Origin: Tolypothrix carrinoi HA7290-LM1 | GTDB lineage: Bacteria > Cyanobacteriota > Cyanobacteriia > Cyanobacteriales > Nostocaceae | DNA length: 59,111 nucleotides | Assembly (NCBI GenBank): GCA_019358935.1 | Contig: JAHHIK010000048.1 | Span: forward strand, 1-59,111 | Direction of reading: 5' to 3' | In this document: positions 1 to 59,111 of the stretch, piece after piece | How positions within the stretch are numbered: position 1 is the stretch's first letter | Layout: each line of letters starts with the position of its first letter | The notes under the pieces: generated by a model | What the model was told of the DNA's origin: nothing | The model's input: only the letters and a program-made list of their open reading frames with translations | Database searches by the model: none | Position numbers and translations under genes: made by a program

Positions 1-160
1 GCATATATGGAAATTATTTCGTTTAGCATCTAGCCCTCCTTATTTTCTCTTCTTGGAGGGCATTTTATTGCTTTACTGTCCCAAAGCGATCGCCTAAATC
101 AATAACTAGCAACTTAGGTTAATAGGCGTTAAGGCAGTGAAGGAGAAGCGATCGTCTAAG

Positions 161-994
161 TTACTGTGTACTAGAAACGCCAGGAACGAGGGGCGTAGTG
201 GGCTTCGTTCCCAGTTGGAAGTCTCCGCCTGCGCCAGCAGGAATTTCTCCGGTGGGTCTGGCATTGCGGTCTACGCCAATGATAATGGATGCTAGGTAAT
301 AATCGGCTTCCTCCTTGATGTTGACGAACGACTCACGTCCATTGCCGTAACGCAGCGAGATGTCTGTGGTGTTGACCGTATCCCGCTCCACGGTACGGGT
401 GTTATACGGGGCTACATTCTTGAAAATGTATTCATTGATGGCGTCAATAAGATACAGCTGACCGATCAGCACAGTCTGCCGATCGAGGAAAACCTTGAGA
501 TGAATATGCGGCGTTCGTCCTGGATACCAGCCTGGGTAAATCGTGGTGAAAATTACCTGTCCCAGGTTATCGGTCATCTGGGTGCCACGCAGGAACGTCT
601 GTCCCGTTGTTGATGTAGCCCGATCGTCTCCTTGTCCTTCATAGCCGGAATATAAGCCAAGGCTATCGGAGTGCCAGACATCAACCCGCGCCCTGGGGAT
701 CGGGGTACAGCCCCTTGTATCAATCACCTGTAACAACAGTTTGAGCGGCACGCCCTCCTTCCCTTCGGTAATATCGGTGCGGAGCAGTTTGGGGTCGAAG
801 TAGTATGGACCTTCGACATCTTGAGGTGTCAGCACACAAGCCTTGGATTTGGGCAAAATATCACTGCTCCTGGCATCAGCCTTATGCCCTAGCACTTTCG
901 TCGCTTCCGTTGAGGCTAACAGCCCGGTTGTGAATAGCAGCGTATTGACCGTCTGCCGCCGAGTTATTTTGAAATGGTTAGAGTTATCAGTCAT
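161..994 (-). CDS. Intradiol ring-cleavage dioxygenase-like protein with a putative Tat signal
   Basis: Motifs EGPYY, VDVWHSD and PGWYPGRTPHIH carry the Tyr/Tyr/His/His Fe(III) ligands. The N-terminus has a twin Arg (TRRQT) followed by a hydrophobic stretch. Start at ATG 994 or 1003; the ORF-track extension to 1132 overlaps the tyrosinase. Confidence 0.85.
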   Translation of the reverse strand: MTDNSNHFKITRRQTVNTLLFTTGLLASTEATKVLGHKADARSSDILPKSKACVLTPQDVEGPYYFDPKLLRTDITEGKEGVPLKLLLQVIDTRGCTPIPRARVDVWHSDSLGLYSGYEGQGDDRATSTTGQTFLRGTQMTDNLGQVIFTTIYPGWYPGRTPHIHLKVFLDRQTVLIGQLYLIDAINEYIFKNVAPYNTRTVERDTVNTTDISLRYGNGRESFVNIKEEADYYLASIIIGVDRNARPTGEIPAGAGGDFQLGTKPTTPLVPGVSSTQ

Positions 995-1101
995 GAGTGC
1001 CATCTGGTAAAAATTTTCATCAATATCATACAACAGCCGAAACTTAAGGCTTGCGCCAGAGTATCGTGAATTTCCTGTGGCAAGCCTGTTATTTGCTACA
1101 A

Positions 1102-2022
1102 TTAAGCGTAGATATAACCAAGTTTTCGACAATTGAGAACTTGTGCCGGTCTAGCTTTTAGCTTAATAGTTTTGCCATCCCAGGGATACATTAAGTCGTA
1201 AAGATTGTGTCCCTCTGGTCCGTCACCAGTCGGTAAATATCCTTGACTTGGGTTCTTTTCTTGCCAGATTGCCCAGAGCCGATCTACGTTGCAATGATGC
1301 AGAAAAAAAACTGGATCGTTTGGCGAAACATTCACATTTACCATATCGCCCCCGATCCATGCATGAGCTTGATTGTGTAATTGGACAACGAACGATCCGT
1401 CTGGACCATTTGGTCCAGACGGAGCAAGAAAGCCTTCAAGCCGATTGCGATGGCTAGGATTGCTGTCTATATCCCACGGGGGGCTATCGTAAGGAGTTTC
1501 CCCAATTGAGGTATTCACATCATTTTGAGTTGGTAGTCCGGAAGTGAATGTACCAAACTGACGTTGTAAGCCTCCTTTAGGATTGCCATCCATATTAATG
1601 GTGATCCATTGATCGACCGAAAATGGACCAGTTTTGACTAAGTTATTATCCTGAGGGTCTCCATTACCTCCCATAAAGTCATCTGCCCAAATTGGTGAAT
1701 TGAAAGGATCAGAAGCATCTTGCGTCCAGTCCCAGTAGGGAATTGTTACACCAGGCACGCTTCTTTGTAATTGCTGTTCAAATCTGTGAAGATAATAGCG
1801 ATGCCAAGGAAGAAACGCAGGACCGACGTGGGCTGCATTACGGAAACCTTTGAGATCGCTTGGGTCGATACGAGAGGTTGCTAAACTATGCCAAAGCACA
1901 TACTCATCGTAGATACTACGACCAGTAAAACGACTCTTCCTAGTTTTGATTGCTTTGACTGCCTTTATGTAGTTTTGTTTTTCAGCCCTACTGAGATCCC
2001 GGAAATTTTTTCTAGTATTCAT
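1102..2022 (-). CDS. Tyrosinase (MelC2/TyrBm-like type-3 copper protein) without a signal peptide
   Basis: All six Cu-ligand His present: WHS, AAHVGPAFLPWHR, LHNQAH, DPVFFLHH. Also the IPYWDW motif. Confidence 0.93.
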   Translation of the reverse strand: MNTRKNFRDLSRAEKQNYIKAVKAIKTRKSRFTGRSIYDEYVLWHSLATSRIDPSDLKGFRNAAHVGPAFLPWHRYYLHRFEQQLQRSVPGVTIPYWDWTQDASDPFNSPIWADDFMGGNGDPQDNNLVKTGPFSVDQWITINMDGNPKGGLQRQFGTFTSGLPTQNDVNTSIGETPYDSPPWDIDSNPSHRNRLEGFLAPSGPNGPDGSFVVQLHNQAHAWIGGDMVNVNVSPNDPVFFLHHCNVDRLWAIWQEKNPSQGYLPTGDGPEGHNLYDLMYPWDGKTIKLKARPAQVLNCRKLGYIYA

Positions 2023-2083
2023 TTTCAACCTAAATTTTCTGGCAAAAGTTTCTTCAAATTTTTAACTGCATAGCCAAGATTTT

Positions 2084-2485
2084 TCAGTCCAGATTAGAAT
2101 CTATCTGTACCTCACCAGGATCGGGAAGCTTTATTCCCAAGTCTATTAATATTTTCGCTACTTCTTCCGGGGAGTTAAATTGACCAAACAAAAGAGGTGT
2201 CATGTATTTTTGTGTTTGAATATTGCGGGCAATCTTCACTCTTTTGCCATCAAGAAAAAGCTGAGTTTGTGTTTCAAATGTGGTGTCTCTAGCTGTAGGT
2301 GCCTGAGGTGTTATATCAGTGACAATCTTGTATTTTCTACCTTTGTATACTTCCTCAGATATTTCTTGAGTTTGAGCTTTACTAGTCGATAATTTGCCAA
2401 CAAATGTGAGACTTCCGGCAACTACTCCAATACCTACAAAGCTAATTAGGCTTAAAATTTGACGACGAGAAAAAGTAGAAAACAT
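2084..2485 (-). CDS. MelC1/caddie-like tyrosinase partner with Tat signal peptide
   Basis: SRRQIL twin-Arg signal plus hydrophobic region. EEVYKGRKYKI and LFLDG..K resemble Streptomyces MelC1 (EVYKGRRI, VFVDG). Lies directly upstream of the tyrosinase. Confidence 0.75.
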   Translation of the reverse strand: MFSTFSRRQILSLISFVGIGVVAGSLTFVGKLSTSKAQTQEISEEVYKGRKYKIVTDITPQAPTARDTTFETQTQLFLDGKRVKIARNIQTQKYMTPLLFGQFNSPEEVAKILIDLGIKLPDPGEVQIDSNLD

Positions 2486-2760
2486 CAATTTTACTCTTGA
2501 TATAGTTGACTGTATTTAGTTCTAATTACTAGAAAAAAATTATTATTTACTTGACTTGAACTTTCAGAAAAATTTGTCCAAAGTTAATTCAAGCAAAAGC
2601 GTCTATGTTAACTTGAGCTTGTGAAATTTCTTGCTTTTAGTACAACTGAATTTTGCTTTTACATAGCAAGAAAGATAATTTTATAAAATTAGCCCAACAT
2701 TGTCCCTAGCTAAATATTGGGTTTTAAACCTATCAAAATGTGAGGTCGCCAAGATGCAAA

Positions 2761-3390
2761 CTACAACCTGACAATTCCCCGATTGAGCGCGGTGACTAAG
2801 GCTTGAGTGCGATCGCTCACCTTCAATTTGCCGAAAATATTATTAGCATGGAACCTGACGGTACTCTCAGCGATATTCAGGACATTGCTAATTTGCTGGT
2901 TATTCTTGCCTTTTGCGATCAAACGCAGCACCTCCAACTCGCGATCGCTCAATTCTTCGTTGCTCATCCGCTCTGCTAGCTTGGCTGCTATAATCGGGGG
3001 AATATACTTTTGACCTTGATGAACAGTACGAATCGCATCCAAAAGTTCGTTCGGTTCAGCCCCCTTGAGGAGATAGCCCTTTGCACCGGAACGCAGTCCG
3101 CGATAGATATCTTCATCGCCATCAAAGCCAGATAACACAACGATCCGGGCGTGCTTAAACTTAGCACAGATAGCAGCGATCGCATCAGCACCTTCCATCT
3201 TCGGCATTTGCAAATCCATCAGCGCTACATCCGGCTGATGTTGGCGGAAAAGTTCTAACGCTTCTATACCGTCGCAAGCATGTCCGACTACAGTCATATC
3301 TGGCTCACATTCAAGAAACATTGTTAAAGCTTGTCCTAGAATCGGATGATCGTCAGCAATCAGGATGCGAATGACATTTGACTGGCTCAT
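2761..3390 (-). CDS. NarL/FixJ-family response regulator (REC + LuxR HTH)
   Basis: IADDH, MDLQMP, GYLLK and LSDRELEVL...ESTVRFH motifs. Confidence 0.93.
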   Translation of the reverse strand: MSQSNVIRILIADDHPILGQALTMFLECEPDMTVVGHACDGIEALELFRQHQPDVALMDLQMPKMEGADAIAAICAKFKHARIVVLSGFDGDEDIYRGLRSGAKGYLLKGAEPNELLDAIRTVHQGQKYIPPIIAAKLAERMSNEELSDRELEVLRLIAKGKNNQQISNVLNIAESTVRFHANNIFGKLKVSDRTQALVTALNRGIVRL

Positions 3391-3635
3391 GATCCTTTAC
3401 TTTCGGTAGATTAACACTGATACTAAGTTTCTTGATGAAGGCAAAGTTAAGCATAAATGAGCTTTTCTTCTATATTTTGATGGGTCTAAACAACATCAAT
3501 TTATGCAGTGTGGGATAAAAATCGGAACAATATTAGCAAATAGCTGACACAATCAACCCCAAGCGAACATTTTATCACGCTGACACGTCTGTTAGTACAC
3601 GCATTGCACGTCTTGCGATCGCGAAATATTTAACT

Positions 3636-3922
3636 TTGACTCTGCGACTCTCTGCGCTTACTCTGCTACAGGAGTGCGTTTAAAAACGCGATCGTATTAA
3701 TGCAAAGCTGTAATTACTCCCTTCTGGCTCGAAAAATACCTATTTAACGAACCGCAAAGACACGAAGTACACAAAGGAAGAAGAGAAAGAAGATAGGTAA
3801 TCTTGTAGCGGTCCGGGAGTAGCCCACGCAGGTGGAGAGAAGTTTGAGCGGAGGTTTCCTCCGATCAAACCTTCGGAGCTAATTACGCACAACGCCCCAG
3901 GCTTCGGTGCCTGAGGGCTTCA
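3636..3922. repeat. Cluster of small dispersed repeats and hairpins downstream of mtnA
   Basis: CTCTGCG-type core, an AACGAACCGC core flanked by TACTCCC...GGGAGTA, and hairpins at 3843-3870 and 3894-3920. Confidence 0.55.
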
Positions 3923-3925
3923 GAT

Positions 3926-4984
3926 TTAAACCATTTGCTTAGAGGAAAACTTTTGTAACTCCCCAGGAGCAAATGCACCATGTTCGGTGATAATTGCTGT
4001 AATTAATTCTGCTGGAGTCACATCAAAAGCTGGATTATAAAATTCAGCCCCAGTTGGTGTCAAGATAGTTTCACCAACTTGATATATTTCGCTTGCATCG
4101 CGTTCTTCAATCGGAATTTCACTACCATCAGCTAATTGAAAATCAACTGTCGAAAGTGGCGCCGCGACGAAGAAGGGAATGTTATGTGCCTTTGCCACAA
4201 GTGCTAAACTATACGTGCCAATTTTGTTAGCTGCATCCCCGTTGGCGGCGATTCTGTCAGCACCCACGACTACAGCGTGAATCAAGCCCTGCTTCATGCA
4301 ATGAGCCGCCATGTTATCTGTAATTACCGTAACCGGAATGCCTTCTTGGACACATTCCCAAGCGGTGAGTTTTGCACCTTGCAGTCTGGGACGGGTTTCG
4401 TCAGCAAAAACACGCGCTAAACGTCCTTCACGCCATGCGGAACGCACTACACCCAATGCTGTACCATAACCAGCAGTAGCTAAAGCTCCAGCGTTGCAGT
4501 GAGTGTGAATTGTTAACTGTTCTGGGGTAGCAGGTAAGACTTTTAAACCATTGTCGCCGATCGCCTGACAAGTTTGCAAATCTTCGGCATTGATAATTTG
4601 GGCAGTTTTCAGAAGGATTTTTTTGATATCTTCTACAGTTCCCACAGTTTCGTAAGCAGTTTTCTTCATACGGGAAATTGCCCAAAATAGATTTACCGCA
4701 GTTGGACGAGTAGAAGCCAACATTTGAGCGACTTTTTCCAAAGAATCGAAAAATTGAGCGCGGTTATCTGTCTCAATTTCCCTCGCACCAAGATACATTC
4801 CATAAGCTGCTGCAACACCAATTGCCGGCGCACCTCGAACTATCATAGTTTTAATTGCCCGCGCCATATCTTCACTGCGGTGAATTTCGACAACAGCATA
4901 CTCATTCGGTAAACGAGTTTGATCAATGAGTGAAACCGAGTCGTTGTGCCAAATAACCGGATAAACTTGATTCGTCTGATTCAT
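3926..4984 (-). CDS. mtnA: S-methyl-5-thioribose-1-phosphate isomerase
   Basis: [33 protein letters not shown] and NPAFDVTP motifs. Confidence 0.97.
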
Positions 4985-5085
4985 GGTTAAAAATTAGAGA
5001 TTGTAGTATCTCGCAACAAAATACCAACTTGTAGTACGGTGGGCAATACCTGTATGTAATTACAGTATAGTTAAAGAGCGAAAAT

Positions 5086-6009
5086 CTACTGCTGCTGACT
5101 GTCGTTTTTAGTTGAATTATTTTGTCTTTTTCTACCAAGAAGGTTGCCGAAAATTTTCTGGATAAAAGCTATAACTACTATTACTCCAATTATCAGAAAT
5201 TTCTTGGCAGCAAGAAGTGCTAACAGTATACCTTTGAATAAACCAGTTTTTACTGCGACACCACCACCAATTAAAGCTGCTATCCCGTAGCTGGCAATTT
5301 TATCGGAATTCGGATTGAAATCTTCATAGCGATAGCCAGGATTAAATGCCACGCTAGAAAGAACTTTCGGACTGTCTTTCTCAATTAAATTGAGTTGTTC
5401 TAAACCTGCAACTGCATTTAAAACTAACACTCCTTTACGTCCCAAAACGCGAATGTTGTAGTTGAGGGTGTGTTCGTCGCTGTCGCTAACCTTAAAGTCT
5501 TTTGCCCAGTGTAATTTATGATGTGCTTTATCGTAGAAAGGTTGTTTTGCCCAGCCAACTATTTCAATTGCCGGATATCCTTGTTTGACTCGCTGTTCAT
5601 TTCTTTCCTTCGTCGCTTCTTGCATTGTTTTCAGCAGTTTGCTGTAATCGATGCTTTCAGCTTCATCGTCTTTGACATAACCATCTTCTTGATAGGTAAT
5701 GACAACACCCCAGGAATTTTTTGATAGAGGATTAAATTTAGCTGGTACTAGCATTCCTAAAGTACCATCGCCAGATGGATTTCCCCATATTTTTTCTAAG
5801 ACAATTTGCGTTTGCTGAGAATTCAGATATCGTAACTCGGCAGGGACATTTACTGTAGCGACTCCGGACTGCAATGTGATTTTACCTGTTTCATATTTAA
5901 GCTGACTGGCAAGCAATTCTAGATTATCTGCGCCTAGGGCAATATTCGATAACCCAATTACTAATATAAACGATGCGATCGCCAAAATAACTCGCTGAAG
6001 AATTCGCAT
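5086..6009 (-). CDS. DUF2167-family membrane-anchored protein
   Basis: Signal peptide; GYVKDD, LHWAK and NYNIRVLGRKGVLVLNAV motifs; C-terminal TM segment. Confidence 0.85.
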   Translation of the reverse strand: MRILQRVILAIASFILVIGLSNIALGADNLELLASQLKYETGKITLQSGVATVNVPAELRYLNSQQTQIVLEKIWGNPSGDGTLGMLVPAKFNPLSKNSWGVVITYQEDGYVKDDEAESIDYSKLLKTMQEATKERNEQRVKQGYPAIEIVGWAKQPFYDKAHHKLHWAKDFKVSDSDEHTLNYNIRVLGRKGVLVLNAVAGLEQLNLIEKDSPKVLSSVAFNPGYRYEDFNPNSDKIASYGIAALIGGGVAVKTGLFKGILLALLAAKKFLIIGVIVVIAFIQKIFGNLLGRKRQNNSTKNDSQQQ

Positions 6010-6074
6010 ATTGCTCCCCCGTGTGTAAATAATTACGTGAATTGTGATGTTTCACGATAATCTATGTGCTTTAC

Positions 6075-6441
6075 CAAAAATTTGGGTTTAAAGCCTCGCC
6101 TTTCTAAGGCGACTTTTGATTTTGAGTTAGAAATATGGTATTATACTAATGCCCGTAGTCTAGAAGGCTCACGCGCAACGCAAAATTGGGTTTTCCCCAA
6201 CTACAATGCACAAGCTAGTGCGACATAGTGTAGGAAAGAGAAAAGGCAATTGAATAAATCTTTTCAAACGCGGTCGGGCAGCGCCACTTCCCACAACGGG
6301 GGGAACCCCCGCAAGGGAGTGGCTTGTCCGTGTGCGCTTGTGGACGTATCCAAACGGGGATATTTAGATGTTCGCATTTAGGTATCTAGGGAGGACGGAT
6401 GAAGCAAGAATCCTCGCACCTTTAGGTGCGAGGAGTGTCAA
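6075..6441 (+). mobile_element. Non-autonomous IS200/IS605-family element (no tnpA/tnpB) retaining both ends
   Basis: Target TTAC at 6071-6074; AAAG (6090-6093) plus left-end hairpin; GAAT (6408-6411) plus right-end hairpin 6411-6434; terminal TCAA 6438-6441. These are the four IS608 end tetranucleotides. Confidence 0.85.
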
Positions 6442-6461
6442 AAAGGGGGATGCAATAATTG
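6268..6461 (+). ncRNA. Putative TnpB omega/reRNA scaffold plus flanking guide
   Basis: GCTTGTGGA...GAAGCAAGAATC arrangement, a 12-bp stem with UUCG loop (about 6359-6386) containing G-U pairs, and the right-end hairpin. The 5' boundary is approximate. Confidence 0.6.
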
Positions 6462-6558
6462 CGGAAATTTTCATTCGTATCGTATAAATAAATCAAATTG
6501 AAAATAGGTAATTGTATTTACGTTATTTCTAAATGCATTTACTATTACCTATTACCGA

Positions 6559-6594
6559 GTAGTTAGCGCAAAGAGCGCTCTTTGCGCCGACTAC
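6559..6594. repeat. GTAG-flanked REP-like palindrome
   Basis: GTAGTTAGCGCAAAGAG-CG-CTCTTTGCGCCGACTAC. Confidence 0.6.
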
Positions 6595-6644
6595 AAATTT
6601 CAAAACCGCCTTAACAAACGTGCCATTTATTACCGAATCGCTTT

Positions 6645-8552
6645 TTAACCCACAGGTGACGGTTGCTTACTAAAGAAAGCTTTCATCACCGTTTCCGCCA
6701 TTTGCGGACTAGTTAAACCTAAGGAAGCCTTAGATTCATTCGGTTCGGCATGATCTACCAAAATATCTGGTACACCAATTCGCTTCACGGGAACCACAAT
6801 ATCAGCATCTAACAGCGCTTCTGCTACTGCTGAACCGAAGCCACCCATGAGACAGCCTTCTTCTAAAGTGACAACGCGCCCGATTTTTTTCGCCAAAGGT
6901 AAAATTAATTCTGTATCCAGAGGCTTGACAAAACGAGCATTTATGACAGTGGCTTGTATTCCGTGTTCGTTGAGAATCTCGGCAACTTGCATCGCTGGGT
7001 AAACCATTGTGCCGTAACCTAGCAACAACACATCATCGCCATTGCGGAGAATTTCGCCTTTGCCGATTTCCAGAGGTTCCCAGCCTTCTTCCATCAAGGG
7101 AACACCATAACCATTACCGCGAGGAGTACGCATAGCGATCGGTCCAGAGGTATGGTTAATCCCAGTCACCACCATTCGTTGCAATTCCGCTTCATCTTTG
7201 GGTGCCATCACCACGATATTGGGAATACAACGCAGATAGGCGATATCATACATACCTTGGTGCGTCGGACCATCCGCACCGACAATTCCCGCCCGATCCA
7301 TACAGAAGAACACAGGCAAGTTTTGGATGCAGACATCGTGAATTATTTGGTCGAAGGCGCGTTGCAAAAAGGTAGAATAAATGGCAACCACAGGGCGTAT
7401 ACCTTCTGCTGCGAGTCCTGCTGACATTGTAACGGCGTGTTGTTCGGCAATACCGACATCAATATATTGATCGGGCAATTTTGCTTGAAGTTTGTCTAAA
7501 CCTGTTCCTGTAGCCATCGCTGCCGTGATGCCGATGATTTTCGGGTTTTGTTCGGCGAGTTTCACTAAGGTGTGGGCAAAGACTTTGGCGTAAGCTGGCG
7601 GTTTGGGTTTGCTGGAAGGAACGGCTTTGCCAGTTAGCACATTAAACGGATTTTGGGCATGGTAGCCTACTTTGTCTAGTTCGGCGATTTCATAACCTTT
7701 GCCTTTTGTGGTGGCTACATGCACCAACACAGGACCGGTCATCTTATGTGCCTGTTCAAAGGTGGCGATTAATTCTTCTAAATTATGCCCGTCTACAGGT
7801 CCCATGTAGGTAAAGCCGAGTTCTTCAAAGACTGCGCCGACTTTGGGAACGGCTAACCGCTTCATTCCTTCTTTGATGCGTTCTAATTCCGGTGAAAGAG
7901 ATTCTCCAACAAAGGGAATTTGCTTGACTTGTTCCTCAAAGTTATCTTTGATAAATTGTACTGGGGGACTGAGACGCATTTTGTTGAGGTAACGAGGAAT
8001 CGCCCCAACGTTAGGAGAAATTGACATTTCGTTGTCGTTGAGGACAACTAATAAGTTAGTTTTGGGCAAGTGTCCAGCATGGTTGATGCATTCTAACGCC
8101 ATACCGCCAGTTAGCGCACCATCACCGATAATGGCGACAACTTTAAATTTTTCGCCTTTCATATCTCGCGCTAAAGCCATACCCAATGCCGCTGAGATAC
8201 TGGTTGAAGCATGTCCCGCGCCAAAGTGGTCAAACTTACTTTCACCGCGCTTGAGATAACCGGCAATTCCGTCTTTTTGCCGCAAGGTGTGGAAATTATC
8301 GTAACGCCCTGTAATTAGTTTATGGGGATAAGCTTGGTGTCCGACATCCCAAATGACTTTATCACAATCTAAATCTAGTGTCTGATAAAGCCCTAGGGTT
8401 AACTCTACAACACCTAACCCCGGTCCCAGATGTCCCCCAGTTGCGGCTACGGTTTGCAGATGCTTATCCCGAATTTGACGGGCAATTTGCTGCAACTGCC
8501 TAATCGATAAGCCGTGTAACTGGTTGGGATGGGTAATTTCACTCAGGTGCAT
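6645..8552 (-). CDS. dxs: 1-deoxy-D-xylulose-5-phosphate synthase
   Basis: [30 protein letters not shown] and DGPTHQG motifs. Confidence 0.98.
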
Positions 8553-8632
8553 ACTAATAGGTTTTCCTCTCTACTGATCGTATTATGATTTTCCCACGCT
8601 GATGTTGCCACTTGAGAGAAAAGGTGACAATA

Positions 8633-8794
8633 GGGGCATGGGGCATGGGGCATGGGGCAATGGGCATGGGGCATGGGGCAATGGGCAAGAAAGAGGGGGA
8701 AAGGGAAAAGGGTAAAGGGTAAAGGGCAAGAAAGAAGAAATATTTCTCCCCAGCTCCCCATGCCCCATGCCCTATGCCCCATGCCCCATTACCC
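8633..8794. repeat. STRR arrays (GGGGCAT / AAAGGGG / ATGCCCC)
   Basis: 7-bp tandem units in inverted orientation. Confidence 0.9.
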
Positions 8795-8798
8795 ACTG

Positions 8799-9461
8799 TC
8801 ATTTATTCGGCGCTGCTGGTGCTTCTGGTGTTTCGGGTTGTGGCTGTTGTCTTTGCAAATATTTACTCAAGACGTATGCCATATCCCCGCGTGTCATCGG
8901 TTTTAATGGGGCTATATTACCTTGTGCGTCTGTGTTGACGAATCCTTCACTAATTACTGTGGCGATCGCTTTTTTTGCCCAATCAGGAATTGTCTGCGCG
9001 TCTGGGTGAGAAGCAAGAATTTCATTTACTGTATCGTCGGGAAACTGAAATACACCATAAGCTTGGGCAAAAATCGCTAAAGCTTCTGCCCTTGTCACTT
9101 TTTGGTTGGGGAAAAACATATTTCCCCGATAGCCTTTCATAATCTCAGTTTTTAAGACTATTTGAATATCATTAAATGCTGGATTTGACGGCGCTACATC
9201 GGGAACTACTAGATTTTCTTTACTAATAGCCTGTCTTTTATCCAGTCGAAAGGCTTTCACCATAATCGAAGCTAATTCGGCACGACTGATTAACCTTTCT
9301 GTATAAAAGTTCCCATCAGGATAGTTGGTCATTAACTTTGCTGCAATTACCTGCTGAATTGAATCAAATGGTATAGCAGCTTGCGCGTTAACACGCAGCG
9401 GAAAATATTGTATTGCTACTATCGTAATAGTACTTAGTAGCTTATGCATGATTTTAACCAT
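8799..9461 (-). CDS. S-layer homology (SLH) domain protein
   Basis: Signal peptide and three SLH repeats (ISRAELA, VTRAEAL, MTRGDMA). Start may be ATG 9449. Confidence 0.9.
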   Translation of the reverse strand: MVKIMHKLLSTITIVAIQYFPLRVNAQAAIPFDSIQQVIAAKLMTNYPDGNFYTERLISRAELASIMVKAFRLDKRQAISKENLVVPDVAPSNPAFNDIQIVLKTEIMKGYRGNMFFPNQKVTRAEALAIFAQAYGVFQFPDDTVNEILASHPDAQTIPDWAKKAIATVISEGFVNTDAQGNIAPLKPMTRGDMAYVLSKYLQRQQPQPETPEAPAAPNK

Positions 9462-9560
9462 TTTTATAATGCAAATGCGGTACTTTGGTTAACATCAATT
9501 GTGATTAACTTATCTGGTGACGAATTGATGCTTGGCGATGTTGCCAACCCGCGAGAAGAA

Positions 9561-9675
9561 GGGGGAAGGGGAAAGGGGAAAGGGGAAGGGGGAATGGGGA
9601 ATGGGGAATGGGGAATGGGGAATGGGGAATGGGGAATGGGGAAAGGGGAAAGGGGAAAGGGGAAAGGTAAAAGGT
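9561..9675. repeat. STRR array (GGGGAAA / GGGGAAT)
   Basis: 7-bp tandem units. Confidence 0.9.
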
Positions 9676-9744
9676 AATAGATTTTTACTTTTACCTACTC
9701 TGTTATTTTGCCGGACTGTAACGGGGATGACAGTCTTTCAAAGG

Positions 9745-10761
9745 CTAACGAAACATACTACTTACAGAGCTATCTTCGTGAATTCTCCAGATGGTTTCTC
9801 CGAGTAGATTAGCCACTGAAAGGACGACGAGTTGTTCAAAGCGATCGCTATTCGGAATCGGAATCGTATTTGTAACGATCACTTCCTCAAACACACCACT
9901 GGATAGCCGCTCAATTGCAGGTGGAGAGAACACCGCATGAGTTGCACAAGCATAAACCTGACGCGCTCCTTCTTCACGCAATAACTGTGCCCCAGCCGCA
10001 ATTGTGCCGCCAGTGTCGATCATGTCGTCTACCAACACCGCCGTTTTGCCCTTAACATCGCCGATGACATTCATCACTTCAGCGACATTGTGAGCTTGAC
10101 GGCGTTTGTCAATAATTGCTAAGGGGGCATCATCCAGCTTTTTCGCAAATGCCCTCGCTCGCGCTACACCGCCAACATCCGGCGAAACTACCACCAAGTC
10201 AGGCAGTTTCTTACTTGCCAGATAATCTAGCAGCACTGGCGAACCATAAACATGGTCAAAGGGTATATCAAAATAACCCTGAATTTGTGCCGAGTGCAAA
10301 TCCATTGCCAAAACTCGGTTTGCACCAGCTTGGGTAATTAGGTTAGCAACCAGCTTGGCGGTGATTGACTCTCGTCCTGCGGTTTTGCGATCGGCGCGGG
10401 CATAGCCATAGTAAGGAATTACTGCCGTTACCTGCCGCGCTGAGGCACGACGACAGGCATCAATCATAATCAGCAATTCCATTAAGTGGTCGTTGACCGG
10501 TTGACACGATGGCTGGATTAAATAAACATCACAACCCCGAATCGATTCTTGAATTTGAACGTAAAGTTCTCCATCCGCAAATCTTTTGCGAATCATTGGT
10601 CCCAAGTCCATGCCCAAATAACGAGCAACTTCTTGAGACAGCGGTACGTTGGCAGAACCAGAGAACAGCCGCAGGCGATGATTTTCAGTCAGTCCTGTTG
10701 CAGTTGGCTGCACTTTTAAACTTGCAGAACTGAGCACAGCAGATCCTCTATGTGCATTCAT
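9745..10761 (-). CDS. prs: Ribose-phosphate pyrophosphokinase
   Basis: FADGE, PYYGYARADRK, VSPDVGG and VDDMIDTGGT motifs. Confidence 0.97.
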   Translation of the reverse strand: MNAHRGSAVLSSASLKVQPTATGLTENHRLRLFSGSANVPLSQEVARYLGMDLGPMIRKRFADGELYVQIQESIRGCDVYLIQPSCQPVNDHLMELLIMIDACRRASARQVTAVIPYYGYARADRKTAGRESITAKLVANLITQAGANRVLAMDLHSAQIQGYFDIPFDHVYGSPVLLDYLASKKLPDLVVVSPDVGGVARARAFAKKLDDAPLAIIDKRRQAHNVAEVMNVIGDVKGKTAVLVDDMIDTGGTIAAGAQLLREEGARQVYACATHAVFSPPAIERLSSGVFEEVIVTNTIPIPNSDRFEQLVVLSVANLLGETIWRIHEDSSVSSMFR

Positions 10762-10976
10762 GGCAATCTTATCATCAGATATTTAGCAGATTTAACCGAG
10801 ATAGTCAGAGAAAACATTTGTAAGTTTTTTTGAAGCTTTCATAAAAAGTCTCAATATTCCTCCATAAAGCGTTCGCGTTGTCATTTTCAAAGACTTCTGG
10901 CAAATCAACCATAGACAGCTTAACTGACATTAAGTTTTTGAACTAGATGCATTATTTAGATGTTTTTGCTTGAGGT

Positions 10977-11006
10977 AAAAAAAAACCAACTCCTTCGAGG
11001 TTGGTT
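10977..11006 (-). terminator. Intrinsic terminator facing prs with no annotated gene upstream
   Basis: Minus strand reads AACCAACCTCGAAGGAGTTGG followed by T9. Confidence 0.65.
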
Positions 11007-11346
11007 CGGTAGAGCATTTTCCTCTACCCACCTTATTTATAACTGAGCGTCAAGGATTCACACAGAAGAGTGATATCAAAGCAGGCACTCGTTAAGTAGA
11101 AACACCTGTGAATAAAAAACACTCGTGGCAATTGAATATTCTATGATACTAGCGGCAAATTTATAAAATGGCAGATTTAATTTAAGCTTTTAAATCTAAT
11201 TACACATCTCACAGCACTTTAAGTTATAACTCTTGACAAGCTAATATCTGGCGAAAGGGTGAAGAATTTTTAAAGGCAAAAAGCCAGCACAAGTTGGCAC
11301 AAAACGCTACCGTAGAAAATGACAAATAAACGTAAAAGGATAAGGA

Positions 11347-11632
11347 ACTAGGGACTAGGGACTAGGGACTAGGGACTAGGGACTAGGGGACAAGGAGGAC
11401 AAGGAGGACAAGGAGGACAAGGAGGACAAGGAGGACAAGGGGGAAATATTTTTTCTTTGTTACCCATTACCCATTACCCATTACCCATTACCCATTACCC
11501 ATGCCCAATGACGGCAGATGCTCCACTTGGGGAGCCAGCCGCGTGCGGGGGTTCCCCCCGTTGAGCGGACTGGCGTGAGACCCCAAGACCGCACAGCCAA
11601 ACCTATGCCCCATGCCCAATGCCCCATTACCC
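11347..11632. repeat. STRR arrays (GACTAGG, GGACAAGGA, ATTACCC) plus a nested small dispersed repeat
   Basis: Tandem 7/9-mers. 11509-11610 matches 55518-55574 apart from a 45-bp insert. Confidence 0.88.
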
Positions 11633-11641
11633 AATTAATCG

Positions 11642-13372
11642 ATGATGCAACCACCCATTACTGTTGGTACTGTCCTGCAAAACCGTTATCGCATAATTCA
11701 AATTCTCGGTCAGGGGGGATTTGGCAGAACTTATTTGGCAGAAGACCAAAGGCGATTTAATGAACTTTGTGCGATCAAAGAATTAATTCCCACCGCTACT
11801 GTCCCTTCTGCTTGGGAGAAAGCACAAGAACTTTTTGCAAGAGAAGCAGCAATTTTATACCAAATTCAACATCCGCAAATACCGCAATTTAGAGAAAGAT
11901 TTGAACAAGACCAGCGCTTGTTTTTGGTGCAAGATTACGTTGCGGGTAAGACTTACCGCGCAATACTGGATGAGCGCAAGGCTGTTAATCAAACTTTCAC
12001 AGAAGCGGAAGTTTTGCAACTGATGCGCTCTTTGTTACCAGTTTTAGAGCATATTCACGGCCGCGGGATTATTCACCGGGATATTTCACCGGAAAATATT
12101 ATTTTGCGAGAAAGCGATCGCCTACCTGTTTTAATTGACTTTGGGGTGGTGAAAGAACTGGCAACTAAATTACAATCTTTAAATGCGTCAACGCCCGTCA
12201 CCACTGTGGGAAAATTAGGCTACGCGCCGAGCGAGCAAATGCAAACAGGAAGGGCTTACCCCAGTAGTGATTTGTATGCGTTAGCAGTCACAGTGCTAGT
12301 TTTGCTGACGGGTAAAGAACCGCAAGAATTATTTGATGAAAATCAATTAACTTGGAATTGGCAAAAGTTGGTAAAAGTCGATCCGCGATTTGCTCAAATA
12401 TTAAATCGGATGTTGAGTCATTCACCAAGCGATCGCTTTCATAGTGTTGCCGATCTCACCCAAGCTTTACAACTTTTGGCGCAACCAAATCAGGCAAATC
12501 CGCCTTTGTCCAACATGCAAACAGTCGCTGTCGGTGGTCGTCCAGATCCAATCCCACCTGTTGCGCCTAAAAGATTAGATCCGGTAATTCCCGATCCGCC
12601 CAGCAATTCTATTTTGGATAATCCCTTGGCGCTGGGTGCAATTGGCAGTGCCGTAATTATCTTAGCAGGAGTCGGTTCTTGGGCAATAGTAAGTTCTATC
12701 CGCAGTCAACCAAAAACATTAGCACCAGAAGCCCCACCACAAACTTTTCCTTCGCCAGTTATTACAGGTAGTGCTACACCGACACCGACATTTACACCTA
12801 CACCCACACCCACCAATGTTGAACCTATTGTCACTAATAAACGCCTAACTTTTGTCACTCCAAATCAACTTAATCTTGATGGTACTATCAAAGCAAATGA
12901 AACAGTTCAATACAGCTTTTTTGGCAGAAAAGGTTCAAAATTAATTGCATCGCTTTCCCCAGAAAGCAAGAATGTTTTGCTAACAGTTTTATCTCCAAAT
13001 CGACAAGCAATAGATAATTCGGCACAGCAAGTCACATCTTATCAGGGAATATTGCCTGAAAGTGGCAGATATATTATTCAGTTAACAGCACCAGAAGTAC
13101 CTGAAAGCAATTATGTCCTTAATGCTGGGTTAGAAAATTTAGAAGCGACACCGACAATCACGCCAACATTAGAACCGACATTTACGCCCACACCAGAGTC
13201 TACACCGACACCGACAATCACGCCAACACTGGCACCAACTTTTCCAGCACCACCTGTTAACAATTCGCCTACACTTCCTCCTTTACAGCCGCCGGAGTTT
13301 CCGTCTACATCTTCTCCAGAAGAAAATAATAATCCGCCTGTTGAGCAAACTCCTATTCCTAATCGCAATTAA
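11642..13372 (+). CDS. Hanks-type Ser/Thr protein kinase with TM segment, PT-rich linkers and a PPC-like extracellular domain
   Basis: GQGGFG, AIK, HRDISPEN, DFG and GYAPSEQ motifs. Confidence 0.95.
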   Translation: MMQPPITVGTVLQNRYRIIQILGQGGFGRTYLAEDQRRFNELCAIKELIPTATVPSAWEKAQELFAREAAILYQIQHPQIPQFRERFEQDQRLFLVQDYVAGKTYRAILDERKAVNQTFTEAEVLQLMRSLLPVLEHIHGRGIIHRDISPENIILRESDRLPVLIDFGVVKELATKLQSLNASTPVTTVGKLGYAPSEQMQTGRAYPSSDLYALAVTVLVLLTGKEPQELFDENQLTWNWQKLVKVDPRFAQILNRMLSHSPSDRFHSVADLTQALQLLAQPNQANPPLSNMQTVAVGGRPDPIPPVAPKRLDPVIPDPPSNSILDNPLALGAIGSAVIILAGVGSWAIVSSIRSQPKTLAPEAPPQTFPSPVITGSATPTPTFTPTPTPTNVEPIVTNKRLTFVTPNQLNLDGTIKANETVQYSFFGRKGSKLIASLSPESKNVLLTVLSPNRQAIDNSAQQVTSYQGILPESGRYIIQLTAPEVPESNYVLNAGLENLEATPTITPTLEPTFTPTPESTPTPTITPTLAPTFPAPPVNNSPTLPPLQPPEFPSTSSPEENNNPPVEQTPIPNRN

Positions 13373-13540
13373 TAATATGTGATATGAGAAAAAAAAATGA
13401 TTAACTAACCGCAGAGAACGCAGAGAACGCATCAGAAAAAAAAGGGAGTTTTGGAAATGATTGAGAATTAGATTTATCATTTCACTTTCATGGTCAAAAT
13501 TAAATAGGGTAAATTCAGTGCTAATAACTAATAATTTTCA

Positions 13541-14224
13541 ATGAATACATTACTAATTACGGGAACGGATACGGAAGCTGGGAAAACTGTTTTTACAACA
13601 GCGTATTCTGCTTATTGGCAAATATATTATCCGCAGCGACGTTTGGGAATTATGAAACCGATTCAATCGGGTGAAGGCGATCGCGAACTTTATCAAAAGC
13701 TGTTTTCTTTAGATCAATCTTCTGAAGAAATTACACCTTTGTATTTTCAAGCACCTCTGGCGCCACCGATTGCCGCAGCACGCGAAAATCGAGAAGTAGA
13801 TTTAAAGCTGGTGTGGCAAACTTTGGAAAAAGTGCGATCGCGTCATGATATTCTTTTAATAGAAGCTTTGGGCGGATTAGGCTCACCCGTAACTTCGGAG
13901 TTGACGGTAGCAGATTTAGCAGGGGAATGGCGTTTGCCGACGGTATTGATAGTACCTGTGAAATTGGGAGCGATCGCGCAAGCTGTAGCCAATGTAGCAT
14001 TAGCTAGACAATCTCGCGTGCATCTAGTTGGTATTGTCCTCAACTGCGTCGAACCGCGAACATCAGCGCAAATTGCCGATTGGACACCACCACAATTGAT
14101 TCAATCGCTGACTAATACGCCTGTTTTAGGTTGCGTGCCTTACTTAGAAAATACATCTGATTTAGAGAAAATGGCACAAGTAATATCAAATTTAGATTTG
14201 GAAACTTTAACTATCTGCTCGTAA
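13541..14224 (+). CDS. bioD: Dethiobiotin synthase
   Basis: ITGTDTEAGKT, MKPIQSG and IEALGG motifs. Confidence 0.95.
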   Translation: MNTLLITGTDTEAGKTVFTTAYSAYWQIYYPQRRLGIMKPIQSGEGDRELYQKLFSLDQSSEEITPLYFQAPLAPPIAAARENREVDLKLVWQTLEKVRSRHDILLIEALGGLGSPVTSELTVADLAGEWRLPTVLIVPVKLGAIAQAVANVALARQSRVHLVGIVLNCVEPRTSAQIADWTPPQLIQSLTNTPVLGCVPYLENTSDLEKMAQVISNLDLETLTICS

Positions 14225-14270
14225 CGCATCCTACAATCCTTTTATGTCTAATTTGATTAGGTTACTTGTC

Positions 14271-14422
14271 ATATCATGTCCGGGTAATTAGTTATGATTC
14301 CCATCGTCAAGAAGCACCCCACCCCTTAATCCCCTCCCCGCTTGCGGGGAGGGGAGACAAAGCTACGCTTTGGCGGGGTGGGGTTCTTTGGGCGATCGTA
14401 AGTAATCAAACGGACATGATAT
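14271..14422. mobile_element. 152-bp MITE-like element with an internal GC hairpin
   Basis: Perfect 12-bp terminal inverted repeat ATATCATGTCCG, extending imperfectly to about 28 bp. Abuts the NACHT stop codon. Confidence 0.75.
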
Positions 14423-16587
14423 CAGTCCGATACTCTTATGATAGATGGTTTAACCAATGGTATCCCACACTTGGAGCAGAATTTGAAATTAGACGGATTA
14501 TTGTTACCACAATTGGTACATACAAGATGATTTGGAACTGGAGTTGGAGGCTGAGAAGCGCTATTATTAATATTAGTTAAATCAGGTTTAGTTGGTGCGT
14601 TATTCCTGTCAATAAACTGAAGATTTGGTACGGTCGTTGATTGAACAGGTACTGACGCCATCTGAGCAAAATGTTCGAGCAGCATTCGATGAACAAAAAT
14701 GTAACCACCCCCAACTTTTTGTAAAAAAATGCGTTCAGTGCCATAGTCAAGGAAGTGGGCATAGTTGCTGGGGATATAACCTTTACTGTAAAGAATAAAG
14801 CGTAAGGTAAAGTGTTGGATGCAGGCTTTACCACCCCCAAAAATTAGCCCAAAAATTAGCCCAAAGTCCAGCCCCAACAATACCCAATTTGGTTTACCGC
14901 TTAATAAGCCGATAAAGGCGCCGAATAATCCACCAATTAATCCAATAATCACAGCATTCCTGCCTGAGTTTGAAATGCCCTGATTGGGACTTGTTTTTCT
15001 CTCTATTTCTGGACCTCTCAGCCCACCAAGCAACCCCAAAATCAGTGCATCAATTAGCCAATAAATCAGCACCAATCTCTGCACATCCAGGTCTGGTTTA
15101 AACAACCAAAGAACCAGTCCCACAATCACCGCTAAAGGCAGTCCATTTAGCAGTCCATTAATTAGAAACTTCCTTGCTTCTTGCCAAGACCATCTCAGAG
15201 TTTCAACTGTTTTGATTTCTGTCATCTGCCATAATAAACTCAGCCCGCCAATAGGTACACCAATTTGCAAACTAAGTTGAAAAGACTTACTTTGATCTAG
15301 GAATCCGATTAACCCACCAATCAGTCCCCCAAGTAGCCCCCCAATCAGAAAACTTCCAATCCTATAAAGTATTTTTTGAGTCTTAGTCTCGAACCAAGTA
15401 GGCTGCAATCCTTCAATTAAAAACATCGTCTGAGAAGTTTGAGACAAACGCTTTGCTAGCCAAATTAGCCAGCGCGTTGCTTGTTCTTTCGGGTATTTCT
15501 GTTTAGCTTCCTTGCGGCTAAACATCGTTTCAATATAAGTATTAAACAGATGCCGACGCTGTTCTTCTATCGAGTTTGTTTGGGGTAAGTCTTCAACTAA
15601 TTTGCCTTCATATGCCAAAGTCATGACGCTGAGAGTCAGGGGAGATTTGGCTAACTCTTGCAGTGCAGTATCTTTTTCAAGTAATGTTCTCAAAGCTTCT
15701 AATTGATTGCCAGCACTGTTTAGATATTGCTTAATCTGCTCATCGGTTAATGATTGGACGCAGATAGCACCTTGTAGTTGCAGACGAGTAGAGAGAGCAT
15801 TATAATCTTGGATGCGGCTACACACGATTATCTCGGTTTGTCCATGCTTTTGCATGAATTCATTCAAGGCTTGAACACAGGCTTCCCGATACTCAGATTT
15901 CACCTCATCCAGACCATCCAGCGTCAGTAGCAGTTGTTGCTTTTTAATCCAAGCTTTAGCTAAGGATTTGGAAACTTTATATTGCCTATTCAATTCTTGA
16001 ACAACCCAATCAGCAATATTTTGCCGCTTATTTGCCCAAGAGGATAAATTAAATACGACTGGAATTGGTCGGCTTAAGTCCTGTTCAGTACGAGTTATCA
16101 AATGCTTTGTCAGTGTCAGGAGGGTTGTGGTTTTACCTGCTCCCGGTTCTCCTAATATCAGAAGAGTTCGTCCCTCTCCCATTTGATTGAAGACATCTGT
16201 TACCCCAACTCCCGTGGGTAGTGCTTGTCCAGATTTATCAGGCAACTCGTCAATACCAAGATGTTCTACTGCGTCTAATTGCTCTTCCAAACTTAATTCA
16301 ATCATCACTCTGGTATGCAATGACTTTTCTAAGACACCTTCAATCCAATAGTTTTTAACTTTATTGAGCAAAACCTTACGTTGTTTATACTCCTCTTGAG
16401 TAGTGGGTTTTGCTACATCAGATGTCCGACGACCTAAAAAATCAGATATCTGAAAAAGACTTTTATTTACATAAATGACGCTTCCCTGAATGAAGTCACC
16501 TTGGATATAATCACCCTGAATTGACTCATTATAATTGCCGCTTCTTATATTAATACTGCGGTTATAAGGCTCTTGATTTGTTGTCAT
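14422..16587 (-). CDS. NACHT (STAND) NTPase with N-terminal G/N/Y motif, multi-TM C-terminal region and zinc ribbon
   Basis: Walker A GEPGAGKTT, Walker B LTLDGLDEV, GLxGGL TM repeats and a terminal CTNC...CSKC. Confidence 0.92.
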   Translation of the reverse strand: MTTNQEPYNRSINIRSGNYNESIQGDYIQGDFIQGSVIYVNKSLFQISDFLGRRTSDVAKPTTQEEYKQRKVLLNKVKNYWIEGVLEKSLHTRVMIELSLEEQLDAVEHLGIDELPDKSGQALPTGVGVTDVFNQMGEGRTLLILGEPGAGKTTTLLTLTKHLITRTEQDLSRPIPVVFNLSSWANKRQNIADWVVQELNRQYKVSKSLAKAWIKKQQLLLTLDGLDEVKSEYREACVQALNEFMQKHGQTEIIVCSRIQDYNALSTRLQLQGAICVQSLTDEQIKQYLNSAGNQLEALRTLLEKDTALQELAKSPLTLSVMTLAYEGKLVEDLPQTNSIEEQRRHLFNTYIETMFSRKEAKQKYPKEQATRWLIWLAKRLSQTSQTMFLIEGLQPTWFETKTQKILYRIGSFLIGGLLGGLIGGLIGFLDQSKSFQLSLQIGVPIGGLSLLWQMTEIKTVETLRWSWQEARKFLINGLLNGLPLAVIVGLVLWLFKPDLDVQRLVLIYWLIDALILGLLGGLRGPEIERKTSPNQGISNSGRNAVIIGLIGGLFGAFIGLLSGKPNWVLLGLDFGLIFGLIFGGGKACIQHFTLRFILYSKGYIPSNYAHFLDYGTERIFLQKVGGGYIFVHRMLLEHFAQMASVPVQSTTVPNLQFIDRNNAPTKPDLTNINNSASQPPTPVPNHLVCTNCGNNNPSNFKFCSKCGIPLVKPSIIRVSD

Positions 16588-16667
16588 AATATAACCTGCA
16601 TGAAGTTATTAAATAACAAGAAAAGCAGACGAGTAAATTTTACAGAAAAAATAGAATGTATTAAGGC

Positions 16668-17720
16668 TTAATTACCCTTAGTTTTCTGCCAATCTTCCAA
16701 AGCACCAATGACAAAGCTAGCTGCTGGATGATTGAGCAATTGCCCAAAAGCCTGCACACCACCTGCTTTCGATGCACTAAGTATCCTCTCTACTAAAGAG
16801 GGATTATTTTCAATACTCTTAATAGTTTCGGCAGCTACTTGCATTTTACCCAAGGTGGTATCAGTAGAATAAGACTTGTCTAGTTGTTCAAGTAGTTTTT
16901 GAATTTCCGCAGCAACTTCAGTCAGGTTTTGTTTTTCACTACTAGCATAATAATTACCTTGGACATAATTGCCTTCAATGCGCTCGTTGTAGTTGCCGCT
17001 ACCTATGTTGATACTGCGTTTATCAGTCATATCAGATTTTTGTTTTTTATCTGGGGAAATTATTTGATTAGTAGAAAGTCTAATGCCTATATCTTTGTTA
17101 ATTTTGATGGAGGGAATTAAAGACTGGGGAATGCCATTTAGGTCAATATTATTACAGCCTAGTTGAAAAGCATCCTCATAGTTTCTCCCAGCACCAATCA
17201 CATCATAAAAGCCTTGGGCAAATTTAATTGCTGCATCATCTCGTATAGAACGCTCCATGCCAATAACGCAATAAATATGCTTATGAATTTCTTCTGCCTG
17301 GACTTCTGAATAGCAGGCATTGAGTAGCACACATTCAATTGTGTTTTGAAAACTCTTAAATAAGTCTGTTAGTGATTTTGTACTTACCAATTGCATTTCC
17401 CCAGAGTTATTCTCTAAAGCTATACCTCCTGAGGGCGAATTTAAACGGTAAGCTTCGCGCTGTTGTAATTGCCCGGAGTTATTTTTGACAACTATGTTAT
17501 TATTTGCTGTTGCATGTCCGGAGAAATGCACAATCTGTGGTTCGCAATCTAACAAAGCACGACGCAAATCATCAATCCGAACAGCCCCCTCAGTAATAAC
17601 TTCAAAATTATCTCGATATTTGGAACGTCTCAACGCTGTTTTTATTTCCCGAATTTCCTCATCTAAACGTAGCCAATCTGTGTTTCTCGGATTGGCTGAT
17701 AAAATTAGAATTTTTTTCAT
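16668..17720 (-). CDS. CHAT (caspase-like) domain protein with G/N/Y motif and C-terminal helical domain
   Basis: ILILSANP..LRLDEE, catalytic HFSGH and LNACYS, and AIKFAQGFY. Confidence 0.9.
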   Translation of the reverse strand: MKKILILSANPRNTDWLRLDEEIREIKTALRRSKYRDNFEVITEGAVRIDDLRRALLDCEPQIVHFSGHATANNNIVVKNNSGQLQQREAYRLNSPSGGIALENNSGEMQLVSTKSLTDLFKSFQNTIECVLLNACYSEVQAEEIHKHIYCVIGMERSIRDDAAIKFAQGFYDVIGAGRNYEDAFQLGCNNIDLNGIPQSLIPSIKINKDIGIRLSTNQIISPDKKQKSDMTDKRSINIGSGNYNERIEGNYVQGNYYASSEKQNLTEVAAEIQKLLEQLDKSYSTDTTLGKMQVAAETIKSIENNPSLVERILSASKAGGVQAFGQLLNHPAASFVIGALEDWQKTKGN

Positions 17721-17861
17721 ACTTTTGGATGAAGACAGAATCTACAATAAAATGTATTGATTCTATATCTATGTTGAGTTTTTTTAACCTCAAGCTGTTA
17801 AAATCAGTTTGAGTCACACGAATGAGCTTGTACTTAATATAGTACACAGGTTTAACTTGAT

Positions 17862-17955
17862 CAGGACTTACGCACTCCTTCACGGAATAACGAACCGCGA
17901 AGGCACGAAGGACACGAAGGAATAAGAGTTGCAGAGAGTTTTTGCGTAAGTCCTG
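17862..17955. mobile_element. 94-bp MITE-like element (TIR CAGGACTTACGCA)
   Basis: 13-bp perfect TIR; homologous to 38110-38203 in reverse orientation. Confidence 0.8.
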
Positions 17956-18007
17956 TAAACTAGGAAAATAACATCAGTTAGCCGTGTTAAATTAACCTGT
18001 TTAAACA

Positions 18008-19225
18008 ATGATTTCCACGTTCCCCAACGCTCAGAGTGTAAATTTATCTCGCGTCCGCTTGGATATTAGATCGCTACAACCTCAACTGGTAGAATGGCGA
18101 CGACGACTGCATCAACAACCAGAGTTAGGTTTTCAAGAAAAACTCACTGCTGAGTTTGTTTCACAGAAGTTGCAGGAATGGGGAATTGAGCATGAAACGG
18201 GAATTGCTCAAACTGGAATTGTGGCAACAATAAAAGGTGGTAAAATTGATAGTGGGAAAGTGTTGGCAATTCGGGCAGATATGGATGCTTTGCCAATTCA
18301 AGAACTCAACGAAGTGCCATATAAATCGCAACATGATGGAGTAATGCACGCTTGCGGTCATGATGGACATACAGCGATCGCTTTAGGCACAGCTTACTAT
18401 CTGCAATCAAATCGCCAAAACTTCGCCGGACATATAAAAATTATCTTTCAACCAGCGGAAGAAGGACCCGGAGGTGCAAAGCCGATGATTGAAGCTGGGG
18501 TACTGAAAAACCCTGATGTGGATGCAATCATCGGTTTGCATTTGTGGAATAATTTGCCTTTGGGAACTGTCGGTGTCCGCGCTGGGGCGTTAATGGCAGC
18601 GGTAGAATGCTTTAAATGCACGATTTTGGGCAAAGGTGGACACGGGGCAATGCCTCATCAAACGATTGATTCTATCGTGGTTGCGGCTCAAATTGTCAAC
18701 GCTTTACAAACCATTGTCTCACGTAACGTCGATCCAATAGATTCGGCGGTGGTGACAGTCGGAGAACTTCACGCAGGAACCAAGCTGAATATTATTCCCG
18801 ATACAGCTAGGATGAGTGGGACGATACGTTATTTTAAACCTGATTTAAAAGGCTTTTTCCAAAAGCGAATTGAGCAAATTATCGCCGGCGTTTGTCAGAG
18901 TCATGGTGCGAGTTATGACTTAGAATACTGGGAACTTTACCCACCAACTATCAACGATGCAGGGATGGCAGAATTTGTGCGATCGCAAGCCGAACAAGTG
19001 ATAGAAACTCCTCTCGGAGTTGTCCCAGAATGTCAAACAATGGGCGGCGAAGATATGTCATACTTTTTACAAGCTGTTCCCGGTTGTTATTTCTTCCTCG
19101 GTTCTGCAAACCCTGCCAAAGACTTAGCTTATCCGCATCATCATCCCCGCTTTGATTTTGACGAAACCGCTTTACCAATGGGTGTAGAAATCTTCGTCCG
19201 CTGCGTCGAAAAATTCTTATCGTAG
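18008..19225 (+). CDS. M20D-family amidohydrolase (N-acyl-L-amino acid amidohydrolase-like)
   Basis: RADMDALP, MHACGHDGH, FQPAEE, GGEDM and HHHPRF motifs. Confidence 0.93.
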   Translation: MISTFPNAQSVNLSRVRLDIRSLQPQLVEWRRRLHQQPELGFQEKLTAEFVSQKLQEWGIEHETGIAQTGIVATIKGGKIDSGKVLAIRADMDALPIQELNEVPYKSQHDGVMHACGHDGHTAIALGTAYYLQSNRQNFAGHIKIIFQPAEEGPGGAKPMIEAGVLKNPDVDAIIGLHLWNNLPLGTVGVRAGALMAAVECFKCTILGKGGHGAMPHQTIDSIVVAAQIVNALQTIVSRNVDPIDSAVVTVGELHAGTKLNIIPDTARMSGTIRYFKPDLKGFFQKRIEQIIAGVCQSHGASYDLEYWELYPPTINDAGMAEFVRSQAEQVIETPLGVVPECQTMGGEDMSYFLQAVPGCYFFLGSANPAKDLAYPHHHPRFDFDETALPMGVEIFVRCVEKFLS

Positions 19226-19242
19226 TAAGCGCTGTACTCGCT

Positions 19243-21147
19243 TTAGTAGGTCGCAAACTTAGGTAAATTTTCCTGGCGCCACTTCGCATCTACTTTTCGA
19301 TTTGTTCGCAATTCCAAAACCCGAATTCCCTTACTTGGTAGTAAAGTTAAGTTTTGTTGCAACTTCTCCCAAGAAGTAATCAATTCATGCTCTACTCCAT
19401 AAGTGGCGCACAATTGAGCAAAATCAATATCTTGCGGAGTGGCAAAAAATTCTTCAAATGGCGGGTCAAATTGAGCGATGGGTAACATTTCAAAAATCCC
19501 ACCGCCATTGTTATTAATTAACACGATGGTTAGATGTCCAACAAACTTATTTCTAATTAAAAAGCCATTCGTATCGTGCAATAAAGATAAATCTCCAGTT
19601 AACATGACACTGCTTTGATGACGATGGGCGATTCCTAAAGCAGTGGATAATGTACCATCTATACCATTCGCACCTCGATTAAAATGCGATCGCACTCCTA
19701 AATTATTCGGCTTCCAGAAAAATTCTACATCACGAACCGGCATACTGTTGGCGATAAATAGCGGCGTTCCCGCTGGTAGTATTTGTGAAAGCAACCAAGC
19801 AGCTTTACTTTCAACTAACTCATTCATTGTCGCCATAGTTTGGTCAACATTTGACCTAACTTGCGCTTCCGCATCACACCAAAGTTGGAGATAGGGAGTG
19901 GGAGATGAGGGAGACAAGGGAGAGGGGGGAGAGGGGGGAGACAAGGGAGAGGGGGGAGACAAGGGAGACAAGGGAGATGGGGAAGTGGCAATAATTCCCC
20001 CTTGTCCTCCTTGTCCTCCTTGTCCTCCTTGTCCCCCTTGTCCCCCTAGTCCCCCTTGTCCTCCTAGTCCCCCTAGTCCCCCTAGTCCCCCTTGTCCCCC
20101 TACTCCCTGCGTTAGCTGTTCAATCGATACTCGTAGGTGGATTGTCTTACCGTGGAGGGGGTCAAGATTTTGGTCGCTAGGGTCAATTATCCAGCGTTTG
20201 GCTTGTGTAGTATTTAGCCAGGTACGCAGTTGTTTACTGGTGGGAAGTTCCCCGATTTGAATTACTATTTCTGGTGCTAGCTGCATCGATTGCTGCTGCA
20301 AACGCAAAATTAGGTCATAGGTAGATATTAAATAGGGGTTGAGGTCGGCATAATTTCTTACAGGTGAGAGTCCCTCTGCAAGAACCGGAAATTTTAAGGT
20401 TTGGGAAAGTTGCGCGATCGCACTACAATATTCTTTTGGCTGCTGCACTTGAGCAACGCCGGCAATTATTATCCCTCGTTGAGATTGTAACCATTCTTGG
20501 GGAATGGGGATTGGGGAGTAGGGAGTGGGGGAAAAAGTTGTTATTGCAGAAAAGAATTCTTCTTCTGAAAATTCTACTTGTATATTTGCATCGGGAATTG
20601 GTGCGAGGGGGTCGCGAAAGGGTATATTTAAATGTACTGGACCTGGGACAGGGTAGAGCGATCGCTCCCATGCATGAATTACCGTTTGTCGCAGATAAGC
20701 TAACATTTGCATATCTGGTGAAGGTAAGGCTAACTCTGTTTGCCAGTTTGGGTAATTTCCATATAGCTTTAATTGGTCTATGGTTTGTCCGGAGTGACAA
20801 TCTCGCAATTCTTGCGGTCTATCAGCGGTTAATATCAATAAAGGGACGCGACTTTCTCTAGCTTCAATGACTGCTGGGTAAAAGTTTGCTCCTGCGGTTC
20901 CCGAACTGCAAATCAATACTACAGGACGTTTGGTTGCTTTAGCTACTCCCAAAGCAAAAAAAGCGGCAGAACGTTCATCGAGAATGGAAATCGCTTCAAT
21001 ATTATATGAAGCTTTGGCAAAGGCGAGTGCTAAAGGTGTGGAACGCGAACCAGGACAAATTACCGCACAAGTCAATCCTAAGCGCAAAAGCGTTTCCGCC
21101 AAGATAAAAGCCCAAAGTTGATTAGTATTGTTAAAGGCGATCGGCAT
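19243..21147 (-). CDS. menD: SEPHCHC synthase with an in-frame repeat-derived insertion
   Basis: CPGSRSTPLA, DERSAAF, SGTAGAN, NRGANGIDG and NNNGGGIF motifs. True start is probably ATG 21147. Confidence 0.95.
   Translation of the reverse strand: MPIAFNNTNQLWAFILAETLLRLGLTCAVICPGSRSTPLALAFAKASYNIEAISILDERSAAFFALGVAKATKRPVVLICSSGTAGANFYPAVIEARESRVPLLILTADRPQELRDCHSGQTIDQLKLYGNYPNWQTELALPSPDMQMLAYLRQTVIHAWERSLYPVPGPVHLNIPFRDPLAPIPDANIQVEFSEEEFFSAITTFSPTPYSPIPIPQEWLQSQRGIIIAGVAQVQQPKEYCSAIAQLSQTLKFPVLAEGLSPVRNYADLNPYLISTYDLILRLQQQSMQLAPEIVIQIGELPTSKQLRTWLNTTQAKRWIIDPSDQNLDPLHGKTIHLRVSIEQLTQGVGGQGGLGGLGGLGGQGGLGGQGGQGGQGGQGGQGGIIATSPSPLSPLSPPSPLSPPSPPSPLSPSSPTPYLQLWCDAEAQVRSNVDQTMATMNELVESKAAWLLSQILPAGTPLFIANSMPVRDVEFFWKPNNLGVRSHFNRGANGIDGTLSTALGIAHRHQSSVMLTGDLSLLHDTNGFLIRNKFVGHLTIVLINNNGGGIFEMLPIAQFDPPFEEFFATPQDIDFAQLCATYGVEHELITSWEKLQQNLTLLPSKGIRVLELRTNRKVDAKWRQENLPKFATY
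19893..20108. repeat. Inverted 9-bp tandem arrays inside menD
   Basis: GGAGACAAG-type arm followed by a TCCCCTTGT-type arm. Confidence 0.9.
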
Positions 21148-21162
21148 TAATTTAAATAAAGG

Positions 21163-21261
21163 AATGGGCATTGGGCATTGGGCATTGGGCATTGGGCATT
21201 GGGCATTGGGCATTGGATAAATTCTTCCTAGTCCCCTAGTCCAAGCGTCCCTAGTCCCCAG
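21163..21261. repeat. STRR arrays (TTGGGCA, CCTAGTC)
   Basis: 7-bp tandem units. Confidence 0.85.
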
Positions 21262-21353
21262 TTTCTGACAAAGACAATATTAATTTTAGATTTTGTATGC
21301 GAGAATTCACTTTAAAATCCAGAATGCAAAATTCATTTTTAGACTGAAATTTC

Positions 21354-21725
21354 ATGGACTCGATTCATTTAACGGGAATTCGCTGCTATGGCTATACTGG
21401 CTATCTGGCTGAGGAACAGGTGTTAGGACAATGGTTTGAGGTGGATGTGAAATTATGGTTAGATATCTCCACAGCGGCTAAAACTGACGCGATTGAAGAC
21501 ACTGTGGATTATCGCAGTGTCATTGCCAAAGTGCAACATCTAGTAAAGACATCTAAGTTTGCTTTGATAGAACGTTTAGTAGCGACGATCGCTGATTCTA
21601 TTCTCATTGAATGCGATCGCGTTTCAACTGTGCAAGTCACTTTAAGCAAACCCGCTGCACCCATTCCCGACTTTGGCGGCAAAATTACCATTGAACTGAC
21701 TAGAAGTAAGTCCAACCCATTTTAA
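21354..21725 (+). CDS. folB: Dihydroneopterin aldolase
   Basis: [23 protein letters not shown] and SKP motifs. Confidence 0.95.
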
Positions 21726-21732
21726 AGCGATC

Positions 21733-22027
21733 GGGCAATTGGGCATTGGGCATTGGGAATTGGGCATTGGGCATTGGGAATTGGGCATTGGGAATTGGGC
21801 ATTGGGAATTGGGAATTGGGCATTGGGCATTGGGCATTGGGAATTGGGCATTGGGAATTGGGAATTGGGCATTGGGCATTGGGAATTGGGCATTGGGAAT
21901 TGGGCATTGGGCATTGGTAATAATTCTTTCCCCTTTCCCCCTTCCCCTTTCCCCTTTCCCCTTTCCCCTTTCCCCCTTCCCCTTTCCCCTTTCCCCCTTC
22001 CCCTTTCCCCTTTCCCCTTTCCCCTTT
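21733..22027. repeat. Long STRR arrays (TTGGGCA/TTGGGAA; TTTCCCC)
   Basis: 7-bp tandem units. Confidence 0.92.
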
Positions 22028-22145
22028 CTTTGTGGTTTTATTAACTTTTAAATTATTTTTTATCTGCATACGTAAATACCGCAAAGCATTAGTTTCTTTT
22101 TCCTCAAATAGTTACTTAGATATCAAAAACTGCCTTTAACTTTTA

Positions 22146-22243
22146 TAGGACTTATGCACTCATGTCGTCGTCAAAGCTTGAATTTATGTAGGGGCAATTC
22201 ATGAAGGGTCCCCTACAAGACTTTAGTGGGTGCGTAAGTCCTA
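22146..22243. mobile_element. MITE-like element (TIR TAGGACTTAYGCAC) enclosing a GTAG REP-like palindrome
   Basis: TIR related to the 17862 element; internal palindrome at 22188-22216. Confidence 0.65.
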
Positions 22244-22487
22244 TTTTAGTAATTTGAGGGCAATTTATCCCACGCATAAATAACTTGATATTAACTGCAT
22301 GTAAACATACAATTAATACCAAATACTGAGAATCCGCATAGTAACAAAAATTATGGGAATAATTATTCAGCTTTTTTATTAAGGTATGACGCAGTTAGTT
22401 TAGAGATTGATTATTATAGGATTATTCTGTTTTGTGATTGCGTTGACACCGACAACATCTGAGCCTTCGCAAATCGGTTATTTTAGC

Positions 22488-23786
22488 ATGGACAGTCCGA
22501 AAATCCTAGTTGTTGAGGACGAAAAAGTCCTAGCCGTAGATATTAGAAACAGATTACAAAACTTAGGATACACTGTTCCGGATATCACTGATTCTGGTGA
22601 GGAAGCAATAAAAAAGGTAGCAGAAACTCATCCACATTTAGTGTTAATTGATATCTGCTTGTCAGGAAAAATCAATGGAGTGCAAGTGGCAGACATCATT
22701 CAGAATAATTTCGACGTACCTGTGTTATATTTGACTGAGTATTCGCAAAAGCCTATATTACATAAACAGCAATTAACTGAACCCTTTAGTTACATTCTTA
22801 AACCAATTGCAGAAAGAGACTTACATGTTGCGGTAGAAATGACTCTTTATAAGCACGAGATTGAAAAGAAATTAGAGGAAAAACATCAGCAATTGACTGC
22901 AATTATTAATAGTATGGGCTGTGCCGTAGTTGTGACAGATACAAATGGTTGTGTCCAAATTATGAATCCTGTAGCAGAAAAGCTAACGGGATTCAAGCAA
23001 AATGAAGCAATTGGTAAAGATTTAACCGAAGTTTTCAATTTGATTGACAAGGAGATGAACGAACCAATTGAAAATTTAGCAAAACTTGCAATAAAAGCGG
23101 ATGCGGTTTTGAGTTTACCAGAAAACTGTACCCTGATTGCGAAAGATGGCAGACAAATAGCGATTGGGGATAGTGTTGCACCCATCCGCGATGATGATGG
23201 GAAAATAACTGGTGCGGTTTTAGTTTGTCAAGACATCAGTAAACGCAAGCACAAAGAAGCGCAACTGCTCCGCAATGCATTTTATGATGGGCTAACAGCA
23301 CTACCAAATCGCATTTTATTTACAGATAGACTGAGACAAACAATTGAGCGAAGCAAGCGACGCAACGATTACGATTTTGCGGTTTTGTTTTTGGATTTAG
23401 ACGGCTTTAAAGCAATTAACGATCGCTTTGGGCACTTGATGGGAGATAATTTCTTAGTAGCGATCGCTCGACGATTGGAATTATGCTTGCGTAGTGGTGA
23501 TACCGTCGCTCGATTTGGGGGTGATGAGTTTGCTATTCTTTTAGAAGAAATTAAAGACGTTAGCGATGCTATCAATATTGCCAAACGCATTCATGAGTCT
23601 TTAGCATTGCCACTTAACTTTAATGGACATGACATAATTTGTACAGCCAGTATTGGCATAGCTTTGAGTGGTAGCAAGCATAATGAACCAGAAAGTCTGC
23701 TACGAGATGCTGATATTGCCATGTACCGCGCCAAGCACCAAGGTAAGGCTCGTTATGGTATATTTGATGAAGCTATGACTCGTTAG
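22488..23786 (+). CDS. REC-PAS-GGDEF diguanylate cyclase
   Basis: ILVVEDE receiver, PAS/PAC, DGLTALPNR, RSGD I-site and RFGGDEF. Confidence 0.93.
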   Translation: MDSPKILVVEDEKVLAVDIRNRLQNLGYTVPDITDSGEEAIKKVAETHPHLVLIDICLSGKINGVQVADIIQNNFDVPVLYLTEYSQKPILHKQQLTEPFSYILKPIAERDLHVAVEMTLYKHEIEKKLEEKHQQLTAIINSMGCAVVVTDTNGCVQIMNPVAEKLTGFKQNEAIGKDLTEVFNLIDKEMNEPIENLAKLAIKADAVLSLPENCTLIAKDGRQIAIGDSVAPIRDDDGKITGAVLVCQDISKRKHKEAQLLRNAFYDGLTALPNRILFTDRLRQTIERSKRRNDYDFAVLFLDLDGFKAINDRFGHLMGDNFLVAIARRLELCLRSGDTVARFGGDEFAILLEEIKDVSDAINIAKRIHESLALPLNFNGHDIICTASIGIALSGSKHNEPESLLRDADIAMYRAKHQGKARYGIFDEAMTR

Positions 23787-23788
23787 TT

Positions 23789-23903
23789 AGTTGATAGTTG
23801 ATGGTTGATAGTTGATGGTTGATAGTTGATGGTTGATAGTTATTGACTCCTAACTTTTAACTCCTAACTTTTAACTCCTAACTCCTAACTTTTAACTTTT
23901 GAC
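23789..23903. repeat. STRR arrays (GTTGATA/G; TAACTCC/T)
   Basis: 7-bp tandem units. Confidence 0.8.
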
Positions 23904-24310
23904 TAATCCGTAAAAATTCCTGCAAAGCCGCTTGTATTTTTGGCTGCTGAATGTAAGCATCTGCCGCTTCAATCAAAGAGCGTGATATTCTCTTGACTAA
24001 CATCATCAATATCATCGCTTAAGCGTTTGCCTGTTAATCTATCAAGTTTGAATTGCAACCGCACGCAGACGATTATTCATTATTTGATTGCTGATGTATT
24101 CGTAAACATCTGATGAAGCATCTAATAATAAACCAACGAGCGGTTGTGCCCATTGAATTGTACCTTAGTTTTGCGCCTTTTCAAATGGAATAATTTGCGT
24201 GCGATCGCCTTTAACAATGGAAAGTATGCTATTTCAATCGCAGTTAGCATTCTTGCTGCAACCAATCCGCGAATTTCTCCACCATCTAAACTCAAAATCC
24301 GAAAATGCAT
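23900..24310 (-). pseudogene. Patatin-like phospholipase remnant (internal deletion and frameshifts)
   Basis: N-terminal RILSLDGGEIRG. Other frames give QWAQPLVGLLLDASS and LSDDIDDVSQENI...IEAADAYI. Confidence 0.8.
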
Positions 24311-24458
24311 ATTTAGTGCAAATTATATACAAATATATTTCATAAATTTACATTAATTTTGATAATTGCAAGACCCAGATCCCCGATTTATCGCTCGAAG
24401 TCGGGGATGTTGTTTATAATAATTTAATTATGTTAAAAACAAACTATAAATTTTGGTG

Positions 24459-25028
24459 ATGGAAAAAACTGAAAAAGAGAAAATGCTCGCAGGTGAGTTA
24501 TATTTAGCGACAGATCCAGAATTAAAGAGCGAAAATAAACGCGCATGTCGTCTGTTAAGACAGTACAACTCAACCACAGAAGAACAGCCAGAACAGCGAA
24601 GCCAAATTTTGCAAGAATTATTTGGTAAAGTAAGTGAGAAAATTCAAATTGTGCCGCCATTTCACTGCGATTATGGCAGTAATATTTATGTAGGCAACAA
24701 TTTTTATATGAACTATGGCTGTGTAATTTTAGACTGTAATACAGTTCACATTGGTGATAATGTTTTATGCGCTTCTTACGTCCAAATTTACACAGCTTAT
24801 CACCCTACAGAACCGGAAATTCGTCTTTCTGGTAGAGAACTTGCTGCCCCAATTAAAATCGGCAATAATGTCTGGATTGGTGGTGGTGTAATTATTTGTC
24901 CGGGAGTAACAATAGGTGATAACACTACCATTGGTGCTGGTAGTGTGGTTGTAAAAGATATACCAGAAAATGTCGTAGCTGCGGGAAATCCCTGCCGTAT
25001 TATTCGGCATCTATCTGAGAATAGGTAA
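24459..25028 (+). CDS. maa: Sugar (maltose) O-acetyltransferase
   Basis: EKEKMLAGELY, PPFHCDYG, hexapeptide repeats and GNPCR. Confidence 0.92.
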   Translation: MEKTEKEKMLAGELYLATDPELKSENKRACRLLRQYNSTTEEQPEQRSQILQELFGKVSEKIQIVPPFHCDYGSNIYVGNNFYMNYGCVILDCNTVHIGDNVLCASYVQIYTAYHPTEPEIRLSGRELAAPIKIGNNVWIGGGVIICPGVTIGDNTTIGAGSVVVKDIPENVVAAGNPCRIIRHLSENR

Positions 25029-25362
25029 TGGGTAATGGGTAATGGGTAATCGGTAATCGGTAATCGGTAATCGGTAATCGGTAATCGGTAATGGGGAATA
25101 GGGAATAGGGAATAGGGAATAGGTAATGGAGAATGGGGAATAAAATAATTACCAATTACCCCTTCGGGGTTCTGAAGTCGCTCATGGGGAGCCAGTGCGG
25201 TGGACGGGTTCCCCGGCATAAAGCATCTGGCGTGGTAACGAACATGACCGCGCAGGCTCACCAATTACCAATTCCCAATTACCAATTCCCAATTACCAAT
25301 TCCCAATTCCCAATTACCAATTACCAATTACCAATTACCAATTACCAATTACCAATGCCCAA
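25024..25362. repeat. STRR arrays plus a nested small dispersed repeat
   Basis: GGTAATC/G, GGGAATA and CAATTAC units. 25176-25244 is identical to 39879-39947. Confidence 0.88.
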
Positions 25363-25363
25363 T

Positions 25364-25744
25364 TTAAAATTTGTATCCTCTGGCTAGCCAATAGTGCCAA
25401 TCAGCGATCGCTTCTGTGGTTTCGCTATCAGCATCAATCGCTTCTATTTCCGATAGCTTGGCAGTAAACACATCTTCATCTTTACCACCAACGTAAACCA
25501 CTTCTAACAACATATCACGCTCGCACTCGTCTTCTGGTGCCATTCCCAGCACTTCCACTGTTTTTTCTTCCACGGTGGCTGATTTGCGTGTCTTCTTTTT
25601 CCACTTCGCATTAAATGGAACGTTTAAAGTATCGTCGAGATAATAGTACCAACCCATCGCTCGTTCTTCTTTGTCTTCGGCATCGGCAATTATCTCAGTT
25701 TCAATGCGCTCCTCGCGGCTTTGGTCTTTTTCAACGCTCGGCAT
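25364..25744 (-). CDS. ccbP: Cyanobacterial calcium-binding protein
   Basis: RIETEIIADAEDKEERAMGWYYYL...AIADWHYWLARGYKF matches CcbP as recalled. Confidence 0.92.
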   Translation of the reverse strand: MPSVEKDQSREERIETEIIADAEDKEERAMGWYYYLDDTLNVPFNAKWKKKTRKSATVEEKTVEVLGMAPEDECERDMLLEVVYVGGKDEDVFTAKLSEIEAIDADSETTEAIADWHYWLARGYKF

Positions 25745-25802
25745 AGAACACCCGATCAAAATGGTTGGACTATAGAATATGGTACTAGAGAGCGATCGCT
25801 TG

Positions 25803-26441
25803 TCAATTCCCTATCTGCTGTCTCACCCAACCACGGAATGAGCGAATCATCGCAATTTCCCCAATATTCAGACTTTCTTGTATAAATCGAGGAATTTCTG
25901 TAGTTAAAGGCAAATTAGAAAAAGTCGGGGAAACATCACATTCAACATAAACATTCTCGCGCAGTTGGTAAATCTGCATTACAGGTTCGTTATAACGCCA
26001 AACTTCCGGTATACCCAAAGCTTGATAAATTGGCATTCTATCAACAGAAGAACTGGTATAGTCTACCTCGATTACTAAATCAGGTGGTGGATCTTGTGTC
26101 AAGTCAAGATTTTGCTTTTGTCTCATCACAAGTTCATTTTGAATGTAAAAACTTGAATCTGGTTCCACACCTCGCAATAAATCTTGACGCTTACAAGTTA
26201 CTGAACCAGTACTTTTAAGGTTGAGGTTCAGTTCTTCGGCTAAATTATCAATTAGCTTCTCTATTAGCCTTTTGTTATGCTCATGCGGCATTAAAGGTGT
26301 CATAATTTCTAGTATTCCTTGGTCATAAGCCAGCCGAGTAGCACGATTATCCCCCATTTCTGCAAGGATGCTTTCAAAAGTCTGCCAACTGATGTTTTGC
26401 AGTATGACTCGTTGGGAACTGCTTGCTGCTGTCGTCACCAT
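25803..26441 (-). CDS. Uma2-family endonuclease-fold protein
   Basis: ISWQTFE, EPDSSFY, PPPDLVIEVD and GIPEVW motifs. Confidence 0.93.
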   Translation of the reverse strand: MVTTAASSSQRVILQNISWQTFESILAEMGDNRATRLAYDQGILEIMTPLMPHEHNKRLIEKLIDNLAEELNLNLKSTGSVTCKRQDLLRGVEPDSSFYIQNELVMRQKQNLDLTQDPPPDLVIEVDYTSSSVDRMPIYQALGIPEVWRYNEPVMQIYQLRENVYVECDVSPTFSNLPLTTEIPRFIQESLNIGEIAMIRSFRGWVRQQIGN

Positions 26442-26582
26442 AGGATTTCACCTCAGTTTTCTACTAAGGTATCAAGGAATTGGCTATAATCAGCAAATTT
26501 TTCAGCTAATACAACTTGTGGTAGATGTGAAAAATAGTTTTGCAGTTTATTTTGCCAATGTACTAAATAAAAACTAATTATT

Positions 26583-27638
26583 GTGGCTAGCATAATAGCA
26601 TTTTCCGTAGTTTTTGTAGGTATAGCATTGATTGTTTGGGGTACACAGAAAACGGCGACTGCGGCAACATTTAATTATGCACCTTTATTTAATGATGTGG
26701 ATAGCTACACTACAACAATCTCCGCAAATAATAACTTAGCCGATATCTACTTTCCTAACCCAAAAAACTTGAAAAGTGGCAAATACTCGTTTAGTGTAGC
26801 GCTTTTGTTGCAAGGTGCGCTTGTAGATAAATCAAATTACTCAAATTACGCCAGTATAGTAGCTAGCTACGGATTTATTGTGGTTGTACCTAATAACGAA
26901 CGTTTGGTTCCACAGTTTGGTAAAGCACTTGCACCTCAAACCTCACAAATCGACGCTGTTTTGGCACAAATGATCGCAGAAAACTCGAATCCTACTTCAC
27001 CTGTGCGGGGCATTGTCAATACACAAAAACTCGCCTTACTCGGTCACTCTTTAGGAGGTTCTGCTGGTCTTTCTGCTATTGCCAATCTTTGCGTTCCGAC
27101 AGTATGTGAAGGCTCGTTTCAGCGACCGAAGGAACTGGTAGCCGGAGCATTTTTTGGTACAAATCTTCGCAACGAAAACGATGAGTTTATCCCCATTAAC
27201 AATTCAGGAATTCCCATTGCTTTGTTGCAGGGAACCGTTGATGGCGTAGTGCTTCCCTATAGACCACAGGCAACTTATGATAATATCAAAGACGCTCCTA
27301 AGTTGTTGATTAGCATTTTGGGTGCAAACCACTTTGGCATTACAAATACCAATAATCCTTTAGGTGCAGTACCAGACCCTAATAACCCGACAATCGAGCA
27401 AAATGTAGCAGTAGAAACTATAGCCCGCTGGAGTGGATTGTTTTTGCGTGCAAGTGTTCTTAATGATAAAAATGCTTTTGATTATATTTATTCTACAGGT
27501 GATGTCGATTCAAAAGTGACAGTAATTAGTCAAACTAAACCTATTCCCGAATCATCTTCGGCATTAAGTTTGCTGGTGTTAGGTGCGTGGAGTATCCTGT
27601 TGCGAATGAATAAAAAGACAACCAGAGAATCGCAATAA
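26583..27638 (+). CDS. Chlorophyllase-like alpha/beta hydrolase with a PEP-CTERM-like sorting tail
   Basis: GHSLGG nucleophile, QGTVDG Asp and GANHF His; signal peptide; IPESSS-TM-basic tail. Confidence 0.8.
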   Translation: MASIIAFSVVFVGIALIVWGTQKTATAATFNYAPLFNDVDSYTTTISANNNLADIYFPNPKNLKSGKYSFSVALLLQGALVDKSNYSNYASIVASYGFIVVVPNNERLVPQFGKALAPQTSQIDAVLAQMIAENSNPTSPVRGIVNTQKLALLGHSLGGSAGLSAIANLCVPTVCEGSFQRPKELVAGAFFGTNLRNENDEFIPINNSGIPIALLQGTVDGVVLPYRPQATYDNIKDAPKLLISILGANHFGITNTNNPLGAVPDPNNPTIEQNVAVETIARWSGLFLRASVLNDKNAFDYIYSTGDVDSKVTVISQTKPIPESSSALSLLVLGAWSILLRMNKKTTRESQ

Positions 27639-27737
27639 AGATGCTAAGTTTAATTAAGCGATAAGCAAAGCTTAAACCCTTTGGGTTATCGCGCCTCAAA
27701 CAACTTATACTACTTATAGTATGACTTTGAGTAGGAT

Positions 27738-27950
27738 ATGGCTAAAATCTCTATTTCGCTGCCAGATGAACTACGTTCCTTACATCGACCAAAAAGTTGA
27801 AAACCGCAGTGCGCTGATTGAATCTCTCTTGCAGCAATGGCAGCAGCAACAAGAAGATGCAGCATTCTTCGGTAGCTTGTGCCTTGGTAGATGAACTTGA
27901 ATTAGGTTGGGGTAGCGAATGGCAGAACGCAGCAATTACCGAAGTCAATA
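27738..27950 (+). pseudogene. Frameshifted CopG/RHH antitoxin-like gene, no toxin partner
   Basis: MAKISISLPDEL, then YIDQKVENRSALIESLLQQW, then ACALVDELELGW, split by frameshifts. Confidence 0.65.
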
Positions 27951-27999
27951 CCTAAGCTTAAATACGGGATAATAAAACTGTGCGCTACTTTTAAAAATT

Positions 28000-29007
28000 A
28001 TGACTATCATCGTCTTCGGCAGCATCAACATAGACTTAGTAGCAACAGTACCCCGCTTGCCAATTGCTGGGGAAACGCTGTTAGGAGATAATTTTTTTCT
28101 TTCCCCTGGGGGTAAAGGTGCAAATCAAGCCGTAGCATCAGCTAGATTGGGAATTCCTACACAAATGGTAGGACGTGTTGGTGCAGATAATTTTGGTGCA
28201 GAACTTCTTAACAATTTGCAAGCTTCTGGCGTACAAACTAATAATATATTCGTTGATGAAACTGTCAGTTCCGGTGTTGCAGTTATCAACGTCGATGTCA
28301 AAGGTGAAAATCAAATTATTGTAATTCCTGGTGCAAATAAGCGCGTAAATCACGAAGATATAGAACGATTATCGCACTTATTACCAACAGCAAAAGCGCT
28401 ACTTTTACAATTTGAAATTCCCATGTCTGCTGTTGTCGCTGCTGCAAAAGCAGCCATAAATGCACAAGTAAGAGTAATTCTCGACCCCGCACCCGCACAA
28501 AATGATGTGCCAGATGAACTTTACCGCTTGGTGGATATTATTACACCAAATGAAGTTGAGGCAGGGCAATTAGTCGGTTTTCCGGTGGATGGGGAGGAGT
28601 CGGCAGCAAAGGCAGCGGCAGTGTTGTTGCAAAAAGGCGTGAAAAATGCGATCGTCAAATTAGGCGCTAAAGGTGTTTTTTGTGCAACTCCTGAAGAAAG
28701 ATTTTTTATACCTGCGTTTGCAGTGCAAGCTGTTGACACCGTTGCTGCTGGTGATGCTTTTAACGGTGGTTTAGCCGCAGCGCTTTCTCAAGGACATTCT
28801 TTACGCGACTCCGTTATTTGGGGTGCAGCAGCGGGTGCTTTAGCGGCAACGAAATTAGGTGCCCAACCTTCGCTACCGGATAGAGTTACGTTTGATGCGT
28901 TTTTGAGGGAGAGGGGAGTGGGGGAGTGGGGGAGTGGGGGACAAGGGGACAAAGGGCGACGGGTGTGGGGACAAGGAGACAAGGGGGAGATAACAACTAA
29001 CAACTAA
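28000..29007 (+). CDS. rbsK: Ribokinase (C-terminus runs into repeats)
   Basis: GSINIDL, GGKGANQA, PNEVEA and DTVAAGDAF motifs. Confidence 0.95.
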   Translation: MTIIVFGSINIDLVATVPRLPIAGETLLGDNFFLSPGGKGANQAVASARLGIPTQMVGRVGADNFGAELLNNLQASGVQTNNIFVDETVSSGVAVINVDVKGENQIIVIPGANKRVNHEDIERLSHLLPTAKALLLQFEIPMSAVVAAAKAAINAQVRVILDPAPAQNDVPDELYRLVDIITPNEVEAGQLVGFPVDGEESAAKAAAVLLQKGVKNAIVKLGAKGVFCATPEERFFIPAFAVQAVDTVAAGDAFNGGLAAALSQGHSLRDSVIWGAAAGALAATKLGAQPSLPDRVTFDAFLRERGVGEWGSGGQGDKGRRVWGQGDKGEITTNN

Positions 29008-29133
29008 CAACTAACTCCTAACTCCTAACAACTACCAACTAACAACTAACAACTAACTCCTAATTCCTAACTCCTAACTCCTAACTCCTAACTCCTAACT
29101 CCTAACTCCTAACTCCTAACTCCTAACTCCTAA
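28914..29133. repeat. STRR arrays (GGGGAGT, GGGGACAA, CTAACAA, CCTAACT)
   Basis: Tandem 7/9-mers between convergent genes. Confidence 0.88.
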
Positions 29134-29565
29134 CTACTTCCCAATGTCTTCATTCCACAATTCGGGGTTGGTTTCGATAAATTCACTCATCATTTGTTCG
29201 CATTCATCCAGATTCAAATCAATAACTTCGACACCGTGGGATACCATAAATTCTTTCGCACCAGGAAAGGTTCTAGATTCGCCGGCGATGACTTTTTTGA
29301 TGCCAAATTGTACCACTGCCCCAGCGCACAAATAGCACGGCATTAAGGTTGAATAGAGTGTTGTACCTCTGTAGCTGCCAATTCTGCCGGCGTTGCGGAG
29401 ACAATCAATTTCGGCATGGGTGACAGGATCGCTGTCTTGTACGCGCTTGTTGTGTCCTCTGCCGACGATTTTGCCATCTTTGATGAGAATGGAACCGATG
29501 GGAATTCCACCTTCTTGTCTACCTTGTTTTGCTTCGGTTATGGCAGCTTGCATAAATTCATCCAT
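29134..29565 (-). CDS. Cytosine/nucleoside deaminase (yeast FCY1-like)
   Basis: HAE and PCYLC zinc motifs; C-terminal WNEDIG. Confidence 0.92.
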   Translation of the reverse strand: MDEFMQAAITEAKQGRQEGGIPIGSILIKDGKIVGRGHNKRVQDSDPVTHAEIDCLRNAGRIGSYRGTTLYSTLMPCYLCAGAVVQFGIKKVIAGESRTFPGAKEFMVSHGVEVIDLNLDECEQMMSEFIETNPELWNEDIGK

Positions 29566-29583
29566 TTGTTAATTCTCCTACTT

Positions 29584-30507
29584 ATGTCTAAACAACTCGT
29601 TTTAATGGATCACGATGGTGGTGTTGATGATTATCTAGCAACTATGCTGCTGATGACGATGGATCATATCCAACTTTTGGGTGTCGTCGTCACTCCCGCT
29701 GATTGCTATGCTGAACCTGCTGTCAGCGCTACACGCAAAATTCTCGATTTGATGGAATCTTCTCATATCCCGGTAGCTCTCAGCACTGTGCGCGGTATTA
29801 ATCCTTTCCCCCGTCTCTACCGTCGTGATTCGTTTATTGTCGATCATCTGCCGATTCTCAATCAAAACGAAACAATTAGCACACCTCTGCTTGCACAACC
29901 AGGTCAAGATTTCATGATACAAGTGTTGCGTGATGCACCATTACCAGTAACGTTGATGGTAACGGGTCCTTTGACGACAGTTGCAGTAGCGTTAGATAAA
30001 GCACCAGAAATTGAAGCGAAAATTCAGAAGATTGTCTGGATGGGTGGTGCATTAAATGTTGGTGGTAATGTTGAAAAAAGTTTGGAAGCAGGACAAGACG
30101 GTTCAGCTGAATGGAATGTTTATTGGGATCCCATTTCCGCAGCGCGAGTATGGGAAAGTCAAATTGAAATTATCATGTGTCCTTTAGATTTAACTAACAA
30201 TGTACCTGTTACATCTGAGGTTGTTTACAAAATGGGACGACAACGCCATTATCCCATCTCGGATTTGGCAGGACAATGTTATGCGTTAGTTATTCCCCAA
30301 GATTATTATTTTTGGGATGTGTTAGCAACAGCTTATCTCGCTCATCCAGAGTTTTATCAACTGCGCGAGTGGGAAACAGAAATTGTCACAACTGGTTTAA
30401 GTCAAGGACGTACTAAAGTAGTATCTGGAGGTCGGAAAATTTCGGCAATGGATAAAGTTGATAAAGAGGCTTTTTACAATTACATTTTACAGCAGTGGGC
30501 GCGATAG
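29584..30507 (+). CDS. Nucleoside hydrolase (IAG-NH-like, probably purine-preferring)
   Basis: DHDGGVDD, AEWNVYWDP, PLDLT and YYFWDVL motifs. Confidence 0.92.
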   Translation: MSKQLVLMDHDGGVDDYLATMLLMTMDHIQLLGVVVTPADCYAEPAVSATRKILDLMESSHIPVALSTVRGINPFPRLYRRDSFIVDHLPILNQNETISTPLLAQPGQDFMIQVLRDAPLPVTLMVTGPLTTVAVALDKAPEIEAKIQKIVWMGGALNVGGNVEKSLEAGQDGSAEWNVYWDPISAARVWESQIEIIMCPLDLTNNVPVTSEVVYKMGRQRHYPISDLAGQCYALVIPQDYYFWDVLATAYLAHPEFYQLREWETEIVTTGLSQGRTKVVSGGRKISAMDKVDKEAFYNYILQQWAR

Positions 30508-30508
30508 A

Positions 30509-30645
30509 GTAGAGACGTTCCAGTGGAACGTCTGTACAAAAGATTTTGTAGGGTGCGTTACACTACGTTAACGCACCTTCCTTAGTTTAGTATTTTTTTC
30601 AACGCAGAGGGTAGCGGAGGTAAGCGCACTCGTAACGCAGAGTTT
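30509..30645. repeat. GTAG REP-like palindromes and a CGCAGAG core repeat
   Basis: Palindromes at 30509-30537 and 30548-30577; the latter recurs inverted at 53473-53502. Confidence 0.65.
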
Positions 30646-30650
30646 TGATT

Positions 30651-31217
30651 TCAATTTTCGCGCTCATTCCTGTTTAAATAATTCAAACCCAAGAAAAGGG
30701 CAGCAACGCTACCTGAAACTGAAATTTGCCCTTGGGTAATTTTCTCTATTACTGATTCTACCGGAATCAATACAACTTCAATTTCTTCTGTAATATCTAA
30801 ATTTTGCTCTCCGATTTTTCTGACATTCTCTGCTATAAATAAATGTATTTTATTCGTATCTTTAACCGGATTATCGTATAAAGTAGCTAATTTTATAACT
30901 TTTTCGGCTGTATAACCTGTTTCTTCTTTAAGTTCTCTGATTGCCGCTGTTTCTGCACTTTCATATGTTGCATCAAAACCTCCAGCAGGTAGTTCTAACA
31001 ATATTTCACCTACTCCATGTCTGTATTGCCGTACAAAAACAATTTCTTGATTGCTGGTGATAGGTAAAATTAAGGCAATTTCTGGTCTAACAATTACAAA
31101 AAAATCATCTATTATTTTACCATTTGGCAATTCTATCTCATCTTGTCTGACCTGGCACCAAAAATTATCTAAGACCATTTTTGATTGCAAGATTTTCCAT
31201 TTTTTTAATTTGTGCAT
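30651..31217 (-). CDS. NUDIX hydrolase (ADP-ribose pyrophosphatase-like)
   Basis: VRQYRH..LELPAG and the Nudix box AAIRELKEETGY. Confidence 0.92.
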   Translation of the reverse strand: MHKLKKWKILQSKMVLDNFWCQVRQDEIELPNGKIIDDFFVIVRPEIALILPITSNQEIVFVRQYRHGVGEILLELPAGGFDATYESAETAAIRELKEETGYTAEKVIKLATLYDNPVKDTNKIHLFIAENVRKIGEQNLDITEEIEVVLIPVESVIEKITQGQISVSGSVAALFLGLNYLNRNEREN

Positions 31218-31440
31218 AAAAGGGACGCTTGGATTAGGGACTAGGGACTAGGGAAGAATTTTGCTTGTGATTGGTGTTGTTTTAAGCAAATTAACGCGCG
31301 TTGCATTAGCCTAGTTTTTAATAAAAGAAAATATATATGAATTTTTAGTAAATAATTGTAAAAAAGTATAACAGAGACGTTAGAGAATTTAAAGTTTGCA
31401 TCTACACTGTTTTTACCTTTGCTTAATATTAAGCATAATT

Positions 31441-32493
31441 ATGCAAATTGAGGTAAAAACATTTACTGTTAATAAACGCTTTCCCTTAACGATCGCTCGC
31501 GGAACTACGGCACAGACGACGAATGTTTGGGTCAAAATTTCCCAAGATAATATCGAGGGTTGGGGGGAAGCGTCACCGTTTAGTGTCGGTACTAATCCGC
31601 AATCAACGGAGATAATTAAAAATGCTTTGCTGCAAGTTGCACCAATGTTGCAAGCATACAATCCCTTGCAGCGATCGCCAATTGAGCAACTGTTAACCAA
31701 AGTCGGTATTCCTTCCGCAGCTAAAGCAGCGCTGGATGTGGCGATGCACGATTGGCTGGGCAAACATGTAAAATTACCACTGTGGCAACTCTGGGGACTT
31801 GACAAAAACGCCATTGTACCCACTTCGGTGACAATTGGGATTAATACGCCGGAAGGGGCAAGAGCAAGGGCGCGAGACTGGTTACAATTTACTGATGTCC
31901 GTATTCTCAAAGTAAAGTTAGGTAATCCCGATGGCATTGTTGCAGATCGAAAAATGCTGATGGCAGTGCGTGAAGAAGCACCCAATTTAGAATTGTACGT
32001 TGATGCAAATGGGGGTTGGAGTTTGTCAGATGCTGTTGATATGTGCATCTTTTTGGCTGATTTGGGTGTAAAGTATGTGGAACAACCACTTCCACGAGGA
32101 CAAGAAAAAAGTTTACCAGAATTGAAGCAGCATTCTCCTTTGCCAATCTTTGTTGATGAAAGTTGCTTTACTAGCGCTGATATTCCTCATCTGGCAGACT
32201 GCGTGGATGGTGTTAATATCAAGCTAATGAAATCAGGTGGTTTAAGCGAAGCGATGCGGATGGTACATACAGCGCGTGCTTTAGGATTGCAAGTGATGTT
32301 TGGCTGTTATTCTGACAGTACGTTAGCGAATACAGCAGCAGCACAGCTTGCACCGTTAGCTGATTATTTAGACTTAGACAGTCATCTTAACTTAATCGAT
32401 GACCCCTTCACGGGTGCGATCGCTCTTGACGGAAAAATTTTACCGAACGATTTACCAGGTTTGGGGGTACAATACAGTGCGTTTACCGCTTGA
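31441..32493 (+). CDS. Enolase-superfamily dipeptide epimerase / N-acyl amino acid racemase (YcjG/DgcA-like)
   Basis: KVKLG, DANGGW, EQP, DES, NIKLMK and DLD motifs. Confidence 0.92.
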   Translation: MQIEVKTFTVNKRFPLTIARGTTAQTTNVWVKISQDNIEGWGEASPFSVGTNPQSTEIIKNALLQVAPMLQAYNPLQRSPIEQLLTKVGIPSAAKAALDVAMHDWLGKHVKLPLWQLWGLDKNAIVPTSVTIGINTPEGARARARDWLQFTDVRILKVKLGNPDGIVADRKMLMAVREEAPNLELYVDANGGWSLSDAVDMCIFLADLGVKYVEQPLPRGQEKSLPELKQHSPLPIFVDESCFTSADIPHLADCVDGVNIKLMKSGGLSEAMRMVHTARALGLQVMFGCYSDSTLANTAAAQLAPLADYLDLDSHLNLIDDPFTGAIALDGKILPNDLPGLGVQYSAFTA

Positions 32494-33517
32494 TCGACGG
32501 ATAGCGATTCTGCTGCATGACGGAATCAAAGGAACTCATGGCAAAACAGGGCTGTCACTTTTACGCTACAGTGAAGCTTCAATTGTCGCCGCTATCGATC
32601 GCACCTGTGCAGGGCAATCTTTACCGGAATTAACGCGCATTAAGCGAGATGTTCCAATTGTCGCATCAGTTGCCGCTGCATTACAATATCAACCGGAAGT
32701 TTTGGTAATTGGTATTGCCCCCCAAGGCGGTATATTACCAGATGATTATTGGCATGATATCAAAGATGCGTTAATGTCCGGCATGTCATTGGTAAACGGT
32801 TTGCACACACCATTGGCAAACATGCCAGATTTAAAAGCACTGCTGAAACCAGGACAATTAATTTGGGATGTGCGAAAAGAACCACCGAATTTAGGTGTTG
32901 CTACTGCCTTGGCACGCACCCTTCCTTGCCGGCGAGTGTTGACTGTGGGAACTGATATGGCAGTCGGTAAAATGTCTACAAGCATACAATTACATTGGGC
33001 ATCACGTTTGCGAAATTGGCGTTCTAAGTTTCTCCCAACCGGTCAAACTGGTTTGATGTTAGAAGGTGATGGTGTGCCATTAGATGCCGTGCGGGTAGAC
33101 TTTGCCGCCGGTGCGGTGGAACAGATGGTGATGCGCTTCGGCAAAAATTACGACATTTTGCATATTGAAGGACAAGGTTCGCTATTACACCCTAGTTCTA
33201 CAGCAACATTGCCCTTAATACGCGGTTCGCAACCAACACAAATGATATTGGTACATCGTGCCGGACAAACTCATGTGATGGATAATGTACCAATTCCGCC
33301 TTTACCAGAGGTGATTAAGCTGTATGAAATAGTTGCCAGTGCAGGTGGTGCTTTTGCGTCCGTGCCTGTGGTGGGTGTAGCACTGAATACAGGGCATTTG
33401 GATGAGTCAGCAGCAAAAGAAGCGATCGCTCAAGTACAATCAGAAACGAACCTACCTTGCACAGATCCAATTCGCTTTGATGCAGGTTTGTTATTAGATG
33501 CGATCGTGCGTGGGTAA
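32477..33517 (+). CDS. DUF1611 protein (DgcN-like P-loop N-acetyltransferase)
   Basis: GKTG, VGTDMAVGKM, TGQTG and EGQGSL motifs. GTG start overlaps the epimerase end. Confidence 0.9.
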   Translation: MRLPLDRRIAILLHDGIKGTHGKTGLSLLRYSEASIVAAIDRTCAGQSLPELTRIKRDVPIVASVAAALQYQPEVLVIGIAPQGGILPDDYWHDIKDALMSGMSLVNGLHTPLANMPDLKALLKPGQLIWDVRKEPPNLGVATALARTLPCRRVLTVGTDMAVGKMSTSIQLHWASRLRNWRSKFLPTGQTGLMLEGDGVPLDAVRVDFAAGAVEQMVMRFGKNYDILHIEGQGSLLHPSSTATLPLIRGSQPTQMILVHRAGQTHVMDNVPIPPLPEVIKLYEIVASAGGAFASVPVVGVALNTGHLDESAAKEAIAQVQSETNLPCTDPIRFDAGLLLDAIVRG

Positions 33518-33618
33518 TCATCTGCTGAATAAATTTCGCAAAAAATAGTACAATAATACTATGAAGCGATAAGCGTGCCGAGTTGGCAGAGGTTTTGAGG
33601 CAGTAGAGGAGGTAAACT

Positions 33619-34086
33619 ATGGCTTATACAACAGCAAGAGCGATCGCCGATTACTTCATCTGGCTAGCTAACGAAACAGGTTCGTATATCAGCAACCTGA
33701 AACTGCAAAAACTTGTTTATTATGCTCAAGCTTGGTATCTTGCTCTTTATGGACAACCTCTGTTTGATGAAGATTTTGAAGCATGGATTCATGGACCTGT
33801 TATTCCTGAGTTATATCAAGAATACAAAAACTTTGGGTGGAAACCAATCTTAAAGGATGTTGAACCACCAGATTTTTCGGAAGAAATTCGCGATTTCTTG
33901 GAAGAATTGACAGAAGTCTATTTTGGGTGCGATGCTTTTGAACTAGAGCAGATGACTCATAATGAAGATCCTTGGATTCAAGCTAGAGGAAATCTTTCTT
34001 TGGATGCACCTTGCAGGGCGATAATTTCTAAAGCATCAATGAAAGACTATTACAAAACTCGTGCCGAAGAAAATCAAGAAACTTGA
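33619..34086 (+). CDS. Panacea (DUF4065/SocA-like) antitoxin
   Basis: SNLKLQKLVYYAQ, FEAWIHGPV and THNEDPW motifs. Confidence 0.92.
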   Translation: MAYTTARAIADYFIWLANETGSYISNLKLQKLVYYAQAWYLALYGQPLFDEDFEAWIHGPVIPELYQEYKNFGWKPILKDVEPPDFSEEIRDFLEELTEVYFGCDAFELEQMTHNEDPWIQARGNLSLDAPCRAIISKASMKDYYKTRAEENQET

Positions 34087-34489
34087 ATCAAAACAGGCTT
34101 CATCTTCATCTAGGATAAAACCTACAAAAGTAAAGCCTCCTCAAGGAATTAGTTTTTCGTACAGGTACTTCAAAGACGACAACGAGAAGTTTTTGATTAG
34201 CAACAAGGATGCACGATATTTAGAAGCGCTAATTCAGAGACTGCGCGATTTGTCAAGTATGACAGTTAATGAAATTACTGTTATAAATGCCAAACGTTTG
34301 CGATGCCATGCAATAGACTGGGATAGAACTACTGAAACTTGCTTTGGTCTTCCTAATGAAGAGCAGCTGGTAGATACGCCATATCAGTTTCAACTTTCAT
34401 CAAACGAGCATGGTAGAGTTCACGGATTCTTTATCGAAAACGTCTTTTACATTGTTTGGTTAGATCCAGATCATAGACTTTACTCTTAA
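34061..34489 (+). CDS. Putative toxin (RelE-fold-like) paired with the Panacea antitoxin
   Basis: Overlaps the antitoxin end; basic protein with FSYRY, LRCH and GRVHGF...FYIVWLDPDH. Confidence 0.7.
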   Translation: MPKKIKKLESKQASSSSRIKPTKVKPPQGISFSYRYFKDDNEKFLISNKDARYLEALIQRLRDLSSMTVNEITVINAKRLRCHAIDWDRTTETCFGLPNEEQLVDTPYQFQLSSNEHGRVHGFFIENVFYIVWLDPDHRLYS

Positions 34490-34620
34490 TTCACCTTGTA
34501 AAACAAAGCGCGATCGCCTAATAGTTGCTGCACACCCATACCTTTCTAAAACTGCATAATTTGATGGTGCTTACAACTATTCTAAATACAGAAGGAAAGC
34601 TCATTCATACTTAACTTCTG

Positions 34621-35113
34621 TTGGTGCGTCCGGGGGAGGGAACGGAGGATACGCGACGACTAGCGACAAAAGCCGAATTGGGTGAAGCAAGCTGGGAATT
34701 AGTAAAACAGTTGGCAGATAACCGATTAGTAGTCACCAGTCAAAATGCTGCTAACCAAGAAACTGTGGAAGTTGTCCATGAAGCGTTGATCCGTAATTGG
34801 GGTGAATTTCGGCAATGGATGAATGCAGACCGTAGCTTTCGGGCTTGGCAAGAGCGATTAAGGGGAGGAATGTATCAATGGCAACAAACGCAACGGGATG
34901 AAGGGGCGTTGTTGCGGGGTGCAGCGTTGGCGGAGGCCGAAGAAAAGCTGAAACAACGTCGAGAGAACCTTAGCGAAGGTGAGCAAGAATTTATTCGAGC
35001 TAGTGTGGAAGTGCGCGAAAGGGAGAAGCAGGAGCAGGAACGCAGGCAGCAGTACGAATTGTCGTTAGAACGACAAGCACGATATCGGCTGCAATGGTTG
35101 GTAGCTGTTTTAA
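34621..35113 (+). pseudogene. Internal fragment of an nSTAND1-type NTPase (winged-helix/linker region)
   Basis: DTRRLA, LADNRLVVT, EVVHEALIRNW and LLRGAALAEAE motifs; no P-loop and no credible start. Confidence 0.8.
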
Positions 35114-35368
35114 CTGCTAGCGAAGTTAGAAACCTCAGACCGTCGTAAAATTGACAATGCCTTTGCTGATGCCCAGGAGGAGCTAAACAAGCCACAGCCA
35201 GATAAAGATGAGGTGGGTGATGCATTAAACCGAGCGTTGAAATATGCCCAGAAAGCCGAAGGGTTTGCCTCTGCGATGGAAAAACTTCAGCCCCACTTAG
35301 CTAAAACTACTGCTTGGCTAGGTGATAATTGGCACAAATTATTGAGTATAGTTGGTTTAACAATTTAA
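35114..35368 (+). pseudogene. C-terminal helical-domain remnant fused out of frame to the STAND fragment
   Basis: 84-codon start-less frame LLAKLETSDRRKIDNAF...PDKDEVGDAL...WLGDNWHKLL. Confidence 0.6.
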
Positions 35369-35556
35369 GTTTTGACTTTTGACTATATACCACAAAACTT
35401 TTTTGCAAGAGGATTTTGCTTTAAGTCTCACGCAAAGTCGCTAAGAAGAACTTTGTGTTTGCGTGAAATTTTTAATGATATAGCGATCGCACTATACATA
35501 TTGATGTCAATCCTAATACATTTAAACAAAGAAGCATCACATAGGTTGACATCACC

Positions 35557-37164
35557 ATGAAACGACGCTGGAAGTCTCTATTGCTAGCTTGGAATTGGGT
35601 ACTGCTGTCATTAGGTACATCAATATTGATTATCCTGACGCAACCTATTTCACCCGTTCCCGCACAACAACCACCTGCATCCACAGCAAAGCCCACATCT
35701 TCCCCAGAAGCTACACCAAAACCTACACCTTCCCCAGAAACCACCGACAAAAAGCCATCTGAGGCAGCAGAACCCCCACCCACTCCCGAAGAACTCGCTC
35801 GGCGGCAAAAACTGATGGAAGGAGATAAGCTTTATCTAGCGGGAAATCTCCCAGAAGCGGAAAGAATGTATCGTCTTGCGAAAGCACCTTTCACGACAAA
35901 ATTAAAAAATCAACAACGCAAACCCGCTATAATCGATCCAGCACAACTTTCCCCAGCAGGTAAGGTATACTGGCGGGAAGCCGAAGCCGGAATCGCAAGT
36001 AAGCTGCAAACTAGAACATTAGTACCACTGCAACTATTAGTTGAACAAGTTCCCGAATTTATCCCCGGTCATATAAAATACGCTGAAATCCTCAAACAAT
36101 ACGGTGATAATAAAAAAGCATTAGCTGTATTGGACAGAGCTGCAACGCTGTATCCGAATCAACCAGACTTAATTAAAGTCAGAGTTGCAGCACTTGCAGA
36201 TGCGAAAAAATGGATGGAAGCTTCTTTAGCAGCGCGTCAATTTGCGATTCTCAATCCCAACGATCCGCAAGCACCAGAATTTAAAAAATTAGCTGACGAC
36301 AATCTCAAACGTTATAAATCGCATATCCGCGCCGAAGTCAGAGGTAACACGATCGCCAACATCATAACTGGTGCATTAGGTTACGCTGTCACTGGCAGCC
36401 TGCTCGGTCCATTTTCTGCCCTAGATTCTACCATAATGTTGCTACAAGGGGAAGGAGCGATCGGTGAATCTGTAGCCAAGCAAGCAAAAAAACAACTGAA
36501 ATTAATTAATGATGAAACCGTTGTTAAATACGTTGATGAAATCGGGCAGAAACTAGTTAAGGTGTCAGGAAGGGAAGAGTTTAAATACGAGTTCTTTGTC
36601 ATCCCCCTCGAAGACCTTAACGCCTTTGCGCTACCGGGAGGCAAAATCTTCATTAATGCGGGTGCGATCGTTAAAGCCAATTCTGAAGCGGAATTAGCCG
36701 GGTTAATCGGTCACGAATTATCCCACGTCGTCCTTTCCCACGGCTTTCAACTAGTTACCCAAGGCAACTTAATTTCCAACGTCACTCAATATTTACCACT
36801 TGGCGGCACCATCGGTCAACTCTTTGGACTTAGCTACAGCCGCGATATGGAACGTCAAGCAGATAACCTCGGTACACGCTTGATAGCTACCAGCGGCTAT
36901 GCTTCTGATGGTTTGCGTAACTTAATGGCGACGTTAGAAAAACAACAGAAAAACGTTCCACCTACTTGGTTATCTTCTCACCCAGGCGGTTCTGAGCGAG
37001 TTAGCTATTTAGAAAGCTTAATTTCTGACACTGGCTATAACCGCTATGCTTATGAAGGAGTAGGGCGTCACCAAGAAATTAAAGAACGGGTAAAGCAACT
37101 ACTCAAAGAGAAAAAAGAACGTGAAGAACAAAAAAAGAAGCCAAATGATGAATCAAAAAAATAA
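35557..37164 (+). CDS. M48 zinc metallopeptidase with TPR-like N-terminus
   Basis: NAFALPGG, HELSH, YSRDMERQAD and SSHP motifs. Confidence 0.93.
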   Translation: MKRRWKSLLLAWNWVLLSLGTSILIILTQPISPVPAQQPPASTAKPTSSPEATPKPTPSPETTDKKPSEAAEPPPTPEELARRQKLMEGDKLYLAGNLPEAERMYRLAKAPFTTKLKNQQRKPAIIDPAQLSPAGKVYWREAEAGIASKLQTRTLVPLQLLVEQVPEFIPGHIKYAEILKQYGDNKKALAVLDRAATLYPNQPDLIKVRVAALADAKKWMEASLAARQFAILNPNDPQAPEFKKLADDNLKRYKSHIRAEVRGNTIANIITGALGYAVTGSLLGPFSALDSTIMLLQGEGAIGESVAKQAKKQLKLINDETVVKYVDEIGQKLVKVSGREEFKYEFFVIPLEDLNAFALPGGKIFINAGAIVKANSEAELAGLIGHELSHVVLSHGFQLVTQGNLISNVTQYLPLGGTIGQLFGLSYSRDMERQADNLGTRLIATSGYASDGLRNLMATLEKQQKNVPPTWLSSHPGGSERVSYLESLISDTGYNRYAYEGVGRHQEIKERVKQLLKEKKEREEQKKKPNDESKK

Positions 37165-37220
37165 ATTCTTCGTCATTTGAACTATCAACTCCCTAACCAC
37201 TGTTCTGTTGAGGATGATTT

Positions 37221-38036
37221 ATGTCATCAAAAACCTTTAAATTTCTGTTTTTTGGCAGTTTGAGTTTATCGCTCTTACTGGGCAATACCGCAGCATTTGC
37301 TCAATACAGTAACACAACTACCAGAACCACCACAACTACTTCCGATGGCGTTGTCGTACCCACAACATCAACAGGTGGTTCAATACCATCTAATGGCACA
37401 TCCAGACCAATAGACAACTCAACAGGTATACCAAATTACCCCAGCGTTAACGAGATTGCTCGGTTTAACTGTCAGCCATATAACGGTCAGTATACCGTAA
37501 TGTATCAACCACAAAGTCAACCAAATCAATATTTTCCGTGGGCAGCACCGGGAACATTAGGTGGTGGTTGGAATTCGCAAGCTCGTTGTAATGCGATCGC
37601 CAGTCGTTTAGAATCTTACCGTCAAGATGGCTTATTAGAACTGCAAACAGCCGTAGAAAATAACCAGAACACAATCTGCGTCACCACCGAAGCTAATCCA
37701 TCCTGTCGAATTGTCCTGACAGTACCTCCGGGAAGAGATGCCTATGATGTACGCAATAACGTCTTCCAAAATCTGGTTTCCGCCGACAATGGACAATACA
37801 CCACAGCCGTCAACACTTACACTAGTCGGGGTAACGGAGCGAACGATTTATACAACTTAGGTCGGACACTTCTCGGTAGTGGCAATAGCCGCACTAATAA
37901 TCTCGCATCTTCTAAAGCCGGAATCAATCTTAAACCATTCCTAGACCCCAAAGATGGCGGTACTGCTACTGGTTTGCGGAATGGCGTCGCACGTCAAGGT
38001 AATCCTCAAAGGTTGAATCCTCGTAATTTCCGTTAA
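37221..38036 (+). CDS. COP23-domain secreted protein
   Basis: Signal peptide; RFNC, GGGWNSQARC..IASRL and ICV...C.IVLTV motifs. Confidence 0.85.
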   Translation: MSSKTFKFLFFGSLSLSLLLGNTAAFAQYSNTTTRTTTTTSDGVVVPTTSTGGSIPSNGTSRPIDNSTGIPNYPSVNEIARFNCQPYNGQYTVMYQPQSQPNQYFPWAAPGTLGGGWNSQARCNAIASRLESYRQDGLLELQTAVENNQNTICVTTEANPSCRIVLTVPPGRDAYDVRNNVFQNLVSADNGQYTTAVNTYTSRGNGANDLYNLGRTLLGSGNSRTNNLASSKAGINLKPFLDPKDGGTATGLRNGVARQGNPQRLNPRNFR

Positions 38037-38109
38037 TTGATTGTTTTTGCCTTAAAACCTCAAATATCTCCCTCATATCCCTCCTTTTTCCGGGGGGATA
38101 TTTTTTATT

Positions 38110-38203
38110 CAGGACTTACGCTCTTAGACCTCCCAAACTCTTATTCCTCTGTGTTCTCTGCGTACTCTGCGGTTCGTTTTTCCATAATTATCCGTAAGTC
38201 CTG
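38110..38203. mobile_element. 94-bp MITE-like element with a possible 5-bp TSD (TTATT)
   Basis: TIR CAGGACTTACG; TTATT at 38105-38109 and 38204-38208. Confidence 0.8.
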
Positions 38204-38296
38204 TTATTCTCTCCTGAGAATAATAACCTTGTTACAAAAGTTGGAATAAGGCGAAAGGGCAAAGGTTAAAAAGTTTAAATTTATCATAACGTTCAA

Positions 38297-39455
38297 TCAC
38301 TCTATCTTTCCATTACTCAATCTTGCTGCCAGCCAATTACGAAAGTTGGCATGATAGAAACTGTAATTAGTTTTTGTGTCTATTCGCTGTTGCACTAAGA
38401 ACTCAAGCCAATTTTCCAGCACTTCTTCGACTTCGTATTCATCTTCATCAATTATTTGAGCGATCGCACTCGCTGACATCCCTCCCTTAGACGCAGATGT
38501 TAAGACGCGAAGCACTTTCAACGCAACATCAGACAAACCCTCTTGTTTCATTTTCTGCCAATGCTGGATAAGCGATCGCTGGCAAAACACAGCGCAAATA
38601 CATAAAATTATTTTCGCTTTTTGTGGCTACTTCTTCCACAAAGTCAGGATTAGAGAGATTTTGCTTTTCAATCCACTGACTCAAACCGTCTTTATATTCT
38701 GCATCATTAAACAATAGCCAAATATACTCTTTCACATCCTGACTACTCCTTTGGGGATAGTCTCTTAAGTCCAACTCCTGGGTGGGAACGCTGGGGGAAA
38801 CATTCAACCTTTTCTCATTCTGGTTATAAGGTCTTCTTGTCAGCAGAAAGTAAACGTTTTCTGGAAAAATAGTAGGTAAATATAAAAGGTTCCCGGTCGA
38901 TTCATGGTCAACTTCATCCAATGCATCAACAACAATTACCAAGCGTTCACGAGCAGTAATTTTTTCGCTAGCTTTGGTCAACAAAGTTGATAAATCAGCA
39001 TCTGCTGCATCCTGCAACTGGTAACGATTCATCAATTGTTGGCGGATTTTTTTCAAAAACAATTCCGGGCGATTCATCCCCTCAGCACGAATATTAAAAA
39101 AGCAAATAGCTTCTGGATTCTCTAATACGTACTTGGCTGAAATGGCACTTTTCCCCATCCCGGCATCACCCACGACAGTGAAGTAGCCATTAGGGTTGTT
39201 GCTGAAGAACTTTTCAATAGCATCAAAGACGAATTTCCTACCACGGAATGACTCTGTTTTATCTTTAATTAATCGCTCAAATTCAGATGGAATTTGCTGC
39301 GGATACCAATCTTTGGGGTCAACTATATCAGTTGGTTTAATATTTAAAACTTCTGCAATCTTTTTAACTTGCCATCTTTCAATCCCATTCGGGCAGTCTT
39401 TTGTCCCTAATAAACGTTTAATTGTGTCAATAGAAACTTTTGCTTTTTCTGCAAC
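38297..39455 (-). pseudogene. HTH + NACHT-like ATPase, 5'-truncated and frameshifted
   Basis: Open frame from 39455: HTH-like VAEKAKVSIDTIKRLL, FRGRKFVF, GDAGMGKS, VVDALDE. Frame switches at about 38570 to the HWQKM...YSFYHANF tail. Confidence 0.8.
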
Positions 39456-39457
39456 TC

Positions 39458-39757
39458 ATGAACTTCAATATTTTTTCCAAACCCCAACCCAACAATAACG
39501 ATGCTGCACAAGAAACAGAACAAAAAATAATAGAAGAATTACTACGCCAAGCGCGTCTCACCTTTAATCTTGCTTTAGGCGTAACCGCAGCATCTGCGAT
39601 AATGACATTAACTGGTGTGGGACTACTCTATTTAAATAAAGTACCAGAAGCCAGCCTCACCGCAGGTGCAGGAATTCTTGCCAGTATTAGCAGCGTTCAG
39701 TTTGCCAAAGATGCAAAGGAAGAACTGCACGAGATTATAGACAATTTGCCGAAATAA
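39458..39757 (+). CDS. Small 2-TM protein resembling the cyanobacterial TRADD-N-associated membrane domain
   Basis: ELLRQARLTFNLAL plus two hydrophobic helices ending FAKDAKEEL. Confidence 0.65.
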   Translation: MNFNIFSKPQPNNNDAAQETEQKIIEELLRQARLTFNLALGVTAASAIMTLTGVGLLYLNKVPEASLTAGAGILASISSVQFAKDAKEELHEIIDNLPK

Positions 39758-39878
39758 CGGCAAAGATGGGGATGGATGCCTCTTCGGGCTTAATATAGTG
39801 GTGTGCGATCGCACCCCGCTATCTAAAACTACAACAGCATAAAGGCGATGTCTGACGACAAGCCATAAAGCTTGGTGC

Positions 39879-39966
39879 AGTCGCTCATGGGGAGCCAGTG
39901 CGGTGGACGGGTTCCCCGGCATAAAGCATCTGGCGTGGTAACGAACAAGACCGCGCTGCTTCACCG
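39879..39966. repeat. Nested small dispersed repeat
   Basis: 69 bp identical to 25176-25244. Confidence 0.85.
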
Positions 39967-40082
39967 CTCCTTTGTCTACGCTCAACTCAGCTAAATTGTC
40001 TAATAAAGAGACGCTTTTTAAAGCGGCAAAACATGATTCATTGTTACAATACGACCATTCCCCAACTTATTAAGACACAACT

Positions 40083-40322
40083 ATGATTACTCAAATGATG
40101 GTTCAACCCTCATCCTGGGTAGAGTCTGGAATTAAAATTAGTAAAGTAAGAAATTTGCATCTATTCAAGTTTACTGATGAACTACAGTCTCAGCTTGAAG
40201 AACTTTCTCTTAATAAAAAAGCTGGAACACTGACTTCAGAACAAGAAGCTGAACTAGCAGGAATATTAGAACTTGATAGAATTTTTACTTTGCTAAATGC
40301 CAGAATAATTGCTGAGTCATGA
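40083..40322 (+). CDS. Small helical protein, antitoxin-like partner of an HNH nuclease
   Basis: ATGA overlap with the HNH gene; acidic helical C-terminus. Confidence 0.75.
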   Translation: MITQMMVQPSSWVESGIKISKVRNLHLFKFTDELQSQLEELSLNKKAGTLTSEQEAELAGILELDRIFTLLNARIIAES

Positions 40323-40771
40323 CAGTTAATGATGCAACTAGAAAATTAGTTAGAGAAAGAGCGAAATACCTTTGCGAATACTGTCATTCTTTAGAAGAAG
40401 CAAGTGCGGCTCAGTTTTCTATTGATCATATTGTTCCGCAGTCTCTTAGTGGTTCGGATGACGCTGATAATTTGGCACTAGCATGTCAACGTTGTAACGG
40501 ATATCGTTATAATTTCACAACTGGCATTGACCCAGAAACAGGAGAAATGATTTCTTTATTTAATCCTCGTAAGCAAAAGTGGTCTGATAACTTTATATGG
40601 TCAGCAGATGGCTTAACAATTTTCGGCATTACTCCTACAGGACGAGCTACTTGTAATCGTTTAGACCTTAATGATGAGCGTCACAATGAAGGTTCTATTT
40701 TAAAAGCGCGTCGTCTCTGGATAAAAGGTGGTTGGCATCCACCAAGCGAAGATCCACGACAAGAAAGTTAG
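40319..40771 (+). CDS. HNH endonuclease
   Basis: CEYC, IDHIVP, NLALACQRCN and LFNPR motifs. Confidence 0.92.
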   Translation: MTVNDATRKLVRERAKYLCEYCHSLEEASAAQFSIDHIVPQSLSGSDDADNLALACQRCNGYRYNFTTGIDPETGEMISLFNPRKQKWSDNFIWSADGLTIFGITPTGRATCNRLDLNDERHNEGSILKARRLWIKGGWHPPSEDPRQES

Positions 40772-40913
40772 GTTTGAAAAGTTACTCAGTGAACAGCTTT
40801 TAAAAGCGGGCTGACTTTAGCGCTTCAGCGCTAACTACATTAAAGAATCACAGATTATTATCTGTGTCCATCTGTGCTTTAATCTTTAAAAATCCCTAAT
40901 CCCTAACCCCTAT

Positions 40914-41408
40914 ATGAACCCCCAACGCATCGAACCCAACCCCGGACAAGAATCAGTTTGGGATTATCCTCGTCCCCCTCGCTTAGAGGACACAACCAAA
41001 CACATCCAAATCATCTTTAATGATGTGACTATTGTAGATACCCACAGCGCTAAACGTGTTTTAGAAACCAGCCATCCACCCAGTTACTACATTCCTCCTG
41101 CGGATATCAAAATGGAATACCTCCTTTTGACACCGCGTTCTAGCTTTTGTGAATGGAAGGGAAGTGCCGGTTACTACAATATCCGCGTGGGTGAGAAAGA
41201 AGTGCAAAATGCTGCTTGGTTTTACCCTGAACCTACACCAGAGTTTGCATCTATCAAAGATTATGTAGCTTTTTACGTCCACTTAATGGATGCGTGCTAC
41301 GTTGATGGCGAAAAAGTACAACCGCAACCAGGTAACTTTTATGGGGGTTGGATTACCAGCGATATTGTCGGACCTTTCAAAGGTGGCGCCGGCACTTGGG
41401 GATGGTGA
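40914..41408 (+). CDS. DUF427 domain protein
   Basis: ESVWDYPRPP, ETSHPP and CEWKG motifs. Confidence 0.9.
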   Translation: MNPQRIEPNPGQESVWDYPRPPRLEDTTKHIQIIFNDVTIVDTHSAKRVLETSHPPSYYIPPADIKMEYLLLTPRSSFCEWKGSAGYYNIRVGEKEVQNAAWFYPEPTPEFASIKDYVAFYVHLMDACYVDGEKVQPQPGNFYGGWITSDIVGPFKGGAGTWGW

Positions 41409-41628
41409 GAAATTGCCTTCAAAATAATTACAGCAGGAGGCGCGGAGTTTGGAGTTTGGAGTTTAGAGTTATATAATGTCGGCTTAAATACAAGTCAATT
41501 GCGATCGCCACTTTTTATCCAAAGTAGAGACAATTCATGAATTCTCTCTACCCCATTTTTACTCAATTGTCTATTTAATTGCTTTCCTGCTGTATTTTTG
41601 AGAATTTTGACTTTCGTGGGTGCGAAAG

Positions 41629-42537
41629 TCAAAATATTTCTGTAGGAGCAAAAGAACTGTCAGTTGCCAATGTGCTTAAATCTTCAATGTTAATCAGCAT
41701 CGTGTTACACATTTCGTCTAAAGGTAAGTTATGCAAAGCACGAGCAAAAGGATTTTCAATTTCAATTCCAATTTGTTCAATGCCAAACAAAGTAAAACTA
41801 ATCAAAGCTACAACTAAACCTGTTGCCCAATTTAAATCTTTGACTAATTGAAATGGTAATGATAAACAGTAAATTAACAACAACTGTTTCAAATGAATAG
41901 CATAAGGTAGAGGCATTGGTGTTTGTAAGATTCGCTCACAACTACTAAAAGCATCTATAATATTATCTATTAAATGCTGCAAAGCTGTTACCTGAACAGG
42001 ATTAACACGTTGGCGTCGATGTTGCTTCTGCAAAAAATCACTTACCCAAAAAGCAATTTCTAAAGGAGGAGTTCTACGACTTTGAAGAACAAAATACTCG
42101 GATGGGGACATCAATCCTTGTAACTCTGGGTTTATCGGTTCTTGTCGCAGATACAATTTTGTGGCAATTGTAAACGCAACTATTAACCGCAAAGCGGCAA
42201 TTTTATGTTCTCTATCTTTTGGTCCTTGTTCTTCAATTACGATCCAAATTTGACGAGCTAAATTCCGAACATTGATAACTAAATTTCCCCAGCACTTTCG
42301 ACCTTCCCAGAAACGTTCATAAGCTGTGTTAGTGCGGAAAACTAATAGTAGACCCAGGACAATACTCGGAACTAAAGCACTCAAAATAGGCAAAGAGACA
42401 GGTAATCCCAAATAATAAAGAAGCGAAATAAAAATGCCAAATACACCAGACCCAAGAACCTGGGGCATTATTTTGGGAATCACAGACTGTCTTAACTGAA
42501 AAGCAACTCTAAACCAGTTGACTTTTTTTGTACTCAT
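41629..42537 (-). CDS. Bestrophin-family (YneE-like) channel
   Basis: LLVFRTNTAYERFWEGRK, CERILQTP and IENPF motifs. Confidence 0.93.
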   Translation of the reverse strand: MSTKKVNWFRVAFQLRQSVIPKIMPQVLGSGVFGIFISLLYYLGLPVSLPILSALVPSIVLGLLLVFRTNTAYERFWEGRKCWGNLVINVRNLARQIWIVIEEQGPKDREHKIAALRLIVAFTIATKLYLRQEPINPELQGLMSPSEYFVLQSRRTPPLEIAFWVSDFLQKQHRRQRVNPVQVTALQHLIDNIIDAFSSCERILQTPMPLPYAIHLKQLLLIYCLSLPFQLVKDLNWATGLVVALISFTLFGIEQIGIEIENPFARALHNLPLDEMCNTMLINIEDLSTLATDSSFAPTEIF

Positions 42538-42597
42538 TGAACTTTACCAGAGCATATTATACCAATTCTGTGTGAAGGTGAGAATTTACAAATAAAA

Positions 42598-43149
42598 TCA
42601 GTTTAACAACCGTCCCACAGAAATTATGATACTGGGAAACGCCAAAGGATTTACTTCGCCATTACTTAGTGTTACTTCAGATGTATAATCGCCATCATTG
42701 GGATTGCGGAAAATTTTGAGGAGGCGATTTTTTAAATCCACAACCCAATATTCTGGTATTTCCGCTAAAGCATAAGCTTTTCGCTTTGCATCTAAATCTT
42801 TACTCAAGCTGGTGTTAGAATATTCAATTAACCAAAAAATATTTTCCGGGTAAGGGTGACGGGTTCGATATAGTGCCCGCAAAGGTTGCACGATCGCCAA
42901 ATCTGGTTCGGGTTCGGAAGCCATCAAGGGTAATGTAATCGGCTTTGCATCGCGCACGAGAACTTTTTCTCCTAGCACAGATCGCAGATAGTCCGCACCA
43001 TCGGTACTTAGTTGAGCATGTTCTGGACCCTCTGGAGGCATTTCAACGACTTCCCCGTTTAATAGTTCAACGTGACGTTCACAAAGAAGACCAACTTCAA
43101 CCATGCGGTGATACTCGTCTAGCGTCCATTTAGCTGTAGTAAGTGTCAT
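42598..43149 (-). CDS. Uma2-family endonuclease-fold protein
   Basis: WTLDEYHRM, SEPEPD and IPEYWVVD motifs. Confidence 0.92.
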   Translation of the reverse strand: MTLTTAKWTLDEYHRMVEVGLLCERHVELLNGEVVEMPPEGPEHAQLSTDGADYLRSVLGEKVLVRDAKPITLPLMASEPEPDLAIVQPLRALYRTRHPYPENIFWLIEYSNTSLSKDLDAKRKAYALAEIPEYWVVDLKNRLLKIFRNPNDGDYTSEVTLSNGEVNPLAFPSIIISVGRLLN

Positions 43150-43190
43150 TGCCGGTCTTACCTTAGTCGAGAGGTTTTATAAATATTCTG

Positions 43191-43439
43191 GGCGTTGCTG
43201 ATTTCAAGTATGAATTTGCCTCACGCAGAGGAGCCAGTGCGTTGCGCGGGTTCCCAAGGCAGCGCGTTGCGGAGCCAGTGCGTTGGACGGGTTTCCCGGC
43301 TTGAAGCACCTGGCGTTGGGGTTCCCCCCGTTGTAGCGACTGCCGCCGCGTTGTAGCAACTGGCGTCGCGCACTCGTAGCAGAGAATAAGAGTTTGAATT
43401 ACGGACTTTTTGAATTTCATACCTCAATTCAGCAACGCC
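43191..43439. mobile_element. 249-bp MITE with 8-bp TSD carrying multiply nested hairpin repeats
   Basis: TIR GGCGTTGCTGA (extends imperfectly to about 24 bp); ATATTCTG at 43183-43190 and 43440-43447. Confidence 0.88.
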
Positions 43440-43561
43440 ATATTCTGCGTTTATATTCTATTGAAGCGTGCTTTTTACTCGTTTCGTTTGCTGGTTTATC
43501 TCCATAACTTGGCTAAAAAGTATAAAATTAAACAATTTTTACAAATTACGTAAGTGGTATT

Positions 43562-46144
43562 CTAATAATCTTGTCGCACCCCACCTCGCACAGGTTTAAT
43601 TTCCGAAGGGTCAGAGAATGGATCGGTGCCACCACTCCAGTTAAAGTCGCTAATTCTAAAGCTGATACCACCTAATTCCAACACTGGGTTATAACGCAAG
43701 GTGATTCCGTAGGTGCGGCGGTTATATTCTACGATGTAGTCGGTGCTACTGCGTTCGCCTGTGTCTAAGTTGATTGAGGTTTGAAAACCAAGGCTAAATG
43801 GTCCGTAGATTTGCTGAGAAATTCCCGCATTAAGTACTCTGTTATCAACAGCGCGATCGAACAAAAATGGCGATGCTCCGCTAAATATACCTTGGGAATA
43901 ACTGACATTAAAGGCGGTATAATCAAAGGCAGGTCGAGAGAAATGTCCAAACTGTCCGCGCAAGCCAACTGTGGCAATCAAGGTGTTTTGACTATCACCG
44001 CTGCTGTAATAACTGCTTGTGCCGGTTACGTCCCCAAATGCTTGTATGTAGGGAACTATCGGGTTTGGAGTGTAACGCAATCCTTCTGTGGGGGTGGGTG
44101 GTAATCCTTTACCTTGCCACAGTGTAATCCCACCATCAACGGTAGCACTACCTTGGACGCGCCCTAAAGAGATGCGGTTGTTGTCTCGCCGTGTTTCGAG
44201 TAAGTCAAGCCGATCGCTATTCGCGTTAATATATTGAGCGCCACCTTGATATCTTAAGTTAAAACCAGTTGTACCTAAAGGAATTCTCGGAGAAGTAACA
44301 ACTGCACCAAGGCTACTTTGAACGGTTTGAAAACCGAGGGTGCCGTTGTAAAGACGATCGCGATAGCTGTATTCTAAATTCAATATATGAGGATTTTGAT
44401 CGCCTAATTCTTGCCGCAATCGCAAACTCGCCCGCAAATTATCTTCCACTGTCCCCAAATCCAAGCTGGTTAATATCCCAGAACCCTCAACTGTAGTCTT
44501 CGGACTTAAAGTAGCAGCCAATTTTGTTTTCAAACCAAACAACGCTGCAAAGCTATCAGTACCACCTATAGCTTTTTGCGCGAAAAACTGCGGTGTGACG
44601 CTAAAACGTACCCCTTCTGTGTTAAAGGGTTGGAAAGAACGCTCAATAAACACACCACCGCGTTGATTACCATCAAAGCCGACAGAGACAATCGCTGGAG
44701 TTACATCGCGTTCTCGGCGGTCGATTGTCTGCCGATCTACGGGGATGGGTAATGTTGTTCTTTGATCTAATACTAAACGCTGACGCTCTGTTTTAATGCT
44801 GTCTACTAAGGGTGACTCTCGCGTTAAAGTGACTTTATCGGCACGTAACTCTAGTTCTGGGGGCGAAAATGGATCGTTGGTGAAGCGGACATTTCTCGCT
44901 TGCCAGCCTCGCGGATAAAAATCAACTCGTTCTGCTTGAAAGCGCACTCGCTTGACTACACCTCCCTGTTTTGGTCCTGGGAGGTTTCTTGCATCTGCCC
45001 TTCCACCTAAGTTGAAGTTAACCCCACCAGGACTGTTAACACCTGTAGTCGGCTGATTTGCCCGAATGCGATCGCTTGGCGGACGCGCTGTTACTACTCC
45101 ACTTACTCCGGTATCAACATTATTAAAGGCTAAATCACTACCCGCTGTGGGGATGTAAACTTCTCCCCTACCATTTTCTAATTGCCCGCTATCTTGAATA
45201 AAATTATAAGTAAAGCGTTCTCCGCGCAGTACTTGATCCCCTCGTGTCAATGCGACATTTCCATCGCCCACGGCAATCAAGTTGTCTAAATTGACTTGCA
45301 AGCGATCGGCATCTACCACCGCCCCATCAAATCGTACCACCACATTACCCACAGCCGTGACAATCCGCCGTTGCTGGTCGTACTCCTGCCTATCTGAAGT
45401 TACTTCTACAATTCTCTCTCGTGCTGGCGCTGTACTTGCTGGCGGAGTTGTTTGAGATGGCTGACTTTCTTGCTGAGTAGTTGCTGGCGGAGTTGTCTGA
45501 GGTTGACTTTCTTGCTGATTTGTGCTGTCTGTTGGTGTGGGGACAGATTGTTGCGGGGAACCAGGTTGGGGAATTGTGATTTGGCTTGTTTGGCTGCGAG
45601 ACTTGAATTCTATAACATTTTCTACTCTTTGTGTACTCGCTGGACTGTCGGGATTAGTATAAGTAATATTTTGTATCGGTTCGCTACTTTGAGCCTCTTG
45701 GGGTGTCTGACGCGGCGCATTTTGGGCAATAGTCTGACTTATTCGTTTTGGATGGGCTAATTTTTCTTGTAGTATTTGCCCTTTTTGGGATATCTTGCTT
45801 TGTGAGGCGACATTTGCATCCGGCTGCACCGGATAACTAATTCCCATCGACTCTCCCAAAGCAGCGGCACTCTTAACGGCGGTGAGGGGAGAAAATTCCG
45901 GTGGGAAACTTTCTGGCTGACTGAGTGCGGCTTGGGTCTGGGGAACTGCTAAATCTTGCCGAGTAGCGTTTTGTGGAGTTGGCGATACAGAATCTGATTG
46001 CCGTTGTGGCTGATTTTGTTGCGCTTTCGCCTCAAGTTCGGCAATTGAATGAAACTTGGTATCACTACCAGTCAAAATCGGATTTGCAGGTTGTAAAGGT
46101 TCGACATAAGAAGGTGGTGCGGGCGGCAGAACTGGGTGAAGCAT
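43562..46144 (-). CDS. DUF3769 / LptD-like outer-membrane assembly protein
   Basis: OstA-like segment (TSDRQEYD...AVGNVVV), FTNDPFSPPEL and a beta-strand-rich C-terminus. Confidence 0.85.
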   Translation of the reverse strand: MLHPVLPPAPPSYVEPLQPANPILTGSDTKFHSIAELEAKAQQNQPQRQSDSVSPTPQNATRQDLAVPQTQAALSQPESFPPEFSPLTAVKSAAALGESMGISYPVQPDANVASQSKISQKGQILQEKLAHPKRISQTIAQNAPRQTPQEAQSSEPIQNITYTNPDSPASTQRVENVIEFKSRSQTSQITIPQPGSPQQSVPTPTDSTNQQESQPQTTPPATTQQESQPSQTTPPASTAPARERIVEVTSDRQEYDQQRRIVTAVGNVVVRFDGAVVDADRLQVNLDNLIAVGDGNVALTRGDQVLRGERFTYNFIQDSGQLENGRGEVYIPTAGSDLAFNNVDTGVSGVVTARPPSDRIRANQPTTGVNSPGGVNFNLGGRADARNLPGPKQGGVVKRVRFQAERVDFYPRGWQARNVRFTNDPFSPPELELRADKVTLTRESPLVDSIKTERQRLVLDQRTTLPIPVDRQTIDRRERDVTPAIVSVGFDGNQRGGVFIERSFQPFNTEGVRFSVTPQFFAQKAIGGTDSFAALFGLKTKLAATLSPKTTVEGSGILTSLDLGTVEDNLRASLRLRQELGDQNPHILNLEYSYRDRLYNGTLGFQTVQSSLGAVVTSPRIPLGTTGFNLRYQGGAQYINANSDRLDLLETRRDNNRISLGRVQGSATVDGGITLWQGKGLPPTPTEGLRYTPNPIVPYIQAFGDVTGTSSYYSSGDSQNTLIATVGLRGQFGHFSRPAFDYTAFNVSYSQGIFSGASPFLFDRAVDNRVLNAGISQQIYGPFSLGFQTSINLDTGERSSTDYIVEYNRRTYGITLRYNPVLELGGISFRISDFNWSGGTDPFSDPSEIKPVRGGVRQDY

Positions 46145-46353
46145 ATTCGCAAAATCAACCTAACAAATAGCCAATTGAAAGCCGGAAGGACTAATTACAC
46201 CTAACAGCCTTCCGACTTTAGCCTTCAGCCTAGCCTGCGGCAAGCCGCTTGGAAAGGACACTCAAACAAGCGTGTGGAATTTTCCACGCTCTTCTCAAGT
46301 GTCCGTGGCATTTACATTCGCATGAACGGCAATTTTTGGATCGGGTCGTGATT

Positions 46354-46470
46354 TTACTCTGAATCCCGGCGTCCGGGGTTACGAGCTGGATCGTTCGACA
46401 AAAATCCAAAGACGAAGAGCAAAATGAAGAAGGCTACAACAACATAAACAACAATTTTTAAAGTAACCAT
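46354..46470 (-). CDS. psbI: Photosystem II reaction centre protein I (below the ORF-track cutoff)
   Basis: [38 protein letters not shown]. Confidence 0.97.
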
Positions 46471-46985
46471 TGACGAAAACTCCAAGGGTATGAAATAGAA
46501 GCTTGCTTTTTTGTATCCGTGATGCAGAAAAGATAGCTCCTATATATTACCCAAATCTCGCCCCTTTTTTGGAAGGTACTGAGTCCATCCATCCAAAGTC
46601 CAAAGTCCAAAGGAAGGTTTACGCTAATTTCTCACGCGGATGCTTTGTAGGATGTGCTGTGGGTGCGTGTGATTTGTAGATGCGATGCTCGCTTTTCAAT
46701 AAGAATCTGAAGTAATTACTCTCTTCTGATGACGTGAACTTGAGGCTGAGGTTTCCGAGTCAAGAAATAAAGTCGCTGGAATTCACGTAGAATATGCACA
46801 AAGCGTAATGCCAGGAAAGTGGCAAATTGTATATCACCCGATCGGGTGATCCAGTAGCATGATGCTTGTGGGGTACTAGCCATTATAAATTTTTAAGGAA
46901 CAATACAGCAACTTTGTTGGCGGCATCAGCGCCGAACTAAACCCTTCCTTTAAGAATTGCTTAATCCCCGAAATTGGTAAAAAAT

Positions 46986-47339
46986 ATGGTTCTCATTCGT
47001 GACATTGTTCAGCAAGCGCTAAATACAGGCTCTTTAAGTATTCCAGCAGATGAGCAGTTGCAGCAGTTACTGCAAACTGAATTTGAGGAAAAAGACATCG
47101 ATGCTTTGATGCTACTACAAGAAGCTGTGCAATCCGGACGTGTTCGCAAAGAGTACCGCAACCCCAAGAGCGATCGCCCGACAAAAAACAAACGCGGTAT
47201 CATCAAGATGAAACTTCTTTGTCCTAGTGCTGTTGGCGTTCTTGTCTTGGGTACTGTTGTCTTTGCTCTCCCAAAAGGCGGCGAATCAGTACATTTCCCT
47301 ACGAACAATGCCAATGTTACTCAATTAACTTTAGAATAA
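46986..47339 (+). CDS. Hypothetical protein (small cyanobacterial domain plus hydrophobic tail)
   Basis: MVLIRDIVQQAL.TG.LS...L..L.EAV.SGRV pattern recalled from cyanobacterial hypothetical proteins. Confidence 0.7.
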   Translation: MVLIRDIVQQALNTGSLSIPADEQLQQLLQTEFEEKDIDALMLLQEAVQSGRVRKEYRNPKSDRPTKNKRGIIKMKLLCPSAVGVLVLGTVVFALPKGGESVHFPTNNANVTQLTLE

Positions 47340-47760
47340 TGGCAAATTGCCCGGATTCGTGCTTTTTGCCTTCTAAAGCTTCAGTACTACTTTTTGAGGG
47401 AGTTTGAGAAATTTCAACGAGCTATGGATGTTCTCTTCTCTCTCCCTCAAAGAAGACGCAAAGCTTCTGTTGCGTGCATCTCACAGTATCTACATCAATA
47501 ATATAAATATTTATAACCTCTTACTTATGTTTAAGTTAATTTATGTATTGAACTACATAAATTATTAAATAATTATATAGTCAACACTAAGTGATAAAAT
47601 CAGAAAAAGCTTTGCAGTCACATTTTCCAATCTAAGTGATAATATTTTTTAAAGCTTAACAAAGTCATCATAACTTCACAAACAGGGTATAAAGAGTTGG
47701 AAACATTGGGCAAACACAGTCAACAATAGCGATAGCTAAACCAGGAGTTTCGCAGTCCTT

Positions 47761-50334
47761 ATGCAACCAATTCGTACATTTAACGTGTCCCCTTCGCTAC
47801 CGCCCCGACTCGAACCGCTGCGGAAGCTGGCATATAATCTCCACTGGGATTGGAATGTTGAGACAAAAGACTTATTTCGCCGCTTAGACCCGGATTTATG
47901 GGAATCTAGCCGCCATAACCCAGTGTTAATGCTCGGTACAATCAGCCAAGGGCGGTTAACGGAAGTTGTGGAAGATGAAGGCTTCCTGGCGCAAATGGAT
48001 CGAGCTGCTCGGCAGTTAGAAGATTATTTACAAGAACGCACTTGGTACCAGAAACAGCGGAGTAGTCATTCTTCCGACAAAGGCAAAGAGTGCTACGCTT
48101 ATTTTTCGGCTGAATTTGGATTGGTGGATTGTTTGCCTGTATATTCTGGAGGCTTGGGTGTTCTCGCGGGCGATCACCTCAAATCTGCTAGCGATTTAGG
48201 ATTACCCTTAGTAGGTGTAGGCTTACTGTACCAGCAAGGTTACTTTGCCCAGTATCTGAATGCGGATGGTTGGCAGCAAGAACGCTATCCAATCAACGAT
48301 TTTTATAACATGACCTTGCACCTAGAGCGCAATCCTGACGGCTCAGAATTGCGAATTGCTGTAGATTACCCCGGACGCAAGGTTTACGCCAGAGTATGGC
48401 GCGTACAGGTGGGAACTGTGCCGCTGTACATGATGGATACTAACATCGAACCCAACAATCCTTACGACCACAACATTACAGATCAACTGTACGGTGGCGA
48501 TATCGATATGCGTATCCACCAGGAAATTATGCTGGGGATCGGCGGCGTGCAGATGTTGAAAGCTCTGGGGTATAATGTCACCGCTTACCATATGAATGAA
48601 GGTCATGCGGCTTTTTCTGCCCTAGAACGCATCCGGATGCTGATTCAAGAAGAGGGTCTGAGTTACGATACCGCCAAACAGGTGGTGGGTTCAACTAATA
48701 TCTTCACCACTCACACGCCGGTACCCGCAGGTATTGACTTGTTCCCCCCAGATAAGATGTTGTATTATCTGGGATATTATGCAGATATCTTTGGTTTGCC
48801 GAAAGAGCAATTTATCGGATTGGGACGTGAAAATACCGGTGATTTATCTGCGCCTTTTAGTATGGCAGTGCTGGCGTTAAAAATGGCAACATTTTGTAAC
48901 GGTGTAGCGCAACTGCATGGTGTGGTGTCGCGGCAAATGTTCCAAGGTTTGTGGCAAAAAGTACCAGTGGAAGAAGTGCCGATCGCCGCAATTACAAATG
49001 GCGTTCATGCCCGCAGTTGTGTGGCAAAATCAACTCAAGAGTTGTACGATCGCTATCTTGGACCGAATTGGTCATCAGCACCAGCAGATAGCCCATTGTG
49101 GGAACGCATGGACGCGATTCCAGATGAAGAATTGTGGCGCAATCACGAACGCTGTCGTTTGGATATGGTATTGTATGTGCGCGATCATTTGGTGAAACAT
49201 TTACGCGATCGCGGTGCTTCTTCTTCTGATATCGCCCAAGCGCAAGAAGTTCTCGATCCAAACGTTTTAACTATCGGTTTCGCTCGTCGCTTTGCTACCT
49301 ACAAACGCGCTACTTTATGGATGCGCGATATCGAACGCATCAAGCGGATAATGTTAGGTAACAAACACCGCAAGTTACAATTTGTTATCGCCGGCAAAGC
49401 GCACCCGAAAGACATCCCCGGTAAAGAATTAATCCGCGAAATCAATCACTTTATCAGCGAACAAAATTTAGAAAAGCAGGTAGTGTTTGTTCCTAATTAC
49501 GACATTCACATATCTCGATTGATGGTAGCTGGGTGCGATGTCTGGTTAAATACACCGCGTCGTCCGCGAGAAGCTTCAGGAACCAGCGGAATGAAGGCTT
49601 CGATGAACGGATTACCGAATTTGAGTGTATTAGATGGTTGGTGGGATGAAGCTGATTATGTCCGTACAGGTTGGGCGATCGGACATGGTGAGAATTATGA
49701 AGACCCCAATTATCAGGATGAGGTAGAGGCAAACGCTTTCTACGATTTACTAGAAAAAGAAGTCGTGCCTTTATTTTATGAGCGCGATGCTGATAATTTG
49801 CCCCGTCAGTGGGTAGCAAAAATGAAAGATGCGATTAAGTTGAATTGTCCGTTCTTTAATACAGCGCGGATGGTGGGAGAATATGCACAAAGAGCTTATT
49901 TTCCTGCAAGCGATCGCTACTACACTTTGACTGCCGATAAATATGCACCAGCGAAGGAATTAGCAGCTTGGAAAACCAAACTCAGCCAACACTGGTTCAA
50001 CATGAAAATCAAAGATGTTGACATCTCTTCTGGTGCAGATATTGAGGTGAACCAAACCGTTGCTGTCAAAGCGAAACTTGATTTGGCAACTCTCAGCCCG
50101 GATGATGTGCAAGTGGAGCTTTATCAAGGTACAATCGATGCCGATGGTGAGATTGTCGATGCTGTTCCAGTAGTGATGAATTACGAAGGTAATGATACGC
50201 AAGAATTAGGTATTTACACGGGGAATATCATCTACACTGCCTCTGGTTTACAAGGCTTATCCTTGCGGGTGTTGCCAAAACACAAGTACCTTGCTACTCC
50301 GTATGAGCCAAGGTTGATTCTTTGGGCACAGTAA
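47761..50334 (+). CDS. glgP: Alpha-glucan (glycogen) phosphorylase
   Basis: YSGGLGVLAGD, HMNEGH, FARRFATYKR and EASGTSGMK (PLP Lys) motifs. Confidence 0.97.
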   Translation: MQPIRTFNVSPSLPPRLEPLRKLAYNLHWDWNVETKDLFRRLDPDLWESSRHNPVLMLGTISQGRLTEVVEDEGFLAQMDRAARQLEDYLQERTWYQKQRSSHSSDKGKECYAYFSAEFGLVDCLPVYSGGLGVLAGDHLKSASDLGLPLVGVGLLYQQGYFAQYLNADGWQQERYPINDFYNMTLHLERNPDGSELRIAVDYPGRKVYARVWRVQVGTVPLYMMDTNIEPNNPYDHNITDQLYGGDIDMRIHQEIMLGIGGVQMLKALGYNVTAYHMNEGHAAFSALERIRMLIQEEGLSYDTAKQVVGSTNIFTTHTPVPAGIDLFPPDKMLYYLGYYADIFGLPKEQFIGLGRENTGDLSAPFSMAVLALKMATFCNGVAQLHGVVSRQMFQGLWQKVPVEEVPIAAITNGVHARSCVAKSTQELYDRYLGPNWSSAPADSPLWERMDAIPDEELWRNHERCRLDMVLYVRDHLVKHLRDRGASSSDIAQAQEVLDPNVLTIGFARRFATYKRATLWMRDIERIKRIMLGNKHRKLQFVIAGKAHPKDIPGKELIREINHFISEQNLEKQVVFVPNYDIHISRLMVAGCDVWLNTPRRPREASGTSGMKASMNGLPNLSVLDGWWDEADYVRTGWAIGHGENYEDPNYQDEVEANAFYDLLEKEVVPLFYERDADNLPRQWVAKMKDAIKLNCPFFNTARMVGEYAQRAYFPASDRYYTLTADKYAPAKELAAWKTKLSQHWFNMKIKDVDISSGADIEVNQTVAVKAKLDLATLSPDDVQVELYQGTIDADGEIVDAVPVVMNYEGNDTQELGIYTGNIIYTASGLQGLSLRVLPKHKYLATPYEPRLILWAQ

Positions 50335-50337
50335 GAG

Positions 50338-50447
50338 AGGGAGTAGGGAATGGGGAATTGGTAATTGGTAATGGGTAATGGGTAATTGGTAATTGGGCTT
50401 TTCCCCTGTCCCCATTCCCCACTCACCACTCCCCAGTCCCTAGTCCC
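50338..50447. repeat. STRR arrays
   Basis: GGTAATT/G and CCCCACT/AGT units. Confidence 0.8.
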
Positions 50448-51181
50448 CTTTTCTGGGGGATGACAATGTAACCTGTAGTGCGATCGCCTAATACGCGCGT
50501 TGCGTTGTTCTCCCCAATACCACCAGTGTGCAGCTACGTAAGCGCAAATGATACTATCTAGTTTATCTTCTATTGCTTTGAGTGCTGCACCTGTTGTGGG
50601 GATTTCGGAGGGAAACGAACCGCAGAGGCGCGGAGAACGCAGAGAGGGATTAAGAGAGGGTAGGATATGAAGGATGTAATTGTGGAGTTTGAGAAGTTCT
50701 AAATGGCGATCGCTTAATCGTCCTTTTTTGTATTTGAGGATGCGTTGTAAGTTGAAGAGATGGACGATTGCGGGGTGGGGAAAGACTTCTATTTGATATC
50801 TACCGAGTTTTTGCGGTTCGATGGTTGGTGCGTGTGTGAAACCACGCGATTCTAGCTGTAAACCGAAGTTGAGGGTGCGATCGCTGCTAGGGTAAATTCA
50901 AATTTGCTGGGTAGCATCCAGCGTGATATTTGCCAAAGTGTTTGTGACTGAGTTTATCTGGTAAGCGACTCCCGGTAGCGTTGGGGATGAGGGTAGGTGC
51001 GTCTACGGCAATGATTGCTGCTTCGTCTGGTTTTATGTGAGTATCAATCCAGGTGAGGATGTCTGCAATAAATTCTTTGCGATCGCTCGTCGAGTAGTTG
51101 AAGTTGATTATCTGTCCATTGTAAGCAGCATAGTCCGCTTGGTTGCGATTTCCAGCCGAAATCAATACCGATAAATTTCAT
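50420..51181 (-). pseudogene. DUF429 (RNase H-fold) protein with frameshifts and an in-frame stop
   Basis: MKFIGIDFGW, AVDAP, IEVFPHP and EDKLDSIICA are distributed over different frames. Confidence 0.85.
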
Positions 51182-51507
51182 TACCGTAAACTTAAACGTG
51201 CGGTTATTGTCGCATTTTTGGGCGATCGTTGACAGGTTGGGGAGCAGGTGAGATATAACTGACATATTGCAATCTAATTAACAATTAGCTCAGTAGATTC
51301 ACGTAAAAATAATTTATAAAACTCTGGAAGTCTTAATGTTCAGGGTTTCCTATCGAAATTGGCTCTTAAATTCTGCTGCCTGAAAGGGTAATTAAAGAAT
51401 GCAATTTCGTCCAAATTCTTTCTCACTTAAGGATTATTAGCAATGAATTTAGAAGACCTATTTGCAAAGAAAACCTGTAAAATTGGTAATGAACAAAAGA
51501 GCGCACT

Positions 51508-51703
51508 CGTGAAGGTGCTGAAAGCGTATCTGTAATTCCTACTGCGGAACTTAATAGTATTATGGAAACAGCATACTTGTTTGAGTCACCTGAAAATGCA
51601 ACCCGTCTTCTCGCAGCTATCGAACGTGCTAAAGCGCGAACTTTTAAACCTCAAACTGTAGATGACTTGCGTGGCTGAGTTTGGACTTGACGAAGAAGAG
51701 TAA
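51508..51703 (+). pseudogene. 5'-truncated YefM/Phd antitoxin remnant, toxin absent
   Basis: REGAESVSVIPTAELNSIMETAYLFESPENATRLLAAIERA. Confidence 0.75.
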
Positions 51704-51843
51704 ATTGATTTTCGCGTCTTTTGCGATATCACAATGCGCGATCGCTAATCCGCACTCAACTATAAGTTGCCCCATCAAATGAATTTGATAGGCTCTACAA
51801 TTCAAGGAAGGTAAAAGAAGCAACTAACACAAAGGATGAGGCA

Positions 51844-52353
51844 ATGCTTGACTTAACCAAAATCCAATCGATAGCGAAGTCTTATTCTCCTCAAGAACTC
51901 TTTGCTGCTTTGGTATGTCTGGTGCAATTTAATCAGTTCGATGGTCAAGAGGTAATTACTGACCTTTCTGGACGCACGGATTTATGGGCAAGCTTTCTGT
52001 TCACAAAACCAATCTTTGCACCAGATGAAAATGGTTTAAGCTTTGGTGGTATGATCGATACCCTCTTGGCAATGGCAAACTATCGTCCCATGCCTGAGAC
52101 TAGCATCATCCATTTTGTTGCTTATCCTGGGGATGCGTTATACATCCTTACCGAGAACCAAGATACAAAGGTATCTCAGCTTTTAGACTTAGGTAAAAAG
52201 TGGCGTGCTGATTCAGTAGAAATAATTGATGGTACGAATGAGGACTACAGTTTTCGGCTGAAGCGCCGACTGAGAACTCGATATTCGGGGGCGTTATGGG
52301 ATAATGATGTTGAACACCGTGATGCAGTCATTGTTTGTTATTGGTGGGATTGA
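51844..52353 (+). CDS. Hypothetical protein ending in WWD
   Basis: 169-aa ORF with a purine-rich RBS (GGATGAGG); no family recognised. Confidence 0.75.
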   Translation: MLDLTKIQSIAKSYSPQELFAALVCLVQFNQFDGQEVITDLSGRTDLWASFLFTKPIFAPDENGLSFGGMIDTLLAMANYRPMPETSIIHFVAYPGDALYILTENQDTKVSQLLDLGKKWRADSVEIIDGTNEDYSFRLKRRLRTRYSGALWDNDVEHRDAVIVCYWWD

Positions 52354-52450
52354 ATACAGAATTGGTGTTAAGTAGGTCAGCCAAAATATTTATACATTGC
52401 GACAATCCCAAATTATTGCGTTTAATTTTGCACAACCACTTACCCTGCGT

Positions 52451-53398
52451 CTACAAATCTGCAAATCTATCTGTCGTTTCAATTAAAGCACTCTTGATTC
52501 CAACTTCACTCATCGAATGTCCAGCATCAGGAACAACAATAAATTCAGCTTCCTGCCAAGCAAGATGTAATTCCCAGGCTGAGATCATCGGACAAACTAC
52601 ATCATATCTTCCTTGCACAATTATAGCCGGAATATGACGAATACGATTAACATTTACAAGTAATTGATCTTCGCTTTCAAAAAATCCCTTATTTATGAAA
52701 TAATGACATTCAATTCTGGCAAAAGCATCGGCAAATTCACTTTCACCAAATATTTGCATTAGCTGTTTATCTAAAAAAAGTCTACTTGTGCTAGCTTCCC
52801 AAATTGACCAAGCACGCGCTGCTTCTAACCTGATTTGTAAGTCGGGACTTGTCAAGCGTTTGTAATAAGCTGTAAGCATATCGTCACGTTCAGCGAGAGG
52901 AATCGGTTTTAAATATTCCTCCCAAGCGTCAGGAAAAATGTAGCTAGCACCTTCTTGATAAAACCAGCGCAATTCTTTTTGACGCAGCATAAAAATACCG
53001 CGTAAAATTAAACCTTTGCAACGTTCCGGATAAGTTTGACTGTAAGCTAATGACAGGGTACTCCCCCAACTACCACCGAAAACAACCCACTTTTCTATTT
53101 CTAAATGTTCTCGAAGTTTTTCAATATCATCTACTAAATCCCAAGTTGTATTTTCTCGCAATTCTGCATGAGGTGTACTTTGACCGCAACCGCGTTGATC
53201 AAACATTATCAAACGCCATTTTTCCGGATGAAAATATTGTCGATAAAAAGCTGGACATCCACCACCGGGTCCACCATGTAGTAAAACTATTGGCTTACCT
53301 TGCGGGTTTCCTGATTCTTCAAAATGAATTGCGTGCAAGTCGGAAACTTGTAGTTTACCTTGTTTATAAGGTTTTATAGGTGGGTACAGTTCGCGCAT
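52451..53398 (-). CDS. pip: Proline iminopeptidase
   Basis: HGGPGG, DQRGCG, GGSWG, GRYDVVC and AGHS motifs. Confidence 0.96.
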   Translation of the reverse strand: MRELYPPIKPYKQGKLQVSDLHAIHFEESGNPQGKPIVLLHGGPGGGCPAFYRQYFHPEKWRLIMFDQRGCGQSTPHAELRENTTWDLVDDIEKLREHLEIEKWVVFGGSWGSTLSLAYSQTYPERCKGLILRGIFMLRQKELRWFYQEGASYIFPDAWEEYLKPIPLAERDDMLTAYYKRLTSPDLQIRLEAARAWSIWEASTSRLFLDKQLMQIFGESEFADAFARIECHYFINKGFFESEDQLLVNVNRIRHIPAIIVQGRYDVVCPMISAWELHLAWQEAEFIVVPDAGHSMSEVGIKSALIETTDRFADL

Positions 53399-53517
53399 TT
53401 TGATATTATAAGTAGATAGGCATTGTTATGAGCGGTAAACCGCTCACTACAATAAAATTAATAATTTAAAATGGTGCGTTACACTGAGTTAACGCACCCT
53501 ACAAAAAGATTTCAAAT

Positions 53518-55080
53518 TTAACTTACAGTCATTAACTGATTATTTGTTTGTTGCTTTGCTTGTTTTATGGCTGCGAGTTTTTCTTGAAGTTGCGATCTAA
53601 CTTGATAGCGGTAGCTGAAGAAATGTTCGCCAACGCCACATGTGGTTAAATAATCGTATAATAAACGAGGTTTATTAAGAGCGATCGCCAACAATTGCCA
53701 CCAAAATCTAAATCTGGTTGAACGTACTATACCTTGTCGCCAACAAATTGCTGCAAATAAACGAATTTCATGCCAAGTAATCGGACGGTTGGTTTTACCT
53801 CGCCAAGCGTTCATCATCATAAAGTGGTAGAATGTACGCTTCAAATAAGGCATTGGTTCATAGATATTCCAAAAGGCATCTATGTATTCTTCAGTAATTT
53901 CTTCCACCGCACGAGTTGGAACAAAGTTCATCACCGCACCTTGGTGAATCGTTCCCAAATCATCCAGCAGTCGTCCTTCCTGCTTTAGACGAGTCCACAT
54001 GGCAGTATTTTGCAATGCTTGCAATAAGCTCAACATGCCTTGGGGAATACCCGTTTCTTCGATAAAATCCTGAATTCGCTTACCTGCTTGCGGACGTTCA
54101 TTATCAAAGCCCATAATAAACCCAGACATAATCTGCAATCCTGCCCGTGTAATTTTGTGGCAAGATTCAATTAAATCTTGGCGTGTATTTTGGACTTTGT
54201 GAATTCCCAAAAGGCTATCTGTATCTGGCGTTTCAATGCCCATGAAAACCATTGTAAAACCAGCTTTCACCATCAATTCAATTAATTCGTCATCCTCTGC
54301 CAAGTTGAGTGAAGCTTCTGTCAGCAAAATGAAGGGATAATTGCGTTCTTCCATCCAAGGAATGAGCGCTTGTAAAAATATTTTCGCATTGCGTTTGTTG
54401 CCAATAAAATTATCATCGACAACAAATACATATCGACGCCATCCCAAATCATAAAGAACTTGCAATTCCTTAAGCATTTGCTCTGGTGTCTTTGTGCGGG
54501 GTTTGCGTCCATACAAATTGATGATGTCGCAAAACTCACATTGAAACGGACATCCGCGAGAAAATTGCACCGTAATTGCTAAGTAAGCATCTAAATCTAA
54601 TAAATCATACCGCGCAATTGGAGTTTGGGTGACATCCGGTTTTTCTGTAGCCCGGAAAATGCCTTTTTCTTCTCCTCGTGCCAAAGCTTCTAAAAACATC
54701 GGCATGGTGCATTCTCCCTCATCTAAAATGAGATAATGCGCTCCCGCTTCTAAGGGAAATTCAGGTACTGATGTTGCAAAGGGACCACCGACTGCAACCT
54801 TTTTACCTAACATTACCCCTTTTTGAATCAATTCTCGAAAATCCTCTTTTTGGATAATCATTGCAGAGATGATTACAATATCGCACCAAGCCCAATCTTC
54901 ATCTGTCTCATGGCGGATATTGCGATCGCAAAATCTAATTTCCCAGTCAGTTGGCAGCATTGCCGCTACTGTAATTAAACCCAATGGCGGATTTGTGGAG
55001 CGTAAACCTGCCAGATCAAGCGTTTCCTGGTAAGACCAGAAGGAATTGGGCATTATGGGCCAGAGTAGTAAAGCTCTCAT
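53518..55080 (-). CDS. B12-binding radical SAM protein with DUF4070-like C-terminus
   Basis: PPLGLITVAAMLP, RGCPFQCEFC, VDDNFIG and GFIMGFD motifs. Confidence 0.92.
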   Translation of the reverse strand: MRALLLWPIMPNSFWSYQETLDLAGLRSTNPPLGLITVAAMLPTDWEIRFCDRNIRHETDEDWAWCDIVIISAMIIQKEDFRELIQKGVMLGKKVAVGGPFATSVPEFPLEAGAHYLILDEGECTMPMFLEALARGEEKGIFRATEKPDVTQTPIARYDLLDLDAYLAITVQFSRGCPFQCEFCDIINLYGRKPRTKTPEQMLKELQVLYDLGWRRYVFVVDDNFIGNKRNAKIFLQALIPWMEERNYPFILLTEASLNLAEDDELIELMVKAGFTMVFMGIETPDTDSLLGIHKVQNTRQDLIESCHKITRAGLQIMSGFIMGFDNERPQAGKRIQDFIEETGIPQGMLSLLQALQNTAMWTRLKQEGRLLDDLGTIHQGAVMNFVPTRAVEEITEEYIDAFWNIYEPMPYLKRTFYHFMMMNAWRGKTNRPITWHEIRLFAAICWRQGIVRSTRFRFWWQLLAIALNKPRLLYDYLTTCGVGEHFFSYRYQVRSQLQEKLAAIKQAKQQTNNQLMTVS

Positions 55081-55189
55081 TAGCAAATACCCCAGAACTA
55101 AAAAAATACATTAATTTCAACGTTACTGCTAGTTTCTCTCACAAGAGCTTACGTTTTGTACATTTTTGTAACTTAAAGGACATATTTCG

Positions 55190-55590
55190 GGGATGGGGGG
55201 ATGGGGGACGGGGGGACTCCTTGGAGACAAGGGGGACAAGGGGGACAAGGGGGACAAGGGGAAAAGCCCAATGACGGCAGGTGCGCGTCTGCCGGGAAAC
55301 CCGTCCAACGCACAGCCAAACCTATGCCCAATTACCAATTACCCTTCGGGTTCTGAAGTCGCTCATGGGGGAAACCACGGCAGATGCGTGACTGTCGGCG
55401 TTCGCCCTTGGCGTTGCCGAAGGCTAGCCGCCCAACGCACTGCCTCCCCTTGGCGTTAGCCTCTCCCAAAGGGAGAAGACCGCGCTGGCTCACCAATTAC
55501 CAATTACCTATTCCCAATGACGGCAGATGCTCCACTTGGGGAGACCCCAAGACCGCACAGCCAAACCTATGCCCAATGCCCAATGCCCAA
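55190..55590. repeat. STRR arrays plus several nested small dispersed repeats
   Basis: GGGGACAAG units; ACGGCAG...GCACAGCCAAACCTATGCCC twice; a GTCGCTCATGGG...GACCGCGC shell. Confidence 0.88.
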
Positions 55591-55680
55591 CCCCTAACAA
55601 ATCTCAGAAAATGTCAAAATGAAATGAGTTTTGCGATCGCACATTTACTATAGTGCTTTCTTTGAGATAAGTTAAAATTT

Positions 55681-56688
55681 ATGGGCAAGCAGCGCGTTCT
55701 GTCGGGAGTTCAACCAACTGGCAATTATCATCTCGGTAACTACTTGGGAGCGATTCGTAACTGGGTAGAAGGACAGAGCGAGTATGAAAATTATCTCTTT
55801 GTGGCTGATTTACATGCAATAACTGTACCGCATAATCCAGCGACACTGGCAGCTGATACTTACACCCTGGTGGCTCTTTATCTAGCTTGCGGTTTAGATT
55901 TAGAATATTCGACAATCTTTGTCCAATCTCACGTCTCGGCTCACAGTGAGCTTGCTTGGCTGCTAAACTGCATTACGCCGATGAACTGGTTAGAAGATAT
56001 GATCCAGTTTAAGGAAAAAGCTGTCAAACAAGGCGAAAATGTCAATGTCGGTTTGCTGGACTATCCGGTGCTAATGGCAGCGGATATTTTGCTCTACCAA
56101 GCTGATAAAGTGCCGGTGGGTGAAGACCAAAAGCAACACTTGGAATTGACGCGGGATATTGCCAATCGATTTAATCATCAGTTTGCCAAGCCCGATCAAC
56201 CCGTGTTAAAATTACCAGACCCTTTAATCCGCAAAGAAGGCGCAAGGCTAATGAGTTTGACGGATGGAACGAAGAAAATGTCGAAATCCGATCCGTCAGA
56301 TTTGAGTAGAATCAATTTGCTAGATCCACCAGATTTAATTACCAAAAAGATTAAGAAGTGTAAAACCGATTTGGTTCGCGGTCTAAGTTTTGACGATCCA
56401 GAGCGTCCGGAATGTCACAATTTGTTAACGCTGTATATGCTGCTTTCTGGTAAAACAAAGGGGGAGGTTTCGCTTGAGTGTCAAGATATGGGTTGGGGAC
56501 AATTTAAGCCATTATTGACAGAAACGACGATTAATGCTTTAAAGCCGATTCAAGATAAATATCAAGCGGTGATGGATGACAAAGGCTATCTAGAGTCAGT
56601 GTTGCGCTCTGGACGGGAAAAAGCTGGGGCGATCGCACTTTCTACCCTTACACAAGTAAAAGTCGCTTTGGGTTATTCTCTACCTTGA
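55681..56688 (+). CDS. trpS: Tryptophan-tRNA ligase
   Basis: HLGN, VPVGEDQ and KMSKS motifs. Confidence 0.98.
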   Translation: MGKQRVLSGVQPTGNYHLGNYLGAIRNWVEGQSEYENYLFVADLHAITVPHNPATLAADTYTLVALYLACGLDLEYSTIFVQSHVSAHSELAWLLNCITPMNWLEDMIQFKEKAVKQGENVNVGLLDYPVLMAADILLYQADKVPVGEDQKQHLELTRDIANRFNHQFAKPDQPVLKLPDPLIRKEGARLMSLTDGTKKMSKSDPSDLSRINLLDPPDLITKKIKKCKTDLVRGLSFDDPERPECHNLLTLYMLLSGKTKGEVSLECQDMGWGQFKPLLTETTINALKPIQDKYQAVMDDKGYLESVLRSGREKAGAIALSTLTQVKVALGYSLP

Positions 56689-56751
56689 TGAGGTTTCGCT
56701 TTTTAGTGCGCTGTGGTATAGGTGTACTTAGAGTACATAAATACCATAGTT

Positions 56752-57678
56752 ATGCTTGATACGTCAAAAGCAGCATTAACTTGCTTTCGCCAAGCAGCAA
56801 AAGCAGGTGATTTCTTGATAACAGCCGAGGTTACTCCTCCAAAGGGGGGTAATCCAGCGCACATGGTCAGTATGGCGGCGACTCTTAAGGGGAGGGTTCA
56901 TGCCGTCAATATTACTGATGGTAGCAGAGCAGTTCTGCGGATGTCTTCGTTAGTAGCTTCGGCGATTTTGTTACAAAATGGAATTGAGCCGATTTGTCAG
57001 ATGGCTTGTCGCGATCGCAATCGCATTAGTTTGCAAGCCGATTTAATGGGCGCTCATGCGTTGGGGATATATAACATTTTAGCATTGACTGGCGACCCGG
57101 TGAAAGCAGGCGATCACACCGATGCTAAAGGTGTATTTGACTTAGAAGCAGTGCGACTGTTGCAAGTCATCCAAAAGCTAAATCACGGCTTTGATTGCAA
57201 CGAAAAACCCTTGACTGACGGATCTACAGATTTATTTGCCGGTGCAGCAGTCGATCCGCAATGTGCGAGTTGGTCGGGTTTGCAAAGTCGATTTGAGCGC
57301 AAAATCCAAGCGGGAGCGCAATTTTTCCAAAGTCAGTTAATTACAGATTTTGAGCGGCTAGAAAAGTTTATGGACAAAATAGCCGCAGGTTCACAGAAAC
57401 CGATTTTAGCAGGGATTTTCTTGTTAAAGTCGGCGAAAAATGCCCAATTTATTAATAGGTGCGTTCCGGGTGTGAATATTCCTGACCATATTATTGATAG
57501 ATTAGCGCAAGCAAAAGACCCGCTGGAAGAAGGGATGAAAATTGCCGCCGAACAAGTCAAGATTGCGCGTCAATTGTGTCAAGGTGTGCATATGATGGCG
57601 GTGAAGCGTGAAGATTTGATAGTGCCAATTTTAGATATGGCTGGAGTGACGCCAGTTAAGGAGTTGGTAACAGTTTAA
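56752..57678 (+). CDS. metF: Methylenetetrahydrofolate reductase
   Basis: TAEVTPPK, VNITD, CRDRN, LTGDP and AGAQFFQSQ motifs. Confidence 0.93.
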   Translation: MLDTSKAALTCFRQAAKAGDFLITAEVTPPKGGNPAHMVSMAATLKGRVHAVNITDGSRAVLRMSSLVASAILLQNGIEPICQMACRDRNRISLQADLMGAHALGIYNILALTGDPVKAGDHTDAKGVFDLEAVRLLQVIQKLNHGFDCNEKPLTDGSTDLFAGAAVDPQCASWSGLQSRFERKIQAGAQFFQSQLITDFERLEKFMDKIAAGSQKPILAGIFLLKSAKNAQFINRCVPGVNIPDHIIDRLAQAKDPLEEGMKIAAEQVKIARQLCQGVHMMAVKREDLIVPILDMAGVTPVKELVTV

Positions 57679-57829
57679 GTAGGGTGAGGTGATTTATACG
57701 ACGGGCAACTCTTGGAGAGGCACGCTCGCATTTTTTATTAAAGCAGTTAGAATCAACTAGCTGCTTTATTACTTTGAGGATTTCGCTTGTGTATAAAATT
57801 AATTATCCTTAAGTAAATCAAGGAAAACT

Positions 57830-57997
57830 CACGCTTTTCGTTACTAACATCGCGCTTTTCGTTACTAACGTCACGGTTTTCGTTACCAACATCACGGTTT
57901 TCGTTACCAACATCACGGTTTTCGTTACTAACGTCACGGTTTTCGTTACCAACATCACGGTTTTCGTTACTAACATCGCGCTTTTCGTTACTAAGAT
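57830..57997. repeat. 21-bp tandem repeat, 8 copies
   Basis: Consensus CRCGSTTTTCGTTACYAACRT, contiguous, with no unique spacers. Confidence 0.92.
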
Positions 57998-58099
57998 TAT
58001 GGTAGTTCTCGTTTCCATCCAACATAATTTGGCGTTAGCAATGCCCACCTTACAAGATAGGCGATCGCACGCTTGAGCTAAAGCTAGATCGAGATAATC

Positions 58100-58388
58100 T
58101 TGATTGTCGTAACGATGTAGGTCTTCTTACGACTCACGGTATCCACCCCGACGTTCAGCAAGCTCTTGTTCAATTTCTGCTTCGTTGAGTAATTGTATTC
58201 CAGAAGCGATCGCTCGAGTACGAATTTCCCACAGCTTCTTAGCTAGGGGTGTTTGTGGAATGTATTCGGTAATGAGTGCTGTTGCGTCTGATTCAGATTT
58301 CAGCGCTTCCACAAAAAAAGAAAACTTTTTGCTGCTTTTCGGGTGTGAGTTCTCGCCAGCGTTCAAGTAATTGTTCTTCTTTACCCAT
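58100..58388 (-). pseudogene. Frameshifted antitoxin-like gene plus the first codons of a PIN-like toxin
   Basis: MGKEEQLLERWRELTPEKQQKV shifts frame at a T-run into FVEALK...ELAERRGGYRES. An overlapping GTG gives MSRKKTYI before the similarity breaks. Confidence 0.6.
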
Positions 58389-58583
58389 AATCCACCTCAT
58401 CATAGAGTGATGCTTCTATTTTTGCCCATTTTTTCGGTGGCGATACTCTTACAGAGGCGATCGCTTAATGTTGAACCAGAAGCCTAATATTTTTCAACTG
58501 TGGATTACAGGTGCGTAAACGCGCTCCTCCGCCTTTTCATTGCTAAACTAAAAAACAACCCTTACTCCTGCAAAGGTAGTCTT

Positions 58584-58991
58584 ATGACCTCTGCAACCGA
58601 CCCATCCACTGCCCTCACTCCTTTCCCCGACCATACGCAGCTACCAGAGTCTGACGGAACCTTTGTGAAAAATTGGCAAGAGCATCCCCAAAGCATCTTA
58701 CTGACTGACTCAATTACACCTGTGCTCAAACAATTACATCCCGATGGTGAATATTGTATAGGTCAGGACTTAGGTATTTACTGGCGCTTGACAGACCCCC
58801 CAGAGAAAGGAGCAGAAGCACCAGATTGGTTTTATGTAGGAAATGTACCACCGTTGCTCGATGGACTAACGCGAAGGTCTTACGTACTGTGGCGAGAGCA
58901 TATTGCCCCTTTGATTGCCTTAGAATTTGTCTCTGGGGATGGTAGCGAAGAACGAGACAAAACCCCTTGGACGGGTAAATTCTGGATTTAT
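58584..58991 (+). pseudogene. Uma2-family gene interrupted by an IS end
   Basis: PDHTQLP, APDWFYV, LEFVSGDG and GKFWIY, then an abrupt switch to IS sequence. Confidence 0.8.
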
Positions 58992-59111
58992 AAGAGGTAT
59001 GCTGAAAACCCCTTGGCTTTAGCCAGGGGATGAAAGCTACGATGCAGGGTTAACCAAGCGCCGTGATATTTTCTTTTAGTGGTTCCGGCAAAGTATCAAG
59101 CAAGTCTTCAA
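58992..59111 (+). mobile_element. Left end of an IS200/IS605-family element (continues beyond the window)
   Basis: TTAT target at 58988-58991; AAAA followed by the hairpin CCCCTTGGC-TTTA-GCCAGGGG. Confidence 0.75.

Follow-up and report, generated by a model that had tools for sequence, protein, structure and literature searches.

In the outline given in 10.1101/2023.03.14.532601, excision of IS605 elements by TnpA leaves no scar, TnpB cleaves the site left empty, and recombination restores the element. PATE-like IS200/IS605 elements without open reading frames (ORFs) but with omega-RNAs are known from Geobacillus stearothermophilus. In the parts of the same report that deal with them, they are gene-less, have IS605 ends with TAM/TEM and DNA guides, carry the omega-RNA at the right end and are said to need both TnpB and TnpA in trans. 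Standalone omega-RNAs of OMEGA systems are effector-less, mobilised loci in genomes that hold effector loci; they are reported to be active in trans, and their biology is called unknown in the relevant section of PMC10691335. The PATEs of Haloquadratum walsbyi have subterminal palindromes, lack inverted repeats, target duplication and a transposase, and are often hit by small mobile repeats; the passages of PMC3119063 that characterise them describe them as deletion products. Two gene-bearing systems are also relevant. IS608, according to a figure legend in PMC5934647, combines subterminal hairpins with the tetranucleotides TTAC (CL), AAAG (GL), GAAT (GR) and TCAA (CR) and carries tnpA and tnpB. 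The omega-RNA of ISDra2, as presented in PMC10097598, folds into stems 1-4 and has a pseudoknot that joins the loop of stem 1 to the final nucleotides ahead of the guide; its 5' extension is dispensable tnpB coding sequence.

The element described here lies in a 59,111-nt stretch of the Tolypothrix carrinoi HA7290-LM1 genome (contig JAHHIK010000048.1), hereafter the window. It shares the gene-less state, the type of ends and guides and the right-end omega-RNA with the Geobacillus elements, and its family is likewise proposed to depend on TnpA and TnpB in trans. Since gene-less IS605 elements with omega-RNAs are in print, this type of element is not new. Unlike in the Geobacillus PATEs, for which the parts of the report mentioned above name no conserved 5' leader RNA, the place of tnpB is taken here by a pseudoknotted module of 90 nt that has its own promoter. 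The standalone OMEGA omega-RNAs, similarly effector-less loci in effector-holding genomes, also come with no leader in the section cited, whereas the window family has one and the window copy is predicted to be impaired. Subterminal palindromes, the lack of inverted repeats, target duplication and transposase, and a hit by a small repeat are common to the window element and the Haloquadratum PATEs, but the interior of the former is a conserved RNA module distinct from tnpB rather than a deletion product. The four tetranucleotides and the hairpins are those of IS608, of whose two genes the window element has neither. The stems and the pseudoknot resemble those of ISDra2; the sequence lineage and the TAM differ, and the 5' extension is a conserved non-coding fold rather than coding sequence. 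The literature searched holds no description of the leader; the supplements of 10.1101/2023.03.14.532601 or the primary 2021 paper on standalone omega-RNAs could contain one. We propose that this gene-less TTAC element probably gives rise to one RNA made of leader, linker, scaffold and guide and uses the TnpA and TnpB of other elements, while in the window copy the guide is predicted to be disabled by an insert.

The whole element, delimited by its copies, empty alleles and an end scan, occupies 367 bp of the plus strand (6075..6441). It directly follows TTAC (6071..6074, +), which lies outside the element and which empty alleles and the likeness to IS608 mark as the target, left cleavage site and predicted TAM. 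The left end (6090..6113, +) consists of the guide AAAG (6090-6093) and a subterminal hairpin (6095-6113). The right end (6408..6441, +) contains the guide GAAT (6408-6411), a hairpin with 11-bp arms (6411-6434) that is also omega stem 4, and TCAA (6438-6441). Subterminal hairpins are present and terminal inverted repeats are absent. No ORF of at least 60 aa overlaps 6075-6441, and transposase and nuclease genes are absent from the element. The original prediction had named these ends, the length and the missing ORF, and all were found in the sequence; its equation of the tetranucleotides with the IS608 set agrees with the legend in PMC5934647. A scan for IS608-type end pairs 250-500 bp apart returned five in the 7.96-Mb genome (184 contigs), namely the window element and four other ORF-less elements, versus 0, 0 and 0 in three block-shuffled genomes. 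AAAG occurs together with TTAC in 25 of the 34 complete family members, a motif count that is not independent because end detection was keyed on TTAC/AAAG/GAAT/TCAA. In one locus (L216) the target TGAC accompanies the left guide CAAG; CAAG is found with TTAC in L219, so that target-guide covariation is not clean.

The element is located between a DUF2167 gene (5086..6009, -), whose upstream hairpin is the place of insertion, and dxs, encoding 1-deoxy-D-xylulose-5-phosphate synthase (6645..8552, -). When 61 genomes, ten of them congeners, were searched with positions 5700-6900, the flanks were found joined without the element in two of the ten congeneric genomes (G001 and G009). The empty site, TTAC followed by AAAGGGGGATG, is present in both, and both read TTTAC followed by AAAGGGGGATGCAATAATTG; in the remaining eight congeners no match joined the two flanks. 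The exact junction of TTAC and flank that had been anticipated for the empty allele is thus on record. Insertion took place 3' of TTAC without target duplication, as seen from these two empty alleles and from own-genome copies at other TTAC sites. Sibling copies had been anticipated as well, and three relatives in the same genome (C28, C34 and C86) begin after TTAC, end at TCAA and have flanks unrelated to those of the window. The closest, C28, is only 88% identical over the shared part, which leaves the window element without an identical twin. Among all loci fetched, 34 complete members of its leader type occupy 34 different sites. The segment 6075-6441 is therefore an ORF-less, non-autonomous IS200/IS605 element truly inserted at TTAC.

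Two minor observations concern the surroundings of such elements. The empty allele (6007-6074 joined to 6442-6460; L002, L003) forms a long hairpin of predicted -28 to -36 kcal/mol with arms 6009-6020 and 6446-6457. Read on the minus strand, this hairpin engages the ribosome-binding site and the start of the DUF2167 gene in pairing. Insertion shifts one hairpin arm 367 nt away, and expression of the gene may change. Separately, an identical IS605 right end recurs at the ends of seven contigs of the genome (G000; C13, C17, C20, C117, C133, C169 and C176) and represents a high-copy unassembled TnpB element of another clade.

Sequence comparison establishes that the 3' part of the window element descends from a tnpB tail and ends at the right end. 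From about position 6258 one frame reads I-F-S-N-A-V-G, resembling the tails of tnpB genes, and the 3' part can be aligned to two tnpB-bearing elements at their 3' ends. This old tnpB frame covers the 3' part of an A/T-rich linker (6243..6267, +; 23-28 nt in the family). The scaffold follows with the 5' strand and GGGCA loop of omega stem 1 (6268..6280, +), the GGCA of which (6277-6280) pairs with TGTC (6436-6439) in the pseudoknot of the family. It continues from 6326 to 6410 (+) with the 3' strand of stem 1 (6326-6333), stem 2 (CTTG 6337-6340 with CAAG 6405-6408) and stems 3a and 3b. In an alignment of 30 sequences, 28 gene-less and two tnpB-linked, 95.4% of 1143 cells are paired, versus 88.7% after shuffling and 34-48% when the strands are slid. 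Changes on both sides are seen in 22 of 43 pairs, a number reached in none of 500 shuffles; kinship can beat such shuffles without structure, and the slid controls nonetheless drop to 34-48%. The GGCA/TGTC pseudoknot is paired in 120 of 120 cells, where one-sided exchanges between G-U and A-U and between C-G and U-G leave the pairing intact. On this comparative evidence, the whole family conserves four stems and the terminal pseudoknot of a TnpB omega-RNA. The segment 6265-6461 folds at z = -6.0, with part of the signal coming from an inserted repeat.

The presence of a TnpB-type scaffold had been predicted, and our covariation model fits it; the noted pairing potential of CTTG and CAAG proved to be omega stem 2. 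A check by covariance models had a divided outcome, since our own model fits and the Rfam scan returned no match for the window copy; RAGATH-18 (RF03064) scored 26.2 and 21.8 bits on two related scaffolds, below its 44.9 cut-off. Two points of the original prediction need correcting: the UUCG loop is closed by G-C and, not being conserved in relatives, is rejected as a feature of the family; and 6281-6325 is the inserted repeat, not scaffold. A scaffold pattern search of the species collection yielded at least 118 stretches, and 80 of 80 among the matches listed are cyanobacterial; viral contigs gave 0 matches. With earlier loci included there are 139 scaffold matches, of which 108 are distinct with enough upstream DNA; tnpB coding sequence lies upstream of the scaffold in three loci (L067, L143 and L157). 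The predicted guide is the host flank AAAGGGGGATGCAATAATTG (6442..6461, +), which agrees with the empty allele of G001 and G009 at 20 of 20 nt and thus matches TAM plus empty site. No other close TTAC-adjacent guide target was found in the genome. A guide aimed at another host site was considered and rejected, as the best TTAC-adjacent match has five matched seed bases.

Enzymes that could act in trans are encoded in the same genome, in line with the prediction that they would be supplied from elsewhere: it has 51 TnpB zinc-finger hits and seven Y1 transposase hits. An intact TnpB of 406 aa on contig C15 (L178) scores 292.8 bits with NF040570, above the cut-off, and has the D/E/D acidic motifs. 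Its element has a TTAC target and a GTGTCAA end, and 69-73 of 102 scaffold nucleotides are identical to family scaffolds. The expected autonomous parent has a partial counterpart in this TTAC-type TnpB with a related scaffold; the fragmented assembly, which breaks at many repeats, contains neither a tnpB element with exactly the long scaffold type nor a tnpA element with exactly the window's ends, and none of the seven Y1 hits could be tied to those ends. A search of the run index found no run of the organism itself, the best run holding 0.17 of the words. Contigs of relatives in six metatranscriptome runs cover leader, scaffold and left end, a kind of record that cannot show transcription.

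Upstream of the linker, positions 6150-6242 form the new part of the element: a conserved, covarying, two-domain pseudoknotted leader RNA, as judged from alignments of its family. It is preceded by a predicted sigma-70 promoter (6116..6144, +) composed of TTGATT, a 17-nt spacer and a TG-extended TATTAT, with a predicted start at about 6150. A promoter-like site had been noted here. The motif match by itself is at chance level (one found versus 1.6 expected), but its position is conserved, the -10 hexamer lying 5 nt before the first helix of the leader in 18 of 20 family members; TTGACA is perfect in seven. Domain 1 (6150..6182, +) comprises the 5'-terminal helix P1, in which one pair is broken in the window copy, and an inner hairpin. 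Domain 2 (6186..6242, +) contains hairpin P2 (6186-6200), whose loop TTTTC pairs with GAGAA (6238-6242) in a predicted pseudoknot, and this pseudoknot encloses hairpin P3 (CTACA 6201-6205 with TGTAG 6229-6233). The original prediction had regarded the segment as unexplained cargo with CTACA...TGTAG pairing potential; the pairing stands as P3, but the segment is a conserved leader RNA family plus the linker.

In 20 complete elements (190 pairs) the mean identity is 87% for domain 2 and 67% for domain 1, whereas the spacer that separates the left end from the promoter reaches 48% and the flanks 40%. Leader pairs are kept in 93.1% of 700 cells in 27 close members and in 94.1% of 544 cells in 25 more diverse members, an alignment from which four sequences of genus g93 were left out because MAFFT misaligned their 3' half. 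Two-sided changes occur in P1, the inner hairpin, P3 and the middle pseudoknot pair (U-A to C-G). The number of covarying pairs is not above that in shuffles (257 and 135 of 500), and the covariation comes from few independent events among related sequences. The two-sided pseudoknot change is seen in three copies of a single genome, and the outer pseudoknot pairs are often broken. Among the unpaired residues, a bulged AG in P3 and a GAA junction are conserved. The window leader is the weakest member of the training set of leader model R1 (77 bits; others 84-119), and its minimum-energy structure is not the one shared by the family (z = -2.2). Taken with the scaffold, this pattern bears on whether the element is merely a passenger mobilised by TnpA, with scaffold and leader as recent deletion remnants or as DNA hairpins devoid of RNA function. 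All IS605 derivatives do keep the right-end sequence; but the scaffold pairs, including the long-range pseudoknot, are maintained with G-U swaps, and the leader is far better conserved than the adjacent spacer, is not derived from tnpB and has its promoter at a fixed distance, making the passenger reading extremely improbable.

For the family as a whole we favour an RNA-based cycle. Leader, linker, scaffold and flank guide would be transcribed as one RNA from the element's own promoter. TnpA in trans would peel and paste the element; TnpB made elsewhere would trim the 5' part of the transcript and load the guide. After excision TnpB would cut TTAC plus flank, and recombination with an occupied chromosome copy would restore the element. 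The leader may take the place of the tnpB reading frame that the element no longer has, shielding the 5' side and helping the RNA to fold: a helix formed by the very first nucleotides, backed by a pseudoknot, could let the untranslated precursor survive until TnpB arrives. Since the same slot is occupied by unrelated folds, which invariably start with the first base transcribed, a generic role in protecting and folding ribosome-free RNA is the simplest. We put forward this stabiliser of the guide precursor as a tentative proposal with, among the roles considered for the leader, not quite an even chance of being right.

Two more specific roles were weighed. The leader could be a small ribozyme of a new kind, which cleaves or processes itself and so releases the 5' end of the omega-RNA without TnpB. 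Its size (about 90 nt), pseudoknot, conserved unpaired residues (the AG bulge and GAA junction), occurrence in nine families and position immediately 5' of the scaffold would suit such an activity; however, no Rfam ribozyme matched at lax thresholds, the same slot is filled by four unrelated leader folds, and TnpB itself can trim 5' extensions, the experiments described in PMC10278001 showing that purified TnpB trims the 5' side of separately supplied RNA. We consider a ribozyme very unlikely. Alternatively, the pseudoknot could lock a Shine-Dalgarno-like purine run (GGAAAGAG; GGGAG in a second leader type, type B), and its opening by a ligand, a protein or the 30S subunit would gate the amount of guide or, ancestrally, the translation of tnpB. 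A pseudoknot partner that is purine-rich in all members, the similar pairing by eye of ACTCC with GGGAG in type B leaders and the conserved unpaired positions all point this way. Against the switch, neither tnpB nor another conserved gene follows the leader in any of 100 loci, 15 of 42 members lack a start codon after the purine run, the frame elsewhere ranging from 5 to 58 codons, and no riboswitch family matches, so that it too appears improbable, if less so than the ribozyme. Rfam 15, scanned with riboswitches, ribozymes, HEARO, IS605-orfB and RAGATH families over the window, six elements of the own genome and two clean relatives, gave no leader match at E up to 5, and at E up to 10 no hit came close to a gathering score. 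Several further candidates were rejected. The layouts of HDV-like, hammerhead, twister, pistol and preQ1 RNAs do not fit in a comparison by eye, next to which Rfam alone counts as a test. A small peptide in the leader has no conserved start or length. A translational leader of tnpB is at odds with its position upstream of a tnpB reading frame in 0 of 100 loci. A boxA in the leader or linker of the window copy scores 7 of 13 against the rrn spacer boxA of a relative and 7-9 in 20 members, the chance level; the reference was taken from relatives because the rRNA operon is absent from the assembly.

The leader was found by DNA search in 14 of 389 genomes of the family. Covariance models, applied to 151 genomes at each of three levels, detected it in four at class level, 15 at order level and 20 at family level, counts that include the own genome and weak hits. 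The finds at the order level cover the own family and eight others, that is, at least nine cyanobacterial families. All 21 metagenome matches detected by the leader alone continue into the scaffold, one of them ending early. Of 79 distinct leader sites, 62 have scaffold and right end by automatic assignment, six are cut by contig ends and 11 are others, the classifier being loose and part of the loci having been found through the scaffold itself; ten of the 11 show a scaffold by eye. L269 and L254 are exceptions. None of 100 loci (72 + 28, partly overlapping) has tnpB inside the leader-bearing element; in L222 a tnpB fragment lies 800 nt beyond the right end. Viral contigs gave 0 matches to the leader pattern, and element traces in plasmid and phage records are limited to end fragments in one plasmid and six phage records.

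The leader is joined to at least four end and scaffold lineages (TTAC with long scaffold, TTAC with short scaffold, TTTAT-type and TCAC-ended), and the scaffold lineage of the window also bears the unrelated type B leader. In the own genome, all ten gene-less IS605-type elements whose interior was read have a structured leader, of four unrelated types. The 108 distinct loci comprise 22 with type A, 80 with type B, the commonest among relatives, and six that are unassigned. It is conceivable that in gene-less IS605 elements of cyanobacteria an uncatalogued class of interchangeable pseudoknotted modules replaces tnpB and actively controls guide production, as a ribozyme releasing the omega-RNA or as a switch that senses a ligand or protein and gates TnpB loading, with some copies, fixed at one locus across species, perhaps serving the host; this broader scheme strikes us as unlikely, though worth keeping in view.

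The other leader types have features of their own. Type B is found in four gene-less IS605 elements of the genome (G000 C34, C86, C93 and C40; L170, L171, L173 and L175), with two left-end and scaffold types and with apparent covariation in the ACTCC/GGGAG pairing seen by eye. Type C (G000 C1 and C97, that is, L172 and L174; also L048) has a 5' H-type pseudoknot by eye, a boxA-like motif with 10-11 of 13 positions shared with the rrn spacer boxA and a second pseudoknotted domain. Type D (G000 C51 and C4; L176 and L177) precedes longer scaffolds with nested repeat insertions. Cassettes of leader and scaffold are also found at one locus in four g93 species (L225, L243, L248 and L249), where the right end is decaying, and at one locus in two genera (L273 and L274), where the guide overlaps a host start codon. 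These fixed cassettes are candidates for domestication.

The window copy differs from most of its relatives in the state of its scaffold. Positions 6281..6325 (+) are, by BLAST and copy count, a 45-bp dispersed hairpin repeat unrelated to the element, which was overlooked in the original prediction and sits just 3' of the pseudoknot loop. The genome gives 42-44 overlapping BLAST hits to it and 12 copies within six mismatches; it is absent from C34, C86 and most relatives. With the insert, the unpaired probability of the loop is predicted at 0.00-0.01, versus 0.93-1.0 without it. Freeing loop and tail of the window copy would cost 8.8 kcal/mol, the highest value among 41 family scaffolds and equalled only by C28, while the 38 insert-free scaffolds require 0-5.3 kcal/mol. 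These are nearest-neighbour predictions without pseudoknot or protein energy and hence only lower the likelihood that the window copy is active. The guide of the window copy is probably impaired, since the insert beside the pseudoknot loop is predicted to lock that loop. The claim that the RNA loads a TnpB and cuts the empty allele thus appears doubtful for the window copy and likely for the family.

The window copy might instead be a fully active guide donor: in the presence of TnpB and the pseudoknot, its 45-nt insert would fold into a side hairpin of its own. A fold with free loop and tail exists, promoter, ends and other stems are intact, and the insert-bearing form went on spreading to judge from its three different sites (window, C28 and L031). 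Spreading, however, requires TnpA alone, the 8.8 kcal/mol exceed everything seen in insert-free scaffolds, and the insert of L031 has one substitution that lowers the predicted cost to 0.1 kcal/mol; full activity is therefore rather unlikely, and impairment by the insert is the reading we retain. The L031 substitution, which restores the predicted pseudoknot-ready fold, may be a compensatory change, seen in a single case. The window element and C28 (L169) have the insert and the 3' half in common and differ in leader subtype and promoter, which points to recombination between copies.

The family allows a direct test of how an untranslated guide competes for TnpB made elsewhere, and one genome offers the assets for it: a natural promoter, a 90-nt covarying leader, a candidate helper TnpB and an exact known empty allele. 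Should the leader prove to increase the stability or loading of the guide, TnpB editing would gain a ready-made part; a catalytic or ligand-binding leader would constitute a new class of RNA. For such a test the window copy itself is poorly suited, and it illustrates how a small repeat may silence such a parasite. Elsewhere in the window, a further copy of the dispersed hairpin repeat is found at 11533-11575, and the intergenic segments 8543-8800 and 9470-9650 consist of short tandem repeats of the CCCCATG / GGGAATG type, which give spurious ORFs.

Follow-up and report, generated by a model that had tools for sequence, protein, structure and literature searches.

Two adjacent genes in the window, by which we mean the whole stretch of 59,111 nucleotides analysed here, encode a CHAT protein and a NACHT NTPase that carry one common short motif, which raises the question of whether this motif wires one protein to the other, and by what kind of contact. 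As judged from comparison with related loci, the two genes probably form an NLR-type module that works like a published BASS effector/NLR pair, with a contact that would be of the amyloid type.

The CHAT and NACHT genes and their common motif

As claimed in the preliminary description, both open reading frames and both motif copies were located in adjacent co-directional genes, with the CHAT gene situated 80 bp upstream of the NACHT gene on the minus strand; the module consists of these two genes and spans 3.3 kb. Its features are as follows.

16668..17720, minus strand: gene (ORF) of the CHAT protein, a putative caspase-like protease of 350 aa, with CHAT domain, linker, motif and helical C-terminal domain (CTD)
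17109..17720, minus strand: CHAT domain, residues 1-204, with an insert of low confidence at residues 70-96
17514..17516, minus strand: codon of His69 (HFSGH), putative catalytic His
17313..17315, minus strand: codon of Cys136 (LNAC), putative catalytic Cys
16947..17018, minus strand: effector-side motif RSINIGSGNYNERIEGNYVQGNYY, CHAT residues 235-258, named class A (motif A)
16671..16934, minus strand: helical CTD, CHAT residues 263-350 (about 88-92 aa), without a Pfam family
16588..16667, minus strand: intergenic spacer of 80 bp between the co-directional genes
14422..16587, minus strand: gene (ORF) of the NACHT NTPase, 721 aa, with motif, NACHT, transmembrane (TM) insertion, winged-helix-like segment and zinc ribbon
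16483..16560, minus strand: receptor-side motif RSINIRSGNYNESIQGDYIQGDFIQG, NACHT residues 10-35
15718..16170, minus strand: NACHT nucleotide-binding domain, residues 140-290, with Walker A GEPGAGKT from residue 146 (regex)
14830..15372, minus strand: glycine-zipper-rich transmembrane region, residues 406-586, with about 5-6 predicted helices
14668..14703, minus strand: winged-helix-like NACHT motif YIFVHRMLLEHF, residues 629-640, after the TM region (regex)
14455..14520, minus strand: C-terminal zinc ribbon, residues 690-711 (Pfam Zn_Ribbon_1, E=1.5e-6)

On the minus strand of the 80-bp spacer, no terminator-like site was detected, and a single weak promoter-like match was found at 16664-16637. 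Searches with NCBIfam and PADLOC assigned the pair to no named defence system; the PADLOC 'chat' profile matched the CHAT protein with E=2.5e-17. The same domain was recognised by Pfam (PF12770, residues 9-184, E=1e-11, 45.3 bits against a gathering cut-off of 24), and the protein has 1959 homologues, cyanobacterial throughout among the matches listed. The AF2 model was confident over the CHAT domain except for residues 13-17 and 70-96. His69 and Cys136, which had been described as intact, proved to be invariant in 86 aligned homologues, and the CHAT protein is most likely the effector of the pair, a predicted Cys/His protease of the caspase-like type.

In the partner protein, which has 2284 homologues, Pfam NACHT was matched at residues 140-290 (E=9.8e-11, 42.2 bits against a gathering cut-off of 26.7), and Kyte-Doolittle peaks (window 19) were observed at residues 412-430, 478-496, 505-523, 545-563 and 568-586. 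The string YIFVHRMLLEHF was called by a pattern that we take to be that of the winged-helix-like NACHT motif. It lies 483 residues after Walker A, compared with +290 and +319 for two NACHT partners that are soluble, indicating an insertion of the TM helices inside the NACHT module. The zinc ribbon was also found in the orthologous partners at loci L002 and L004.

Apart from motif A, which is 24-27 residues long, the full-length CHAT and NACHT proteins showed no similarity to each other. The Smith-Waterman local score of the motif pair was 94, compared with a mean of 30.2 (sd 5.6, max 57; z=11.4) for 2000 composition-preserving shuffles of the NACHT N-terminus. In the alignment of the two copies, 16 of the 24 residues are identical, all of them within the first 21, and codon comparison showed that the codons differ at 6 of these 16, reproducing the earlier counts of 16/21 identities and 6/16 synonymous codons; nucleotide identity amounts to 51/72 (71%). 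This last value, together with the biased composition of the peptide, would be consistent with a functionless similarity, that is, low-complexity convergence or the trace left by a local duplication or by gene conversion. Such an explanation is, however, strongly disfavoured by the score relative to shuffles of the same composition, by the differing codons and by the retention of both motif copies in orthologues, the NACHT-side copy being kept in the close orthologues P0269-P0274 and P0281.

Motif A is rich in N, G, Y and I and contains no K, P or L, and the intervals between its G-N/D-Y/F triplets are 8, then 5 (then 5) residues. A reading as a pentapeptide repeat was rejected, since neither protein matched a pentapeptide family at E<=1 and the spacing is irregular. 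Among class-A CHAT proteins, conservation was 0.70 in the motif, against 0.71/0.66 in the catalytic core and 0.43 in the linker, and the AF2 model gave CHAT residues 220-262, which span the motif, a pLDDT of <50. Prediction of a complex between CHAT residues 225-350 and NACHT residues 1-60, both supplied as alignments, returned a score of 0.00, which gave no verdict and is evidence neither way.

Recurrence of motif pairing in cyanobacterial loci

Pairing was assessed in 31 cyanobacterial loci in which a CHAT gene encoding no more than 400 aa is followed by a downstream ORF; at each locus the CHAT tail was compared with the N-terminus of the next gene's product against 300 shuffles. Loci with CHAT-ATPase fusions of >500 aa, which represent a different architecture, were left out of this set and rejected as pairs, their downstream match being only P-loop paralogy around 'PRQMGKSSL'. 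The cognate score exceeded all 300 shuffles in 18 of the 31 loci, and the mean cognate score of 58.6 was reached in 0 of 5000 permutations of the pairing (mean 33.7, max 46.8); the other 13 loci, which gave no significant pair, count against coupling through the motif. At least five motif classes were found in the paired loci, with the class agreeing within each locus, and several unrelated classes serve one CHAT family. This recurrence with other motif classes speaks further against a functionless similarity. Among the 17 of these 18 loci that were scanned, 13 had partners of the STAND type (NACHT 6, NB-ARC 2, nSTAND1 4, iSTAND 1). Inside class A, in contrast to the agreement between classes, pair-specific co-evolution was not detected among 8 pairs (cognate 0.535, non-cognate 0.519, permutation p=0.15), so that specificity is visible only at the class level. 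The second CHAT locus of the source genome, on contig C16, was rejected as a second pair (score 53 against a shuffle maximum of 58); the partner there is a TM/TPR protein with a motif-like N-terminus and is nearly an orphan, with 5 matches including itself.

Relatives of the window NACHT-TM protein carry at the motif slot either different short motifs rich in G/N/Q or complete effector domains, namely CHAT (P0300 and P0334), TIR, protein kinase and guanylate cyclase. The CHAT-NACHT-TM fusions P0300 and P0334 lack the motif, which points to a link between the CHAT and NACHT proteins themselves. In the sister protein P0301, the first 28 residues are, in a by-eye comparison, identical to the string 'Ccya03_s014' in the accessible part of the BASS training set PMC8086366, in the data file of which 'QGFIQEN' occurs 15 times.

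When 201 genomes of the order were searched with a profile of motif A, 27 matches were obtained, distributed over 11 of these genomes. In favour of the coupling, 12 of the matches were situated at most 5.3 kb from another match and 14 within 6.2 kb; the 13 singletons weigh against it. Such singletons would be accounted for if the motif served both proteins as a common address, or as a tag for docking to some third component, be it a cellular structure or a hub protein, so that CHAT and NACHT would be co-located and not mutually bound. The combination of motif and CTD on pentapeptide-repeat, Roc-COR, TIR, kinase and AbiTii proteins, many of them without a matching neighbour within +-1.5 kb, would fit this as well. 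When loci encoding CTD-bearing proteins in other genomes were examined, only 3 of about 27 had a matching motif in the surrounding +-1.5 kb; this result likewise opposes the main reading and indicates that the motif is not always paired with a neighbour. A docking tag is nevertheless improbable, given that the motif class switches jointly in adjacent genes, that motif-less CHAT-NACHT fusions exist, and that motif A occurs in the source genome in no more than three clear copies and a weak one.

The co-variation by class, the STAND partners, the fusions and the BASS-set motif of P0301 thus support a functional coupling of CHAT and NACHT, and by this comparative evidence the pair reads as a BASS-like effector/NLR pair. 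To that extent the earlier proposal of an NLR and an effector coupled via a common motif, as in BASS and HET-s, was upheld; specificity within class A did not bear it out.

Proposed coupling and its relation to known systems

The motif pair most likely lets the NACHT sensor recruit and switch on the CHAT protease, as the sequence comparisons suggest. In the mechanism that we infer, which includes the binding of CHAT to NACHT, the amyloid nature of their contact, the cue and the outcome, NACHT would act as sensor and switch, and the common motif would replace the covalent link of the fused CHAT-NACHT relatives. A cue, perhaps in or at the membrane, would bring about nucleotide binding and oligomerisation of NACHT, upon which the clustered N-terminal motifs would adopt ordered beta structure and form an amyloid-like nucleus. 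The CHAT motif, predicted to be disordered in the monomer, would then dock onto this nucleus or be templated by it, and the CHAT molecules gathered in this way would be activated by proximity, with proteolysis leading to arrest or death of the cell.

Caspase-like proteases are often controlled by cleavage, and the motif lies in the predicted disordered linker of CHAT and at the exposed N-terminus of NACHT. It might accordingly be regarded as a recognition or processing site of CHAT, which would cleave itself at the linker and also cleave the NACHT N-terminus. We consider this very improbable, because 24 conserved residues far exceed a protease site, similar motifs precede the CTD in protease-less proteins and pair with NTPases there, and one CHAT family uses several unrelated motif classes.

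The recruitment of CHAT by NACHT could also proceed by an ordinary stoichiometric contact, such as beta-strand addition or a short-linear-motif heterodimer, without self-propagating amyloid or prion-like templating. The comparative evidence addresses the coupling and not its physical form, and the CHAT motif (residues 235-258 of 350) precedes a folded helical domain, unlike the C-terminal motifs of the published BASS screens; a position between two folded domains is unusual in comparison with the terminal amyloid motifs in print and could impede the stacking of fibrils. In members L020 and L035 of the same CHAT family, the motif is C-terminal and the CTD is absent. On the other hand, BASS motifs are described in the accessible text of Dyrka et al. 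(2020, bioRxiv 10.1101/2020.01.06.895854) as about 20-25 residues long, enriched in N/Q/G/V/I and depleted of K/P/L, and motif A agrees with these features in its length, its composition and its conserved G/N positions. The motif of the published set on the sister NACHT protein and the fibrils that, according to the available parts of the literature, were formed by the BASS motifs tested elsewhere point in the same direction. A contact of the stoichiometric kind is therefore unlikely, though a serious contender.

Experimental demonstrations of amyloid signalling between motif pairs exist for BASS1/3 and BASS11 Bab/Agp. The window pair resembles BASS in its adjacent collinear genes, in a G/N/Q-rich motif of about 25 residues common to the effector and to the N-terminus of the NACHT/NB-ARC protein, in the 'all-in-one' effector-NOD fusions among its relatives (P0300 and P0334, together with TIR, kinase and cyclase fusions), in the sister of its NACHT family that starts with a string from the 'Ccya03' set (PMC8086366), and in its filamentous cyanobacterial host, CHAT being named among the non-Bell effectors (Dyrka 2020). 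It differs in having CHAT and not Bell as effector, an internal motif followed by the helical domain, and a receptor in which TM helices and a zinc ribbon take the place of TPR/WD40. These atypical parts, already emphasised in the preliminary description, are all present. Two of them have precedents in print, namely CHAT effectors bearing BASS motifs (Dyrka 2020; Ibarlosa 2024, bioRxiv 10.1101/2024.11.07.622273) and NACHT proteins that have TM regions, in some cases within the module itself (Kibby et al. 2022, bioRxiv 10.1101/2022.07.19.500537). What looks new is motif class A, relative to the readable part of the BASS data sets PMC8086366, in which no motif-A words were found; the internal motif before a widespread Pfam-less helical CTD; and the membrane helices inserted within the NACHT module. 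In the titles, abstracts and passages covered by the literature search, no description of motif A or of the CTD was found; an instance may have been published in supplementary material to PMC12261475 or to the bioRxiv preprints (e.g. in Fig. S5 or Table S2 of Dyrka 2020).

Among other systems, Bab/Agp (BASS11, antiphage in E. coli; Ibarlosa 2024) is likewise composed of two genes, with a sensor that activates the adjacent effector via a common amyloid motif, and BASS11 is also associated with CHAT, TIR, NACHT and NB-ARC in the available text of that preprint. It has another motif, a pore-forming Bab effector and an Agp sensor with GreA/B-C and PIN, and its evidence is experimental, whereas the window pair is known from sequence. 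HET-S/NWD2 of Podospora and the RHIM necrosome, as presented in the accessible sources, share the principle that the N-terminal motif of an NLR or adaptor acts as a template for its counterpart in an effector of cell death; both are eukaryotic and without sequence relation, and their effector is a pore former or kinase and not a protease. The bNACHT antiphage proteins, in the accessible text of Kibby 2022, include TM-type NACHT sensors, whereas the window effector is separate and would be reached via a short motif, with no phage phenotype known for the window clade. The EAD, Death-like and TRADD-N adaptors (Kaur et al. 2020, PMC7159879; 2021, PMC8195603) also provide homotypic coupling of caspase, TIR and comparable effectors to STAND NTPases, but the coupling element of the window is a short motif, predicted to be disordered, and not a folded helical adaptor.

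If the reading as a BASS-like module is true, it would add a caspase-like protease effector, a membrane-embedded NLR sensor and a further motif class to bacterial amyloid and adaptor signalling. The small pair, with Walker A, Cys136 and motif prolines as mutational handles, would also be a convenient NLR-to-caspase test case in multicellular bacteria.

The helical domain behind the motif and the flanks of the locus

The CTD was modelled by AF2 as a 5-helix bundle (pLDDT 89.5). A Pfam search, EAD and TCAD models included, gave no match at E<=1; likewise, Foldseek against the PDB gave no match at E<=1e-3 and a sequence-profile search of the PDB nothing below E=0.089. The best hits of a wide structural search (Z 5.6) were generic helical bundles such as TetR C-terminal domains, and Atlas returned hypothetical cyanobacterial clusters together with a weak TCAD2 lead (0.86, rank 30). 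The CTD matched 1156 representative proteins at E<=1e-3, and of 61 genomes sampled from the order, 29 contained the cassette.

The domain was found fused behind CHAT, TIR, EAD1, TRADD-N, Roc-COR, kinase and AbiTii domains, a distribution resembling that of the EADs, and at the N-terminus of a NACHT at locus L092. It was missing from the CHAT fusions examined and from the CHATs with a C-terminal motif. The CTD is probably an accessory part, and may serve as an EAD-like adaptor or oligomerisation module. If the motif pair works as inferred above, it would also draw attention to a large Pfam-less family of such domains, always located behind motifs of this kind, which could reveal how motifs are silenced or effectors oligomerise.

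More tentatively, the variable G/N-rich motif and the helical CTD may together constitute an undescribed, widespread cyanobacterial signalling cassette that plugs CHAT, TIR, pentapeptide-repeat, Roc-COR, kinase and AbiTii effectors, and even NACHT N-termini, into amyloid-type assemblies, with coupling either in cis, between neighbouring genes, or in trans, throughout the genome. In the window, the driver of this cassette would be a NACHT with membrane helices inside its NOD module, through which a perturbation of the membrane would directly cause the prion-like activation of the caspase-like protease; a further client of this sensor, acting in trans, could be the second CHAT, on contig C16.

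The pair has a syntenic counterpart in a related genome and does not represent a recent insertion. Its flanks had been described as MITE-like, which was borne out on one side. The palindromic 150-bp element at 14272-14421 is missing at the syntenic locus L002, but gave only 5 blastn matches including itself and is not highly repeated, whereas the element at 17855-17960 is repetitive, with 85 blastn matches genome-wide, of which 18 extend over nearly its whole length.

A shared peptide in adjacent CHAT and NACHT genes

The preliminary description had noted one short peptide common to two adjacent, otherwise unrelated genes, and this observation was confirmed. The two reading frames are co-directional on the minus strand of the window and spaced by 80 bp.

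17720..16668, minus strand: CHAT protease ORF, 350 aa; Pfam CHAT at E=1e-11, 45.3 bits (cut-off 24)
16587..14422, minus strand: NACHT NTPase ORF, 721 aa; Pfam NACHT at E=9.8e-11, C-terminal zinc ribbon at E=1.5e-6

With PADLOC, the CHAT protein matched the generic 'chat' model and the NACHT protein matched NACHT-type ATPase models; no named defence system was found for the pair, and an NCBIfam scan of the two proteins gave nothing above its cut-offs. Both peptides were located as described, at residues 235-258 of the CHAT protein (16947-17018) and residues 10-35 of the NACHT protein (16483-16560). The reported identity of 16/21 was reproduced as 16 identical residues among 24 aligned, all within the first 21, and differing codons were indeed used at 6 of the 16, with a nucleotide identity of 51/72. 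The local alignment score of this motif was 94, as against a mean of 30.2 (sd 5.6, maximum 57) for 2000 shuffles of the NACHT N-terminus, and local alignment detected it as the sole similarity between the two proteins. H69 (HFSGH) and C136 (LNAC), the putative catalytic residues previously regarded as intact, were invariant across 86 homologues.

Homologues of the CHAT protein amounted to 1959 matches, cyanobacterial in every case among the matches listed, and the nearest of those listed were from Hassallia and Tolypothrix (90-92% identity). The family was shown to have a fixed layout, in which the CHAT domain is followed by a variable linker, a G/N/Y/Q-rich segment and a conserved helical C-terminal domain (CTD) of ~90 aa. 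The G/N/Y/Q-rich segment differed sharply from one CHAT subgroup to another, and the CTD was well conserved. In an AF2 model built on 86 sequences, the CHAT domain and the CTD were modelled confidently, and the linker and motif (residues 220-262) had pLDDT values below 50, with block means of 27-30. The motif type of the window, termed class A, was found in 40 of the 86 aligned CHAT rows. Within these rows, the mean pairwise identity of the motif was 0.70 (slightly inflated, as a 5-residue word within the motif served to define class A), compared with 0.71 and 0.66 for the catalytic core and 0.43 for the linker; over all 86 rows it was 0.37, among the least conserved parts of the CHAT protein. 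Being conserved within class A and poorly conserved over the whole alignment, the motif behaves in the manner of a cassette, exchanged between CHAT subgroups and thereafter retained.

Matching motifs across cyanobacterial CHAT loci

Relatives of the CHAT gene were sampled at 80 loci in cyanobacterial genomes, and at each the CHAT tail was compared with the N-terminal 70-90 residues encoded by the next same-strand gene. Thirty-one loci, the window and the second CHAT locus of this genome included, had a CHAT protein of ≤400 aa and a downstream ORF ≤600 bp away. In 18 of these loci, none of 300 shuffles of the N-terminus concerned reached the cognate score; in the other 13 this was not so. Over the 31 loci, which are partly kin and not independent (L007 and L008 are from one assembly, and L002 is an orthologue of the window), the mean cognate score was 58.6; random re-pairing yielded 33.7 on average and 46.8 at most, and none of 5000 permutations was as high. 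The matching motifs fell into at least five unrelated classes, and both genes of a locus switched class together.

Table. Classes of matching motif in CHAT loci.
Class A: GNYNERIEGDYIQGN
Class B: GGMQAxQGNNNQ
Class C: AGDNAxxFGxIGQVGxINL; at the true C-terminus of the CHAT protein, without CTD
Class D: NRSVSVGGSVxGSAIxTGD
Class E: GQAGRDLxQ

Seventeen partners from the 18 matching loci, L008 being left out, were scanned for domains. STAND-type domains were identified in 13 of them (NACHT in 6, NB-ARC in 2, nSTAND1 in 4 and iSTAND in 1); the remaining four comprised one with a zinc ribbon alone and three without a Pfam family. A profile of motif A gave 27 matches, in 11 of the 201 sampled genomes of the order, and matched in none of 10 genomes sampled from the same family. 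Of these matches, 12 lay within 5.3 kb and 14 within 6.2 kb of another, and 13 stood alone. These many singletons, as well as the absence of pair-specific co-variation within class A, are against or neutral to the reading that the motifs act as a pair.

The second CHAT locus of this genome (L001, G000:C16, 2775-5809) was found to contain a further CHAT-motif-CTD gene (319 aa) followed by that of a 670-aa TM + TPR protein, in which an NTPase domain was absent. The N-terminus of the latter weakly resembled the NLR-side motif A, with a non-significant score of 53 versus a shuffle maximum of 58, a result that likewise speaks against the motif pair or is neutral to it. This near-orphan protein (5 matches, itself included) could be a partner that has recombined or is decaying. 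Beside the locus, at 120-1007 and 6272-11316, there are a reverse-transcriptase fragment (RVT_1) and a SWIM zinc-finger protein, the latter forming a pair with a WGR + HEAT protein.

The N-terminal slot of the NACHT protein and the proposed contact

The Walker A motif of the NACHT protein starts at residue 146, and residues 406-586 contain approximately five segments that are strongly hydrophobic and glycine-zipper-like. The winged-helix-like NACHT motif YIFVHRMLLEHF, recognised by what we take to be its characteristic pattern, occurs at residue 629, 483 residues past Walker A. As two soluble NACHT proteins, partners at other loci, have this pattern at +290 and +319, the membrane helices seem to have been inserted inside the NACHT module. 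The NACHT-TM body had 2284 homologues, whose N-termini were modular: motif A was present in close orthologues only (P0269-P0274, P0281), other homologues carried different G/N/Q-rich N-terminal motifs of ~25 residues, and in further homologues entire effector domains were fused at the position of the motif.

Table. Effector domains fused to NACHT-TM homologues at the position of the motif.
CHAT: P0300, P0334 (Pfam-confirmed, full sequences read; without motif and without CTD)
TIR: P0349, P0355, P0360, P0361 (precomputed Pfam annotation)
Protein kinase: P0382, P0384 (precomputed Pfam annotation)
Guanylate cyclase: P0386 (precomputed Pfam annotation)

These fusions to the same NACHT body provided an 'all-in-one' argument that CHAT would be the effector of this sensor. 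The best-supported reading of the sequences is that the motif pair replaces a covalent CHAT-NACHT link. The activated, oligomerised NACHT protein would present its N-terminal motifs in clusters, and these would recruit the disordered CHAT motif, whereby the CHAT protease would be concentrated and activated. The internal placement of the motif in the CHAT protein is against or neutral to such pairing. The motif composition, the invariant G/N/Y positions in both partners, the predicted disorder of the motif in the monomer, a motif of the published set of bacterial amyloid signalling sequences (BASS) at the same slot of the sister protein P0301, and experimental precedents in other BASS-type systems point to an amyloid-like contact between the motifs, to which a plain stoichiometric beta contact is a serious rival.

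In the part of the BASS training files of PMC8086366 that was covered, the entry 'Ccya03_s014' was the same, by eye, as the first 28 residues of the sister NACHT protein P0301, and QGFIQEN had 15 occurrences. The top 'Ccya03' index in that part was 38, matching the 38 training sequences given for BASS9 in Table 1 of that paper; we infer from this match that Ccya03 may be BASS9. Words of motif A were not found in the part of the BASS files searched. In the portion of supplement file 1 covered, the N-terminus of a BASS 'C06' NLR (C06_BAZ20405.1) showed a class-B-like 'SGGMQAIQGDNNIQ' ahead of its annotated motif, which may represent two different motifs in tandem on one NLR.

The principle of the pair is already published. 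Effector/NLR pairs with common motifs are described in Dyrka 2020 (10.1101/2020.01.06.895854), where CHAT is placed among the non-Bell effectors, and amyloid signalling in antiphage defence is shown in Ibarlosa 2024 (10.1101/2024.11.07.622273), where CHAT is listed among the BASS11 partners; TM-type NACHT sensors are listed in Kibby 2022 (10.1101/2022.07.19.500537). What appears to be new is the class A motif, its placement inside the protein before a large domain family that lacks a Pfam match, the combination of a motif pair with a TM-inserted NACHT and a zinc ribbon, and the modular 'motif + CTD' cassette.

The motif-CTD cassette and the genomic setting

A search with CHAT residues 225-350 gave 1156 representative proteins at E≤1e-3, in which the CTD was almost always matched at the C-terminus. 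The domain scan covered 83 of 150 matches listed, the longer ones being chosen; pentapeptide repeats were present in 31 of the 83, and 40 were without a Pfam family at E≤1e-4. Other domains among them were CHAT, TIR_2, EAD1, TRADD-like_N (n=2), LRR/Roc/COR (n=4), protein kinase and N6 methylase. The CTD was always preceded by a G/N-rich segment, of which there were several types, motif A among them, and stand-alone 'motif-CTD' proteins of ~120 aa occurred as well. Of 61 genomes sampled from the order, 29 contained the CTD; in this genome it was confined to the two CHAT proteins. The CTD alone was confidently predicted to be a 5-helix bundle (pLDDT 89.5), for which no informative relatives were found by structure or sequence.

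Among approximately 27 CTD loci of other genomes (±1.5 kb flanks), a neighbour with a matching motif was found in 3 only, and the modules without one are again against or neutral to motif pairing. L085 has a matching motif in the neighbouring gene. In L097/L113 (L113 4143-5306), the gene downstream of a motif-CTD gene (124 aa) encodes a CHAT protein (234 aa) whose N-terminus bears the same 33-residue motif (score 122), an arrangement in which the CHAT-motif-CTD layout is divided between two genes; in L107/L112, only 3 bp separate a motif-CTD gene from the gene of a NACHT-NCC-H-NCAB1 protein downstream (score 59). The NACHT protein of L092 (1-1845, minus strand) begins with a short motif and the CTD; the CTD would therefore take the N-terminal place that an effector or adaptor has in an NLR. 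The CTD is distributed in the manner of an adaptor or effector-associated domain, and we infer such a role here. In other genomes, a DUF6232 protein gene directly adjoins each of three motif-CTD genes of the stand-alone type (L090 1896-2453, L094 869-1465 and L102 882-1355).

The window was collinear with the Spirirestis MAG contig L002 over 12000-21727 (88-92% nucleotide identity), and the pair was therefore regarded as inherited rather than newly inserted. Two elements flank it.

17855-17960: repeat element of ~100 bp, just upstream of the CHAT gene
14272-14421: palindromic element of 150 bp, directly behind the NACHT stop codon; its inverted arms of 28 nt are 82% complementary

Both flanks had been described as MITE-like, which was partly confirmed. 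The element at 17855-17960 had 85 blastn matches in the genome, 18 of them spanning ≥70% of the element, and it can be classed as a MITE- or REP-like repeat. The element at 14272-14421 had only partial copies elsewhere in the genome (4 short matches) and was missing at the syntenic position of L002. The genes neighbouring the pair look like housekeeping-type genes, judged by eye from their translations. A large ORF at 19243-21213 (minus strand), MenD-like by eye, has an in-frame low-complexity insert around 19824-20260 (GQGGLGG... then SPLSPPSP...); the L002 alignment breaks within this ORF at 19961-20066, which suggests that the insert is length-variable. A further ORF, of 576 aa, lies two genes from the pair at 11642-13372 (plus strand); by eye it resembles a Ser/Thr kinase, and it contains a hydrophobic segment as well as extended Pro/Thr-rich repeats.
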